The notes below the pieces were generated by a model. That model did not search any database, was not told the DNA's origin, and saw nothing but the letters and a program-made list of their open reading frames with translations. A stretch of 63,264 bases of DNA, the filler included, from Hyphochytrium catenoides (taxonomy: Eukaryota > Protista > Hyphochytriomycota): the NCBI GenBank assembly GCA_900088475.1. It is 8 parts of 8 records of this genome, joined end to end, with 100 filler letters (N's around TTAATTAATTAA, not from the genome) between each part and the next. Parts side by side here need not be neighbours in the genome. Positions count along the whole stretch, not along the records: positions 1 to 30,959 come from FLMG01003117.1; 7 more parts are not named here. One strand, given 5' to 3'. Of this stretch, positions 1 to 63,264 are shown piece after piece (position 1 is the stretch's first letter; the number at the start of each line of letters is the position of its first letter). Made by a program: the position numbers and the translations under genes.

Positions 1-1044
1 GCCAGTGGCATATACAACGCCATTGTCAGCGACTCTGATGGGTCTTAGGTCGATGGCTGCAAGGTCCCTGAACCAGGTGCGTTGTCCGGAGAGATGGGCA
101 GAGGCACCAGAGTCAATATAGAAGATTTCCGAGTCGTCAGGGGACCCCGGGGCGACTTGGAATGCACGTGGTTGCTGTCCAGGCTTGGTCTTGTTTGCTT
201 GATCTTGCTGCTGTTGACGCTTCTGGTCCCTGCGCTTCTTCTTGCGACACTCATCAATGGTGTGGTTGGGCTTCTTACAGTATCTGCACCAGACCTTCGG
301 AGGAGAGCCCGGCTGGCGTTGCGGTTGAGCAGGTGGAGGGGTGGTAGATCCTGTCTGCAGAGCGTGGTCATCCTTTAAGTTGCGCTGGTTGTGGTTCCGA
401 CGCTTCGCCAGCTTGAAGTGGTATGAGATTAGTCTTGAAGTGACCTCATCCATCGTGAGTATTTCTTTAGTCTCCAGGCTCGTGACTAGAGAGTCATATT
501 CCTCTGGAAGACCTTCGAGGATCCTAGTGACTTGCGTGATCTCTGATACCGGGACCAATGCTCCTTCGAGCTTGTCCACCGCCGTCTGGATCCTGATCAG
601 GTAGTCCTGCATGTCCTCGCCTTTGTTTAGACGAAAGGATGCAAGCTGATCCTGTAGGTACAGGGCGCGGGCTAGAGTTGCCGCTCGTATTTCCTGCGAA
701 GGCTGTTCCAGAGGAAGGATGGATCTGTTTTTGCCGCACGGACATAGCTCAGTAGAGACTTGCTCATACAGAGACCCATGAGAGCGAAGGCTCTATTCCG
801 CTCTCTAGCAAAGTTTACACTAGCTGATTGAGAGAGAGAAGGTGTTGTTGGGGTTGATTCTGCTTGTGAAGCACCACCTTCGCCAGAAGCGGAAGATGAA
901 CTCTCATAGACTTCGTCCTCGACAATGATGTCCCAGCAGTCTTCCTTCATGAGGAGAAGTTGCATCTGCTGCTTCCATTCAAAGTAGTTTGCAGCTCCTG
1001 TTAGCTTCTCAAGGGAAGTGGAAAGGGAAGACGTGGACGTCCAT
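1..1044 (-). pseudogene. copia gag-pol, frameshifted
   Basis: One frame is open from ~680 to base 1. The upstream part (ORF 672..965) is in another frame, so a 1-nt shift is needed near 680 (KYE/ATLARALYLQDQL). The nearest ATG (1044) is also out of frame with LEKLTG. Confidence 0.8.
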
Positions 1045-1074
1045 GATGATGGTAGATGTCTGGTGAAAGAAGAG

Positions 1075-1087
1075 TGGGCCCATAACC
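1075..1087 (-). other. primer-binding site GGTTATGGGCCCA (tRNA-iMet fragment type)
   Basis: It immediately follows the LTR-terminal CA on the minus strand and matches the Drosophila copia-type PBS. Confidence 0.85.
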
Positions 1088-1521
1088 TGAAGAGATGGCA
1101 GAGTTGGTTGGAAGCTCTTCTTCGTTGTGGTGCAAATAGCAGAATGAGATTAAATGAAGATTATGAGCTCGAGCAGAGCTCAATGAACTGATGATCCCTA
1201 AGTCCTATAAAGCCTATGTATGCAAGCTATGAGAATGACATGCAAAGAGAGAAAGCAGAGAGGAACACTCTTAGCAACAGGAGAGAGTAGAGAGTGTTTG
1301 GAAATGATTGAATGGTCACCAAGGGATCCATCGTCTCAGTGAAGAGAATCGGCAATAAATTGGTGGCTAGAAGGAAGGGAAGAAGTAAAGTCGGAAAGAG
1401 AAATTTCTTCAAGAAGCAAGAACAAATTTCTAGAGAAGTCATAAGAAAGAAAGTAGGACAAGGAATCAAGAAGAAGAATATTCCTTGCTATAGAGACCCT
1501 GAAGAAAAAGGGTTCTCAACA
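1088..1521 (-). repeat. 5' LTR (~434 bp)
   Basis: The minus strand begins TGTTGAGA (1521) and ends TCTCTTCA (1088), i.e. imperfect terminal inverted repeats, directly abutting the PBS. The partner LTR is outside the window. Confidence 0.75.
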
Positions 1522-2714
1522 ATCATGACATTCAGCATGGCAGCGGATTACCGAGGCTTACCTGAGCTGCTTGCGATCTTCACTGATCAACACTTGGTGG
1601 AGGAGATTCAAGAGCTGGAAAGGGATATTTTTGATACGCCTCCTGCGGACTTTGTCAGTCACTGGATTCCCTCAAGCCTCTTACCAGCACTGGAGAGAAC
1701 ATGGGTACGGCCATGCGTGTCCTCACTCTTATGGACATCTTTATCACACTGACCGCCGCGAATATCGCAGGATGGATTAAAATGGGCGCTCAAAGAAGTG
1801 AGGAGGGAACTCAAGAGCGTGAGGTGCACCTGATGGGACAGCCGCGGAGACAGAACCCGCGTGACAGAGCGCTGACAAGCTCGGCAAGGTGGATCGTCGA
1901 CAACCTTGGCCATACGACTGGAGACATCGAAGCTCACTCAGTACGAGTCCCAGCTCTTCCAGGATCATTGGAGGCAGTATTTGAGTAAGACCTCTGGCAA
2001 AAGGAAAAGAACTTCTGCCAACAAGGAGCATAGCAATCTGGACTTTGACGGGCTAACCAACTTCTGGAACACGGAGCTCGTGAAAAGCCCTGGAGTCTCA
2101 CGGAAATCTAAAGCTGCTCTTCGGAAGCACGATCTAGCTACTATCAAGCGGACTAACTCTCGCACAACTCTGTTGCCCGTACGAGCAGTTGATAAGACTC
2201 TCAGGGGTGAACTTCGCGCTCACGAAAGGGAACCTAACCATCCTTCAGACGTGGGTCTTCATCTAACGCTTCCTCTCAGGCCACAGCTTTACCTGGGGTG
2301 ATCCCTCGGACGAACGTCTCTCCACCACATAACCTACCCGAGGTAGGGTATGTAGCATCTGACCGCGTTGAAGTAGCGCCTTTATACAAAACCGGCTTTG
2401 TCCGTTCATCGGACGCCCAGGCTATGGCGCTGCTTCAAGCATCTGCCACCGAGGTCAACAGACTCCGGACGAAGCAAAAGCGAATTCCTCAGATTTGCAG
2501 GGTGTGTGGGCACGCACAACATGTCCCTGCCTGGATACGACTTCACAATCTGAAGACGAAGGATGAGGGATTGCAGTGTAAAATCCCTCCTAGCGATCGC
2601 AGGCAGGACTACAAAGGGGAGAGGGGAAAGCACATCGAATATTATCCTTGTCCCTGCGTTAACTGTCGCCCTTTCCTTTTGGGGAAGGGAGTGTCGTATC
2701 CCCGCGTAGCCTAG
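1522..2714 (+). pseudogene. frameshifted 3' part of a putative transposon-associated gene interrupted by the copia element
   Basis: Four overlapping ORFs in successive frames (1312, 1701, 1906, 2298) read as one protein: ...TDQHLVEEIQEL...TQYESQLF...DFDGLTNFWN...RKSKAALRKH...N..T..., then CRVCGH...H...C...CPCVNC. The pattern recalls C-termini of DUF6729-type proteins (from memory, unverified). Confidence 0.4.
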
Positions 2715-3579
2715 AAGGCGTTACTTTTCATCAGTAGTCTAGATCACTTTCGTTCACTTATCACACTGCCAGCCAGGTAGCTGTAGTAGCTTGTGAAGAA
2801 CGTGAAGCAGTAACCAATGTTGTTATTCTTGCCAGAGCTGCTTGGCACCAGGAGATATCTCTCTGGCCTCGAGCCCTCTTTGTAATATGTGCGGCACTTC
2901 TCGGCAGGCTAGGAAGAAAAGCCGCCACTGCAGAAAATCATCGGCTTTTCCACCAAATCACAGCCATGGTGCTTCTGGAGTCGGTCGTTGTTGGTGGCTT
3001 GAAGCTTGAAGCTCTCTCTCGCAAGTTCGGCATAGTGTTACATAGTAGTAGTGCAGCCGCCTGATCTGAACAAGAAGGGCAGCCACGTCCAGAAGACACC
3101 TCAAACTTTCATAAGCACCACCATTCAAGTGTCCGTTACAATCCTCAATGGTAAGGGGCGTTCTGGGTCTAGGATATGGCTCATTACGATGGGAAATAAC
3201 AGTGAATTAGCAGGCTGAGCCGTTGCTAATTCCTTATTATACAGAATACAATGTCCCTGATAAAGTCCATTTAAGTCGTTCCAATATTGTATACTGCTTC
3301 TCAGCACCCGTTTATTTGGGAGCTGAAAGAAGTTGCACTTATGACCACTTCGTAGAGCCTCACCACTAGGTAAAGAAACTCCTTTTGCTAAGAATCACTA
3401 GGAGTACACAGGGGTGCACCTCCTCTTTCATAGTGTGTCCTTTCTTACGTTTTCCTAGCATTTATTCACTAGTGAATACCCTAACAGAATTGGCTGCTGT
3501 TGGTTGCCTGGACCTCTATTACTAATCTGCGGCCAGTGTGTATTCATATATTATGGAAGATAAGGGGGTATTATTACTA

Positions 3580-3667
3580 ACCAGCACCATACCAGCACCA
3601 TACCAGCACCATACCAGCACCATACCAGCACCATACCAGCACCATACCAGCACCATACCAGCACCAT
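3580..3667 (+). repeat. perfect tandem repeat (ACCAGCACCAT)x8
   Basis: Eight identical 11-nt units with no spacers. Confidence 0.97.
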
Positions 3668-4203
3668 CGGTCTGCAGCTTGGAAGAAGGAGGTGCACGTT
3701 AATCGCTACGCTGAATAAAAAGCGGCACCACGTGTAGGAATAAAATCATTAAGCACCTCTTTGACTAATTCATGAGAAAGGAACTGGGTAACTCCAACCA
3801 AACTTCTTTTTAGAATTTTGCCAAGCTCACTTCTTAGTTCGCCCACCCATCCTTCTCAAAATCTGTTGTACCGTACAGCACGATGCCTGGATTTGCATGA
3901 GTTATTTAGCTCCTATTCACAGACCCTCTTTATTATCCCGAATTCTTCGACTGCTCAAGCGGGTGGGTTTTGGGCTCTGAGGGCGTATCGCTTTACAGTC
4001 TTGCCGTGCTTTCCCATAGCAGCCCTAATAAACTTAGCGCACTGCAGGGCCGCGTGAAGTTCATCGATCGACGAGCAGAGCTAGGATCTGGCTGAACGAA
4101 CATGTTCATGACTCGACGAGTCTGACCGAGTGAGAGTCCAGGCCACAGCCAAGCCTGAGATAGAAAGTCGTGCCGATTAAAGTGCACCTCTTCTAGTTCT
4201 TCT

Positions 4204-4806
4204 ATGGAACCTCCTGCTAATCCCTCAACAAGCGCTATGAAGACTACTGCCCACTTCAGGAAATGGCCGTGCGTTGAGACGGGCTGTGAAAAGTGGGCAC
4301 ACAAGTCAGGGTACTGCCAGCGGCATGCTCGTATGCAAGGCTTATCAGTGACAAAGAAGAAGAGGTGTTCCGTGCAGGGATGCACGAACCAGGCAGAATC
4401 TAGAGGTCTCTGCGTGCGGCATCAGCAGAGAAAGTGTAAAGAACCTAAATGCAATCGTGGTTGGTCGCGAGCGGGCTACTGTTACCAGCATTGGGGAGCA
4501 ATACAGCTTGCCAAGAACGCAACGGCGTCATCTTCAAACGATCATCAGCCTCAACAAGCCAGTGAAAGAAGCCCGCTTCCTGTAATTGAGGAGGTAGTAC
4601 CACGTGGGCTGAACGATAACAGTCTAGATCAAACTCTAGAGGAGAGGTGTAAACATCTTCAGCAGCAACTACAGGATTCACGACTGGAGTGTGCTCGCCT
4701 GCGAGAACAGCTCTCTCTAACCGAAAGCGAGTTACAGAGGGTTCGGGCTCAACAATACTTGAGTCGTGTAAAAATGGAGCGAAGCGATGGGTGGGCGGGC
4801 GGTTGA
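4204..4806 (+). CDS. zinc-finger repeat protein (WRKY19-like C-x4-C-x9-C-x2-H repeats) with C-terminal coiled coil
   Basis: Three repeats (CVETGCEKWAHKSGYCQRH, CSVQGCTNQAESRGLCVRH, CKEPKCNRGWSRAGYCYQH) are followed by the heptad segment LEERCKHLQQQLQDSRLECARLREQL. Single 200-aa ORF with no WRKY motif. Confidence 0.82.
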   Translation: MEPPANPSTSAMKTTAHFRKWPCVETGCEKWAHKSGYCQRHARMQGLSVTKKKRCSVQGCTNQAESRGLCVRHQQRKCKEPKCNRGWSRAGYCYQHWGAIQLAKNATASSSNDHQPQQASERSPLPVIEEVVPRGLNDNSLDQTLEERCKHLQQQLQDSRLECARLREQLSLTESELQRVRAQQYLSRVKMERSDGWAGG

Positions 4807-7800
4807 CTGCTAAGCGGCACTGCATCGGTGTAGCCAGCTTGTGTTGTGCCTCCCCTATCCGTGCCGCGCGTTGTTGTGTCTCTGCTCTGAGCAGGCGACA
4901 GACCCTGAGGCTGACCGAGCAAGTCTGAGGATAATTTACCTTGGAAGAGACAAACAAGAGCGTAGAAGAATTTCCTATCATTATAAGAGCTTCTCGGGAG
5001 AGAGAATAATGGTTCAGCTTGGGCAGCAACGTAGCAAGTAAGAACAACGACAGTAGCGTAACACAATAGGGCTTCATCGTCGCTTTTCCAGAAAAAGAGA
5101 ACGACTGACGCAACTGTATTGTTAGGCAATCCTAAGGTTCATTATTAAGTCGCTTTGAAGCTGACCTTGCCAGCTTGGTGATGCCGCGTCGCTCCGTCAA
5201 GGACCCTCCACCCATCCACTGTGTCCGTCGATCGCTGCTGTAGAGGGGGATTGATCTCAGAGAGGGCCAGCCCGCCACATTTCAGGCCCATGATACATCT
5301 TCTAATAAGCCATCGGTTTCCAATTGATAGCGTTATTTTGCACTTCTTTATGCACATGAGCCACACGCCAGCTGATAGTGCGGTGATGATGGCGCCAGAT
5401 GGAGGATGTGAGAGTCTCTTCTGTTACATAAAGCAGTGACAGAGTCTCTAGAACAGGCTTTCAAGAAGTACTAATACAGGCAGCAAGACCATCCGCAACA
5501 AACAAAGTCTGAGGTGTCTGTTTGTTGAAGTCAAGCACTTTCATTCCACGTCAACTAAAGCGACCTTCACTCCTTCCCGGTTTCCATAGTTGGCCAATGT
5601 TTATACACAGGAGGATGACATTCCACTCTACGCCATGGAGTTCACAACAAGAGACGTAGAGCGGGGGCTTTCGTGAAGGAGAACTCCTAGCAATGGGCGG
5701 TTGTCAAAGGAAGGGGCAGGCTCTGGCCCACCACTCTGTGGCGTGTTCAACAGTCAAATCACGCTTCCGCTGTGGCGTGCGCTACAGTCAAACCCCCACT
5801 ACCACCACCTGAGCTTTATTTGTCATACTTCTAGTAAAGGGTGGAGGTGTCCATCTGCCTCTCTTCGCGCTCCCAGCTTCTGGTCGTGGAACCTCCTCTT
5901 CTTGACCTCTTCCCCCCGCCGTTCTTTCTCTTTGCTCCCTTCCTCTTTCTCTCCTTTGACAAGGTTCTTCCTTCAGTTCGCTCATAAAGCACAGCAAATG
6001 TGTGGCCGCCACTGTGGCATGGGTGCTAAGTCCCAGTGTCCGTCCATTCACAGTGCTACATTATAGAGAGACTCCCTGCTGGCTGGCCATGATGGAGGGT
6101 TAAACGAGATAGGAGACAACTAAAGAATGGATGGTAATTGCCCTCGCCCGGACTTTCATGTTATCTAGGTCGCTTCTCTCCTCCTTCTCTCCCTCCTTTC
6201 TTCTTCTCTTCCTCGCTCCCTTCCTTTTCACCTGGATTCCTCCCTCCCCTTCCTCGCTCTGCTGCTGCTCCTTGGCGGTTCCCCTCTCCCACTTCCTTTA
6301 ACCCCACGATTCCCCTCTCCCCTGTTAGGAGCCTCTCTTAGCTAGCGTCCTGTTCGTTGCTCCTCGCTTTCCTCCTTATTTTGACTGTCTCCAATGGGCT
6401 TTCTCTCCCTCAACAGTAACATCTCGTCCTTCAGCAGCAGCTGATCACCATACTTGGGCGCCATCGGTTCTACAATAGACGGAGCGAGGCTTCTATATTC
6501 TTGCAAATGGGCGGTGGTCAACAGGTAGTCTGGCAAAGAGAGGAAGCACGCAAAATGACTGTTCTCGTCTGAGCTCTATCTCTAGTGCGCGTCTTGATCA
6601 TCTTACCTCCTCGTCCTCTCCCTGTCTCTCTTTCCCCTTCTTCTCTCTCCGTTTGCTCTCTTCCTCTTCTGTTTGCCATATCTCCTTCTTCCTCCTTGCT
6701 CGCTTCCTCTCCCCGGCTCTCTCTCCCTTTCCTTCCCCTCTCTCAATCCTATCGTCTCCTCAGCTGTCTCTTCTCTCAAACATCGACTTTCCCTCGCTCT
6801 GATACACTTCGCCCTAACTCTATCTTTTCTCAGGTTTATGGAGACAAGCTCCGGCCGCTTCCATACACTTCCGGTATAAATAAGACTTCAAATAAATAAG
6901 ACAATGGGCGTCGATGGCCTTGAGCCCTAACCTTTCTTCCAACCGCCTACATCGATGGAGGACCTTATAGTAGTAGGCCAGAGACGCTGGTCCTTAGTCC
7001 CACCAGATGGGAGGGAAGGGCGGAAGAGAGGAATGCACGACTTTACGACGGCTAACCAAATTACCGTCCTTACAACGATGCGGCTCCCTTTTTTTCTCCT
7101 ATTATGAGCAATCCCTTCCCTCGCTGTATCTCTTTTATTTCCTCCTGCGTAGAGAGACACAGAAGGAGAGAGACAAAGGGAGACGGAGAGCAGCGGGAAA
7201 GAAATAGAGACTCGCAGACAGACCGGACGCCAGAAATAGAGGGGGAGAAGGAAATGATGACAGAAGAAGTAATTGTGTGAGAGAGACCAAACGCATATGG
7301 TCAGCCGGTTATCTAGACTTCCTGGCGCGTTGGATGAGCTGAGCCAATCAATCTCAAATCCGCTTCTGTAGATACCTCCTCTACGTGCAGTGGACACTGG
7401 GCTGAACCAACGACCAGTATTTAATCTAAGAGATGGTATTCCTGCATACTTCCCGACGACGAGATGGGCCCCAGCTACTCTGGCTGCTCTACATGAGGCA
7501 GCCTGCACCTGCCTGAATTGCTGGTAAAAATAAAGGTGCGGCAAGCACAGTACTCTCCCAATTGAGCAGGGAGCAGGAGCCACCGGCTATCTAATTCATC
7601 ACCCGAACCAACCCTCGTCAAGCTCTGCCATAAGGGATAGGGAGCGGGCTTCCTGAAGTCATCGCAGTGGGGGCAGCGCAGTGGGGGCTGTCTTATGGGC
7701 AGAAAGGAGAAGGCTCTTCATCAATTTCTAAATGAACCACAGCGGCTCTTTTGAGGGTTAGCGCTGACCTCAACAGATCATGGAGGTTTGAATGGTGGCA

Positions 7801-8710
7801 TACCTCCTCTGTCTTCTGTTCGGACCCTCTGACGAGTGGTCGCTTTATTAACCTGAAAAGAAGACAAGACAAAACAGTTGTTGAGTTTTGCTCTCCTGGA
7901 GATCTTATTTTCTCCTCCTCCTCTCCCTGGATTTTGTGCTTCCTCGCTAGCTCCCTTGCAATCTCTCTCGATCCCTATCTACCGACCCTCAATCCCTCGC
8001 TCTTTTCCAGCCCTCTCTTCCTCAATTTTCCTGTCTTCCTCGATTCCGCTTCGTCTCCCTCGTCGTCTCGTATCGTTCTCCCTTCTTGTCCCTCTGTGTG
8101 GGAGCCTCGACTAGCTTTCTGTTCTTCCTTGCATGTCTCTTTTCTCCTCTTTGTTTCTCTCTCTCCAAAAAATGCCTTTCTCATGCTCACTCATATTTTA
8201 CTTTCGGCAGCTGTCTGACCCAGATCTTTCAAGTGCTGAAACAGGCATTGCTTCCAAGCCGTGGAGACCGAGGCTTAGGAACCCTCGTGACTATGGGGAT
8301 CTTTTAGCGGTCTACATGATGCGGTCTTCTAGTAAAAGAGACAAAAGAGAAGCATAATTGATGACTCTGTTCTCGCCTGAGCCCCATCTTCTCTTCTGGT
8401 GCTCTGCACTGCTCGTCCTTTTCCTCGCTCCCTTCGCTCTCTTTGGCTCACTTCCCCTCCTCCATCTTCCCTTGTCTTCTCTCTCCTCCTCCTCTGGCTC
8501 TCTCTCTCTCTCCTCCTTTTCAGCTATGGAGTATAAAATGATATAGAATGTCGGTCGATGATAGCCTTCAGGCGGTCCTAATATTTTTAGTCGGTCTTTT
8601 CTTACCACCGAGTATTGAAGAGGCTGAGTAAGCCTCTGAGGCAGCATCATTGCTGTACGTATGAGAAGGAGAAGAATTGACAGTCGACAACTGGTAAGGA
8701 AAGAGAACGA

Positions 8711-8747
<37 letters not shown>

Positions 8748-11700
8748 GGGGGAGGAGAGAGAGAGAGAGAGCCATTGGCTGTCCGATGTGGCGTCAAGAA
8801 GCGAGAGAGAAAGAGAAGGAGAGAGAAGACAGAGAGAATTATAAGCAAGATATAGTGAAAAAGAATGACAACTCAAAAGGTAGAGAGGCTCATGGAGTCC
8901 AACCAATCCTGCCCACGCGGAGGGACCAAGACTCAGGGGCACATAGATGTCCGTTGGCCTTGATGACTTAAATAAGGTGGAGGATGTAGGTACTTGGGGA
9001 GCACTTATCAGCAGCATTTACGGCACACCGCCGGTCCTATCTAACCTTAGATACACTGATTCAGATTTACATAGAACTAGATGTCACCATGAGAGCCTTG
9101 ATTCAGTCTGTGTGATGCTTGGGCTGAGAGAGAGTATCCTTGCTCAGTTAACAAAATAGCTCCGACCTGAAAGGTCCTAGACTGCGCTGCTCATTTCCTC
9201 CTGTGGTCTCTCCACACTTTGTTCTTTTGCCAGACGTACTACGTTTGACGTTCAGACACGGCTTCGCACGACGTTGAAGGCTGCCGCCTATCGAGTGTTC
9301 TGCAGGGCAGTAAGGACACTTCCCAGTGAGATTTTGTCGATGGCGACTACTCCTTATCCTGTGCGAGCAACCATTTACGCTAGTTGGGAAAGGATAATGC
9401 GGTCGACAGTTGCAAATAACGGAGAAGAAGTTCACATAGCGGCTTGCTTTCTTTAGTTGTTGCATCTCTACTAAGGAGAAGGAGCTTTCTCCCTGCTGGT
9501 CTACATCTCTCCCCACCGGCTCCAGCCAGCGTATAGCTACGATGAGCGGTACATCTATTATTTTGCTTGAGGGATGATTTTGCGTATAGGTGGTGGTTCG
9601 CGGATCGGAGGGACAGGGGTTACATTCATACCCCTCATGACGAGGAAGACCTTTAATACACCGTCGTCTATTCCGGCCTTCAACATCTTCAGCGTCGGTC
9701 GTCTCGGGAAAGATAATGAGAGTTTCCATTGCCGCTTCAATAGCATGATGGGGCACTGAGACCAACAATAATGGAAGTTGTTGTCCAAGCCTCCGTTTCG
9801 TTGGCCCCATCGGCGAGGCATTGTCCGCCACCACTACTCGGTCGTTGAGGATGGGCCTCACATAGTAGGGGGTCCTTTAGCGGAGGCTGATCAAAGAAAG
9901 CTTCAGCATAGTGCACACAAGTTACCGCCTTTATGATAGAATTCCAAACAAAAGAGAAATCAGAAGCGCGAAGGGGTAAGGTTACATCGTTAGCCCTCCT
10001 CCGTCCGCAAGTTGTTCGATTGAATTGAGAGCTTCCTGTGCCTAAGACCGCGTAGTAGGCACCTTGATTGAGCAGCATGATGATTTCGTAGCCCGAGGCG
10101 GCTGAGTAAGATCGGGGACATTTGGGGCAATGAGACATTATTCCCTACGTTCCCTCTCTGTTTGAATGAATACATAGTCAACAAGAGGTTCACTAGAGGT
10201 TAATTCCGGGCATCGCTCGTTAGTGCAGCAGGCAGCGTCGTTGCTCCCTTCTTTTACGTATTTATTTCACCGTCTCCTGGCTGCGAAGCAGACCCCTCAG
10301 TCCTCGCCCGCTCTACAGACGCCGCACTACTACAAGCTGTTAGTAGCATGCCGTCAGAACCGAATGCCATTTGAGGAGTTCGCAGAGGGGTATACTAGGT
10401 AAGTCTTGGTGGCTGGAGGTGTCGTCCGGCCCGTCCGTGCGGTTATTATCCCACCTCTCTTCTATCCCCTCATACGCCCTCCCTTCATCATGGCCACCTT
10501 TTGTCTTGGTTAGTGACGGCTTGTAAGTCTTCGTCTAGTAGAGACTCTCTAGCCACTTCCTCTGAAGTAAATGTTCTTCAGATTCTGGAGCGCAATTTTC
10601 AGCAGTAACCCTTCTCTTGCTTGCATTGCCGAGTGTGACCACCATGGCCTTTCTTCCCTCCTTCTTCTTTTATTGTTGCTGAAGAATCTCAACTATCATT
10701 GTTGTTCGTTCTCCCATAATGATGGTGGAGGTAGGAGGAGAGATGTTGATGAAGAGATGAAGACTTAGAACAGTGTTATCTTTTCCTCCTCTTCCTCCTT
10801 TTTGAATAAGAAGTATGCGTTGGAAGTAGCTAGCTAGTTGGTTATACAGAAGCAATAATAGTCCTCAGAAGCGCTCGCTTCATCTTCCTTCCTTGTGAAC
10901 CATTCTCCTTGCCATCGTCCGCTTCAGAAAGACAACCAACGCTTCCCAGTCAATACGGAGCATAAGTAAGGAAAGATGAAGCGAGCTACTCGCACGACTA
11001 GTAGTGCATGCGGACGATTAGATGAATAGCTTTGATTAAGGCGCGCCGTGAACAACATTAAGACAGGTAGAATGCAGAGCTTTGGGCTGACAGAAGGACA
11101 AGCAGGTATAGGACAACCGCAGCCATTGGCGACCGGCTGCAACCATGCCTTCCATTATCCACCGCAGTGTACTAGGGTGATATTGAACTTACTTCTCTAA
11201 GCCTGGTCGTTGGACATAAGTAAGGCCGGGTTAAGAAGAAGGTTGAGAGGTCCGTGTCTAGAGGAAGACATGAAGGTCGGCAGCACCCATCAAGCCACAG
11301 GCCGCAGAAGCAATGACAAAGAAAAGAGTCCATCAGATATCATGGAAGAAGGTTAGGAGAGAAGTAGGAGGAGGAAAGGTGAAGAGAAAAAGCTGTGCCC
11401 CCTGCCCTTGCCTCTCCACTATTGCTTGAGCACACAGCAAGTCTGACGGTGGGTGGTGTGGGCACTCTTCTTTATAGCAGGGCAGTGGAGAAAAGAGACC
11501 AAACCTCCTGCAGTTGTGGGATGCACAGTAGAGAAAACGAGCAGGTGCACGACGAAACTTCTTTTCGAGAGGCTGCATGCATCGGTCGGGTCGCTTTTCC
11601 CTCTTTCTCCTATTCAGTGTGTTCGCTCCTATCATTATCTGGTCATGCTGGTGGAATGCCAGGATGGTTCCGCGGTGAAGAAGACGTAGGATTCTTTCTT

Positions 11701-13939
11701 TCTATGATTTGGAGCAAGGCGTGAACAAAGTCTTCGTCTTTCTCTGAGGATTAAAAGCAAAGATCGGCGCCGATGACTTAAACAGAGTTCCCTCTGCTTG
11801 GCGTTCTTAACGGTAGCATCATGACCTTACAAGGCTTGTTGGGAGCTTTCCTTGCCGCGTGACTGAGGGAAGAAGGCGGAAGGAGGCCCTTGACTCGAGT
11901 CTGAAAAGATAGTAGGAGCCGTTCTATAAAATTACTAACTAGCCTGAGTCCTAGACCATCATTTCCTCTTCGCCCGTGCCCTCCCATCTCCTTAAACAGT
12001 GCATCCCATGGCGTTCACAGGCGAGCAGTCTTGAGGTTTGAATGAGGGTAATTAGATCCTCTCGGTAACCGCGCAAGAATAATAGCTGCATGAGTAAGCA
12101 CCCTCCTGCTCTCTCTTTCTTTTTGTCTCTTTCTCCTGGCCTCGTTCTATGGTGCCTTGAACATGTTCATCATAGAAAGAAGTGAGTCCTCTCGGGACCT
12201 CCTGTATGTGACGTTGGTGGCTCTTCTATATCTACTTCCACTGGCTTGCTTGCATTCTTGCTCATAATTCTTGCCATTCTTCTCGTCGTGACCTTCGTAG
12301 ACAAAAAGAGAGACAGAGAAGAACGTCGGTGACGAGTCAGACGAGGATTCGCATTTGGCTTGTACGCTGCTGTTAATATTTGTTGTTCTTCTTCTCTAAA
12401 GCTGACGGAGGCAACCCTTGGCCTAGGTCCTGACTCAGTAGCCATACATGTCCCTAGGCTGACTCTAAAATATCATCTAATACGCTATCCGAGAGCTTAC
12501 CTCCTCCTGCCTCTCTTGGCTACTTTGTACGAGAACGCTGTCTCTTTTGCTGCCCAGTGAAAGAAGATATCCTTAGCAGCGGGACGGGCATGTGGATTAA
12601 CTCTCCTACGGCCATTTTTAAGGCTAACCTTTGTTGTTGCTACTCTCTTTTCCCAGAGCTCGACCGTGTCATTAGGTTCCAACGTGAGTGAGCTCAGCAC
12701 CATCATCCACATCACCGCCCACCAAGCATAGACTAATAATAGATCTATAGTTAGAAACAGTTCGTCTTTAGCGCAATACAGTTTTACGGGCCCAGGGAGT
12801 GCAAGAGACATAAGATACGCACACTTAATTAGCTGTCTGATTCCCTCCGCCCCGCTGTAGAACGTGGATACAGTATCTAACTCCTGCTTTAGAACTACCG
12901 GTACATCTTCATAAGTGATTACCACGGCATCGTACGATGGTTTATTCAAGTCTGTACAAGTACAGGCCTGGTAATTTCAAGCTAGCATCTGCATCCAAGT
13001 CCACTACTACCTGAGACGAGGAATTACGGTACCTGTTACTTATTATGGTCAGAACTGCGCAGTCTACTTGTACTTTCTTTCGTCTCCTGAAATCCTGAGA
13101 ATCTCAGGCCTTCTCCGATACCGTTCTACTCCTGTAGATCTACAAGTAGTCTAAAGACTTGCAACTACTGTCTACAATGTGGTGGTGTGGGAGATTGTAC
13201 TGCCTGGACTTGCACTACCCGTAGTACTTATCTTTCAGTTATTGTATTTATACTTGTAGGTTGTTCCTTGTGATAGAACTGTACAGCTCTAAGTGGAGAA
13301 TAACTTTGAGGATAATACTTTGTGTAGAGGTTAGGCGAGTAGATAAGTTTCTCTGACAAAAGGTACAGGGCACCGCTACTCTACTTGCACAAGTATCCAG
13401 CACGCCATCCAGCCGTGCATGTCAGGGCACTCAGATGTCATTGCCATCCACAACTCATCAGGAAGGGAATGCAGCGAGCGAGGTGTCGGGACAGCAGCGA
13501 CAGGAGTAGAGCCCATCATGACCTACTTGTTCTACTATCATCAGGAGAGCACTCCCACCATCATCATTAGTCGCTTCACAAAGGGAAGTGACGGATGATG
13601 CTGCAGCCCACATAGCCATAGGCTCATGCTTCACTTCTTCTCAACTTCTTCCCTGGTAGTAGGAGCGGCGCGCATGCTCTCAATCAGCGCGTGACGCTGA
13701 GCAGCAGCCATCACAGGCATACATACTGCGGCGCAGCGCCAATTGAGAAAGGTGGCATCGTCCTGTGCTATCCTGGCCTGACACTTGGCATTCTCGTTTG
13801 ATACGGACACCCCACCAATACGCCTTAGCCTCCAGACAGATAGTGGGACGTAGTAGTGCTAATTCGCGGCAGGGTCCAAATATCAGTACCTGTCCGACTG
13901 GAGTCCGTTGCGCTTGACAGGAAGCAAGAAGAAGAGGCA

Positions 13940-15217
13940 ATGAGAGGGAGTGTGAGAAATACTAAGCCCTCCACTGATGGTAACGAGCTCTGGCGAAAGG
14001 ATCCAGGTTGGTCGGATGCGTCTAATCAACCTGGGAGAAGCCTGTCAGTAGCGTTTAGATCGATGATTATGGTTACGCTGTTGGTCTTGGCGCTGACGCT
14101 TGCCATATTCAATTCTTGTTGGCGAGATTCTTCCGATGTCCTACGCGCTCCAGCATTGCAGTATATTCATGGAGACAAACTGACAGAGAGTGCTACCGGT
14201 GGCCCAGCTCTTCGTGCTAGTCCTGCCACAGGTCTCTTGTTGCCTCTGACGTCAACTACTGCTTCTGTTCCAGGCCGGAATTCAGCATCAGCGTGGTGGT
14301 CTAACACAGCGCTGACGGACCCGAAGGTCAGAGTCATCTCCATGATCTCACGTGGAGACTACCAGAGACTCGGAAGCTTTATGGCTCACTGGGACCTCCA
14401 CAACGTCAGTTACTTTCCCAAACCAACGCTCTTCCACGCTGTAGACGTGGCAGGAATCCCCAGAGAAGAAATGTGGTTTAGCAGAAGCGATCAAAGTAAC
14501 TCCTACTATTATAGCAGCTTTGGCGCTTATGGTTGCTTGCTATCTCACCTCCATCTCATGAAGGAGCATGAAGCAGAAAACCAGAACCGCCATGCAGATG
14601 AGCTCGACAAGTACAGCGACTTAGTCATCTTTGAGGATGATGCTGCTTTCATTGACGGCTTTGAGGATATTCTCATAAAGACTCTAAGGGACAACAAACG
14701 AGCTCTCTCGGATTGGGACTTCTTCTACCTTGGCGGCACTGTATGGAGGCCGCCTATGGTCAATGCATCCGCCATGGGCTATTTCAAGTTGGAGACCATG
14801 GGGAACACTCACGCTTATATGATAAGAGGCAAATCTATCAGGAGGATCGTTGAGTACATCGAGTCTAATAGGGATATCCTGCCGATCGATATCGTATACT
14901 CTGACCTGATGGAGAGGAAGATCATGAATGGTTATTCTCCTGGTAAGATACTCTCGGGGCAATTGCAGGATGCTGGTAGCGTGATCAATGCGCGAGAGAC
15001 CAACTTCGCACATGGAGCTCAGAACACCATGACCCTAGGCTGTGGGTTTATGAATATGATTGGAGAGTTCTGCGACCAGTGTGCGGATAAGGCTAGCATC
15101 AAAGGGGCTGCTTGCGGGGCCTGCTGTGGGCCTTATACGTACCGAGTCCGTCACACGGTATTCAACGCGGCCTTAGGAAGTACCTCGATTGTGCCTGGGG
15201 AAGTTGTCAGAGCATGA
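13940..15217 (+). CDS. glycosyltransferase family 25 protein, type II membrane topology
   Basis: GT25 motifs GAYGCLLSH, LVIFEDDA, WDFFYLG, THAYMI and PIDIVY are present, with an N-terminal TM segment (MIMVTLLVLALTLAIFNSCW) and a Ser/Thr/Ala stem. The first ATG is at 13940; intronless. Confidence 0.88.
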   Translation: MRGSVRNTKPSTDGNELWRKDPGWSDASNQPGRSLSVAFRSMIMVTLLVLALTLAIFNSCWRDSSDVLRAPALQYIHGDKLTESATGGPALRASPATGLLLPLTSTTASVPGRNSASAWWSNTALTDPKVRVISMISRGDYQRLGSFMAHWDLHNVSYFPKPTLFHAVDVAGIPREEMWFSRSDQSNSYYYSSFGAYGCLLSHLHLMKEHEAENQNRHADELDKYSDLVIFEDDAAFIDGFEDILIKTLRDNKRALSDWDFFYLGGTVWRPPMVNASAMGYFKLETMGNTHAYMIRGKSIRRIVEYIESNRDILPIDIVYSDLMERKIMNGYSPGKILSGQLQDAGSVINARETNFAHGAQNTMTLGCGFMNMIGEFCDQCADKASIKGAACGACCGPYTYRVRHTVFNAALGSTSIVPGEVVRA

Positions 15218-16926
15218 TAATAGGCACACCAGCCAGACTCTGCCTGATGGCGACAGTCAGGTAGTTCTTTGTTGTCATGGCACCTTGTGGCAAGAAATGG
15301 CTCTTTTTTTTCTGTGAGAAGCGGCTTTTGCTATATATTACTGTCTGTTGCTAGGACAAGAGGATAAACGACACGATCGCTCAGAACAATCGGCCATGAC
15401 CCGTACGTCTCATCGTCATTCATTGTTCTTAACAGCAAAAGAAGACACTTGAAGAAGAAGTGGAAGGATAACAAAACAGTATAATAATGACAAGTTTGCT
15501 CCCTATCTTTTATTCTATATGGCCTGACTTCACCGCTCAGCCAGGGCAGCGACTCTGCGGTCCATGCATCGTCTATCTATCTGTTCCATTTGTACTTCGA
15601 GCACTCGGCCAGCGTGCGAATTTCCTGGCAGGCCTCATCCATTCTTTTTTCCTTAGTTCCGCATAGATGACATCATACATAACAGGAGAGCCCATCTCCT
15701 GTTTCTGTTCGATGAGGGGTAGTCTTTCGCTGTCCCATACTACCTTTGCTCTTCTCTCCTTGCAATCCGTCATCCACCATGTTTGCTGGTAGCATCTAGC
15801 AAGGTAGTACAGGATGGTTGTTGGTCTCACACTTTCAAGCTCTTCTTCTCTGCTAGTGAAAGAGATTGGTCATCGCTTGGAAGAAGCAGGAGCTAGATAC
15901 ATTTGGTCGTGCTATCTCGGCCCGTCACTTTCTTTTGATTGCGCCGTGGTCTTTGACGTTCGTCTTTCAGAGGAGGATATCGTTGTCTTCTCGACAGAGC
16001 TCAGCAGAGCCTTTGAAAGAATGTGGGAGGTCGATGACATATACCAGTCAAAGGCCAAGAGTGAGACGGATTAAGAATAATACTCAGTGAGAAAGGATAA
16101 CTTGGCCTTTTCACTGCGTAAGAAGGACCGTCAGCCATTTCCTTCCGGGAGCTAGACTGTTGAGCACCGGAAGATAGACCGACTCCTTATGAGAAACGAC
16201 ACTTGCACCAGACATTAAGACACTGGCCGACCAGGCAAACAGAGGAACCATAGTACTATGAAGAAGATAAAGAAGCAGATTGACGAGGGCCGAAGTTGGT
16301 ATGTGCAAAAGAGCTTCATAGAGACCAACAGCCTTAAGGAGGGCGGTCGCACACATGTGCACCCGAAGGACACGAAGATCCACTTTGAGTGCATTGTGAT
16401 AAGGGTTAGCCGCCAATTAATTAGCGCACATTGTGCGCTTTAGGTATGCACGGGAGTGTTGGGTATAGGGTTCCGAACCTTCCGCTGAAAGAAGCGTTAC
16501 ACAAGTATCCTGACCGGACCCGGACCGTCCCAGCAACCACTCCTCCGGCCAAACATGAAGATATTCTTTGGTCGAATGCTCACCCGTCTGCTCACCAGCA
16601 CCATCATCGCCTTTCTCCGCCTTCATCACCATCGATGCTTATCCTCCTTTATCCCTGTCCTTGCTGCTGCTGCTCACCTGCAGCTACCGCTCCTCCTCCT
16701 CCGGGCGACTTCGTCGGTCAGAAGACAGGTAAAGGTATGTGATAAAGAGGAGGCACCGTCGGTTGGTGGAGAAAGCAGAGAAATGAATGACGCGGCAAGT
16801 AATTAGATTTGTAGCTCTTGCCCCGTTGCTCCATAGCGCCTGCCGTCAAAAACTCTTCTTCATAACAAGATAAGCTCAGCCCAGCCCAAGCGCACGCACA
16901 GCACTCTGCAAGCACCACTTACAAAT

Positions 16927-19654
16927 ATGACGACAACCGCGACTCGCCGAAGGCATGTATTCTTCGCTGCTGACTCTCAGGATGAGAAGGACAGTGCCGT
17001 CGTTGCCGCGCTCAAAGCGGAGATGCAGGCCAAAAATATCCGCTACTACCAGCCTAAGCGGGATGAGGACGTCAACACCTCAATCGCGCACGGGATTGAG
17101 GGCGCAAGTGTCGTCTTGGTATTTGCCTCTCCCGCTCTTCAGCGCTCGAAGACGGGGTCTAAGGTTGTCAACTATGCAGACCAGACGAAAACACCTTTGT
17201 TGAATGTCAAGCATCGGCCAGAGTTCCAGCCGACAGACTGGCTGGGTGCCATCTTGGCTCCAGTGGCATCCTGCGCTCCCGCTTGTGACGAGATCTTGAA
17301 TACGATCTCCTCTGTTTTGCAAATCCACATTGCAGCGCTAACAGTAAGTCCTGAAGAGCAGCTGCAGCTTCAGTCAGAGGCACAACTGGATTCTGAAAAT
17401 GCAGAGGACCAGGGTCGTTATTTCTTCTATGGCGGTACGGCGATGGGAAATGTGGACGCCTACTACGGTCACGGTGGCTCTAACTACCCGATGGCTTTTG
17501 AGGTGAGCTCCGTCTACATTATGCTGGATGCAGTGTGTATTATTTGACCACCTACCATTGCGCCCTTGCTCCTTCCTTATTACTGTTCTGACATCACTTC
17601 GTTCTCTGCCCACACTCTCCCCATTGCCCGCTTCTCGCCGTTTCCTTGCCAATTGGCGGTGATGGTTTCTCAAGTTTCTTGGATTGGAGGATGGTAGGGT
17701 CTTTGGGCAAGGCGATGACCAAGTTGGCGCGTTCACCATTGCAGGAAACTATGACCAGGTTTCTCCCGGTGACTGCGGGAATGTGTCCTTCTGCAAGCAG
17801 TACATCGGACGCCACACTGTTTATTACTCGGGAAGCATAAGCCTTGAGGGAGCAACGTGCACAATGCAGGGAACATGGGAGATTCCAAGCGATGGAACAG
17901 TTTTCAGTGATGCCTTTGGGATTACACTCGCGCTTTCGCTGCCATCTTCCGCTAGCCTCCACCCTCAGAAGGGCTATAGCGCAGTGGCAAGACTGCTGCA
18001 GGGAGAAGCACTGGTTAATGGCCATGAACCGAGCGCCACCATGCCGGGAGGAAAGGCCTCGTCTCGTGGCACGCGAGTACTCGTATTATATTGTTCCCCC
18101 CAACACGCTCTCTCTGAGAGAGTCACTGCCGCCCTCACGGCGGCGGGAATTCCCGCTGAACTTCCTGAACTCGATGTCAATGCCATGATCCGTGCGGTAG
18201 CAGAGAATGCCGCAGCGGTTGTACCTCTAATGAGCCAAGCATATCAAGACTCTGCGATAGCCAACAAGGTTCTCGCTTACGCTGAGAGAGCAGGAGTTCC
18301 CATTGTTCCAGTGAAGGCACAGAAAAACTTCACGCAGAGCAGTTGGTTGGGCGTGATCTGCGCAGGAGCTCTCTGGACCCAGATCACGGATGATGACAGT
18401 GCCTTTGATCAGAAGATTAAGGACTTGATCGTGCAGCTCTCAGCTTACACGTCTCCTTCCTCTTCTTCCCTAGCCAACGGCGATTCTAACAATTCGCAGG
18501 TCCTCGTTGACGGTATAAATGCGACTGGTTACTACCTTCAGCAGCAGACAAAGCATCCAATGCGGTTTGACATGTTTGCGATGGTAAACGGGAATATTGC
18601 TGGGCAGGGTGACGATGAGATCGGTCCGTTTGTCATTCAAGGAACCTATCTCCCGGAGCAAGAGCCACAGAGCAGCTACCAGGTCCAATTTGTCAAGCAA
18701 TATCTTGGAAAACACCAGGTGATATACGCTGGAGTTGGAAGAGCAAGTGACGACGGGATCTACCTCGTTCTTCAGGGTACCTGGACGATAGGTGAGTGGT
18801 CTGATGGTTTTGAGCTCCAGTTGCCATTAGAGCGGCAATCTTCGCAGCGAGGCTTGCATATTATGTTGAGCTACCAATGGAACAGTCAAGAAACCGTGAA
18901 GAAAGTGGCGGATCTCCTCAGATCGAGGAATATTCGGATCTGGTTCGACATCTCAGGAGATATGAAAGGGAATATCAACGCGGCTATGGCCAACGGCGTA
19001 GAGAAAGCGGCGGCAGTGGTGAGCTTCACCTCCAGTGCTTATTCAAAGAGTGTCAACTGCCAAAAAGAGCTCAATTATGCCTCACAGCTAAAGAAACAGA
19101 TCATACCCGTTCTCCTAGAGGATGCCAGCACAGCTGACAATTGGCTGCGAAGCATCGTTGCATCACTGAACGCCGTCAACATGCAAGACAACAATCAATT
19201 CAATGAAAGCTCCGATCTTCTTGTCCAAAGGATTGATGCCATTTTGAAGCAGAGGGAGGCCGAAGATGAGTCGTCCCTTCCTGCCTCCAAAGTGACCACG
19301 CGCTTTGAAGGCGGCTCAGTGGCTGGAAAGTACTATCAACAAGGGCAAGGTGTGGACATGTATTTTGAGTTCTTCAGCCTCCGGCAAGGAAGAGTATCTG
19401 GACAGGGAGAGGACCAGATTGGAGTCTTCACTATGGCAGGGACCTATGACAACAGTGGTGCGGCGACCTTCATCAAGCAGTATATCGGAAAGCATCAGGT
19501 GCAGTACGATGGGACCATTAGCTATGACTCTAACGGTGGATTCCGAATGGAAGGGAGCTGGTGGGTAGGCGCATTGACAGATAAGTTCTATCTTCAATCT
19601 CTCACCAGTGCTGCCAAAAAGAAGATGGTCCACGCCGCCAATGGACAGCCTTGA
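16927..19654 (+). CDS. tandem (TIR + beta-rich domain)x3 protein, ~851 aa; exons 16927-17502 and 17675-19654
   Basis: TIR3 is a canonical TIR_2-like domain (HIMLSYQW...IWFDI...MANGVEKAAAVV...YSKSVNCQKELNYA...IIPV); TIR1 and TIR2 are divergent copies. The intron GAG|GTGAGC...TCAAG|TTT restores MAFEFLGLEDGRVFGQGDDQVG, which is colinear with repeat 3 (MYFEFFSLRQGRVSGQGEDQIG). Confidence 0.92.
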
Positions 19655-21328
19655 CACCCTGCCTATCATGGAGTGAAGGTTAACACGCACTAAAAAGAGG
19701 TTGGAAGCAACCAAAGGTCGCCATGTAGAGGATTGAAGAGTCATAACAGCCACAGGTAGATTGCTGGCGAAGGACGCAGACAGTGTCTGCGTCAGCTATT
19801 GAGAGGTACTCTAAATCTCAACAAATTACCGAACCCCATAACGCGACAAGGAGAACAAGGACAGGCGTGTGATCCTTGTCGCTATACTCTGCTACTTTAT
19901 GTTGCCAGAAGCTCAAACAGGCAAGTCGATTTCTATTAGCTTTTGGCCTCCTCAAATACCTCATAAAGCCTGTCGTACGCGTACGCCTGAGTCATCGTCG
20001 CACTCGGAGAGAGTCGCTTGACATATGCTATGAGTGGCGTTAGCCTAAGATTCCTACTTTTAGCGTCGGTGCTAGGAGCAAATACAAGCAGCTAAATGAC
20101 CTCGCACTAAGTCAGTGGCAGGGGCATGGAAAGCGAGACTCTAGATGGCAAGAGTAGTTATTATAGAGCTTCTTCAACAAAGGCTAGCTAGAGCATGCAG
20201 ACGCTACATTACCATTGTCACATGGTAAGAGCTCCTCGATCCTCTTCTAAGATACTTGAGGAGACTTGAGGGAATAAAAAAGAAAGACACTGAAGGACCT
20301 AGTGCAGGCTATTGAGGTCAAATGAGAGAGCAAGACGAGGCTAGAGCGACATAGAAAAGATTGACAAATATTGACGCAAGCGTGGAGAGTGCGAAAAGAG
20401 GAAAAAGCAGAAAGCGAAAGAGAAGTGAGCAGAGAGATTCTAGGTCATAGACTCGCGCCAAACGGACGAACGAGATCTCCTCTTCTTATCCTATGGTCCC
20501 TTCCCCTAGCCAATGTCCGCAAAGGATGCATGGCAAGATAGATTGGCCTCACAAATTTATTGACTGATGGCTACCCATAATCAAGTCAGGGAATCCAATA
20601 GTTCCAAGAGAGCTCGAAATAGGCACGGGGAGCTCTGGTCGAAGGTCTGGATCGAGCAACTATTGACTCTGTCCTGGGTCAAAAACTGAAAGGCGGGGGC
20701 AAAGCTCTGAGATCTTTATATCTGGCGATCTGACAGACGGAGATCTCTGAAGCTCTGGCTGGTTCTGATGAATTCTGAAGCTCAGCTGCCCGGCCCACAA
20801 AGAGATCTCGCACCCTCCGCAAATGGACCATCTCCTGGTATAACAGGAGCCTTCGGCCTTTGCGGTCCCTCAGGCAGGGTTATGTTCAAGCGGTTATGAT
20901 CGATAAGAACCTGACACGAATCTTTCAAACAACATAGGTTACCGAAATGTTGCAGGTGGTGCTGTTTGCATTATGAGGTAATTTGTTCTCTTGGAAACCT
21001 TTGTCCCTTTCATTTGATTTGTTTCAAAGATCCTTTCGCGGATCCTTCTTGATGTTGATGAGTGCATGAGACTGGGCGACCAAGGCGCACAAAGGTTAGA
21101 AGGGAGGTAGGAAGGAAGGAAAGAAAGAAGAGGGCAGAGCTGTAACCACATAGAAAGTGCCTACCGAGAGATCTTGTTGTCCAGTCGGAGATCTTCCATC
21201 CAAAGAACAAGCGAGCACTCACGAGCTTCAAAGGAGCAAAGACCTGGACCATCGAGCCATAGACCCCGGAGTCGCTTTACAAGCTAAAGTAGCCGACGAG
21301 CCGCTTCAAGCTGCAGGCAAGAGGCACG

Positions 21329-23298
21329 ATGTTATCCACCGGCGGCAAGCCGACGAAGGCTGATAGTCCTCGCAATCAGGCAAACAAGAGGAAGGTTGAG
21401 AATATAGCTATTGACTCCTCTTTGGGGAAGAAAGCCTTCCTCACAGATGAGGCCGCGGCATGGGCGAGAACTTCCATAGACTACATTACGGAAGCTCTCA
21501 TTGATAACAGTTCCTCGAGTTGCCCCATCTATGCAAGCGCCTGCATGCAGCGGACGGCGCCTAAGAGAGATCTTCCTGACCTTCCAATGAGTCCAAAGAT
21601 GGCACAACAGCTCATCCGCGATGAACTCTCTCTAGATGGGAACCCTAAACTTAACATGGCGACCTTTGTCACTACCTACATGGACAAAGAGGCAGAGGAG
21701 TTGATGCTCTCGGGCATGAGGAAAAACTTCATTGATCAGGACGAGTATGAGCAAACCACTGAGCTTCACAATCGCTGTGTATCAATGTTGGCGCGTCTAT
21801 ATCACGCTCCAGATCCTCCTGAACAGGTCCCGTACACGGGCACGGGCTGCATTGGGTCGTCAGAAGCGATAATGCTAAGCGTCCTGGCCATGAAATGGAA
21901 GTGGCGTGAGAGACGCCGAGCACAAGGCAAACCTTGCGACCGCCCTAACATGGTGTGTGGCGCTAATGTCCAGGTCTGCTGGCACAAAGCTTGCCGGTAC
22001 TTCGAAGTGGAATGCAGAGAGGCCTCAGTATCTCCTGACTGCTTGGTTCTGACGGCAGAAAGAGCGAAGCCCTTGATTGATGAGAACACTATCGGTGTTT
22101 GCGCTATTCTTGGAAGCACCTTCAATGGCGAGTTTGAGGATGTGAAAGGGATTCATGACATGGTCCAAGAAGTCAATAAGAAGAATCAGTGGGCCGTTCC
22201 CGTCCATGTAGACGCCGCCAGCGGCGGGTTCATCGCTCCCTTTATCAGTCCAGACCTCCTATGGGACTTCAGGCTGCCCTGCGTGAAGTCGATTAATGTC
22301 AGCGGCCATAAGTTTGGCTTGGTCTATGCTGGCATTGGATGGGCGCTCTGGAGGTGAGAATCGCGGACACTTAACTGTGTGTGGCGCCTCTTTTCATCTC
22401 ATGGTAGAGTCTCAGCGGTCCCTCGTCCTTTGCTCCATGGGCGCTCTTCTTTTTTTGCTCTCATCTGTTCTGCTACCTGTTCAGTTGCCGCTATTTACGC
22501 CTCTTTCTCCACCCTTTGGCTCTAGATGCCCCGCTAACGGCTGTCCTGCATGGCCCTTAGCTCCTCAACCTTGCACCGCTTCCTCTTAGCGTCTCCATGT
22601 AGAAACTGTTTTAATCTTAAGACTTACCTACACTCTTTCTCTCTCGTCGCAGAGAACCGCAGGACTTGCCGGCAGATCTTGTCTTCCATGTCAACTACTT
22701 GGGTGGCGACCAAGCGTCCTTCACGCTCAACTTCTCTAAGAGTGCTTCCACTGTCATTGGCCAGTATTATAACCTGATTCGCCTTGGGAGGCAAGGGTAC
22801 AGAGCCATCATGGAGACTAGCATGAAAAATGCTCAGTATCTGCGTGACCAGATCATAAGGACGGGAAAGTTTCATATTGTGGACAAACAAGACATGCCTC
22901 TCGTGGCCTTCAGCCTTAAAGACCGGACCAAGTTCTCTGAGTTTGACATCCAGGACCGTATGAGACATAGCGGGTGGATTATCCCAGCTTATACCTGTCC
23001 TAAAGGGGCTGAAGACCTGATCATTATGCGCGTTGTCGTCAAGCAGAACTTCTCGCATGACCTTGCGGACGTGCTCGTAAGACACTTGCATCAAGCTATC
23101 GAGCTCCTAGAGCAGCTGGAGAAAGCCAAGAAGCCTCCTACTCATGAAGAGAAACTCCAAGACTCCACAGTGAGAAAGTTCAAAACGGCCCTGGCGACTT
23201 CAAGAGCCACCAAAAAGCTTCTCCGTCACTCGCATTCGACGATGGCCTCCACCATTGACCATCGCTTCAAGGGAGAGCGTACTTCTGGTGTCTGCTAA
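21329..23298 (+). CDS. GAD: glutamate decarboxylase (PLP-dependent), ~556 aa; exons 21329-22353 and 22653-23298
   Basis: Motifs DELSLDGNPKLNMATFVTT, GSSEAIML, HVDAASGGF, PLP-lysine SGHKFGL, FHVNYLGG and FTLNFS are present. A phase-2 GT-AG intron at 22354-22652 joins ALWR-EPQDLP. Confidence 0.97.
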
Positions 23299-24125
23299 GC
23301 TCTCGTTCTTTCTTTCTCTCTCTTCCTGTGTCTTTTTGCCATCGACATCACAGCGCTTCTGGTGTTACTTAGGAGTACCCCGTAGTCCTCTAGTCTACTC
23401 TTTATCTCCTAAAATAGGATTGAACAGGCTTACTCTCTCCATTCGTGTCGCCTTGCTTATCGATTGTCTCAAGAATTGGCCAGGATCTTAGTTCTGACAG
23501 TGGAAACACTGAAAGTGTCTTCGTGATGGAGAAGTAGAAAGAGACGTTGAGAGCACGTCCTAGAAATCTGTTGTCCGTGTGAAAGGGATGCTCCTCGCTT
23601 TTGTTCTGCCCTTGGTATGTGACATCTGCGATGTGCTGCTGCTAATTGAAGGCAGGCAGTAATGAAGCCAAGGATCTCTGGTGGAAAAAGAAGAGATAGG
23701 CTTCTTGGTGCGACACTTGAACAGATGAGCAGTGAAGCCTGTCTACCTCTATATTACGAAGAGAGAGAATCCTAGCTCGCAGAACAGGAGGTTCAAAAGT
23801 CGAGACATATCGACAGTTGTTTATAAACATTCGCACTGGGTAGCTTGCAGGCAATCACTCTTCTGTTTTATACTCGCGCCATTGCGGCGGTTGGAGACTC
23901 CAACAGCTGAGCACTGTCGATGGGCCCTTCTGTTGAGAAAGAGCTAGGGTCGTCATCTTTCTCTCTCTCTCTCTCTCTGGATTTCCTCTCGTTCCCTCTC
24001 CCGCTCCTCATCTCCTTTTCTATATACAGGGACCAGGCTTCCTTCCTTATAAGGGGCAGTGACTTCGTTTTAACCCTTCAACAAAATTTATGCGAAGGAA
24101 GGCGAGACAACCTTGTCAATCGCGC

Positions 24126-27100
24126 TCACAGGGTCCATCCAAGGGCAGCGATTGCTTCGCTTTCTGCATCCTGGAGAAGCTTCAACACAGAGCTGCGATA
24201 CGCATCAAGGTCTACGGAAGGAAGACAATGAACAAGCAGACAGCGGAAAGAGGTCCACAGGGCAAATGTTCAGCTCTACCACCTCATCTGTGCCTTGCAT
24301 TTGTCAGGCACCTTCTCTCTCCCTTGTCGCCTCTCGATGCTTGTCCCTGTTTCTGCCTCCTCTCTTTCCCTCTGGCTATAAAACGATGTCTACCTGTCTC
24401 TCTCTTTCTTTTCTCTGCCATTCCTTGACCTTGTCCACGATTGCTCTGTTTTCTGTCTCTTCCTGTACTACCATCAGCTCAGTCTTCTTCCTTTCGTTCC
24501 ACCTCCTATGCACTACTCCTTCCTAGGTGACTGGACTCAAATCCAAAGAAAACGTGTCTGCACAGCTTACCTAGCTCTTCTTCTGCTTCCCCTGCTACTC
24601 TTTCCCTATCTTGAGGACTCACAAAGCCACCTGAGGCTTCGATGTCGCTTCTTTGAATGACGGGGAGGATAGAGTCGGATGCGTCTGCTACCGCTTCCTT
24701 TCCGGCAACAGAAGTCGAAGTATGGAACTGTTCCTCTTCTTCCATTCCTCTCTCTTCTGCATCAGCCTATGACAATTGCAGAACGTTAGCGGAGAGAAAT
24801 GTTAGTAAGGCCTGGAAAGTAAGCTGGCCCTGAAAGCCGAGTTCATTCCCAGTGAAGGCTGGAAGTATGAAGCGGAGAGATGAACCAGTACCGGATCCAG
24901 TGAGTTAGAGAGATCAACAAGTGAGCTAAGACATAAAAGAGCGATTAGACCTAGGAGGCCAGTAACAGAAAGAGGATATGTAACCTTCAGCGTTGTCTCC
25001 TCCAGAGCTCCTGTTGTCTCTCTGTGACCACAGATGTCATTCTGGCAACCTTCCACCTGCTGTGGAGCTTCCTCCAGAGCCGTCTCCAAGGCGTCTGCTG
25101 ACAAGGATTGAGCAGTGCTCCTCTCTTCCTTGTTTGGAACGTCTGCAGATCCCTCCTTCTCAACTTCATAAGGAGCAGCTTCTGATTGCTGTGTAGAAGG
25201 GAGAGAAGGATCTATGGCAGGGGAAGAAGAGGTTGGAATCTCATCTCTCTCTTCTCCAATAGTCTCATCGCTGACTCTAGGGGAGCTATCATTATCATTT
25301 CTTGGCTCTTCAAAAGCACTTTGTGTCTCTGCATTAGCAGTGGTTGAAGGCCCTTCCACGTCCTCTTCTCTCCTAACCTCGGAGGGAAGTCCTTGGACTG
25401 GCGGGATATCGCCCTCAAGGCCTGTTACCTCCTTCGACTTCTCTTGGCCTGTGGTCTCTTTGAGCCGCTCGTCTGTTTGTTCTAACGTCGGAGAGGCAAG
25501 GAAAACTTGTCAGCGCGGCGAAAGAGTTGCGAAAGAGATATGCTGTGTCTCTTACCTCCATCTTTTTTGGTCCTGATCCGTACATCCTCAACCTCTAGAG
25601 TTGGTGGTTCTTTCTTTTCTTGATGTCGCGGAGGTGCTTCTTCCACTCTTTCTGCTCCTTCAGTTGCACGGGGCTGCTCTCCCCCCTCTGTTCTTATACT
25701 TGCCGCTGTCGGCCTGCCGACAACTCGCTCTTCGTCTTCTCTATCCCTCTTGGCCACTTCCCTTCTATCAGTGGTCACCAGCCCAAGCTTCTCAAGAACC
25801 AGTTTTGCCGCTTTGGCTGTCTTCAGAAGCTTTACCTTCCAGTGGTATGGAGAGGACGAGGAGAGGGTGGGGGAAGAGGAGAGAGCAAGCTGCAGCTGCT
25901 CCACCACGGCTGCAGTGGCCCAAGATGACGATGAGGTAAAGGCTGCAGAAGAGACGAACCAGAGGGGCAAACAAACAACTGTCAGACAGCCAAAAGGGAC
26001 CACGAACCCATTATGAGCCGGCTGCAAAGGGGAAGAAAGCTAAGCTAAACGCAAGAGTTGGTGCGAGAAATAATGGAGAGACAGCAGCAGCAACCCTAGA
26101 AAGCCACAGATAATGGCATAGGGAATTGCGCGGGACGATGAGGAAGTGCTACGTTTGTCCTATGGATATGTTACCAGGAAGCAGCTCTCCCAGAATGTGC
26201 GCCAGGTCAGAGCTCAGACCCGCGGGAAGGTAAACTCCGTTCTCCCACTGCACCCATGACGGAGAAGAAGGAGGAAGAACACTATCGAACGGGGCCGGAA
26301 AGAAGGGAAAGAGAGGTCCCAATGTCCTGTTGAATGCATCTCTCAGCTCAGACGTCAATTGCGACTGAAAATGAACGGTAGAGATCTGCAGCTTCTCAAA
26401 GTACTCTATAAGGGCCGGACCACCTTCCATCATCGCCTTTCGAGCTAGAAGCGAGAGAGATGGAGAGAGGGTGTTTTAGCACTCTGCAATTCCTTGTGAG
26501 GGAGGATCTGACGTATAGAGAGTGTGCTAGCTTACGGAGGCATCGGAAAAAAGACAAAAGATGCCAGGGCGAGGTATCTGTCAAGGTACAGGCGTCATCA
26601 AACAAAGCACGCATGGATTCGGGGAGAAAGAAGAGAGAAAGAGGAATGGATAGAGAGAGGAGGAGGAATAGATACAGCCAGTGCAAAGAGCAGCGAACGA
26701 CGAGAGAGAGAGACAAAAGAAAAGAAGAGAGAGAGAGGGATCTCAGACGACAAGGATCAAACGCATACAGCATTGCTACCTGCTAGCCACGGACTAGAGT
26801 TCGTCACACTCTGCAGAGCGGCCTGGAGAGGCAGAGGAAGCGCTTGTCTTCCTCTCTCTCCTGCCTCCACCATAATGAGAGGGATCTGGTGGGACTGTCC
26901 TGTCAAGAAATGCCCCAAACTTGTTGCAGAGGAGACTGACGGAGCCTGCCAGAGGCCGTCAAGTCTGTCCCGCAAGGTAGAGCAGTAGCAAGAGAAAGAG
27001 GCATCGCCATCACCTGTATCCCAGGTCCCACAGAGGAGTCAGGTTTCCTTGAAAATCGGTGCATTTTTCTCTTCATCCTCCTTCTAGTGTTCCTCCTCCT

Positions 27101-30100
27101 CTCCTCCCGTCTGTTCCAGGCTTCCTTCTCTCGTCCTGCTCTCCTACTTCTTCGCACTTTCCCGCCCAATATGAGCCGCATACTTTCATCCTCAAAATGC
27201 TCCTTATCATTGTGTGGACTCTCTAGACACCATCCTCTACGGCTCCTGGGCATTCACTCTCTCTACTTATTGCTTTTGTGTATATCTAGAGCTTACCAGG
27301 ACCGCTTGAAGGTTGGCAATGATCTGATGGGCTTCCCCTAGTGCCCTCATAGCAGACTGTGTATACCGATCCACTAGCGACTAGCAGGAACAGAGCACTC
27401 AGGAGAATAACGGTCTGAACAAGGGTGGTCAGACCTATGCCGCCTTTCCGTCCCTTCTCCTTCTGGTCGAGCGCCTAAAGAAGCGACAATACGGGTCAAC
27501 GGGCGTGAGAACTGGCTCCCCTTACAGCGAGAAAGTGGGAGCAGAAGGAGATAAGCAGAAAAAAAAAGCAGCGCCGCACCTGTCCAGCACTCTTGAGCCA
27601 TGCTTCCAGTTTGTCAGTACTCTCTTCTCCATACTTGTCTCTCAAGCCACGGACCATTTCTCTTTCCTTCCCTTCGAAGGATGACAGGATCTCCTCGATC
27701 ATTTCCAGCTTTGAGGGCTGATGCTTTTCATAAAAATCCCGCAGTAAAGCTCTCAAGTCTTCCTGAAGCCGTACGCTGGGCTCTAGGAAACGCTTTCCAA
27801 CGTCGTCAGTCTCTCCTGTCCCAGCGTCTGCTTCTCTTTCACTCCCTGCCATTCCGTTTGTTCCTCGTGTGTCTTCTGACTGTAAGAAGAGAGGAGTCCT
27901 AGTCGTGGAAGAGGCTGGAGTTGCAAGAGTCTTCGTCTCAATGCTTTGGAAGGTGGTCGTGGTCTCACTCTTTATCCAGCGGCTGGTCTCCTCAATCTTT
28001 TGCTATGGAACAGGACAAATGCATGCGAGAGCAGAGCAAGAGAGAGAAAAAGAGAAGGTCAAGGAAGTCGGGTACGCGGCTTATCAAAGATAACAATTCG
28101 AGGGACTAAAGCCTCAACGAAGCCCGGCATACCAGATAGGAGAGAGAGAAGGAGAGAGAGAGATAAGGAAGAAGACAGGGATCGAAACAAGAGAAAGAGA
28201 GAAGGAGAAAGAGTAAAATAGGAACTATCGAAAGGAAATCTTAACTGGAGCGGCCTCCAACTTACCTTTCTAGACTCCAGGACGGTCAGAGACGACGCCT
28301 CATGGGCAACTTCTGGCACGTGGGGACGTGGAGCTGACTGAGGTCGATAAGGACTGGGCGGCTGTGGAGCTGAAGAAGGTGCAACAGTCTTGGGAGGAAC
28401 AAGCGGAGGAGAGGGCTGCCAAACATCTTAGCATTCGGACTAACCACGATACAGTCACAGAGAGAGAGAAAGAGGTAGAAAGAGAGAGTGAAAGAAAAAA
28501 AAAAGGTAGAGAAAAAGGGAGAGGCAGAGGCAAAGAGAGAGAGAGAGAGAGGGAGAGAAGAGGAAGAAGAAGAAAGAAGAAACAACAGGATCAAAACAAG
28601 AGAGAAAAAGGGACCACGAAAGAGAGACACGATAATCTTCGAGAGCTAACTTTAACAACAGAGACGTTCCATCTACCTTTCTAGACTCCAGGACGGCAAG
28701 GGACGGCGCCTCATGGGCAACTTCTGGTACGAGAGGACGTGGAGCTGGCTCAGGTTGATAAGGACTGGGAGGCTGAGGAGCTGAAGAAGGAGGAACACCC
28801 CTGGGCGGAAGAACGGAAGGGAAAGGCTGCAAACATTTTAGTGGTCCGGCTAGATAAGATACAGTCCGAGAGAGAGAGACACACAGACAAGTCCGAGAGA
28901 GAGAGAAAAAAGAAAGAAGGAGCGCTTGAGGGAGAGAAATAGCGAGCGAGAGAAAAAGAGGANNNNNNNNNNNNNNNNNNNNNNNNNNGAGAGAGAGAGA
29001 GAGAGAGAGAGAGAGCATAGCCATGACCCGGAGCGCAACAGGAGAAGACAAGGAAGCTTGGTCACCTCTTCTCCTCCAGCGTCAGGAGTAATGGGGAGAG
29101 ATATGGAGCCGGAGAGATCGGGGGCAACCATGGCACTCTCCTTGCTTGTTCTTCTCTTAAGGCTTGGAGATGTGCTGCCCGAACGCCTACGGAACGAGAA
29201 AGGAAAGAGAGGTCAGACGCCAAGGAGGAGATGGACAAAGAGAAGCTTCCAGGAAGCGTAAAGGAGAGAGAGAAGAGAGAGAGATCGCGAGCTTCAGAGA
29301 AGACGATTAAATACTACGAGAAGTTCTAGAGCATACCTCTGCTGGTTCTTTCTCTCTTCTTTGGACTCTAGGAGGAGCTCCAACCTTGCTGTTGCCTGTT
29401 CATGGAGGTTGTTAATCTCTCCCGCCTGCCGTGCCGACTCCTGGCGCAGAAAGTCTCTCTCCTTGATTATCTCCGACAGCCGCTGCGTCAAGTCCTTGTT
29501 TTGAGTGCGAAGAAACTCTTCTGAGTCCTTCAACTCTCTGCAGTCAATAGGGGAGGACAGACAGCGGGGGTGAGAGAAGAGTTCAAGACAAAGGAGAGAG
29601 AGATTGTAAAGGAAGGCAAAGAGAGGGATAGCGAAGAGAGAGATTCGCCCCTACTTTATATAAATCTGCATCTGCTGTAAGACCAGCATCGCATTCCTCA
29701 GGCGCTCGCCTGGAGAGAGAGAGAGTGAGAGAGAGACAGAGAGAGAGTGAGACAGAGAGAGAGTGAGAGAGAGACAGAGAGAGAATGACGCCCCAGAAGT
29801 CCCTAAGATTTCTTCTGTTTTGCCCGCAGCTCTAACCCTTCCGACCTTCTTTTCCCTCTCTGTCATCTTTGTCCCTGTTCCTTCTCCCTTTCTCTCCCTT
29901 CTCTGTGCTTCTCTCTCTCCCTAGCTCACAATGGGCCCGCTTTTCTCGGCGCGCCTTATTGACTCTAGACGCCTGACCGTCCTTCCTTGTCCCAAGTTCT
30001 CCATCAGTATCGTCTTTCTCCTCTCACCCGGCTTACCATGGGATTTTCTAGAAGAGCGGGACGTGTTGGAGAGGAGAGAGAGATTCAAGCTTGGTTGCTC

Positions 30101-30665
30101 TCCCTGCCGAGGAACAGATCTTCCTGGGCTGCCAGCCGCTTTCTTCCCTCTCCTGGTCAAAGGAGAAGAGTGCACACTCTCTCCTGCTCCTTCCGGAGTC
30201 TCCTCATTTCTTTCTGCGGCATAGGAACCGTTTCCATTCACGGTCTTCTCTCTTCCCCTGGATGGAGAGAGAGAGGTCGGAGAGGCTGTCTCCTGGTGCC
30301 AGTCGTGCGCATACAGCGGCTCTTGCATCTCAATGGTATCGAACTCTGACAGCCCGATAGACTCGATGCTTTGATCTAATCTTCTCTGCGTCCGACTCTC
30401 TCTCTCTCTCTCTCCTCCGGCGCTGATGACGGGCTCATGGAAGCTTTGGAGAGGACCCAGAAGAGAGTCCTCGGAGCGAGACAGATCGGTCAATTTCTCG
30501 TTCATATCTATGGTGTCAAAGGGAGAGAGAATGGCAGAGAGGCCGCTCTCATCCTCTTTTTTCCCCGGAGCACGAGACTTTGGGGAGAGAGAGTTGTTAT
30601 CCTCTTCCGGGAAGAAGCGAGCGTTGCGGCCTCGGAATAGCGGAGACTGTGTGTGTGTGTGTGGT

Positions 30666-30697
<32 letters not shown>

Positions 30698-30959
30698 CGA
30701 GAGAGAGAGAGAGAAAGAAAGAAGGAAAGAAAGAGAAGAGTAGATACAACAATATTAGAATTCAGAAAGAGAAACTTGGACTAGTGAAAGGGAGAGAGAG
30801 AGTGAGAGAGAGGTCGTAAGGGAAGAAAGAGAGAGACGCGATACGTGCTCGGAGGGAATGCTTCTGTCTTTGTTTACCTCGTGCTTGAGAGAGCTAAGCT
30901 CTAGAGGATTCCACGGGCGCCCTAATAGTGGAGAACGAACAGCTGTGGGAAGAGACACA
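24126..30959 (-). CDS. multi-exon hypothetical protein (possibly two genes), 5'-partial: coiled coil, Pro-rich duplicated exons, helical FY..H.P.KL...KYG domain, Glu-rich tail
   Basis: GT-AG-bounded exons lie near 30646-29930, 29537-29336, 28826-28677, 28415-28266, 27970-27580, 26436-26176, 26020-25555, 25480-24985 and 24765-24570. The last exon reads DLDAYRSSVLKLLQDAESEAIAALGWTL* (stop 24126-24128). The segment LRDFYEKHQPSKLEMIEEILSSFEGKEREMVRGLRDKYG resembles a recurrent protist motif. Some junction phases are unresolved. Confidence 0.6.
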
Positions 30960-31059
30960 NNNNNNNNNNNNNNNNNNNNNNNNNNNNNNNNNNNNNNNNN
31001 NNNTTAATTAATTAANNNNNNNNNNNNNNNNNNNNNNNNNNNNNNNNNNNNNNNNNNNN
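30960..31059. other. artificial scaffold spacer N44-TTAATTAATTAA-N44 (also 34149-34248, 37314-37413, 39448-39547, 55248-55347, 56357-56456, 61994-62093)
   Basis: Seven identical 100-nt blocks whose core gives stop codons in all six frames. Confidence 0.98.
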
Positions 31060-31249
31060 CTTTTGAGATTTTCTCATCCGAAACCCCATTGTTTATATTC
31101 CTAGAGGCCCGGATTCGCAACTTTTCCCTAGAAGTGAATTTTAGCCCTTCGCCCTTAATAGACGATAGAGACAAGAAGAGAAAAACACCAAGGAACATCA
31201 GAAGGAGCGAGAAGAATAGAGGACCAGAGACGAACAGAGAGATAGAGAA

Positions 31250-31610
31250 ACGGAAGCAGAGGACATCCCCTGTGTCTCCCTGACCGTTATCGCTAGAAAT
31301 GCAAGAAGTGCCTCAGTAAGACATGAAATGAGAACTTGTTATTCTCTTGTCTTAAAACAGTTGACGAGAGCAAAAAAAACACTACCGCACTCTCTCTTCC
31401 TAAGCAAGGAGCGCATCAAAAACTAGGAGCGAGAACGATAGAGGGACAGAGAGAGCAGAGAATAGATGGCCACTGTATCTCCTGAGTGGTATCGTTAAAA
31501 GAGCAAGAAGTGCCTCGACGTGGAAAAAGCTGTCTCTTATTTTAAGGCCGTTGACGAGAGCGGAGAGAAACACTACCCTACTCCCTCTTCATAAGCGAAA
31601 GGAGCTTCTG
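31250..31610 (+). repeat. degenerate ~200-bp tandem duplication
   Basis: GCAAGAAGTGCCTC...GTTGACGAGAGC...AAACACTACC...CTCTTC.TAAGC.A.GGAGC occurs at ~31300-31412 and again at ~31503-31605. Confidence 0.8.
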
Positions 31611-33274
31611 TGTTCCCTCGTTTCCCTCTGTTTCTTCCCTTCCACCCTCATAGCTCTGTGGGTCTTTCCTTTGACTGCCTTGAATTCCATACATACCTCT
31701 TTCCATTCTTCTCTTTTCATTTATTCTTCCTCTGGCTCCTTCATCCACTTCACTCGCTTCTGTCTTCAATCTCTTCTCTCTTTCTATCTCTCTCTCTCGC
31801 TCTTCCTGGTTATTGCAGTGATTAGGGCATGATTGGAATTTCTCCATCAGAGAGAAGGTGGGGTTCATGGCAAAGGCAACATACAGAAGGTAGGTGGCGT
31901 TTATTTCTATTCGCTCTCCTTTGTCCGACGCGAGCTGGAGAGACAGACCTCCTTCTGCCGTCTCAATTACCTGCTTGCAGGAGTCTTGCCGAGCATGTCT
32001 CTGCGAAGCTTTCCTCCCTCCTTTCATCCCCCTCCTTCTTCTCGGATGCAAGGGCATTGACCGAAGAGGCTGATAAGCTCCAGGCAAATTTTTTGATGAA
32101 AAAAGAGAGGAGGCAGATTTGAGGGATAGCATGAAATGCAGGGCACTATAGCTATACGAGCTGGAATATAAAGCAATCATCAGTTCAAGGAGGAAGAGGT
32201 TCTCGGAGAAACATCACCTCGTTGCTTCGAACGCGGTGTAAAGAAAGAGACTCGGAAACGCTGCGGGAAGTAATACGTTGGGACCAACGGTAGGTACGAC
32301 GAAATACTTAATATGCCTATCAGACATCGTCAGCATGGTATCAGCCCATAACGCCGGAAGAGCTGCTCCCTCCGCGGCCCTTGGCTACGTAAACCTATTA
32401 CCCGCTGATCCTTTGCCTTCCTGTCGCTACCGCTTTCCTTCCCCTCAGCTTTTCAGCTTGCAACAGGTTCCTAGGTGCAGAGCTTTCTGTTTGCTAATCT
32501 CATTCTTCAGTCTCTGAGTCTGTCCATGAAATTCTTTCACGCAACTCTTGATCACCTGAGTAACGCTAGTCAGAGATAAACTGTACTAACGACGATGTGA
32601 TTGGCAAATGAGGCTGAGAGTTGTGCTCTTTCAGAGATTAGTGCTACTAAATAATGATAGTAGCACTAAGAACCTGTACATGATAAAGGAGCAGACAAAA
32701 AGAGTGCTATACCGGAAGCCGCTGCAGAGAGAAATGATGAGGTAAGAGGCGAATATTGAAGTTAGGTACACGTTAGTATAGGCTGATCTTACCTTGCGGT
32801 CTGCATGGGCAAGATCAGACACAGAAGGCGGGCTTCGCACCACTGAAAAGCGTGGTAATGTCTACAATCACGTGCTAACTCAAATATATGAGATTTGTAG
32901 TAGATAACATGATGGCACCAGCTAGGAGCACCAGTGATTTGTAGGGACAGACCAAGGCAGAAAGTATTGCTGCCGTAAAGGTAAGACGAAGCTGAGGATG
33001 GGAACTCAGTGTTTGTGTTATATGTATATCTCCCCAGACGGCTGCTATCGTTCTGGACCCGACCGGTGTATGGGATGGAACCTCTTCTCTTGGAAAGCAC
33101 TATCAGTCCCGACTAGAGTCAGCAACGAATGGCTCTGACGAAGGATGCACTCTTCCTTTTCCCTTTCTCCCCTCTTTCTCTTTGCATGTTATTAGGATAG
33201 CCTGTTGACTTTACTTCTCTTGCATGTTGCTCTTTTATCTTTGCATTCTCACGTAGACTGACTCTCTCGCAAGG

Positions 33275-33366
33275 GAGATTCCCTCTCAACCTCTATATCT
33301 AGATTCCCTCTATATCTAGACTAGATTCCCTCTATATCTAGATTCCCTCTCAACCTCTATATCTCA
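33275..33366 (+). repeat. short tandem repeat AGATTCCCTCT(CAACCTCT)ATATCT x4
   Basis: Four copies, two of which carry the CAACCTCT insert. Confidence 0.85.
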
Positions 33367-33639
33367 GTTAATAAACTTCTTTCTGAAGTAGAAGGCCCTT
33401 TGCTACTTGCGTGTATTCCCGCGAAGTCTTCCTCTGCGTGGTGCTTGTCGAAACTGAGGCCTGGCCAGCCAAGGTACAGACAGAGCACCTTCTCTCTCTC
33501 TCACTCTCTTGAGATCTGCATCAGTTTCTCATACTACAGTTTGGCGGTAAGTTCTATCCTCAACATGATTACTGGCCCCGCCTAAGGACCCGCCAGCCTT
33601 TTGCAATTGTTGTTGCCTTTCAGCTTGCTGTCAAGCTTC

Positions 33640-34072
33640 GGTGGTGCCAGATTATGCCCCAGCATGTGCCAACATAAGTGCCAAACAGCATAGGTGCCAG
33701 CCTACGTTCTAGCCTTAATATACTATACGTGCCAATCTTTTATGTGTTAGTCTAGGTATCAAGCGGAGGTATACGTACTACTAGTAGCCTATGTGTCAGC
33801 GTAGGCGTCCGGCTAGGTACTGCCATAGAAACTAGTATTGTACGCGACATTCTCAAATGATATCTAGATAGCTGCCTTAGGTGTTAGACTAAACGGCAGT
33901 GTTGGGTGCCAGCCTACAGCTTATTAGGTGCCCTCATTTGGTGCCAGTCTGCTTCCGGGCGTAGGCGTCAGCCTACCAGGGACTAGCCTAGGGGCCAGCC
34001 TTGATGTCAGCATTGACGCCAGCCTTGGTGCGGAAAAGTTGTCAAGTCTTGGCGTCGGACATAGGTGCCACC
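33640..34072 (+). repeat. degenerate 12-bp minisatellite (consensus ~GGTGCCAGCCTA)
   Basis: Recurrent GGTGCCAGCCT variants (GGCGTCAGCCTA, GGGGCCAGCCTT, GATGTCAGCATT, GACGCCAGCCTT), in register at 33990-34030. Confidence 0.7.
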
Positions 34073-34402
34073 GGACAACCCATCTAAGTCCTAAAATATG
34101 TTGAGGATCAAACTTTTCTCTCACGTTCCTTCATCTGACTCTTTGTGGNNNNNNNNNNNNNNNNNNNNNNNNNNNNNNNNNNNNNNNNNNNNTTAATTAA
34201 TTAANNNNNNNNNNNNNNNNNNNNNNNNNNNNNNNNNNNNNNNNNNNNTCTCTCTCTGTCTCTTCGATTCTCTCTCTTCTCATTGTCCACTGTCAGACGT
34301 TCCTGCCTTCCTGTTCTTTCTCTTCTCTTGCACTCTTGGAACAGAAGAAGACAATGCCAACTCATTGACCATCCTTGTCATACCGAAGCTGCTTTGTTTA
34401 CA

Positions 34403-34441
<39 letters not shown>

Positions 34442-34839
34442 CTAGGCCCCTCTTCTATAATCAGAGCTGGAGGACAACACCACAGCCAACGTGAATGCAA
34501 AGGTCATGGTCGTCTATATACAAAGAACCGACCTCCTGCATCCTTAGTCAGCCGCAGTAGCAGGCACCTAACGCCTTTTGCCTCTCTCACATTCTCCGCC
34601 CTCGATATCTAAGCAACACAGCGCCATATCCATGTCCTCCAGCAGCTAGCTTAGCCCGTCCTAGGGCACAACAGAGCACATTGATTGCTACCCTGAGTGC
34701 TCCCTCCTACCTCTCTTCCGTTATCTCTCTCTCTCTCTCTCTCTCAGTAGCTTTGAGTTGGCGGTCACCATGGCTGTCCAACGGCGCGACTATATGCCAA
34801 TCAGATTGGTGGCCATCTAGAGGATCATATCGCATTACC

Positions 34840-36719
34840 ATGCACTGTCCGAGCGTTGTCCTGCTCCTTGCCGCCCTTGTAGGCGCGGCGAGGGCTGCAT
34901 CCGGCGGCGCAGAAGACCCATCCTCTCCGTGCAATGACTCTGGTGCCTTTCTCGGGGTGGGAAACCCTCAGTGTCTGGATGATAACTTTCTTACAGCTAC
35001 GATTCTCTGTCTCTTCATCATCCTGCTGGTGATATGCAGTGATCAGACCATAAAGTTTCTCCGTCGGACGGTCAAGGGGCCCCAAATGAAGAAGATCTTG
35101 GACCGGATGTTCGAGGAAGTGATGGTCTTGGGCCTCATCTCTATGACATTCTTCGCGATGAACACGGCGGGGCTCACGGACAAAATAGCCGCCGCTACCG
35201 GCTCTCTTTCTGCCTCTGAGACGTTCCGCTTCAAAGAGTTCTTCCACTATGTGGTCTTTCTAACGATGGTCTTCTACATCGCCCTGGTGCTGTGCCTTAT
35301 CTTCATTGCCACCGTTGTGCCTCAGTATCTATGGTACGAAGGCGATGATGGGAATCGCCTCCAATCTTACATGGCGGGTCGCTCGGTGGACGTGGATCAG
35401 CAGACGATCAGTGTGGTTTATAACAGGCTGAGGAAGAGGTACAAGTCTCTTGGATGGCGCTTCACTCTATCTCTTAAGCGGCGCTTCGAATGGTGGAAGA
35501 TCACTGAGGTCATTGCCTATGAGCTATGTAAGTCTCGCTCACGTCCAATCTATAAGAATCCGAAGGAAATGCAGCGCATCTTCAGTCTGCCGCCAGCACA
35601 AGCCGAGAATATAGAATATTCCGCGTACAATAAGCTCATGATGCGGAACATTCTGGTGAACATCCTGGAGCTGCACTGGACAACCTTCTTGATGCTCTTT
35701 CTGATGATTCTTCTTAACTCTCTCCGGGTGATGGGCTCCTCCTCCACTTCATTTGGGTCTCTTACCTTCCTCTGTGTCTCGGTCTTTCTCTTCATCGTCT
35801 CCCTCTCTATCATGGTCAAGACCTTTGATATCTTACGCGGCATCGTGAAGGACAGGCTAAAGGTTATAGACCAGGGTCGGATAGACCGCTTTAGGGTATC
35901 TTATTACCTTAGGGAGAGCAGGATTGGGAGAAAGAAGCCGAAGAGGTTTCAAGCTCTAGCACTGCTGTTCGGTTCATTGTTCGGATGAGGCTATCTTCTC
36001 TCTGTCACCAGGCTCTCCACTCTCACGACCACCGCTTCTGGTTCCGGAACCCTACGTTCTTAGTGCGGCTCTTCCAAATCTCTTCCTTTTCACAAGCGTT
36101 CCTCCTTATGTGGCTCTCTCTGGTTGAGTCGAGAGCTCTAATGCAGGCCTCAGGTGGCTATTTCATACTTCTGGCGACGATTGGCCTAAGCTTGACGGTT
36201 ATCTTTGTCATCACGCCTCTCACTCTTCCATCACTGGTGCTGGTGCTCAGTCTGACGGAGTTCTTCATCCAACAGAACCTAGATAAGGAGATGAAGAAGG
36301 TAGAAGGAGCAGCGAGACTGCACTCCCGCAGGCTAAGAGAAACCTTCAGACAGCAGAGCAGAGTGGACCTTGAAGAGGGAAGAGAGGGAGAAGAGAGAGA
36401 GGACGAGGATATCCTGGCCTTCCGGAGACTGCAGGTGGAAGAGGGCAGCACAAGATCTTCCAGAAGTATTATGACTTCGCCTGTACGAGTCCTCTTCTCA
36501 ATGCCCTCGGCTTCGGAGATCTCGCGTTCAGAACTGGGCGACTATTCCCCGGCCTCAGTAGCCCCAACTTCAAATCGTTCTGTCCTTCCGGTCGAGACTC
36601 CAACGAAGGATTCAGAACTTCGCCTCGAACTTGAGGAGATCCAGGCCAGCAGAGGAGGTAGCACGCCTCCCCCGAATCTCCCGTTCCGCTTGTGGCGTCT
36701 TTCGCCTAGCACAGCCTAA
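34840..36719 (+). CDS. MLO-like multi-pass membrane protein
   Basis: MLO-type motifs occur in order: ILDRMFEEVMVLGLISM, EFFHYVVFL, YSAYNKLMMRNILVNILELHWTTF and HRFWFRNPTFLVRLFQ. There are about seven hydrophobic segments and an N-terminal signal-like peptide. The two ORFs are joined either by an intron (35896-36011) or by a 1-nt frameshift near 35968. Confidence 0.8.
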
Positions 36720-36954
36720 CAAACGACACTCAGAGAAACAACGCCAAGTGATGTGGAGGTTCCTTATGCCCCTTCTTCCTGCCTTTGATAGTACGTGGGC
36801 AGTACTCAGAGCAGCGCCCTTCTGTCTTTCCTCCTTTCTCTCCCCACCCCCCACTCCCCTCGCCATCCCCACCAATTTACTTTTCTCTCTGTCTCTCTCG
36901 CGCTTTCTCTCTCTCTCTCTTTCTCTCTTTGCTAAAGAACGCGGACAGCCGTTA

Positions 36955-37149
36955 CTACGCTGCATGTCTCTCCTCAAGATTCCAACAAGGCAGCGACTCC
37001 TTTAAAAAAAGGAGCATGCGTAGAGAGAACCGCTTGTACTCAAGCGGTTGACGGAAGGACAGTTGACGAAGGACGAGAAGTTCTACCGGATGCAGCTTGG
37101 TCCTGACAATGCCAGACAGCAAGAAGAGCACGAGAAGCAGGAGAACAAT
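36955..37149 (-). CDS. possible last exon of a convergent gene
   Basis: An acceptor CTCTAG is followed by the open frame IVLLLLVLFLLSGIVRTKLHPVELLVLRQLSFRQPLEYKRFSLRMLLFLKESLPCWNLEERHAA*. No homology recognised. Confidence 0.25.
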   Translation of the reverse strand: MVLLLLVLFLLSGIVRTKLHPVELLVLRQLSFRQPLEYKRFSLRMLLFLKESLPCWNLEERHAA

Positions 37150-38055
37150 CTAGAGAAGAGGAGCGATGACGGCTATCTAATTGTCATTTTTCCTAATGTC
37201 TTCATCCTCCTGAACGAGACCACCGCATGTACCTCTAATTAATAGACAGGGAGATATTGACGTAACTTCTCTCTAGGAAAGATAAAGTGGACCAATAGAG
37301 CGCTCCATCGACANNNNNNNNNNNNNNNNNNNNNNNNNNNNNNNNNNNNNNNNNNNNTTAATTAATTAANNNNNNNNNNNNNNNNNNNNNNNNNNNNNNN
37401 NNNNNNNNNNNNNTTCTGGGGCCCAGGCAGAGGGAAGTCACAGAGAGAGAGAATGGGAAAGAGACAAGGAGAGAGACAGACCAAAAAGAGGAAGAGATAG
37501 AAAGCAAAGAAGAGAACTGTTAGAGAGAGAGAGTGATTGGGAAGACTTACTGAAAGAAAAGGAAGATGTAGAGAGTAAGAGAGAAAGAGTGCGAGGGGAG
37601 AGATAGAGAAAAAGAGAGAGAAGAGAGAAACAGAAAATAGGGGCTAGTTGGTTTCTAATTGGGCTAACCTCTCTCCACCCCCAAGGGAGGAGAGAGAAAT
37701 AATCATTAGCACTTTTATAAATAACGGGGAGAGAGAGNNNNNNNNNNNNNNNNNNNNNNNNNNNNNNNAGAGAGAGAGAGAGAGAGAGAGAGACAAGGAA
37801 GAAGAGAAATCATTGGAACCGAAACGAAGAGGGTGGGAGGCAACAGTGAGAGAGAGAGATGAAGAGAGAGGACGGAGAGAGCAAAGAGAAGAAGGGCACT
37901 TGAAACAGGATCTAGAAAGAGTGTGAGAAAGAAAGAAAGAGAGGAGTGGCGCCACAAGAGAGATATTAGACAGTAAGAGAGAGAGAGAGAGAGACAGAAA
38001 AGCGGAGAAGAGAGAGAGAGATGCCAACGCTACAAACAAGAAACACGTAAGAGTT

Positions 38056-38448
38056 CTAGCGCCAAAGAGGACGACCTTGCTCTTTCTCTCTCTCTTTCGT
38101 GTTTGCTTTCTTTAGAGAGGAGCGCAGCGAAGAGCTCTCATTACTTTCAGAAGAGAGAGGAGCCGGCACTCGACTGCTTCCTCTCTTTTCCAGGACAGGA
38201 CGAGAGAGAGAGAGAGAACGGCCCGCGCTGCGGAGAGAGCCAGGTGCTTGGAGTCTAGAGACAAAGCGAGAGGAAGAGAGAGAAGAAGAGAGACTTGTCT
38301 CGGAAAGTGCAAGTCCTTGCTCTGTTTTCTCTCCTGTCGTTGTTCGGGGAGAAAGGGGCCTCGTTCCATCTTTCCGGTTACTAGTAGGCAATAAAGAGAG
38401 AGAGACACAGCAGAGAGAGAGAGAGTGAAAGAGAGAGAGTGAAAAAAA

Positions 38449-38479
<31 letters not shown>

Positions 38480-39117
38480 AGAGATGGTCAGAGAGTTACC
38501 GGTGGAGACCAAGAGCCGGAGGAGAGTGAGCAGACAAAGACCAAAAAGCGAGACAGAGAGAAGGAGAAAGATAAGGTTACCGAAAGGGAGAGACATTATG
38601 AGAGAGAGAGAGAGAGACAGAGACCAAATAGCGAGCCAAAACTCTAGAAGAGAGAGAGAAAAAGAGAGCGGGAGAAGAGGACGACGAGAAAAACTTCTAT
38701 CAAAAGAGTTCAATAAAGGGGAAGGAGGACAAAGATAGACCGAGCGAGTGAGAGATATAGAGAGAGGAGTATAAAGAGAATTATGGAGAGAGAAAGAGAC
38801 ACTTGTAAGAAAATCTCCCTCTTTCTCTCATCGAATTCGGAGTTGTCTCTCCTCTTTTCTCACTCCCACCTTGTTTCTTCCCCTCCTTCCACCAGCGGAA
38901 GAGAGAGATCATCTAGTTCTCTCTCTCCTAGGGAAGAGAGTTCGCCTCTTGTACTCTGAGAGCTTGATTGCGTGGCCGTCTCTGTCTTTGATTTCGCACT
39001 TCCTGGCCTGCCTTGGGAAGAAGAAGAGGAAGAGAGAGACATTCTCTTTCTCTTCTCTTGCGCTTTCTTTTTCAGCTCCTGCAGTTGAGCTTTTAGCCTC
39101 TGATTCTCTGCCTCTCT
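38056..39117 (-). CDS. 3' exons of a hypothetical coiled-coil/Ser-rich protein (partial)
   Basis: Two exon-like blocks between microsatellite tracts: REAENQRLKAQLQELKKKAQEKRKR... and ...SSRFVSRLQAPGSLRS...GRPLWR*. Confidence 0.45.
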
Positions 39118-39547
39118 NNNNNNNNNNNNNNNNNNNNNNNNNNNNNNNAGAGAGAGAGAGAGAGAGAGAGAGAGAAGCAAGAAGGAGAGGATGGGGAGAA
39201 CAAAGACACAGACGGGAGAATCAATGAGAGAGTAAAGGAGAAAGACACAAACGGCGCAATGTAACGAGAAGAGACATGAAAGTGAGAATGGGGGAGAAAG
39301 AAAGAAACAGCGAGAGAGAGAGAATATCATGGAAAGAGTAAGGACCAGAGCGTGGAAGAGACAGAGGAGAGAAGAGGTCTACCGCCAGCCCAAGACCACT
39401 AAGCAAAAAGAAAGGAAGATGGAAAGAGAGAGAGAGAGAGAGAGAGANNNNNNNNNNNNNNNNNNNNNNNNNNNNNNNNNNNNNNNNNNNNTTAATTAAT
39501 TAANNNNNNNNNNNNNNNNNNNNNNNNNNNNNNNNNNNNNNNNNNNN

Positions 39548-39957
39548 GAATCTATGGAAAAACGTGAGCGCCGTGGGGAGAACGGACATACTTTTGATCT
39601 CCAGTCTGTCCACAATCTTTCTCATCAGGTCGCAGACAGAATATTGGTCGATCTCTCTTCTCTGCTGTTCAGAGAGAGAGTCTTCCATCGTCGCTCTCTT
39701 TCTCTCGCTCCCTCCTCCTCTCTCTCCCGTGTTTCTCTTTCTCTCTTCAGCGGGAGAGATCAAGGGAGAGAGAGAAGCGGAGAGGGGGAGAGGAGGAGGG
39801 AGCTTGTCTGGTTTGATCTCTCCCGCAGTGATTTTCTTCCAGAAGACAATGGTTTTCAGGTCAAAATATTGACGTTCTCGCCATGTCTCCAGCATCTTTA
39901 ACACTTTTCCCTTCTGTCCGCCCAGAGGCTGGCGCGCGCAGTCCTGTCGAGGAGAAC

Positions 39958-39994
<37 letters not shown>

Positions 39995-40374
39995 TGTGTG
40001 AGAAGGGAGAGAGAGAGAGAGAAAGAAAGCAAAGACGCAACGTGAAAAGGTGGATTGGACAAAGAGATAAATTCACTCTTNNNNNNNNCTCCCTCTCTCT
40101 CTTTCGTTCTTCATTGTCCTCTCTCACCTCTCCATCTCTTTTGCTCTCTCGATCTCTTCTTCTTCTCTCTCGCCTTCTCTCTCTCTCCTCTCTCTCCCAC
40201 TCTCCCTCTCTCTTCCTCTCTCTCTTCCGCTCACCTGTATAATGTCGGTGGTAAAGTTCTGCCAGCTCTTCTTTCTTCCCTTGTAGATGCCGCTCTCCTG
40301 GTGCTTGAAATATTCGTGAAGCACATACAAAGCGCACACTTTTACTTCCAACACTGTCCCAGGGCGACGGAGCC

Positions 40375-40417
<43 letters not shown>

Positions 40418-40448
40418 ANNNNNNNNNNNNNNNNNNAGGGAGGAGAGT

Positions 40449-40498
<50 letters not shown>

Positions 40499-40692
40499 AA
40501 GAGAAGGAGAGAGCAGAAGAGAGAGAGCAGAAGAGAAAGAGAAGGGAAGAGGAAGGGATAAAGGGGATACAAAGAGAGAAATAAGAAGAGGAAGAGCGCA
40601 TGAGAAGAGAGAAACAGAGAAAAAAAGAGAAAGGAACAGAGAAAGAAATAGAGAGGTAATGGGAGAAGAGAGCGGAAGAGAAACGAGAGAAG

Positions 40693-40739
<47 letters not shown>

Positions 40740-40916
40740 CGGAGAAGAGGATCAGGGCGGAGCAGAAATGAGGGAGAAAAGACAGAGAGAGAGAGAACAG
40801 GTGAGCATAAGGAGCAACAGACAGACTACATACAAAGAAGGTTACAGGGGCAGAAGAGGTGGAAGAACGGAAGAGAGAGACAGAGAGAGAGAGCATACCA
40901 AAGGAGAGAAGAGTGA

Positions 40917-40969
<53 letters not shown>

Positions 40970-41807
40970 TAGCAGGAAGAGAGAGAGAGAGAAGGCAAGC
41001 CACAATAATAGATGATGGGAGCTAGGAGAGAAAGTCTGGAGGGGAGAAAAGGTGTGGGCGGAGAAAGAAAAGAGAGCGACAGAAGGGAGGAAAAAGGATG
41101 GAGGTGAGCGGAAGAGAGAGAGAGAAAGAAAGAGGGGAGAATAAGAGAGAGAGCAACACGCAAGGAGGCAGAGAGAGAGAAGCATTGGGTCCAAATGGGC
41201 GATTAACAGTCTCTTCAAGACAGAGAAAGAGCAAGAGAACGCCAGAGACACAAAAGAGAAGAGAGAAAAAGAGAGAAAGAGACTCTACCTCTCTCCATTT
41301 TGCTTGAGCAGCTTTCTCTCTCTCTGGATGAGAGATCAGCCAGGCGACCACACTCCCAATCGTAGACTTTGTCACCTTTCCACCTGCAAAGAGAGAGATA
41401 AGACAGAGAAAGCGAAAGGAGGAAAGACAAGGACGACGCAGAGACCGAGAGAGAGAAAAAGAGAAGAGAGAGAAAAAGAGAAGAGAGAGAAATAGGAAAG
41501 AAAAAGAAGAGAGAGAGAGAGAGAGAAAGTAACGGAGCAACAGAAGCTAAAGAAAGACAAGGGCATGAGACGAGCTATAGATATTGACACTGAAAAACAG
41601 AGAAAGAGAGAGAGGGAGTTCAGGCGAGAGATAAAGAGAGAGACGGACGGAAAGAGAGAGAAACAGAGTGGGAGAGAGGGAGAGAGAGGGAGAAAAAGAG
41701 AGAGAGAGTAGAAACTAGCAGAGAGAGAACGTGGACGGGAAATAACAGCTCTGTTCCTTTTCACCTTGGCTGACCACCTTGTCCAGAGCAGAGGAGAAAG
41801 TCTCCAT
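39548..41807 (-). CDS. CID (RNA Pol II CTD-interacting domain)-cyclin fusion, 3'-partial; exons 41807-41765, 41383-41289, 40375-40235, 39943-39548
   Basis: All junctions are GT-AG and phase-consistent. The spliced protein reads METFSSALDKVVSQGGKVTKSTIGSVVAWLISH...KW...KVCALYVLHEYFK...KVLKMLETWRERQYF (CID pattern), then VCDLMRKIVDRLEIKSMSVLPTALTFFHRF (start of a transcription-cyclin box). Confidence 0.8.
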
Positions 41808-42341
41808 CGCTGCGGGAGAAGAACTGCGTCAGAAGCTGGTGTTCTCTCTTCCTTTCTCTCTCTCTCTCTATATATAGATATATATGTCTCTCTGTGTCTC
41901 TGTTCTCTCTCTCTCTCTGTTGGTATGGCGCTCGGGCACTCCGTTTACTGTCTTTCACAATCTCTANNNNNNNNNNNNNNNNNNNNNNNNNNNNNNNNNN
42001 NNNNNNNNNNNNNNNNNNNNNNNNNNNNNNNNNNNNNNNNNNNNNNNNNNNNNNNNNNNNNNNNNNNNNNNNNNNNNNCTCGCTGTCCATAATGCTATCA
42101 CAGGGAATAGCTGCCCGGAAGCCGAGTGGCTTTCTTCTCCGAGTCTCTCTCTCCTCTCTCTTTCTCCCTCTCTCTCTCCTTCTCTTTCTCGCTCTCTCTC
42201 TCTTTCTCTCCTTCGGGCGGAATATTTGATCTGAAGCCCTCGTTTACCTACATCACTTCCTTCTTCGAAGGAGGAAGAGAAGTCGAGACAGCGCTCTTCC
42301 GTCTCTCTCTCTCTTACTTTTTGCTCTTCCTCTCTCGCGCT

Positions 42342-42381
<40 letters not shown>

Positions 42382-42987
42382 TCTCTTTCTTTCTCCACTT
42401 CCCGCGCTGCTCACGGAGAATTATGATGCTTTCTGACCGAAAGGACAAGTGACAGAACAGAGATTGTGATCTTTCTCTTTGCTCGTCCTCATACAATAAC
42501 AGTCTTTCTGAGCCTAGCCAATCAGGCAGAGAGAGAGACAGAGAGAAGAGAGAGAGAAAGAGAAAGAGAGAGACAGAGAGAGAGAGAGAGGAGACAGAGA
42601 CAGAGACGGACGGAGAGAGAGAGAGAGATACAGGAAGAGAGCGACAAGGGGGAGAGAGAGANNNNNNNNNNNNNNNNNNNNNNNNNNNNNNNNNNNNNNN
42701 NNNNNNNNNNNNNNNNNNNNNNNNNNNNNNNNNGAGAGAGAGAGAGAGAGATAGAGAGAAAAGGAAACAGAGAGAGAGAAAACAGAGAGAGGGCAAAGCG
42801 CGAAACAAAAGAGATGTGCGTGCACCGACCTTACTCTAGTATCAGATGCGAGACAGAGTCGGCTGGACATAGCTTTCCCAGACCTTCCCCGGGAGCTGGC
42901 AGCATTCAAGATTGAGTTTCCTCCCGTTTTCTTTCTTCTACGCCTCTCTTTCTCTTTCTTTCTCTCTCTCTTTCTGTCTCTCTCTCT

Positions 42988-43034
<47 letters not shown>

Positions 43035-43409
43035 GTTTTCCTCTCCGTGTTGATGTTCCCTTGCAGGCCCGCAGCTTTTCTCACCTTGGCTCTCACAGTT
43101 TGAGATCTTCCTCTGTGGTCCGTTGACTCATATTGTCTCATCTATAAAAATAAATCTACGTTCTGTCTCTCTCTTTCTCTCTCTCTCCAGCTCCTTGCGT
43201 CCCCTCTCTCTCTCTCTCTCACCCGTATTTATAGTTGCGCCCTCCATCTGTTCATCTAGCTATCTAAAGGTTTACTGGGTGCTTGCTCTCTCTCTCTCTC
43301 TTCTCTCTCTCTCCCCGCTCTCTCTCCTCCCTCTCTCTCCTCTCTCTCTCGCTTCCTGATCCCTGATGCTTCTTCGCAGCCTTTCTCTCTTCGCCATTTT
43401 CCTGGCCTA

Positions 43410-44985
43410 ATGCCTCTCGCCCTACTTTCTCAGCCTCTCTCCCAGACTGGAGAGAGAGAAGGAGAAGAACAGGAAGAAGGGAGAGAGACGAGTGCAGGAG
43501 AGAGAGAAAGAACGGAGTCTCTCTCTCTCTCTTCTCCTCTGGAGGCTATTCTTCAGCCTCAAGTGTGGAAATGGAGGGTATTGAGGCGAAAGTTAGAAAG
43601 AGAAACAGAAGTCAGAGGAAGAAAGAGAAACAGCAGGTCCAACTAGAGTCTCTCTCTCCTTCTCTCTCTTCTTCTCTTCCCCCCGTCTCCTCCTCTCTCT
43701 CCCCAGCTCTACCTCCCCCTTCTTCCTCCTCTTCTCTCCCTCCTCAGGAGAGAAAGCCTCCAGCCAAGAAACAAGAGAGAGAGAAAGAGAAAAAGAAGAA
43801 TGAGAAACCAGGAGGGAGAAAGAGTAAAGCAGTCTCTTCTCTGCGTACCCTGTCGCAGCGAGGGAGAGGAAGAGGGAGAGGACGAGGGAGAGGGAGAGGG
43901 GGAGAGAGAGAGAGAGAACTTCTAGAAAGGCTCAAAGAGACAGACGTTGATGAAGAGCAAAACGAGGAGAGAAAGAAGAGGAGAAAAGAGAAAGAGACGG
44001 CGCCTTCTCTCTCGCGAGACAGAGCTAAGAAAAGGCCGCCAGCGCCACGGAAACCAATAGGAAGAGTCGATAAAGAGAGAGAAGAAGAGGGAGAGACAAA
44101 GACAAAGAGAAAGAGAGCACCCGCAGCGCCTAAAGTCAAGAGAGAGAGAAAGAGAGGACCAGCCGCTTCTCTCTCTCCTCAACCCCGCAGGGTAAAGAGA
44201 AAGGCTAAGGCTGCCNNNAAAGAGAAAGCACCAGCCTCTTCTCTCTCGGAGCAGAAAAAGAAGCTCGTGAGAGAGAGAAAGAAGCAACTTTCTCAAGCGC
44301 TAAAAGAAGGAAGTGCGAAGAAAAGGACTAGAGGAGAGACTCAAGGTAAGGACCATATCTCCTCAAGATAGACACCTCCCTCTCTCTCTCTTTCTCTCTC
44401 TCTCTCTCTTTCCCTTCTTCTGTCAGTCTTCTGTTCTCTCGTTGGTCTCTCGCTCTCAAGCACTTTCCTCTCTCTTTTCTTTTTTGTCTCTTTTGTTGCG
44501 TTCTCTCTTCCCTCTCTCTTGCTCTAGTTTACCTGCATTTATCTCGTTTTGACGGTCTTCCTTCTCGATGTGGCTCTGTCTCTACGTTCCGTTCTCTCTC
44601 TCTCTCTCTCTCTTCCTTTTACTCTCTTTCTCTCTCTCTCTCTCGTTGCCATCTCTATAATTTTTCGTTCAGTTCCTCTGCGAAGTGATCCAGGAATTCC
44701 ATTCACTTTTTTCCACCTTCTCTCTCTCTCTCTCTCTCTCTCACCCACACCTCATTTCCCTGACTCTGTCTATTTCTTTCGGCTTCGTGTGTGCAATGTC
44801 TCTCTCTCTCTCTCTTTCAGCAGAAGGAAAGGAGGTTGTGGGTGAGAGAGAAGGAGAGAAAGAAAGAGAAGAAGAGAGAAAGAGGAAGCAAAAGACAAAC
44901 CCGCTTCTCCATCCTATCACGGACTGGCCTTCTGACCACCGGTGTGACGGCTCTACCCCTTTCATTCATTGGCCATTTCTCTCTT

Positions 44986-45019
<34 letters not shown>

Positions 45020-45390
45020 CCTCTCTTTCTCTCTCTCTCTGTCTCTCTTTCTTTTTCTTTCTTTCATGGTTTTTTCCCTTCTTTTCTCTCCCCTCCCTCT
45101 TTCCTTCTCTCTGTCTCTCACATATGAGATGCATTCTTCCTCTCTTCTTCGGCACTTCCTCTGATCTTTCTCTCTATCTTTTGCTTTATTTTCTCCTGCA
45201 TCTCTCTCCCCATTCCTCTGTATCTCTCTTTTTCTGTCTGTTCTCTCTGCACCACTCCTCTCTCTCTCCCTTTCTCTCTCTCTCTCTTCGTCTTTTCTTC
45301 CTCCTTTTCATTATTCTGTTGCTCACATCGGATTTTATTGGCTTCCTTTGGAACCCTCCTCCTCTATTTCTCCCTGTTCCTGTCTCTCTA

Positions 45391-45427
<37 letters not shown>

Positions 45428-45836
45428 CCCCCCTGTCTCTCATTTATTTCCTGTCTGCCTCCCTTTTGCAGAGAGCTCGTAGGGTTGTCAGGTCTGTATG
45501 GGGCGGTGGTGGATGATGTGGTTCATAAGTTCTCTCTTCTTCTCGATTGGAGAGAAGAGAGAGAGAGAGAAAAAGAGAGAGAAACACCTGAAGAAGAGAG
45601 AGAGAACGACAATCTCCCACACAGAGCCGTGGCACTCAAGCTTTCTCAGGTTGTTTTACTTCTTCTTCTTCCTCCACATCCATTCTTCCCTCGTATCGCT
45701 CTCTCTCTCTCTTTCTCTCGCTCTCTCTCTCCTCCTGTTCTCGGCCGTCTTTCCATGTTGGTTTCTCTGTCTGTCTGTCTCTTCTCTTCCACTAGGTCAG
45801 CTTAAAAGCGTTTCTCTCCTCTTCTTTCTCTCCTCT

Positions 45837-45886
<50 letters not shown>

Positions 45887-46853
45887 CTCTCTTCCTCTCA
45901 ACATCCGTTGTCCTATCCTAGGTTTTTCACTTCCTTGCACTTTTTCGAGCACTGACTTCGTGCAATCTGATGTCTTTTCGCTCTTCTTTTCTCTCGCTCT
46001 CTCGCTCTCTCTCTCTACTTTTCTTCTCTCTCTCTTCTTTTTGGGTTGGTCTGTCTCTTGTCGTTGTAGAAGTGGAAGGCGCTTCTCTCTGGCATTCAAG
46101 GAAGAGAGAGACTTTCCGCTACCAAGAGAAAGTCCACTCTCTCTCCTTCTCCCCATTTGCCAGTTGGAGGAGAGAGAGAGAGGAGAGAAGAGAGAGAAGA
46201 AGAGAGACAATGGACAAATTATTGCTTTCCGCCTGGGCGCTTTGGAACGCCAGCGAAATATATGGTGAGAACAGAAGAGAGAGAGAAATCAGGGGGAGAG
46301 AGAGAGAGAGAGAGAGAGAAGGGGGGAAGGAGAGAGAGAGAGAAAAATAAGAAAGACGCATCTGGGTTGGCGACTAATCAGCACCAAAGGAGAGGTAGAG
46401 GGAGTAAGAGGAAGAGAGTGGGTGAGAAAGAAATTGTGTGGGAGGAAGAGGAGAGAGAGAGAAGAAGAAGAGTAATTTGTGAGAGACAGGAGAGTAGGGT
46501 GAGAGAGAGAGAGAAATAGAGAGTCTGAAGCTCACCTGTTTTGCTTGTCTCTCTTGCTTCCTTCTCTAGGCTCTCCCCGCCTTTCTTCAGCCCAAAACCT
46601 TGGGATATAGTGACGCTAGTCAGGTGAGTAGAGAACTAGCTTCTCTCTCTCTCTCTCTCTCTCACTCTCTCTCACACACGCACACACACATACTCTTTCT
46701 CTCTGTCTGTCTCTCTCTCTTCCCTCTCTCTTTCTCTCTTCTCTACTTTCGATCATTTTACTTCTTCTCTCCTGCTATATGGCTCCCTGCCTGACCTCTT
46801 AGGCCCTATTGCTTCTCTTCCCACTTCGCGTCTCCCCCCTTTGGAGCTTAAAC

Positions 46854-46907
<54 letters not shown>

Positions 46908-47514
46908 GTATGTCTCTGTTCGACCATCTGCTCACCCCACAAATTACTCTCTCTCTCTATCTCTATCTCACTCCTTTCTTCTTCTCTCTCTCTCTCTCCT
47001 CCAAAATTTCCTCAAATAGTCGGAAGATTCATCTTCACGAGAAAGACAAGAGCAGGAAGAGAAAGAAACAGAAGAGAGAGAGAGAGAAGACGCCCAAGAC
47101 GAAGAGAGAGAAGACACAGTAACACTTCCTTCCGCGCGAGACAGAGCAACAGACTTCTCTACCTGGATCACTGGGAATGCTGTCCGAATGAGCCAAAAGA
47201 GAGAGACAAGAAAGTTTCTGTTAAGCAGAGGAATTGGGCATCTTCTTCTTCCTCTCTCTTCCTTTCTCTCTTCCCCTCCCATAGGCGCCACTGTCGGAGT
47301 AAAAGATAGCACTTCCTCTTCTCTCTCTCCTGGTGTTCTTCTCTCTCTCTCCCCTACCTCGTCTCTTTCTTCTCCTCCCCAGGCAGAGGTGGAACTTCTT
47401 GCAAAGGGAGAGAGAGAGGGAGAGAGAACACTTCTCTCTTCCTCTCTTGTCTTTGTTCCTCGGGAGTTTTTAGCCATTGACTGTGATTGTGACTTTGACC
47501 TAAGGCTAACCTAA
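43410..47514 (+). CDS. multi-exon hypothetical Lys/Arg/Glu-rich protein
   Basis: A long basic exon ends at AAG|GTAAG (~44347). Phase-compatible exons follow at ~44821-44941, ~45472-45649, ~46070-46265, ~46570-46623 and ~47020-47514 (stop TAA). The start is uncertain and no family is recognised. Confidence 0.5.
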
Positions 47515-48073
47515 GTTATTCCAGCAAACCGCTCGGTTCCTTCTCTCTCTCTCTCTCTCTCTGCTCATTCTCTGTCTCTGTCGTTTTTGCTTCTTCTTGA
47601 GTCTCTCTCTCTCTTCTGTATTCACACACAGAGTCGGCTCTCCCGCGTTTCTTCTCCCATCCTCCTAGNNNNNNNNNNNNNNNNNNNNNNNNNNNNNNNN
47701 NNNNNNNNNNNNNNNNNGACTCTCACTCCTTTTCTTTCTCTCTCTCTTCCCCTTCCATTGAACTCTTGAGCAGGAGAGGCTCTCCTTCTCCCATTTTCTC
47801 CCTGTCACTACAAAGCGAGAGCTCCATTCCTTTATCTCTCTCTCTCTCTGGCTGCTCAGTGCGCCATGGTCTTCCCAATTCAAAATCTTTCGCCTACGTC
47901 TCTTCCTTTCTTCCACCCTTCTTCTCTTTCTCTCTCTCTCTGCCTCAAGAGTTGTGCCCCTCTCTCTCTTTCTCTCTTCGCGCGCGCTCTCTCTTCACTC
48001 CCTTTCTCTCTTTATTGCATCCTGAACTTCACNNNNNNNNNNNNNNNNNNNNNNNNNNNNNNNNNNNNNNNNN

Positions 48074-48900
48074 ATTGTCTTCCCGTTCACTTTTCCCTTC
48101 AAAAGGTTAAAGCTCACAACCGAGCAGTTCTGCATCTGAGGGAGAGAGAGAGAGAAAGAAAAAGTGTAAGAGAGCGAGAAAGAGAGAGAGAGAGAGAGAA
48201 CGCAAGGTAAAGAGGGGAGAGAGAGGAAAGAGAGAGAGAGAAATGGGAGGGGAGAGAGGAAAAAGAAGCAAGAGAGGACGGAGGAAACAGAAGAGAGAGA
48301 TTTCAATAACTAACAGCTCAGTATATCCAAGAAGGAGAGAGATGGATGGAAGAAGAGAGAGAGAGAGATGGTCTTGGACTTAGAAGGCAGGCAAAAAGGA
48401 GAGAGAGAGAGGCAAAAAGGCGAGACATCGACAGACACGGAAAGAAGAGAAGACGACGTCATAATTTAGGTGTCACTGGAGGTTCTGCGAGAGAATGGGA
48501 GATAGAGGGAGAGAGAAAGCAAAGAGAAAGAGAGGGGGAGAGAGAGAGGCAGAATAGAGGAGACATCGACAGAGAGGGAAAGAGAGAAGAAGACGCCATA
48601 ATTAGGTGTCACTGGAGGTTCTGTGAGGGACTGGAATACAGAGAGAGAGAAAAAGCAAAGAGAAAGAGAGGGAGAGAGACAAAGAGAGAGAGAGACGGAG
48701 AGAGAGGGAGAGAAAGAGAGACAGAGAGAGAGAGCCCAAAGAGGAAGAGAGGGAGACAGAGAGAGAGAGAGAGAGGGCAGTAGGGGGACCTTCTTCTCCT
48801 TCGCAATATGCTGGACTTGGTAGGGCAGAAAGGTTTTGAAGAAGAAGCGGAAATAGAGAGAATGTCCGACGGTGANNNNNNNNNNNNNNNNNNNNNNNNN

Positions 48901-48943
<43 letters not shown>

Positions 48944-51026
48944 GTGAAAAAGAGAGAGAAAGAGAGAGAAGGAGAAAAAGAGAGAGAGAGAGAAAGAAAA
49001 AAAAGAGAGAAAGAGAGAAAGAGAGAGAAAGGAAGAGAAAGAAAAAGAAAGAGAGAGAGAGAGAGAGAAAGAGAGAGAGCGCGCGAGAGAGAGAGGGAAA
49101 GAGAGAGAGAGAGAGAGAAAAGAGGGAGTGCGAGTGTGTGTGTGAGAGAGAGAGAGAGAGAGAAGGAGAAACGGAGAGCGAGCGTGAGGGGGAAAGGGAA
49201 GAGCAAGAGAGAGAGAAAGGGAGGAGGGCGAGACAGAGAGATAGGCACGAAAGAGAGAGAGACGAGAGATAATACGCGCGAGAGAGAGCCAACAGGGGAG
49301 CAGAGCAAATGGAAGAAACAGAGAGATATGAAGAACAGAGATCCCAGGAGAGAAAGAGACGACCCAGATTGCATCCTAGGAGAGAGACGGACTCGATTGC
49401 ATCGGCAACTCAATTTATGTCTCTCTCTCTCTCTTTCTCTCCTTGTAAATTTTGAGGAGACAGAAAGCAGCAGCAGGAACATATCAAGTTGCCTCCTCAA
49501 AATTTACAACGACACCTCTTCTCTCTCTCTGCGTCTCTGTCTCTCTCTCTCTCTCTCTCTCTTCCTTCTCTTACCGGTGTTAAGAGAGACATCATAAAGA
49601 GAAGTCTCGCTCCACTCTGGCCAGACATAAGGCTTCACAGAGTGAAGATCAGGAACCGCGCCCGGGGGAGCCAGAGCGTTCGCATCCACATTCCTGCTAA
49701 CTTCTTGCAGAGCGGAAGAGATATAAACTCTCTCTCCTCTCTCTTTGCTCAGTCTCCCCTGGAGAGAGATTGTGCAGGTTTCTATGGCTCGCCGAAGGTT
49801 AGAAGAGACAATGACAGAGCGCTCTGTCTCTGTTTTGGGTCGATTATATGGGAGAGAGAAGAGAGAGGGTATCACGACAAGGAAAGGGTCACGACAAGAA
49901 GAGAGAGAGAGAAAAGAGCGAGGGGAGGGATTCCAGGAGAGAGAGCGGGAGAGAGAGAGGAAGAGAGGAGAAAGAGAGAGGGGGAAATTTCAAAGAAAGA
50001 GAAAAAGAAAGAGATGGGGGGAGGGGGAGAGAGAGAGAGAAAGAGAGAGAGATCAGTAGACCAACTTCACTAAAGCTGCGCGCAGTCTTTAGCCCCAGTC
50101 TCCTTCTTCCCCTTTGCTTCCTCCCCTCTTTTCCCGAGCTTTACTTGCTGTCAACATCGCTTCTTCTCTCTCACTCTTCTTCCTTCTCTGCGTCCTCTTC
50201 CCCCGACAATCCCACCTTCTCTGTCTCTCTCTCTCTCTCTCCCTCTCGCTCTCTCTTCTTCTCTTCCCCATTCTCCCCTCCTTTTCTTTCACTCCCTCTT
50301 TTGGTCCTCTCTCTCTTTCTCATTCTGTCTCTTCTCTCTCTTTTCTCTTCTCTCTCTCTCTCTCTCTTGCTTTGTCTCTTCTCTCTCTAGGTCCCTCTTC
50401 TGCCCACCTGTCTCTTTCTCTCCATTGAGCAGAGCGATCACCTCCGCTTTCTTCGTGTTCTCGTTCGGAAGAGAGAGAAACTTTTGCAGTTCTCTCGCCT
50501 GACGGATACCGTCCTGATAATCGAATAAATATCAGTAACAGCGCCGGCTTAGTTATCAGTCCATGCCAAACCCGTACTTTGTTCAGCGAGGAATCAATGA
50601 ACACGGAGTCTCTAGTTATCAGCATTCGGATCTCACGGTAGATCGCCCATGCCAATCTCTTGATGAAGCTCGGACCAAAGCTGAACAGAGGCAGAGGGAG
50701 AGAGACAAGAGAGAGAGAGAGAGAAGACATATGAGAGAGAGAGACACACACACAAGAGAGAGAGAGGAGGGAGGAGAAAGTGAGAAAGAGAAAAGAGAGC
50801 GGGAGCGGGAGCGGTGCGAGAAGAGTCAGGTAAGAAGCAACAAAATGCTCAATGTGAAAGAGCGCCAGATGTCGACTCATTGATAAGTCTCTCTCTCTCC
50901 TCTCTCTCTCTCTCTCTGCCCCCTATCCTTCGTTTCCCTTGAGGCGCAGAGCATCTATTACTCACCCAGACGATAACCCCTCTCTCTCTTTCACACTCAC
51001 TACCCCTCGTTCTCTCTCTCTTTCCT

Positions 51027-51064
<38 letters not shown>

Positions 51065-51330
51065 TCCGTGTCTCTCTCTCTCTCCGTCCGTCGGCGTCCT
51101 TACCCCTTATTAAAGACCTCATTCCACTCTGACTCTCCATGTCTTATAAAGACAATGCGCTTGACCGCCGCCTCTGTCTCTTTCAAAAGCCCAGGATCCT
51201 CTGGCTTTTTCCATCTCTTGTCCTTTGAGAAGAGAAAGACAACGGCATTGATTTGTCCTAAGTAAATCTTATAGACAAAGTTCTCAAAGCCCTCGGGATT
51301 CGTAAAGGCCGTGTAGAGCAGGACTGCGGA

Positions 51331-51361
<31 letters not shown>

Positions 51362-51605
51362 TAAAGAGAGAGAGAAAATGAGAGAGAGAGAGCGAGAGAG
51401 AGAGAGAGAGAGAGAGAGAGTTCCAATGGAGCGAGAGATATGAGAGGAAGGCAGAGACAAGAGAAAGGGGAGAGAAGATTAACGAGAGGATGAGGGAGTG
51501 AGAAAGTGGGAGAGACAGAAAAAGAGAGAGATAACGAGGCAGGATGAGAAAGGGAGGGAGGGAGACCCAGTAAAGGAGAGAAAAAGACAGAGAGAAAGAG
51601 AGAGG

Positions 51606-51670
<65 letters not shown>

Positions 51671-51875
51671 CGAGAGAGAGGGAGAGATGACATGGGTGTG
51701 GAAAGACAAAAGTCAGTGAGCGTGGTTAGAGCTAAATCATGAGATTGAGAACTCCACTCTCCTTCCCTTCTCTTTCTCTGATTTCTTTCCTTCTTCCTCC
51801 GAAGTGCTGCCTCACCCTCAAGCCCCCTCTCTCTCTGTCTCTCTCTCTCGGTCATTATCCTTCTCTCTCTCTCTT

Positions 51876-51934
<59 letters not shown>

Positions 51935-52036
51935 GTCTCCGAGAAGATCACTTACGAGCATAAAGAATGAGAACGACGCCCTCGATCCAGGTGAACGGGA
52001 ACAGGGAGATAGCTGTAGATGCCATGACTCTTTCTT
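48074..52036 (-). CDS. histidine phosphatase (phosphoglycerate mutase-like) protein with N-terminal hydrophobic segment; ends uncertain
   Basis: Exons: 52036-51956, 51323-51104 (IVFIRHGESEWN), 50680-50578 (DSSLNK), 50513-50408 (GIRQAREL), 49829-49575 (VSSNLRRAIET, LQEVSR), ~48875-48790 (VGHSLYFR) and 48135-48074 (QNCSVV). The RHG/R/H catalytic set is present. Some coding sequence is lost in N gaps. Confidence 0.88.
48423..48680 (+). repeat. ~137-bp tandem duplication within an intron
   Basis: GACATCGACAGA...TTAGGTGTCACTGGAGGTTCTG...AAAGCAAAGAGAAAGAGAGGG occurs twice. Confidence 0.85.
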
Positions 52037-52477
52037 CTGCAGACTCTCTCTCTCTCTTCTCTCTCTCTCCTTCTCTCTCTCCTTCGAGTGTGGAGAGTGA
52101 GGCTTATGGAGCGGGTTTACTTGGGTCTCACAGGAGAGAGGAGAGACTGCACTTTGTGCTTTGGAGACTGACGCTTTGCTGAAGTGAAAGCGCCGATGCT
52201 ATAAAGAGTTTCTTCCTTTGTCTTCAAGAGAGCGCTACGGCTAAGGGAGAGAGAGAGGCACGAAAGAAATATAGAGCGGCGAGCGACAGCAAAAAAGAGG
52301 GAGAAAGAGAGCGAGAGAAAAAGAGAGAAAGAGAGCGAGAGAGAAAGAGAGAAAGAGAGCGAGAGAGAAAGAGAGAAATAGAGCGAGAGGGAGAGAGAGA
52401 GTGAGACAGAGAGAGAGACAGAAAGAGAGAGAGACAGATAGAGAGAGAGTGAGAAAAACAGATAGAGAGAGACAGAT

Positions 52478-52522
<45 letters not shown>

Positions 52523-52750
52523 ACCAGGATCTTTTACCAGCGGACCATCCTAATGATTCCTCGTAGTAGTTGTGTTTGGGTGTTCGGTTGGTTACATCTA
52601 CGCTGCCAGCTTTATCTTTTGCTTGTAATTTCTTCTACTGTAGCAGCTGTAGATTCTCTCTCTTTCTCTCTCTGTCTCTCTCTGTCTCTGTCTCTCTCTC
52701 GCTCTCTTTCTCGTTTTCTGTCTTACCTTTGCGCTCTCTGTTCCCCCGTT

Positions 52751-52801
<51 letters not shown>

Positions 52802-54221
52802 TTCTCTCTCGCTCTTTCTCTTTCTCTCTCTTCTCTTTCTCTCTCTTACCCCTCCTCGCTTGGAACTCATCATCTTGTTTCGGTTCTTTCTTTCTGGGTC
52901 ATTGATTATCTTCCTCTATTATCATCTCGATCATCTGTCGTCTCTCTCAGGCCAACAAGAACTCGACAGAAAGAGAGAAGGACGCCGCCGGCAGCAAAAA
53001 GAAGAAGAAAGCATTAGAAAGCCTAATCATAATAGAGTTTGGCCGACTGAATCAGAAGAAGAAAGAAAGAATCATAATCTGCAGAGAGTATTTGTTTTCC
53101 AGAGGGATGATGATGAAGATTATTGCGTCTTCATAATAAAAATCTGGACTGCTAAGCTCCTACAGAGATTGGCCCTCTGCTTCTCCTTCTCTTCCCCAGG
53201 TCTTTATAACATTCTTACCATATCGCAGCTTCTTCGCGCTGTGTGCCCCAAGAGGAAGGTCCTCTCGTTCTCCGAGGATTGGAAGGCAAAAGAAAGAAGA
53301 AGAAGAGAGAATTATCACGAAGGAAGGAAGCAATCTGCGGCGCCAAAAGAGTCTGGAGTTCCGAAGATTCTGCTTGAAGCTTTATTGTATCTTCATCGGT
53401 TAATGCTGCAATCTTAGATGAAGATTTATCGCATCTCCACGGTAGATCCTGCTTTGGTTGTTGCCTCTTCTTCTATGATTGATGCACGTCTATCGATGGT
53501 AGGTTAAGCCTGCTGCAAATATTTTTGCAGATGAAGATTATTGCATCTGCAAACAGAGCTTTCTGAGCTGTCAGCAAACAAGATAAACATATCACATTAG
53601 CTATTTCTCTTTCTCTTCGAGAGTTCCACCAAGACGTCCGTGTTGTCTATCTATCTATTGAGCATACTGTTCTTATCTAGTCGTCCGGACACTATAATAT
53701 CTGTGAGATGACTGGGTTTCCTTCTTCTTAAGGGAGAGCTGAGTCTGCAGATTTGTTTTTAAGATAGTGAAGATTATTGCGTCTTCAGAATTGCTGTCGG
53801 CTCATCCACTCGCTTTTGATCGACCTCAACGGCGGAGAGAAAGAGAGAGAGAAGAAGACAGAGATTGTGAGGTCGTAGTAGAATCTCTAGGCAATGGACG
53901 GCAAAGGAGACAGATCTCTCTTCTCTCTTTCTGTCTCTTCTCTCTTGACCCGTCCAAAGGCGAGAACAGAGCAAAGATTGAGAGAGAACAAGCGAGAAGA
54001 GAGAAAGAAAAGAAAGAACCTAAATAAGATGTTCAACAAACCTTCGCTGCTGCTGTTTAGAGAAGGATCTTCTCTCTTTTCTCCCTTTGTCTCTCTTTCT
54101 CTCTCTCTCTCACTCTCTCTCTCACCTGTAGAGCTTTCTCCCTCACTTTCTCTCTCTCCTTTTCTCTCGTCAGTCTTGCTCTCTCTCTCTCTCTCTCTCT
54201 CCTTTTCTCTCGTCAGTCTTG

Positions 54222-54255
<34 letters not shown>

Positions 54256-54406
54256 CTCTCTCTTAAACTTGTTCTTCGCTTCATCCTCCTCGTTCAGCTG
54301 GCACCATCATTTAGCAGCGAGGATTATTCTCCCGCGCTTCAATTTTCTTCCTTCCCTGTCACGTTCAGAGTTCTATGCTTCTTTCTTTCCCTGTCTCGGC
54401 GTCTCG

Positions 54407-54445
<39 letters not shown>

Positions 54446-54719
54446 CTCCCAGGCATGTTTCTCTCCTTTGCGTATCTTTTTCTCGCCTCCATCATCGGCT
54501 TTTGTTCCCTTCCGTCCTCGCAAAAAGCTGGCATGCTCTCAGTAGATTCTTGAAGCTGCCTGCTGGGTGGCCCTCTCTCTTTCTTTCTCTCTTTCTCTCT
54601 CTCTCTCTTTTCTTTCGTTGTCTCCATCATCGAGAACCTTTGTACTGGGTGAACATTAGGCGCCATTGTTCCGATTTCTTCTTCTTGTTCGAGGAGAAAA
54701 AGGGAGAGAGAAAATAGAA

Positions 54720-54763
<44 letters not shown>

Positions 54764-54925
54764 AGAGAGGGACGGCGTATCTTCTTGGAGATCTAATGAC
54801 GAGAGAGAAGGGAGGTCCAGTATCTTTCTGTTGGGCGCAGGGCACCAGCAGGGCAGAGAGGAGAGGATTGGAGAAGGAACTAGATTAACTTGGCATTAAT
54901 CGTCACTCTTTTTTCCATCTTTTCG

Positions 54926-54961
<36 letters not shown>

Positions 54962-55375
54962 CTCCCGTATACCTTCATCCCCTCTCTCCTCTTTTTCATA
55001 TCCTCCTCCTTCTCCCTTTCTTTCTCTCTCCCTCTTTGATGCTTTCTCTCTCTTTCTTTCTTTCTCTGTCTGTTGCTCTGTCTCTTGTTTCTTTCTCTCT
55101 TCCTTCTTTTCTCTCTCTCTTCTTGCTTCCTCTGGAGTCGTATCTTTCCGTTACTCATCTTTCAACTTCATGATGAAGATCTCTTCTCTTTGCAGGGAGA
55201 GACGGGTAATGGCAGCAGGTGGCGGAAGAGAGAGAGAGAGAGAGAGANNNNNNNNNNNNNNNNNNNNNNNNNNNNNNNNNNNNNNNNNNNNTTAATTAAT
55301 TAANNNNNNNNNNNNNNNNNNNNNNNNNNNNNNNNNNNNNNNNNNNNTATGACTGAATATCTTAGCGTTTATTTG

Positions 55376-55425
55376 GAATAGTTGGCATAGTCAGAATAGC
55401 TCTAGTTTATGGGACCCCAGTTGGG
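55376..55425 (+). repeat. dispersed repeat shared with 62458-62507
   Basis: GGAATAGTTGG..TAGTCAGAATAGCTCTAG.TT.TGGGACCCCAGTTGG occurs on two different scaffolds. Confidence 0.85.
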
Positions 55426-56456
55426 CTTATAAGTGGAGCACTCTCATATAATGACATTGTCCAATCATCCCATATAATCCAACACTTTTTCGTGTTGTCT
55501 GTGTGTCTGTCTGTGTGTGCGTGTGTCTGTGATCAAAATTTAACTATTTGGTTTTTCACTAATCATTGTTTGGGCCTTTTCTTTGGGTTGGCTCTTGGTG
55601 CACGTTGGTGATATGAAAGGGGTCAGAGAAGAAGCGAAAGGGCTTTTATGAACATAACTCGAATTTGTAACGCGAGACGCATCACCATAAACCGAGACAC
55701 ATCGCGTGCGTCTACGCGAATGTTGTCCCCTCATTTTACCTGAGACGCATCACCTACAGTCCTGTATTTTTAGCTGTAGGAGCTGAGGGTGGAGGTGACA
55801 TGTCACGCGACTCCTGCAGCAGTCAAGAGTTGAGAAAGTTTCGCCATTCACTCACTCACTACTCTGCTGTACGAAGCGTGGGTGAACGAGTAGGGAGATC
55901 CTTTAGAGAGTCTACCTAGGAAATACAGATAGAACTAGTGCTCAGTTCTAGTTCTACATGTAGAAGGAATGAAGAGTTCTTGGTTTTATTATTTGTACAA
56001 CTAAATCAGTGATCCAAGCATCTTCCACTAATAATACAGCCGAAGGCTGGATTACGCACTAATAACGTCGGGCAAGCCCTAGGCGAAGCCTAAAGCTATT
56101 GATACAATCAGGGGTGAGATAGAGCAAGTCCTAACCACTCCCACAGCTGCGTTAAGGCTGCAGCTTTCTAGAGCCTGCTGGATATGACCATGATGAAGGC
56201 ACTCTAGAAAGCGGAGACTCTAAACTTCCATGACCGGCACGAACATGTTGCGGCAGTCCATCTGAGCATCAAATTTACACGTCTATTATAATTTTGTAGT
56301 GCAGATGTATGGGATTCCTGTTTCGTAATTGGGTCTGCACTTTCAGAGACCGCTCTNNNNNNNNNNNNNNNNNNNNNNNNNNNNNNNNNNNNNNNNNNNN
56401 TTAATTAATTAANNNNNNNNNNNNNNNNNNNNNNNNNNNNNNNNNNNNNNNNNNNN

Positions 56457-57896
56457 GGATAGATATAGAGGTGAGCACCTCATAACTCACGCATAGCTCC
56501 TCCCTCCCCACCATCTACCCCTTCCTTCAATCAAGTCCTCTGCGAACCACATGTATATCCTCATATCCTGACCACATTCTAGCCAAGCGAAGTCGTCCGG
56601 AAGGCAGCGACTTTCCGTATCCTCAACCTTCACCTGCCCCACCTCTCTTGCTTTTCTTCCACGACGAGGTCACTGTACTTACCAGCACCGCGAGGCTTCC
56701 TAACAGCAGCTGCAGAGTCGTTATCTGACATAGACTCCCTGTAATGAAAGCGCGCAGTCGGTTAGAGAAGCTCTGAGATTGCAAAGGTAAAGTAGGTGGA
56801 CGAGAGTTGCATAGTCACCATTCCTACGGCTGATAACAAGGCCAAGTGAGGAGGAAGGTTCCCAGGACAGTGCAAAAGGTCGTGTTTACCTCTCGTCTTG
56901 CTGTTGAGCGGCGTTTTCCATTGTCTGTCTGTGTCTCTTTCTAAGGTTATTTAGGTGCAGTCTCATATAATGATTGTGCACTCCAACACTCAGAGCCTTC
57001 TTTACTCTTTCTTGCCCAATCACGTACTGGTCCATCCCTTGGAAGACTTGGCCAGGAGTGAGCACGCGGAAGCTATTTTTCTCCCCGTCGCCTGAGCTGA
57101 GCGTAGGAGATGCTCCCTCTTCAGTCGTGGGGGGAAGTGGAGGTGGCGACGAGAAAGATGTGGAGCCTGCATGTCCCCTGGACCTACTGTCATCTGCTTC
57201 CGCTGTGCTGGGCCTGAGGCTGAGTGCGTAACAAGTTTTGCAGCGCTCGCAGTACAGCGTACCAGGAACCTTTTGGCTATCTGTGGAGGTGCAGAGTTCA
57301 GAGCAGGTAGAATAAGGGAGAAGGTGCGTTATCAGGGAATCAAAGGATGGCAAGCTCTGGTCTATAGAGAAAGAGGAAGGAGAGCTAGGTGCGACATCAC
57401 TAAGTCCAAGAGCAAAAAAGACTGCCCATGACCCGCATCTCTTCTATTTCTTCTTCACGCAGCCTTCCCTCTCCTTTATTATTAACTCTCTTACCATGCG
57501 CTCCGCCGCCGGTCGGCCGTGTCACCATCACCTGCAGTTCGCCACGGCACTTTGGACACTGAAACGGTGGCGGCTGGTGCGCACTACCGCCTGACGCCGA
57601 AGACGCACAGCGACACTGTGACAGGGGCTTCTGTGGCTATTATGATGGAGAGGAAGAAGGGATCAACACTATTAGAAGGGTGTAGTCTTTCTCGGAGAGA
57701 AGAGAGCAGGCTCACTACTCGCCTCTAGAGGCTGCTAGATATGATAACGTCAATGCTGAGTCATTACCTGAGCGCAAATATATGAAGATGATGGCTGTAG
57801 CTGCCGAGCAAAGCCGTAGGTCAGCACACGGCCTCTACCTAGCCGTAGATTCCGCTGAGCGTGAAGCTCATTAACCACTCTACTGACTCTCCGCAT
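56457..57896 (-). CDS. CLPX: mitochondrial ATP-dependent Clp protease ATP-binding subunit ClpX, 5' part; exons 57896-57768, 57636-57495, 57280-56890 and short downstream exons
   Basis: An Arg-rich presequence (MRRVSRVVNELHAQRNLRL...) precedes a C4 zinc motif (CPKC...CERC, split by an intron) and the signature LTPGQVFQGMDQYVIGQERVKKALSVGVHNHYMR. Truncated at the scaffold end. Confidence 0.9.
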
Positions 57897-59196
57897 CCTG
57901 CCGCTCTGACCCTTATTGTCTTTGTGTTATTGCGTGTCTCCTGCGTGTCGTTGTCTCCCTTGTTCTGATGCTTCGCCGCTACCCTGCCAGTGAAATCAGC
58001 GCTACTTATCACGCCAGACTCGTTGCAGATACGCTGCCGAAGTTCTACGACTCAAGCCTCTCAGCACTCTCCTTCTATTCCAAGGCCTCGTTAGGCAACA
58101 GCAACAGAGAAGGCGGCAACGCGGTCAAGCGAACAGCGGGAGCTTCTGTTCCTCTTTGTCAGTTCATCAGGGAGAATGAGAGAGGAGAGAACGGGGAGGC
58201 AGAGCCGCGCTGCTCTTTGTGCGTCTCTCTCTTTCTCTCTTTCCCGTCCTGCTTGTCTCTCGTCTCTTCTTCTCTTTCTCTCTCTACATCTCTCTTGTAG
58301 GAGGTGCACGAGGTTATCTATGTCCTTCATGCTCTGTCTCACATGTAAATAGCTCTTTTATTCTGAAGCCTCCTGTCTCTCTTTCCTTCTGTCTTGCAGA
58401 GATCCTTATCTAGTGACTACTCTGTCTCACTCTGCTGTAGTGACAAGGGTCTGTTCTCAGCACAAGAATGTTGCGGAAGAGGAACATTCCTCTCCCTCTC
58501 TCTTTCCCTTCCGTCCCCTCCTCTCTCTTCTTGTCCTTCCTCCTCTCTGTCTCGATGTCGCTTCAACTAATAAAACCTCAACACCCATGGAGAATTGTGG
58601 GTTTGATGACGGAGTGTGTTAGCATTTTGTTAACTGTGTTTGAAAGAGCTCGTGGGTGTGAGAAGAGCATTGAGCTTTGGTACATACTCTTTGTAAGAAG
58701 AATGTGTCGGTATTACTACTGACACTGTGGCTTTAAAGACTAGGATAAAACCTCTCGGTGAACCACAAAGAAGTAGTACTATTCTATGGGACCTTACTAG
58801 GCGGTAGCGGCTCTGTTCCAGATATGTAGTTACCATAGGCGGAATTAGTCTTGTCTATGATCTTCGGCAGCTATGGGATCAGTCGAGACTGGCGGAATAC
58901 GTTTGAGTTTTACAGAGAACATCCTCTATGCTGTCGTGTCCTTTGGTGAAAAGGAGACAGAGTGAGAAAGAGATGGGAAATGCCCTGATAAAAACGTAGA
59001 AGTACGCAAGTCAGAGCGGGGAGGATATGTAAATCTTGAGTGCGGGCTTTGGCGTGAGAGGGACAAAGAAACAGAGGGAGACAGAGACAAAGAGAGAGGA
59101 CCACCCACGACGAGACAGAGAGAGACACACACACAGAGAAGGGAGAAGTAAAGACGGAGAGGAGCACAAGACAAAGAGGAGCACAAGAGACAGAGG

Positions 59197-59262
<66 letters not shown>

Positions 59263-59573
59263 GCACCCAATCATCATACGAGAATCATTTTGACACTTGA
59301 TGGCCGGGGCCTTGAAGGCCACTCTCCTGCCTCGACAACGATGGTCCGCCGCCCGCCTGGGGAGCTGGCCCGGCTCACTCTCAGGTCAGCAGCAGCAGTG
59401 GCAGCAGAGGAGGGCCCTCAACAACCGCGACCATCGGCCCACAAATAGCACTGGGGTGATCTCCTCACGCTCTGATCGCCAGGACAGGAGCACCATCCAA
59501 CAGAAAGAGAGAAGAGAGAGAGAGAGAGATTCTCTCTTCGAACCATCAGCTTGAGAAGACAAACTTTGTCCTC

Positions 59574-61993
59574 ATGGCGCATAAGGCGCCCTTCTTCCGC
59601 TTTGTTCGATTCTTCTTTCTCTACCTCGCCTTCTTGGTCCTCCTGCCTACTTCGGACAGTGCTGACCAAACACGCGTGGACTCTGAAGAGCAACTTCTCT
59701 CTCCTTCTCCTGCTTTGTTTGTCTGCCCGGAGAACTCCTATCCGCACACGGAAGAGCCGCAATCGTTCTCAGACTGCACGTGTGAGGCTGGATATCAGCG
59801 GAGTGGAGAGGGCGAAGATGCAAGCTGCGACTTCTTCTGCCCAGATCATTCGTCTCCTAAGGATCCGTCCTCTCAGCCGTCGTCGTTCTCTGATTGTCAG
59901 TGCGACGAAGGCTTCACAGCTGATCTCTCCGCTGCATCTTCCTCTCTCCCCTCCTGCTATTTTGCATGTCCTGCACACGCTACCTCGTCTGTCTCTCTCT
60001 CTGGAGACCTTAGCGGCTGCTCCTGCCAGCGCGGCTTTACTTTGAATCATGCCTATAGAGCTTGTGAGTTCACTTGTCCAGCCTTCATGGTGCCCAAGCC
60101 ACACATTCTTCCCCAATCTATAGAAGATTGTGAGTGCGCTGAAGGCTATGAGAAAGCGGAAGGAGAAGAAGGAGAAGGCGAAGTCTGTCGGTCCCGATAC
60201 AGTTGTCCCGCCCATTCTTCCCCTCACGATCACCAGCTCGCGCCTCGGAGCTTTGACGATTGCACATGTGATCACGGCTATCAAAAGATCAGCACACAAG
60301 GACCGATAGGGAAAGAGCGGTGTCATCCTGTCCCTGTCTCTACCTTCGCATGTCCAGAGTTCTCTCGCCCTCATAAGGCAGTGGCTCGGAGCATTGAGGA
60401 TTGCCAGTGCCAGGACGGCTATGAGCTAGAAGGAGAGCTCTGTCTACTGAAGAAAGAGATCTATCGCTGTCCTGAGCACGCCTCTTCTCGCTTAGGTGTA
60501 GGCAAAGAGAAAAACTTCTCCGATTGCGCCTGTGTGGAGGGCTACAGGCCCAAAGCGAAGAAGGAAGAGTGTGAGGAGGTGCTGCCACCTCCACCCTTTG
60601 AGTGTCCTGCAGGAACTGTTGCAAGGCGCTGGCCTCCTAAAGCGCTTGAGGATTGCCTTTGTCCCTCAGGAGAGGAGGTCTCCAAGTGCAAGAGAGAAGA
60701 GCGAAAGAAGTTTCTGGTAGAGAAGAGAAGGCAGTCAGTCTGTCCTCCCTCTTCCTTTCTCGTCCAGTACCCAGTCAAGAACGCGCAGGATGACTGCCAC
60801 TGCCGGTGGGGCTACCATCGAGATACAGCTCATCCCAGAGAGAAAGGGATCAAACGCGAAAAGCTTCCCTTCTGTCTGCCTGACACACCAGGCCTAAATA
60901 TCTCGACCAATCTGAATGTGTTCCATTGTCCGCCACAGTCCGCGCCGCTTCATTCTCTTCCTAAAGATCTTAGTCACTGTGCCTGTCAGGGCGGCAGACG
61001 GCTGTCCAAGGTGACCAACCTTTGTGAGTTCCCTATGGAGGAGGTAAGCGCTCAAAGAGAGGTAGAGAGATACTCCAACGCCAGTCACTGTGGGACGCCA
61101 AGGGGCAGGACATTCGGGTTTATTATATATAGTAGCAGTAGGATGTGATAGAAGGAGCTATTGGCCGCATCACCAGCACTTGTTTTTGCATCTCTTGTAC
61201 CTCAGAAGCCCTGTCTTCCACTCTTTTCAAGGAAACACGTCTCTTCTTTCTAACCCTACTGGTGGGCCTTCCTCTGGCGTTGACTATCACCTAATAAATA
61301 CCCGTTGCGCTGTCTGTATCTTACAGGTCCTGGGCAGTACTCCCAGCAACGTGGCAGTCAACGGTTCTGAGGTGGCATACCAGCTGGTGGGAGGGAATAT
61401 TATGGTCACCCAGGGAGACATTGCCATCGGCGAAAGTCTTGGCCTCAATCATCAAGGAGGGCACGTCTTCAAGCTCAGAGGGATGTATGCGGATAAGAAT
61501 CAGAGTTTCTGGAACAACGTAAGAGCTCGAAGATGCGCTTGGCCCACCTTTACGGGTGACTGGAGTTTCTTTATCTTGCATTGTCACTATTCTTTGCCCC
61601 TGCCTTGGCCTTGTGTCGTAAGGTCCATTCCTTGCGGTGCCACGTAACCACCTATTCTGCTTCTCTCCAATGTCCTTCTTCTATCTGCTTGCTTGGCGCT
61701 CAGTCTTCCTCCTCTCCTGTCGTGATTGGCCTCTTACTCCGTTGTTGATGAGTTGCTACCGTTGGGGACACCTCTCTCTTGCTATCTAAACTCCTCCTTG
61801 CCTCGTCCTGACTGTTGGGCCCTTCCTGCCACAGGAGACTATATGTTATGCCATCGACCCATCAATACGTTCGAAGTCTGAAGTCATTCACAGCGCCATG
61901 CATCACATCAGGGCCACTACGGGCTTCCAATTCCTAAACTGCGACTCGTCTTCCTCCTGCACGTCTTCAAACGTCTCTCTTTGCAAGGACTAT
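59574..61993 (+). CDS. secreted Cys-repeat protein followed by an astacin (M12A)-like protease domain, 3'-partial; exons 59574-61043, 61327-61518, 61835-61993
   Basis: A signal peptide precedes ten F/Y-x-CP...DC-x-C-x2-GY...C repeats. These are followed by VAYQLVGGNIMVTQGDIAIG (astacin propeptide EGDI-like) and FWNNETICYAIDPSI...IHSAMHHIRATTGFQF...DY (astacin N-terminal pattern). HExxH is not reached before the gap. Confidence 0.72.
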
Positions 61994-62250
61994 NNNNNNN
62001 NNNNNNNNNNNNNNNNNNNNNNNNNNNNNNNNNNNNNTTAATTAATTAANNNNNNNNNNNNNNNNNNNNNNNNNNNNNNNNNNNNNNNNNNNNAGACAAC
62101 CCCCAATATTAATTCAAAGTGCTCACCATCAAATGATAAAATCTATCAAACCTTGCGTATACATCAACAGGTCCGGCGAGGATGGCAAGCTACCCATAGT
62201 GTCGACTTGTTGAATGTTCAGCTTCGACTCTTCACAGGAGTTCGAGCTGC

Positions 62251-63264
62251 GGGGAGGTGTTGGAGTTTGAGGGCATAGCTATGTGGACTACAAGCTGGCA
62301 AGCTTAACTATCCAAGTTTCAGGTCCAAACTCCTAATAGAAGCCGAGATATGAAGCAAACGAAATGTCCAGTTTATATCTATGGCTTATGGCAGTACCCC
62401 GGAATCTCTTCAAGACTGACTGTTCTATACAGGGATTTCTATATGACTGCGTTATTAGGAATAGTTGGAGTAGTCAGAATAGCTCTAGATTGTGGGACCC
62501 CAGTTGGACTTTCGTAAATAACCTGCTAAATTTGGCCCAAGCACTGACCTTACAAAGCAAGTTAAAGGCCTTCTCAAGAGCAAACTTGATGTGAAGGACT
62601 TAGAAGAACTCCAATACTTCCTGCGAGTTGCGGTAATTGGGGGTGGAAAGATCTTTGTTGAGTGATACAATGCTCGTTGTCAATAATCACTCTCTATACA
62701 CACCTAGCTCTCAGAGGCATAGTCGTTACCGGGATAAACTGTGTTATGGGTGAAGAGAGATGTGAGGAGAATTCCCTGACCTTTGCTTTTGAGCAAAACG
62801 ACTTTGTTAGGAGGAGGATGGTGTTGAGTGCTGCAATGCTCGTTGTCAGTAGTACAGTAGTCACTCTCTATACACACCTAGCTCTCAGGGACATAGACGT
62901 TACGGGTACACCTGTGTTATGGGAAAGAGGGATGTGAGGAGAATTTCCAGAAGAACACAGGAACAGCAGAGGAGAGAGAGATGATGAGGGAAGCTGGGCC
63001 GAGCAAAAAGATCTCGCGACCAGACTCTCAGGGCTCACGAGGATTCAGAGAATTCTCAATCATATATCAATACCCACCCCAGTCCCTTTGTTATCGTTTC
63101 CTCTAGATTGTGCTCATACAGAATCTTCAGGCATTGCCACCCAGCTCTGTAAAGTTCATCAGATGGAACGAGGCGCAGATTGATCAGCAGAGCACCAAGT
63201 GACCCTCATTGAGTCAATTCTGTTGAGAGCAGAAGCTGACAAGAGCTCTAAAAGGCTCACAGTT
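62251..63264 (+). mobile_element. nested copia remnants: PPT + LTR start, RT fragment, two related LTR-like 5' ends
   Basis: GGGGAGG-TGTTGG at 62251; KQVKGLLKSKLDVKDLEELQYFL at 62555-62625 (copia RT MKDLG..YFLG region); a ~120-bp direct repeat starting TGTTGAGTG at 62656 and 62822; another TGTTGAGA at 63221. Confidence 0.7.

Follow-up and report, generated by a model that had tools for sequence, protein, structure and literature searches.

Bacteria, plants and animals use TIR domains as NAD+-cleaving enzymes of immunity and cell death, and a central question is how these are held off and switched on. A gene of Hyphochytrium catenoides raises this question for a protein family that combines one catalytic-type and two degenerate TIRs in each chain, has no known oligomerization or sensor domain, and carries a copy of a beta-domain (hereinafter B) after each TIR. 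The gene lies in the window, i.e., the whole stretch of 63,264 nucleotides that was analyzed. It is read as a two-exon eukaryotic gene at 16927-19654 on the plus strand, with exon 1 at 16927-17502 and exon 2 at 17675-19654; the spliced product consists of 851 amino acids (aa), with the domain order TIR1-B1-TIR2-B2-TIR3-B3. The features are as follows.

16927..17502, + strand: exon 1, 192 codons (start codon, TIR1, linker and strands 1-2 of B1)
16927..17412, + strand: TIR1 and linker, degenerate; Val (17164-17166) at the catalytic-Glu position
17413..17502, + strand: N-terminal part of B1, strands 1-2, upstream of the intron; GRYFFYGG..YPMAFE is the aligned counterpart of the YY and M-x-F-E part of B2 and B3
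17503..17674, + strand: predicted intron, 172 nt, GTGAGC...CTCAAG, GT..AG, phase 0
17675..19654, + strand: exon 2, 659 codons and stop (remainder of B1, TIR2, B2, TIR3, B3)
17675..17935, + strand: C-terminal part of B1, strands 2-8; B HMM E = 1.3e-24, HMM positions 19-97
18038..18490, + strand: TIR2, degenerate; Val (18269-18271) at the catalytic-Glu position
18518..18826, + strand: B2, predicted beta-barrel; B HMM E = 1.3e-32 and alignment with the other B copies
18845..19309, + strand: TIR3, conserved and presumably catalytic; its long C-terminal helix leads into B3
19067..19069, + strand: codon of the putative catalytic Glu, E657 of the spliced protein, motif NCQKEL
19310..19603, + strand: B3, predicted beta-barrel; B HMM E = 1e-34
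after B3 to the stop codon at 19652-19654, + strand: short Lys-rich tail, the C-terminal end

An ORF scan places two open reading frames at this locus, 16927-17547 and 17684-19654. Exon 1 starts with the ATG at 16927 and is directly followed by the GT at 17503, and the N-terminus of its product (..RRRHVFFAA) has an aligned counterpart at the start of full-length homologs (P0005, P0034 and P0037). Upon splicing, the junction reads ..YPMAFE followed by FLGLEDGRVFGQGDD.., so that B1 lines up without any offset with B2 (MRFDMFAMVNGNIAGQGDD) and B3 (MYFEFFSLRQGRVSGQGED), and an intron is found at the identical site in a related low-GC eukaryotic contig, L001 (FPMEFE, then gtataa..tgcag, then FFRLEK). 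Because its removal brings B1 into register and the site is shared with this contig, we accept the intron and conclude, from sequence comparison, that 17503-17674 is spliced out and that the gene consists of two exons. Exon 2 aligns with a rotifer homolog with an E-value of 3e-210, and approximately 20 metagenome 'proteins' of about 612 aa begin at the B1 splice point. The window protein has about 15-20 extra residues between B1 and TIR2; a second intron considered in this linker was rejected given that no convincing splice signals were seen there. The gene is single-copy within the window and is flanked by ordinary metabolic genes; one of the neighbors encodes a decarboxylase, for which an Atlas search returned bacterial-labelled clusters only, a result that says nothing about the host.

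The original prediction posited a strict, threefold repeated TIR-B layout without NB-ARC/NACHT, LRR, TPR, SAM or TM segments, and this description is borne out. Family-specific HMMs order the domains as T1, B, T2, B, T3, B, with E-values of 1e-24 to 1e-34 for the B domain, and a Pfam search of the window protein detected no domain besides TIR_2. No TM segment was identified by hydropathy, the top Kyte-Doolittle mean over 19 residues being 1.5, within a TIR strand. The internal repeats are far above chance: in pairwise comparisons, the B copies are 37-46% identical to one another (BLASTP E-values of 1e-18 to 1e-20) and the TIR copies 27-37% (1e-8 to 1e-11). The sequence motifs listed for B in that prediction are all found as well, namely YY, M-x-F, GQG(D/E)D-x-(I/V)G-x-F, F-x-KQY(I/L)G(K/R)H-x-V-x-Y-x-G, G-x-W and D-x-F.

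The original prediction did not address how the three TIRs differ. The Pfam TIR_2 profile (PF13676) matches exon 2 with 93.3 bits (the cut-off is 28), in two stretches that correspond to TIR2 and TIR3, with the best match over TIR3; TIR1 scores 25.9 bits, just under the cut-off. An HMM specific for TIR2 recognizes this domain with an E-value of 4.8e-60. When aligned with TIR3 using hhalign, TIR1 (probability 99.7% against the TIR3 profile) places K-V opposite K-E, and TIR2 (99.4%) places IANKVLAY opposite NCQKELNY. Across all aligned homologs, Val, Leu or another non-acidic residue occupies the catalytic-Glu position in TIR1 and TIR2, and the Glu of TIR3 is unchanged in 16 of 16 and 38 of 38 homologs in two alignments. 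As judged from these alignments, TIR1 and TIR2 lack the catalytic-Glu feature family-wide, and TIR3 is the only one of the three to keep it. In the family alignment, TIR3 has 31 invariant columns, and TIR1 and TIR2 have 7 each, the latter two domains being conserved to the same degree as the barrels. The mean pairwise identity of TIR3 across the family is 0.58; the segment WFDIxGDMxGNINxAMAxGV is nearly invariant and the BB-loop region is invariant.

TIR enzymes require the catalytic Glu for activity, although its presence does not guarantee activity. A search of PDB sequences with the TIR3 profile produced a single significant match, Cat1 (E = 2.4e-6), in which E657 aligns with the Glu of CWDEL; the profile was needed for this match, as TIR3 used as a single sequence had none among PDB sequences. 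The SAVED-TIR model of PADLOC was matched with an E-value of 4e-7, and the SAVED-TIR and bSEFIR matches span the TIR part only. Fold modeling covered the TIR3-B3 unit, which is predicted as one body (pLDDT 85.9, pTM 0.82). The TIR3 model has the flavodoxin-like alpha/beta TIR fold, and residues 1-141 match the TIR structures of RPS4, RUN1, SARM1, AbTir and Hydra TRR-2, with TM-scores (by target) of up to 0.84. The BB-loop of TIR3 is likely flexible, considering the low confidence of the model in this region. Based on the invariant Glu, the Cat1 and SAVED-TIR matches, and the presence of the NADases RUN1, SARM1 and AbTir among the best structural matches, we infer that TIR3 hydrolyzes or cyclizes NAD+.

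The same T1-B-T2-B-T3-B order was detected in 22 full-length homologs from rotifers, Hydra, Salpingoeca infusionum and Paulinella chromatophora, and the six-domain homologs (bdelloid rotifers, Hydra, Salpingoeca, Paulinella) show 33-52% identity. Thus, the architecture defines a conserved family whose members public databases already list under the label 'uncharacterized'; the family is so far unstudied and is not limited to protists, given that Hydra and bdelloid rotifers carry it. In a tree of the T3-B3 unit, the window protein does not belong to the rotifer clade and sits in a basal polytomy that is unresolved; relatives of this unit could not be confirmed in viruses or prokaryotes. Bdelloid rotifers encode many paralogs, some of which contain an additional N-terminal NAD-using domain, ART or SIR2; these fusions could be gene-model merges.

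The original prediction further held that B is a beta-barrel that belongs to no named family, and both parts of this claim stand. The AlphaFold model of B3 (pLDDT 92.8) is an eight-stranded, up-and-down meander barrel. Foldseek returned avidins as the top matches of B, with TM-scores of 0.5-0.6, E-values of 2e-3 or weaker and 10-17% identity, and among PDB structures, Z-scores of 9-12 were reached by designed barrels as well as by OmpA, Cap15 and avidins, so that the matches of the model are those of a generic eight-stranded barrel. Pfam searches with the window protein, 134 B-containing proteins and 49 isolated B domains gave blank results or scattered chance matches, no family match was found in NCBIfam or PADLOC, and the B profile had no match among PDB sequences (best E-value of 0.53). 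Csx19 was rejected as the identity of B because the match (E = 0.0047) was obtained with just one of the 49 B domains and is attributable to chance. Most of the conserved positions of B are Gly and aromatic residues and look structural. The residues retained across bacterial, TIR-less eukaryotic and TIR-linked copies include D35, K56, Y58, H62, Y66 and W84 (B3 numbering). As deduced from the strand order of the model, the polar ones (D of GxGxD; K, Y and H of FxKxYxGxH) would be located at hairpin turns, or close to them, on one side of the barrel opening to a single end.

B is found in approximately 1,930 clusters (at 50% identity) and is not specific to TIR proteins. In the best 150 of these, on which the survey of domain partners is based, most B proteins contain no TIR and consist of B-B tandems, as well as B-B-B arrays and chains of up to 8 copies, with no enzyme domain. 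Among the matches listed, some proteins combine B with RING/U-box/B-box, aquaporin, DnaJ or PLAT, and in the RING, U-box and B-box proteins, B occupies the usual place of the target-binding or substrate-recognition domain. Planctomycetota and Verrucomicrobiota encode B as a free-standing, single-domain protein. Using a degenerate DNA pattern for F.K.Y.G.H.V.Y.G, we located 29 true bacterial B genes and found no conserved neighbors; adjacent genes encode a MqnC/CofH-like radical SAM enzyme, AlaRS, a GT4 glycosyltransferase and planctomycete cytochromes. The contigs of two short B proteins were too short to show any neighbors. A defence-island context, which the original prediction had proposed to survey, was accordingly rejected, and the notion of B as an immune-specific domain is not substantiated: most B proteins lack a TIR and the bacterial copies adjoin housekeeping genes. 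Because these neighbors are both unconserved and housekeeping, they provide no link between B itself and defence. A Paenibacillus 'cadherin' (P0188) was discarded as spurious since its match is confined to a short stretch of the profile that recurs 11 times.

How, then, might TIR3 be controlled? The interpretation that we favor, and to which we assign about an even chance of being correct, is that the window protein is a cytosolic, NAD+-cleaving protein of the TIR family in which three rigid TIR-barrel units are joined in one chain. Catalytic TIRs form the active site via TIR-TIR contacts. TIR3 would cleave or cyclize NAD+, TIR1 and TIR2 would act as non-catalytic TIR partners that scaffold or restrain TIR3, and the three barrels would serve as binding modules, such that TIR assembly and, through it, NAD+ consumption or signal production would depend on the barrels engaging a ligand or target. 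Gating of the TIR activity by B, as put forward in the original prediction, is purely conjectural. For B as a module, we counted the confidently predicted barrel, the one-body model of TIR3-B3, the E3-type fusions and the residues conserved across bacterial and eukaryotic copies. The activity of the fish TIRs described below and the NAD-using ART or SIR2 domains of rotifer paralogs were also counted in favor of the overall interpretation. Immunity or regulated cell death as the biological setting is a guess by analogy, prompted by what TIR enzymes do elsewhere. A more elaborate version can be formulated considering that other TIR enzymes obtain partner surfaces by oligomerizing via SAM, STAND or filaments. 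Here, the pseudo-TIRs might supply these surfaces within a single-chain TIR assembly, and the barrels might be receptors that switch TIR3 on when they bind a small ligand, perhaps a nucleotide or NAD-derived signal. We regard this version as distinctly improbable; if true, it would represent a new mode of regulation for TIR NADases and the first function for an unnamed barrel common to eukaryotes and Planctomycetota/Verrucomicrobiota.

One alternative requires no ligand sensing: B could merely space the TIRs structurally or mediate self-association, and the protein could be an NADase that is always competent, or else a TIR scaffold whose control lies in its expression level or in another protein. 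The prevalence of enzyme-free tandems is indeed reminiscent of repeat scaffolds, the predominance of Gly and aromatic residues among the conserved positions fits a structural role, and small eight-stranded barrels, including the designed ones that are among the top structural matches, can have a filled core. Such a spacer, however, would hardly be expected to keep Asp, Lys, His and Tyr from bacteria to animals, near what is deduced to be one barrel end, to occupy the substrate-recognition position in RING, U-box and B-box proteins, or to exist as a free-standing domain in bacteria, and we consider this explanation unlikely. If the barrels do bind a ligand, it could be an endogenous metabolite, in which case the protein would sense metabolism or stress in the manner of SARM1 and trigger NAD+ depletion and cell death, as opposed to sensing pathogens. 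The assignment of the TIRs to TIR_2 along with SARM1 among the structural matches, the single-copy gene among metabolic genes in the window, the housekeeping context of bacterial B and the strong conservation of TIR3 across distant eukaryotes, as opposed to rapid diversification, are all compatible with this possibility. Nevertheless, ARM and SAM are absent, and the many bdelloid paralogs, some of them fused to ART or SIR2, form a pattern more typical of conflict systems, so that we deem such a sensor quite unlikely.

Enzymatic activity itself could be questioned: the protein might be a non-enzymatic TIR adaptor that forms platforms similar to those of MyD88/MAL, with the Glu of TIR3 kept for structure. 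Two of the three TIRs lack the Glu, and Glu-bearing animal TIRs are mostly inactive when assayed in E. coli, with activity detected for 12 of 61 (10.64898/2026.04.20.719644). The invariance of the TIR3 Glu and of the BB-loop region in animals and protists argues against an adaptor, as does the fact that the closest TIRs tested are active in a Glu-dependent manner (10.64898/2026.04.20.719644), which makes this the role that we consider very unlikely. We return to the preferred interpretation, a TIR enzyme with barrels as binding modules. The family appears tractable for experiment because Hydra (LOC101241070 in Hydra vulgaris), choanoflagellates and rotifers carry it. Apart from the TIRs, a barrel domain of some 1,900 clusters, reused with E3 ligases, aquaporin and other partners, is absent from Pfam, and naming and characterizing it would annotate thousands of 'hypothetical' proteins.

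The hallmarks of TIR-NLR/STAND proteins (NB-ARC/NACHT combined with LRR, TPR or WD repeats) were not detected by Pfam, which reports TIR_2 only. Tandem TIRs, i.e., more than one per chain, have been described in mollusc Toll receptors (PMC4929906); these are LRR-TM proteins of the TLR clade in which two TIRs of another subfamily are adjacent, with no barrels in between. With respect to the barrel, avidin and streptavidin are similarly eight-stranded, up-and-down and about 110 aa in size; the likeness to B is at the level of the fold, the conserved motifs differ, and none of the 49 B domains matches Pfam Avidin (PF01382) even at an E-value of 1. Cap15, a CBASS effector, also contains a minimal eight-stranded barrel (Z-score of 10.3, rmsd of 2.3 A over 91 residues), which functions as a receptor for a nucleotide second messenger in an immune effector. 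The match is a fold-level one that ranks and scores no higher than those to designed barrels or OmpA, and Cap15 has N-terminal TM helices, unlike the B protein, which has neither a TM segment nor sequence similarity to it.

The coupling of a ligand-binding domain to a TIR effector is the logic of Cat1 (a CARF-TIR NADase of type III CRISPR systems), SAVED-TIR and Thoeris ThsB, although the window protein contains no CARF, SAVED or SLOG domain, and its match to the NCBIfam Thoeris model ThcB4 (14.1 bits) is far below the cut-off of 220. SARM1 shares with the window protein a TIR_2-type TIR with the catalytic Glu in the alpha-C helix, a TIR structure that matches the TIR3 model and, in principle, control of a TIR NADase by a sensor domain within one polypeptide. 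SARM1 has the architecture ARM-SAM-SAM-TIR, whereas Pfam found neither the N-terminal ARM repeats nor the two SAM domains expected of an ortholog in the window protein, which instead has three TIRs, two of them degenerate, a beta-barrel as the candidate sensor and no recognizable oligomerization domain. The closest assayed relatives of TIR3 come from fish. The isolated TIR of a 296 aa Latimeria protein (H2ZXV5) depleted NAD+ in E. coli (10.64898/2026.04.20.719644, Table S4), and that of a 236 aa Clupea protein (A0A6P8EVF3) produced cADPR there; the two belong to the same cluster, represented by A0A821G592 from Rotaria socialis (10.64898/2026.04.20.719644). These were tested as isolated domains, and the preprint contains no triple TIR-barrel protein, pseudo-TIRs or B domain. 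The Latimeria TIR (HIMLSYQW..GNINDAMAAGVE..NCKKELNYA) is about 47% identical to TIR3 (counted by hand), and the catalytic Glu marked by the authors lies in the motif NCKKEL, near-identical to NCQKEL of TIR3 (10.64898/2026.04.20.719644). The signatures HIMLSYQW, GNINxAMAxGVE, NC(K/Q)KELNYA and WLG are common to TIR3 and this fish and rotifer cluster.

Two long open reading frames (ORFs) on the plus strand, 16927-17547 and 17684-19654, make up the region 16927-19654, and removal of a single intron joins them into a gene for an 851-aa protein. The features of the splice are as follows.

17502, plus strand: end of exon 1, with GTGAGC directly 3'
17503-17674, plus strand: intron, 172 nt, phase 0
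17673-17674, plus strand: acceptor AG of the intron, followed by TTT CTT GGA

The joined exons read ..YPMAFE|FLGLEDGRVFGQGDD.., in exact register with repeats 2 and 3 of the protein, which follow the pattern M-x-F-[DE], six residues, then G-x-[IV]-x-GQG[DE]D. The splicing of 17503-17674 is supported by comparison with other sequences: exactly the same codon boundary is interrupted by an intron (FPMEFE|gtataa...tgcag|FFRLEK) in a low-GC eukaryotic metagenome contig (L001), on which V-ATPase, proteasome, Ariadne and CNOT11 genes are split too. About 20 metagenome 'proteins' of roughly 612 aa all start at the splice point inside B1; these are exon-2 ORFs from prokaryotic gene finders. The gene is complete because its N-terminus aligns with the N-termini of full-length homologues, and judging from these sequence comparisons the gene model is almost certainly correct. 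The linker between B1 and TIR2 (17960-18070, containing ..LLQGEALVNGHEPSA..) is some 15-20 residues longer than in all homologues; the extra residues are in frame, and no convincing splice signals were seen at 17960-18070.

An HMM scan found no second copy of the gene within the window. On the same strand, upstream of the TIR gene, lies a 453-aa ORF (13856-15217, plus) with a weak match to Glyco_transf_25 (26.4 bits, where the cut-off is 24; E 7.5e-6). The consecutive ORFs 21329-22357 and 22666-23298 (plus) are two pieces of one gene for a pyridoxal-dependent decarboxylase that is glutamate-decarboxylase-like; Pfam Pyridoxal_deC is split over them (profile positions 8-280 and 288-375), which implies that the gap of about 300 nt is an intron. 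A 200-aa ORF (4204-4806, plus) contains a WRKY19-type zinc-finger motif (PF24906, E 4e-7) and is overlapped by an opposite-strand ORF of 222 aa. Simple repeats at 3580-3667, 8713-8771 and 29713-29788 comprise a perfect 11-mer, ACCAGCACCAT, in eight copies and two GA-rich microsatellites, and the segment 28001-29000 shows strong purine skew (GC skew 0.35, AT skew 0.53).

In a Pfam scan of the protein no domain other than TIR_2 was detected, with 93.3 bits over two stretches of exon 2 and 25.9 bits, slightly below the cut-off of 28, on exon 1. HMMs built from homologues resolve the order TIR1, B1, TIR2, B2, TIR3, B3. Within the protein, the B copies are 37-46% identical in pairwise comparisons (BLASTP E 1e-18 to 1e-20) and the TIR copies 27-37% (E 1e-8 to 1e-11), and the 851 residues include no hydrophobic segment of transmembrane (TM) strength. 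The six-domain layout of the original prediction is thus borne out by the HMMs, the internal repeat identities and the lack of a TM segment, and every motif that it listed for B was found.

The three TIRs are unequal. Conservation along the protein is highest in TIR3, with a mean pairwise identity of 0.58 and 31 invariant columns, compared to 0.50 and 7 for TIR1 and 0.47 and 7 for TIR2. Among the invariant positions of TIR3 are some in the BB-loop region, WFDIxGDMxGNINxAMAxGV, and some in the motif NCxKE. The residues at the catalytic-Glu position are these.

17164-17166, plus strand: TIR1, Val, by profile-profile alignment
18269-18271, plus strand: TIR2, Val, by profile-profile alignment
19067-19069, plus strand: TIR3, putative catalytic Glu E657 (numbered on the spliced protein) of NCxKE, invariant in the homologues aligned

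This position is never acidic in TIR1 and TIR2 of the other homologues aligned; therefore, the protein combines one potentially catalytic TIR with two conserved pseudo-TIRs. A catalytic role of E657 is supported by two comparisons, one of sequence and one of structure. Comparison of the TIR3 profile with PDB sequences yielded one match, the CRISPR-associated TIR NADase Cat1 (E 2.4e-6), in which E657 aligns with the Glu of CWDEL. The model of TIR3-B3 (pLDDT 85.9, pTM 0.82), predicted as a single rigid body with a long helix as the joint, matches the TIR structures of RPS4, RUN1, SARM1, AbTir and Hydra TRR-2.

The TIR3 subfamily has already been sampled by experiment, in the form of isolated fish domains, among 154 eukaryotic TIRs expressed in E. 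coli (10.64898/2026.04.20.719644). A Latimeria TIR (Table S4, row 145; motifs HIMLSYQW..GNINDAMAAGVE..NCKKELNYA..WLG) was active, depleting NAD+ with no cADPR isomer, and a Clupea TIR (row 146) with the same motifs and the same marked catalytic residue, 74, was active and made cADPR; the two share a cluster represented by a Rotaria socialis protein (10.64898/2026.04.20.719644). By our count on the ordered sequence, residue 74 of the Latimeria protein is the Glu of NCKKE, and a hand count gives about 47% identity to TIR3 over about 108 positions. Given that these similar fish TIRs are active, yet only 12 of 61 Glu-bearing animal TIRs were (10.64898/2026.04.20.719644), cleavage of NAD+ by TIR3 is likely but not certain, and TIR3 is probably an enzyme.

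With exon 2 as the query, we retrieved 52 relatives. HMM scans of all proteins retrieved identified 22 full-length proteins with the order T1-B-T2-B-T3-B, which belong to Hydra vulgaris, to bdelloid rotifers (Rotaria, Adineta), to a choanoflagellate (Salpingoeca infusionum), to a rhizarian (Paulinella chromatophora) and to EukProt transcriptomes. Their identity to the window protein is 33-52%. Each TIR position is best recognized by its own position-specific HMM; therefore, the triplication is older than the lineages that carry the family. In the tree of T3-B3, the window protein falls in a basal polytomy, outside the rotifer clade. Some Rotaria paralogues have an extra N-terminal domain, ART (P0022, P0028) or SIR2 (P0039); ART and SIR2 are NAD+-using enzymes as well, and their presence in the predicted proteins could reflect either real fusions or merged gene models. 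The annotation of all named family members goes no further than 'uncharacterized' or 'TIR domain-containing'. Text searches of the literature found no paper describing the triple TIR-B architecture, and no description of the pseudo-TIRs or the B domain was found in the literature searched.

The B domain, which the original prediction could assign to no named family, is absent from the sequence-family libraries searched (Pfam, NCBIfam, PADLOC, PDB sequences). AlphaFold, given an alignment of 49 B domains, models B3 with a pLDDT of 92.8 and eight consecutive antiparallel strands, in agreement with the beta-barrel originally predicted. In a Foldseek search, this model found nothing beyond weak similarity to designed barrels, avidins and streptavidin (E ~2e-3, TM 0.5-0.6), and an exhaustive structure aligner returned Z scores of 9-12 for designed barrels, OmpA-type barrels, Cap15, avidins, YceI and GID4/Gid10, with the Cap15 cyclic-dinucleotide receptor at Z 10.3 (rmsd 2.3 A over 91 residues). 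B is modelled as a generic 8-stranded up-and-down barrel for which no one known family stands out.

When 1.84 billion cluster representatives were searched with the B profile, 1,930 proteins matched at E<=1e-3, of which 490 reached E<=1e-10. Among the proteins retrieved, B occurs most often as a B-B tandem that lacks TIR (97 proteins), longer arrays have three to eight copies, TIR-B proteins are in the minority, and the partner domains include U-box/RING, B-box (Mytilus), MIP aquaporin, DnaJ, PLAT, C2 and myosin head; B-B and B-B-B proteins without TIR are found in Hydra, too. In the Mytilus B-box proteins P0078, P0203 and P0204, the B-B tandem takes the C-terminal place that in TRIM-like proteins usually belongs to the target-recognition domain.

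Structure-based Atlas matches (TM 0.82-0.86) pointed to ~120-aa proteins of Planctomycetota and Verrucomicrobiota. GTDB genomes have 32 sites that fit a degenerate DNA pattern for F-x-K-x-Y-x-G-x-H-x-V-x-Y-x-G (about 9 expected by chance, by our estimate), and at 29 of these the HMM recognizes a true B domain (E 1e-5 to 1e-19). The 29 proteins are roughly 100-200 aa long, consist of a single domain and show no obvious signal peptide; they occur mainly in Gemmatales, Isosphaeraceae, Pirellulaceae and Verrucomicrobiota, and also in Robiginitomaculum, Alcaligenaceae, Planktothrix and one Bacteroidales MAG. The single-domain B homologues of Planctomycetota and Verrucomicrobiota (GTDB loci L003-L034) share the signature FPSGxWxGF..GIWGTWE..GGFHIWP. 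The phyletic pattern of B is thus one of eukaryotes plus the PVC superphylum. No conserved operon or neighbors of the bacterial B genes were found; the neighbors are variable and look housekeeping, and hence the survey for bacterial defence islands proposed with the original prediction gave no such signal for B itself.

Bacterial, TIR-less eukaryotic and TIR-linked B domains have in common (B3 numbering) M17, G31, G33, D35, G38, F40, G44, F54, K56, Y58, G60, H62, V64, Y66, G68, G82, W84 and F93, where the bacterial F/K/Y/G/H/V/Y/G conservation is preset by the search pattern, unlike that of the GxGxDxxGxF block. Hairpin turns 1-2, 3-4, 5-6 and 7-8 of an up-and-down barrel are all at one end, and the strand limits of the model would place D35, Y58 and H62 at or adjoining such same-end turns, which hints that one opening of the barrel may hold a conserved site.

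The protein carries three TIR-barrel units on one chain, and B is reused in other proteins at the places of binding modules. TIR-TIR contacts via the BB loop are what completes the active site of SARM1, plant TIRs and AbTir. We propose that TIR3 would cleave NAD+, that TIR1 and TIR2 could serve as intramolecular TIR partners, keeping TIR3 inactive or, alternatively, completing it, and that the barrels would bind a ligand or target, the engagement of which would alter TIR packing or drive assembly between molecules. We give this composite mechanism about an even chance, and the odds that B is a binding module seem equally balanced; the gating of TIR3 by B is a more tentative proposal, somewhat on the improbable side.

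Several rivals are to be weighed against this mechanism. B might be purely structural or oligomerising; the generic barrel fold speaks for this reading, the reuse of B and its shared positions against it. The protein might be a non-enzymatic adaptor; the two pseudo-TIRs and the many inactive Glu-bearing animal TIRs are in favor of that, the invariant E657 and the active fish domains against it. It might also be a SARM1-like sensor of endogenous stress: SARM1 is among the structural matches of TIR3-B3, and ARM/SAM features, tested for in the protein together with CARF, SAVED, STAND and TM features, are absent. For the proposed NAD+-cleaving, barrel-linked protein, Hydra and choanoflagellates are family members' hosts in which clear-cut experiments can be made. 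The protein lies outside the SARM1, Cat1 and SAVED-TIR families, but it would resemble all three in its manner of working, that of a sensor-coupled TIR NADase.
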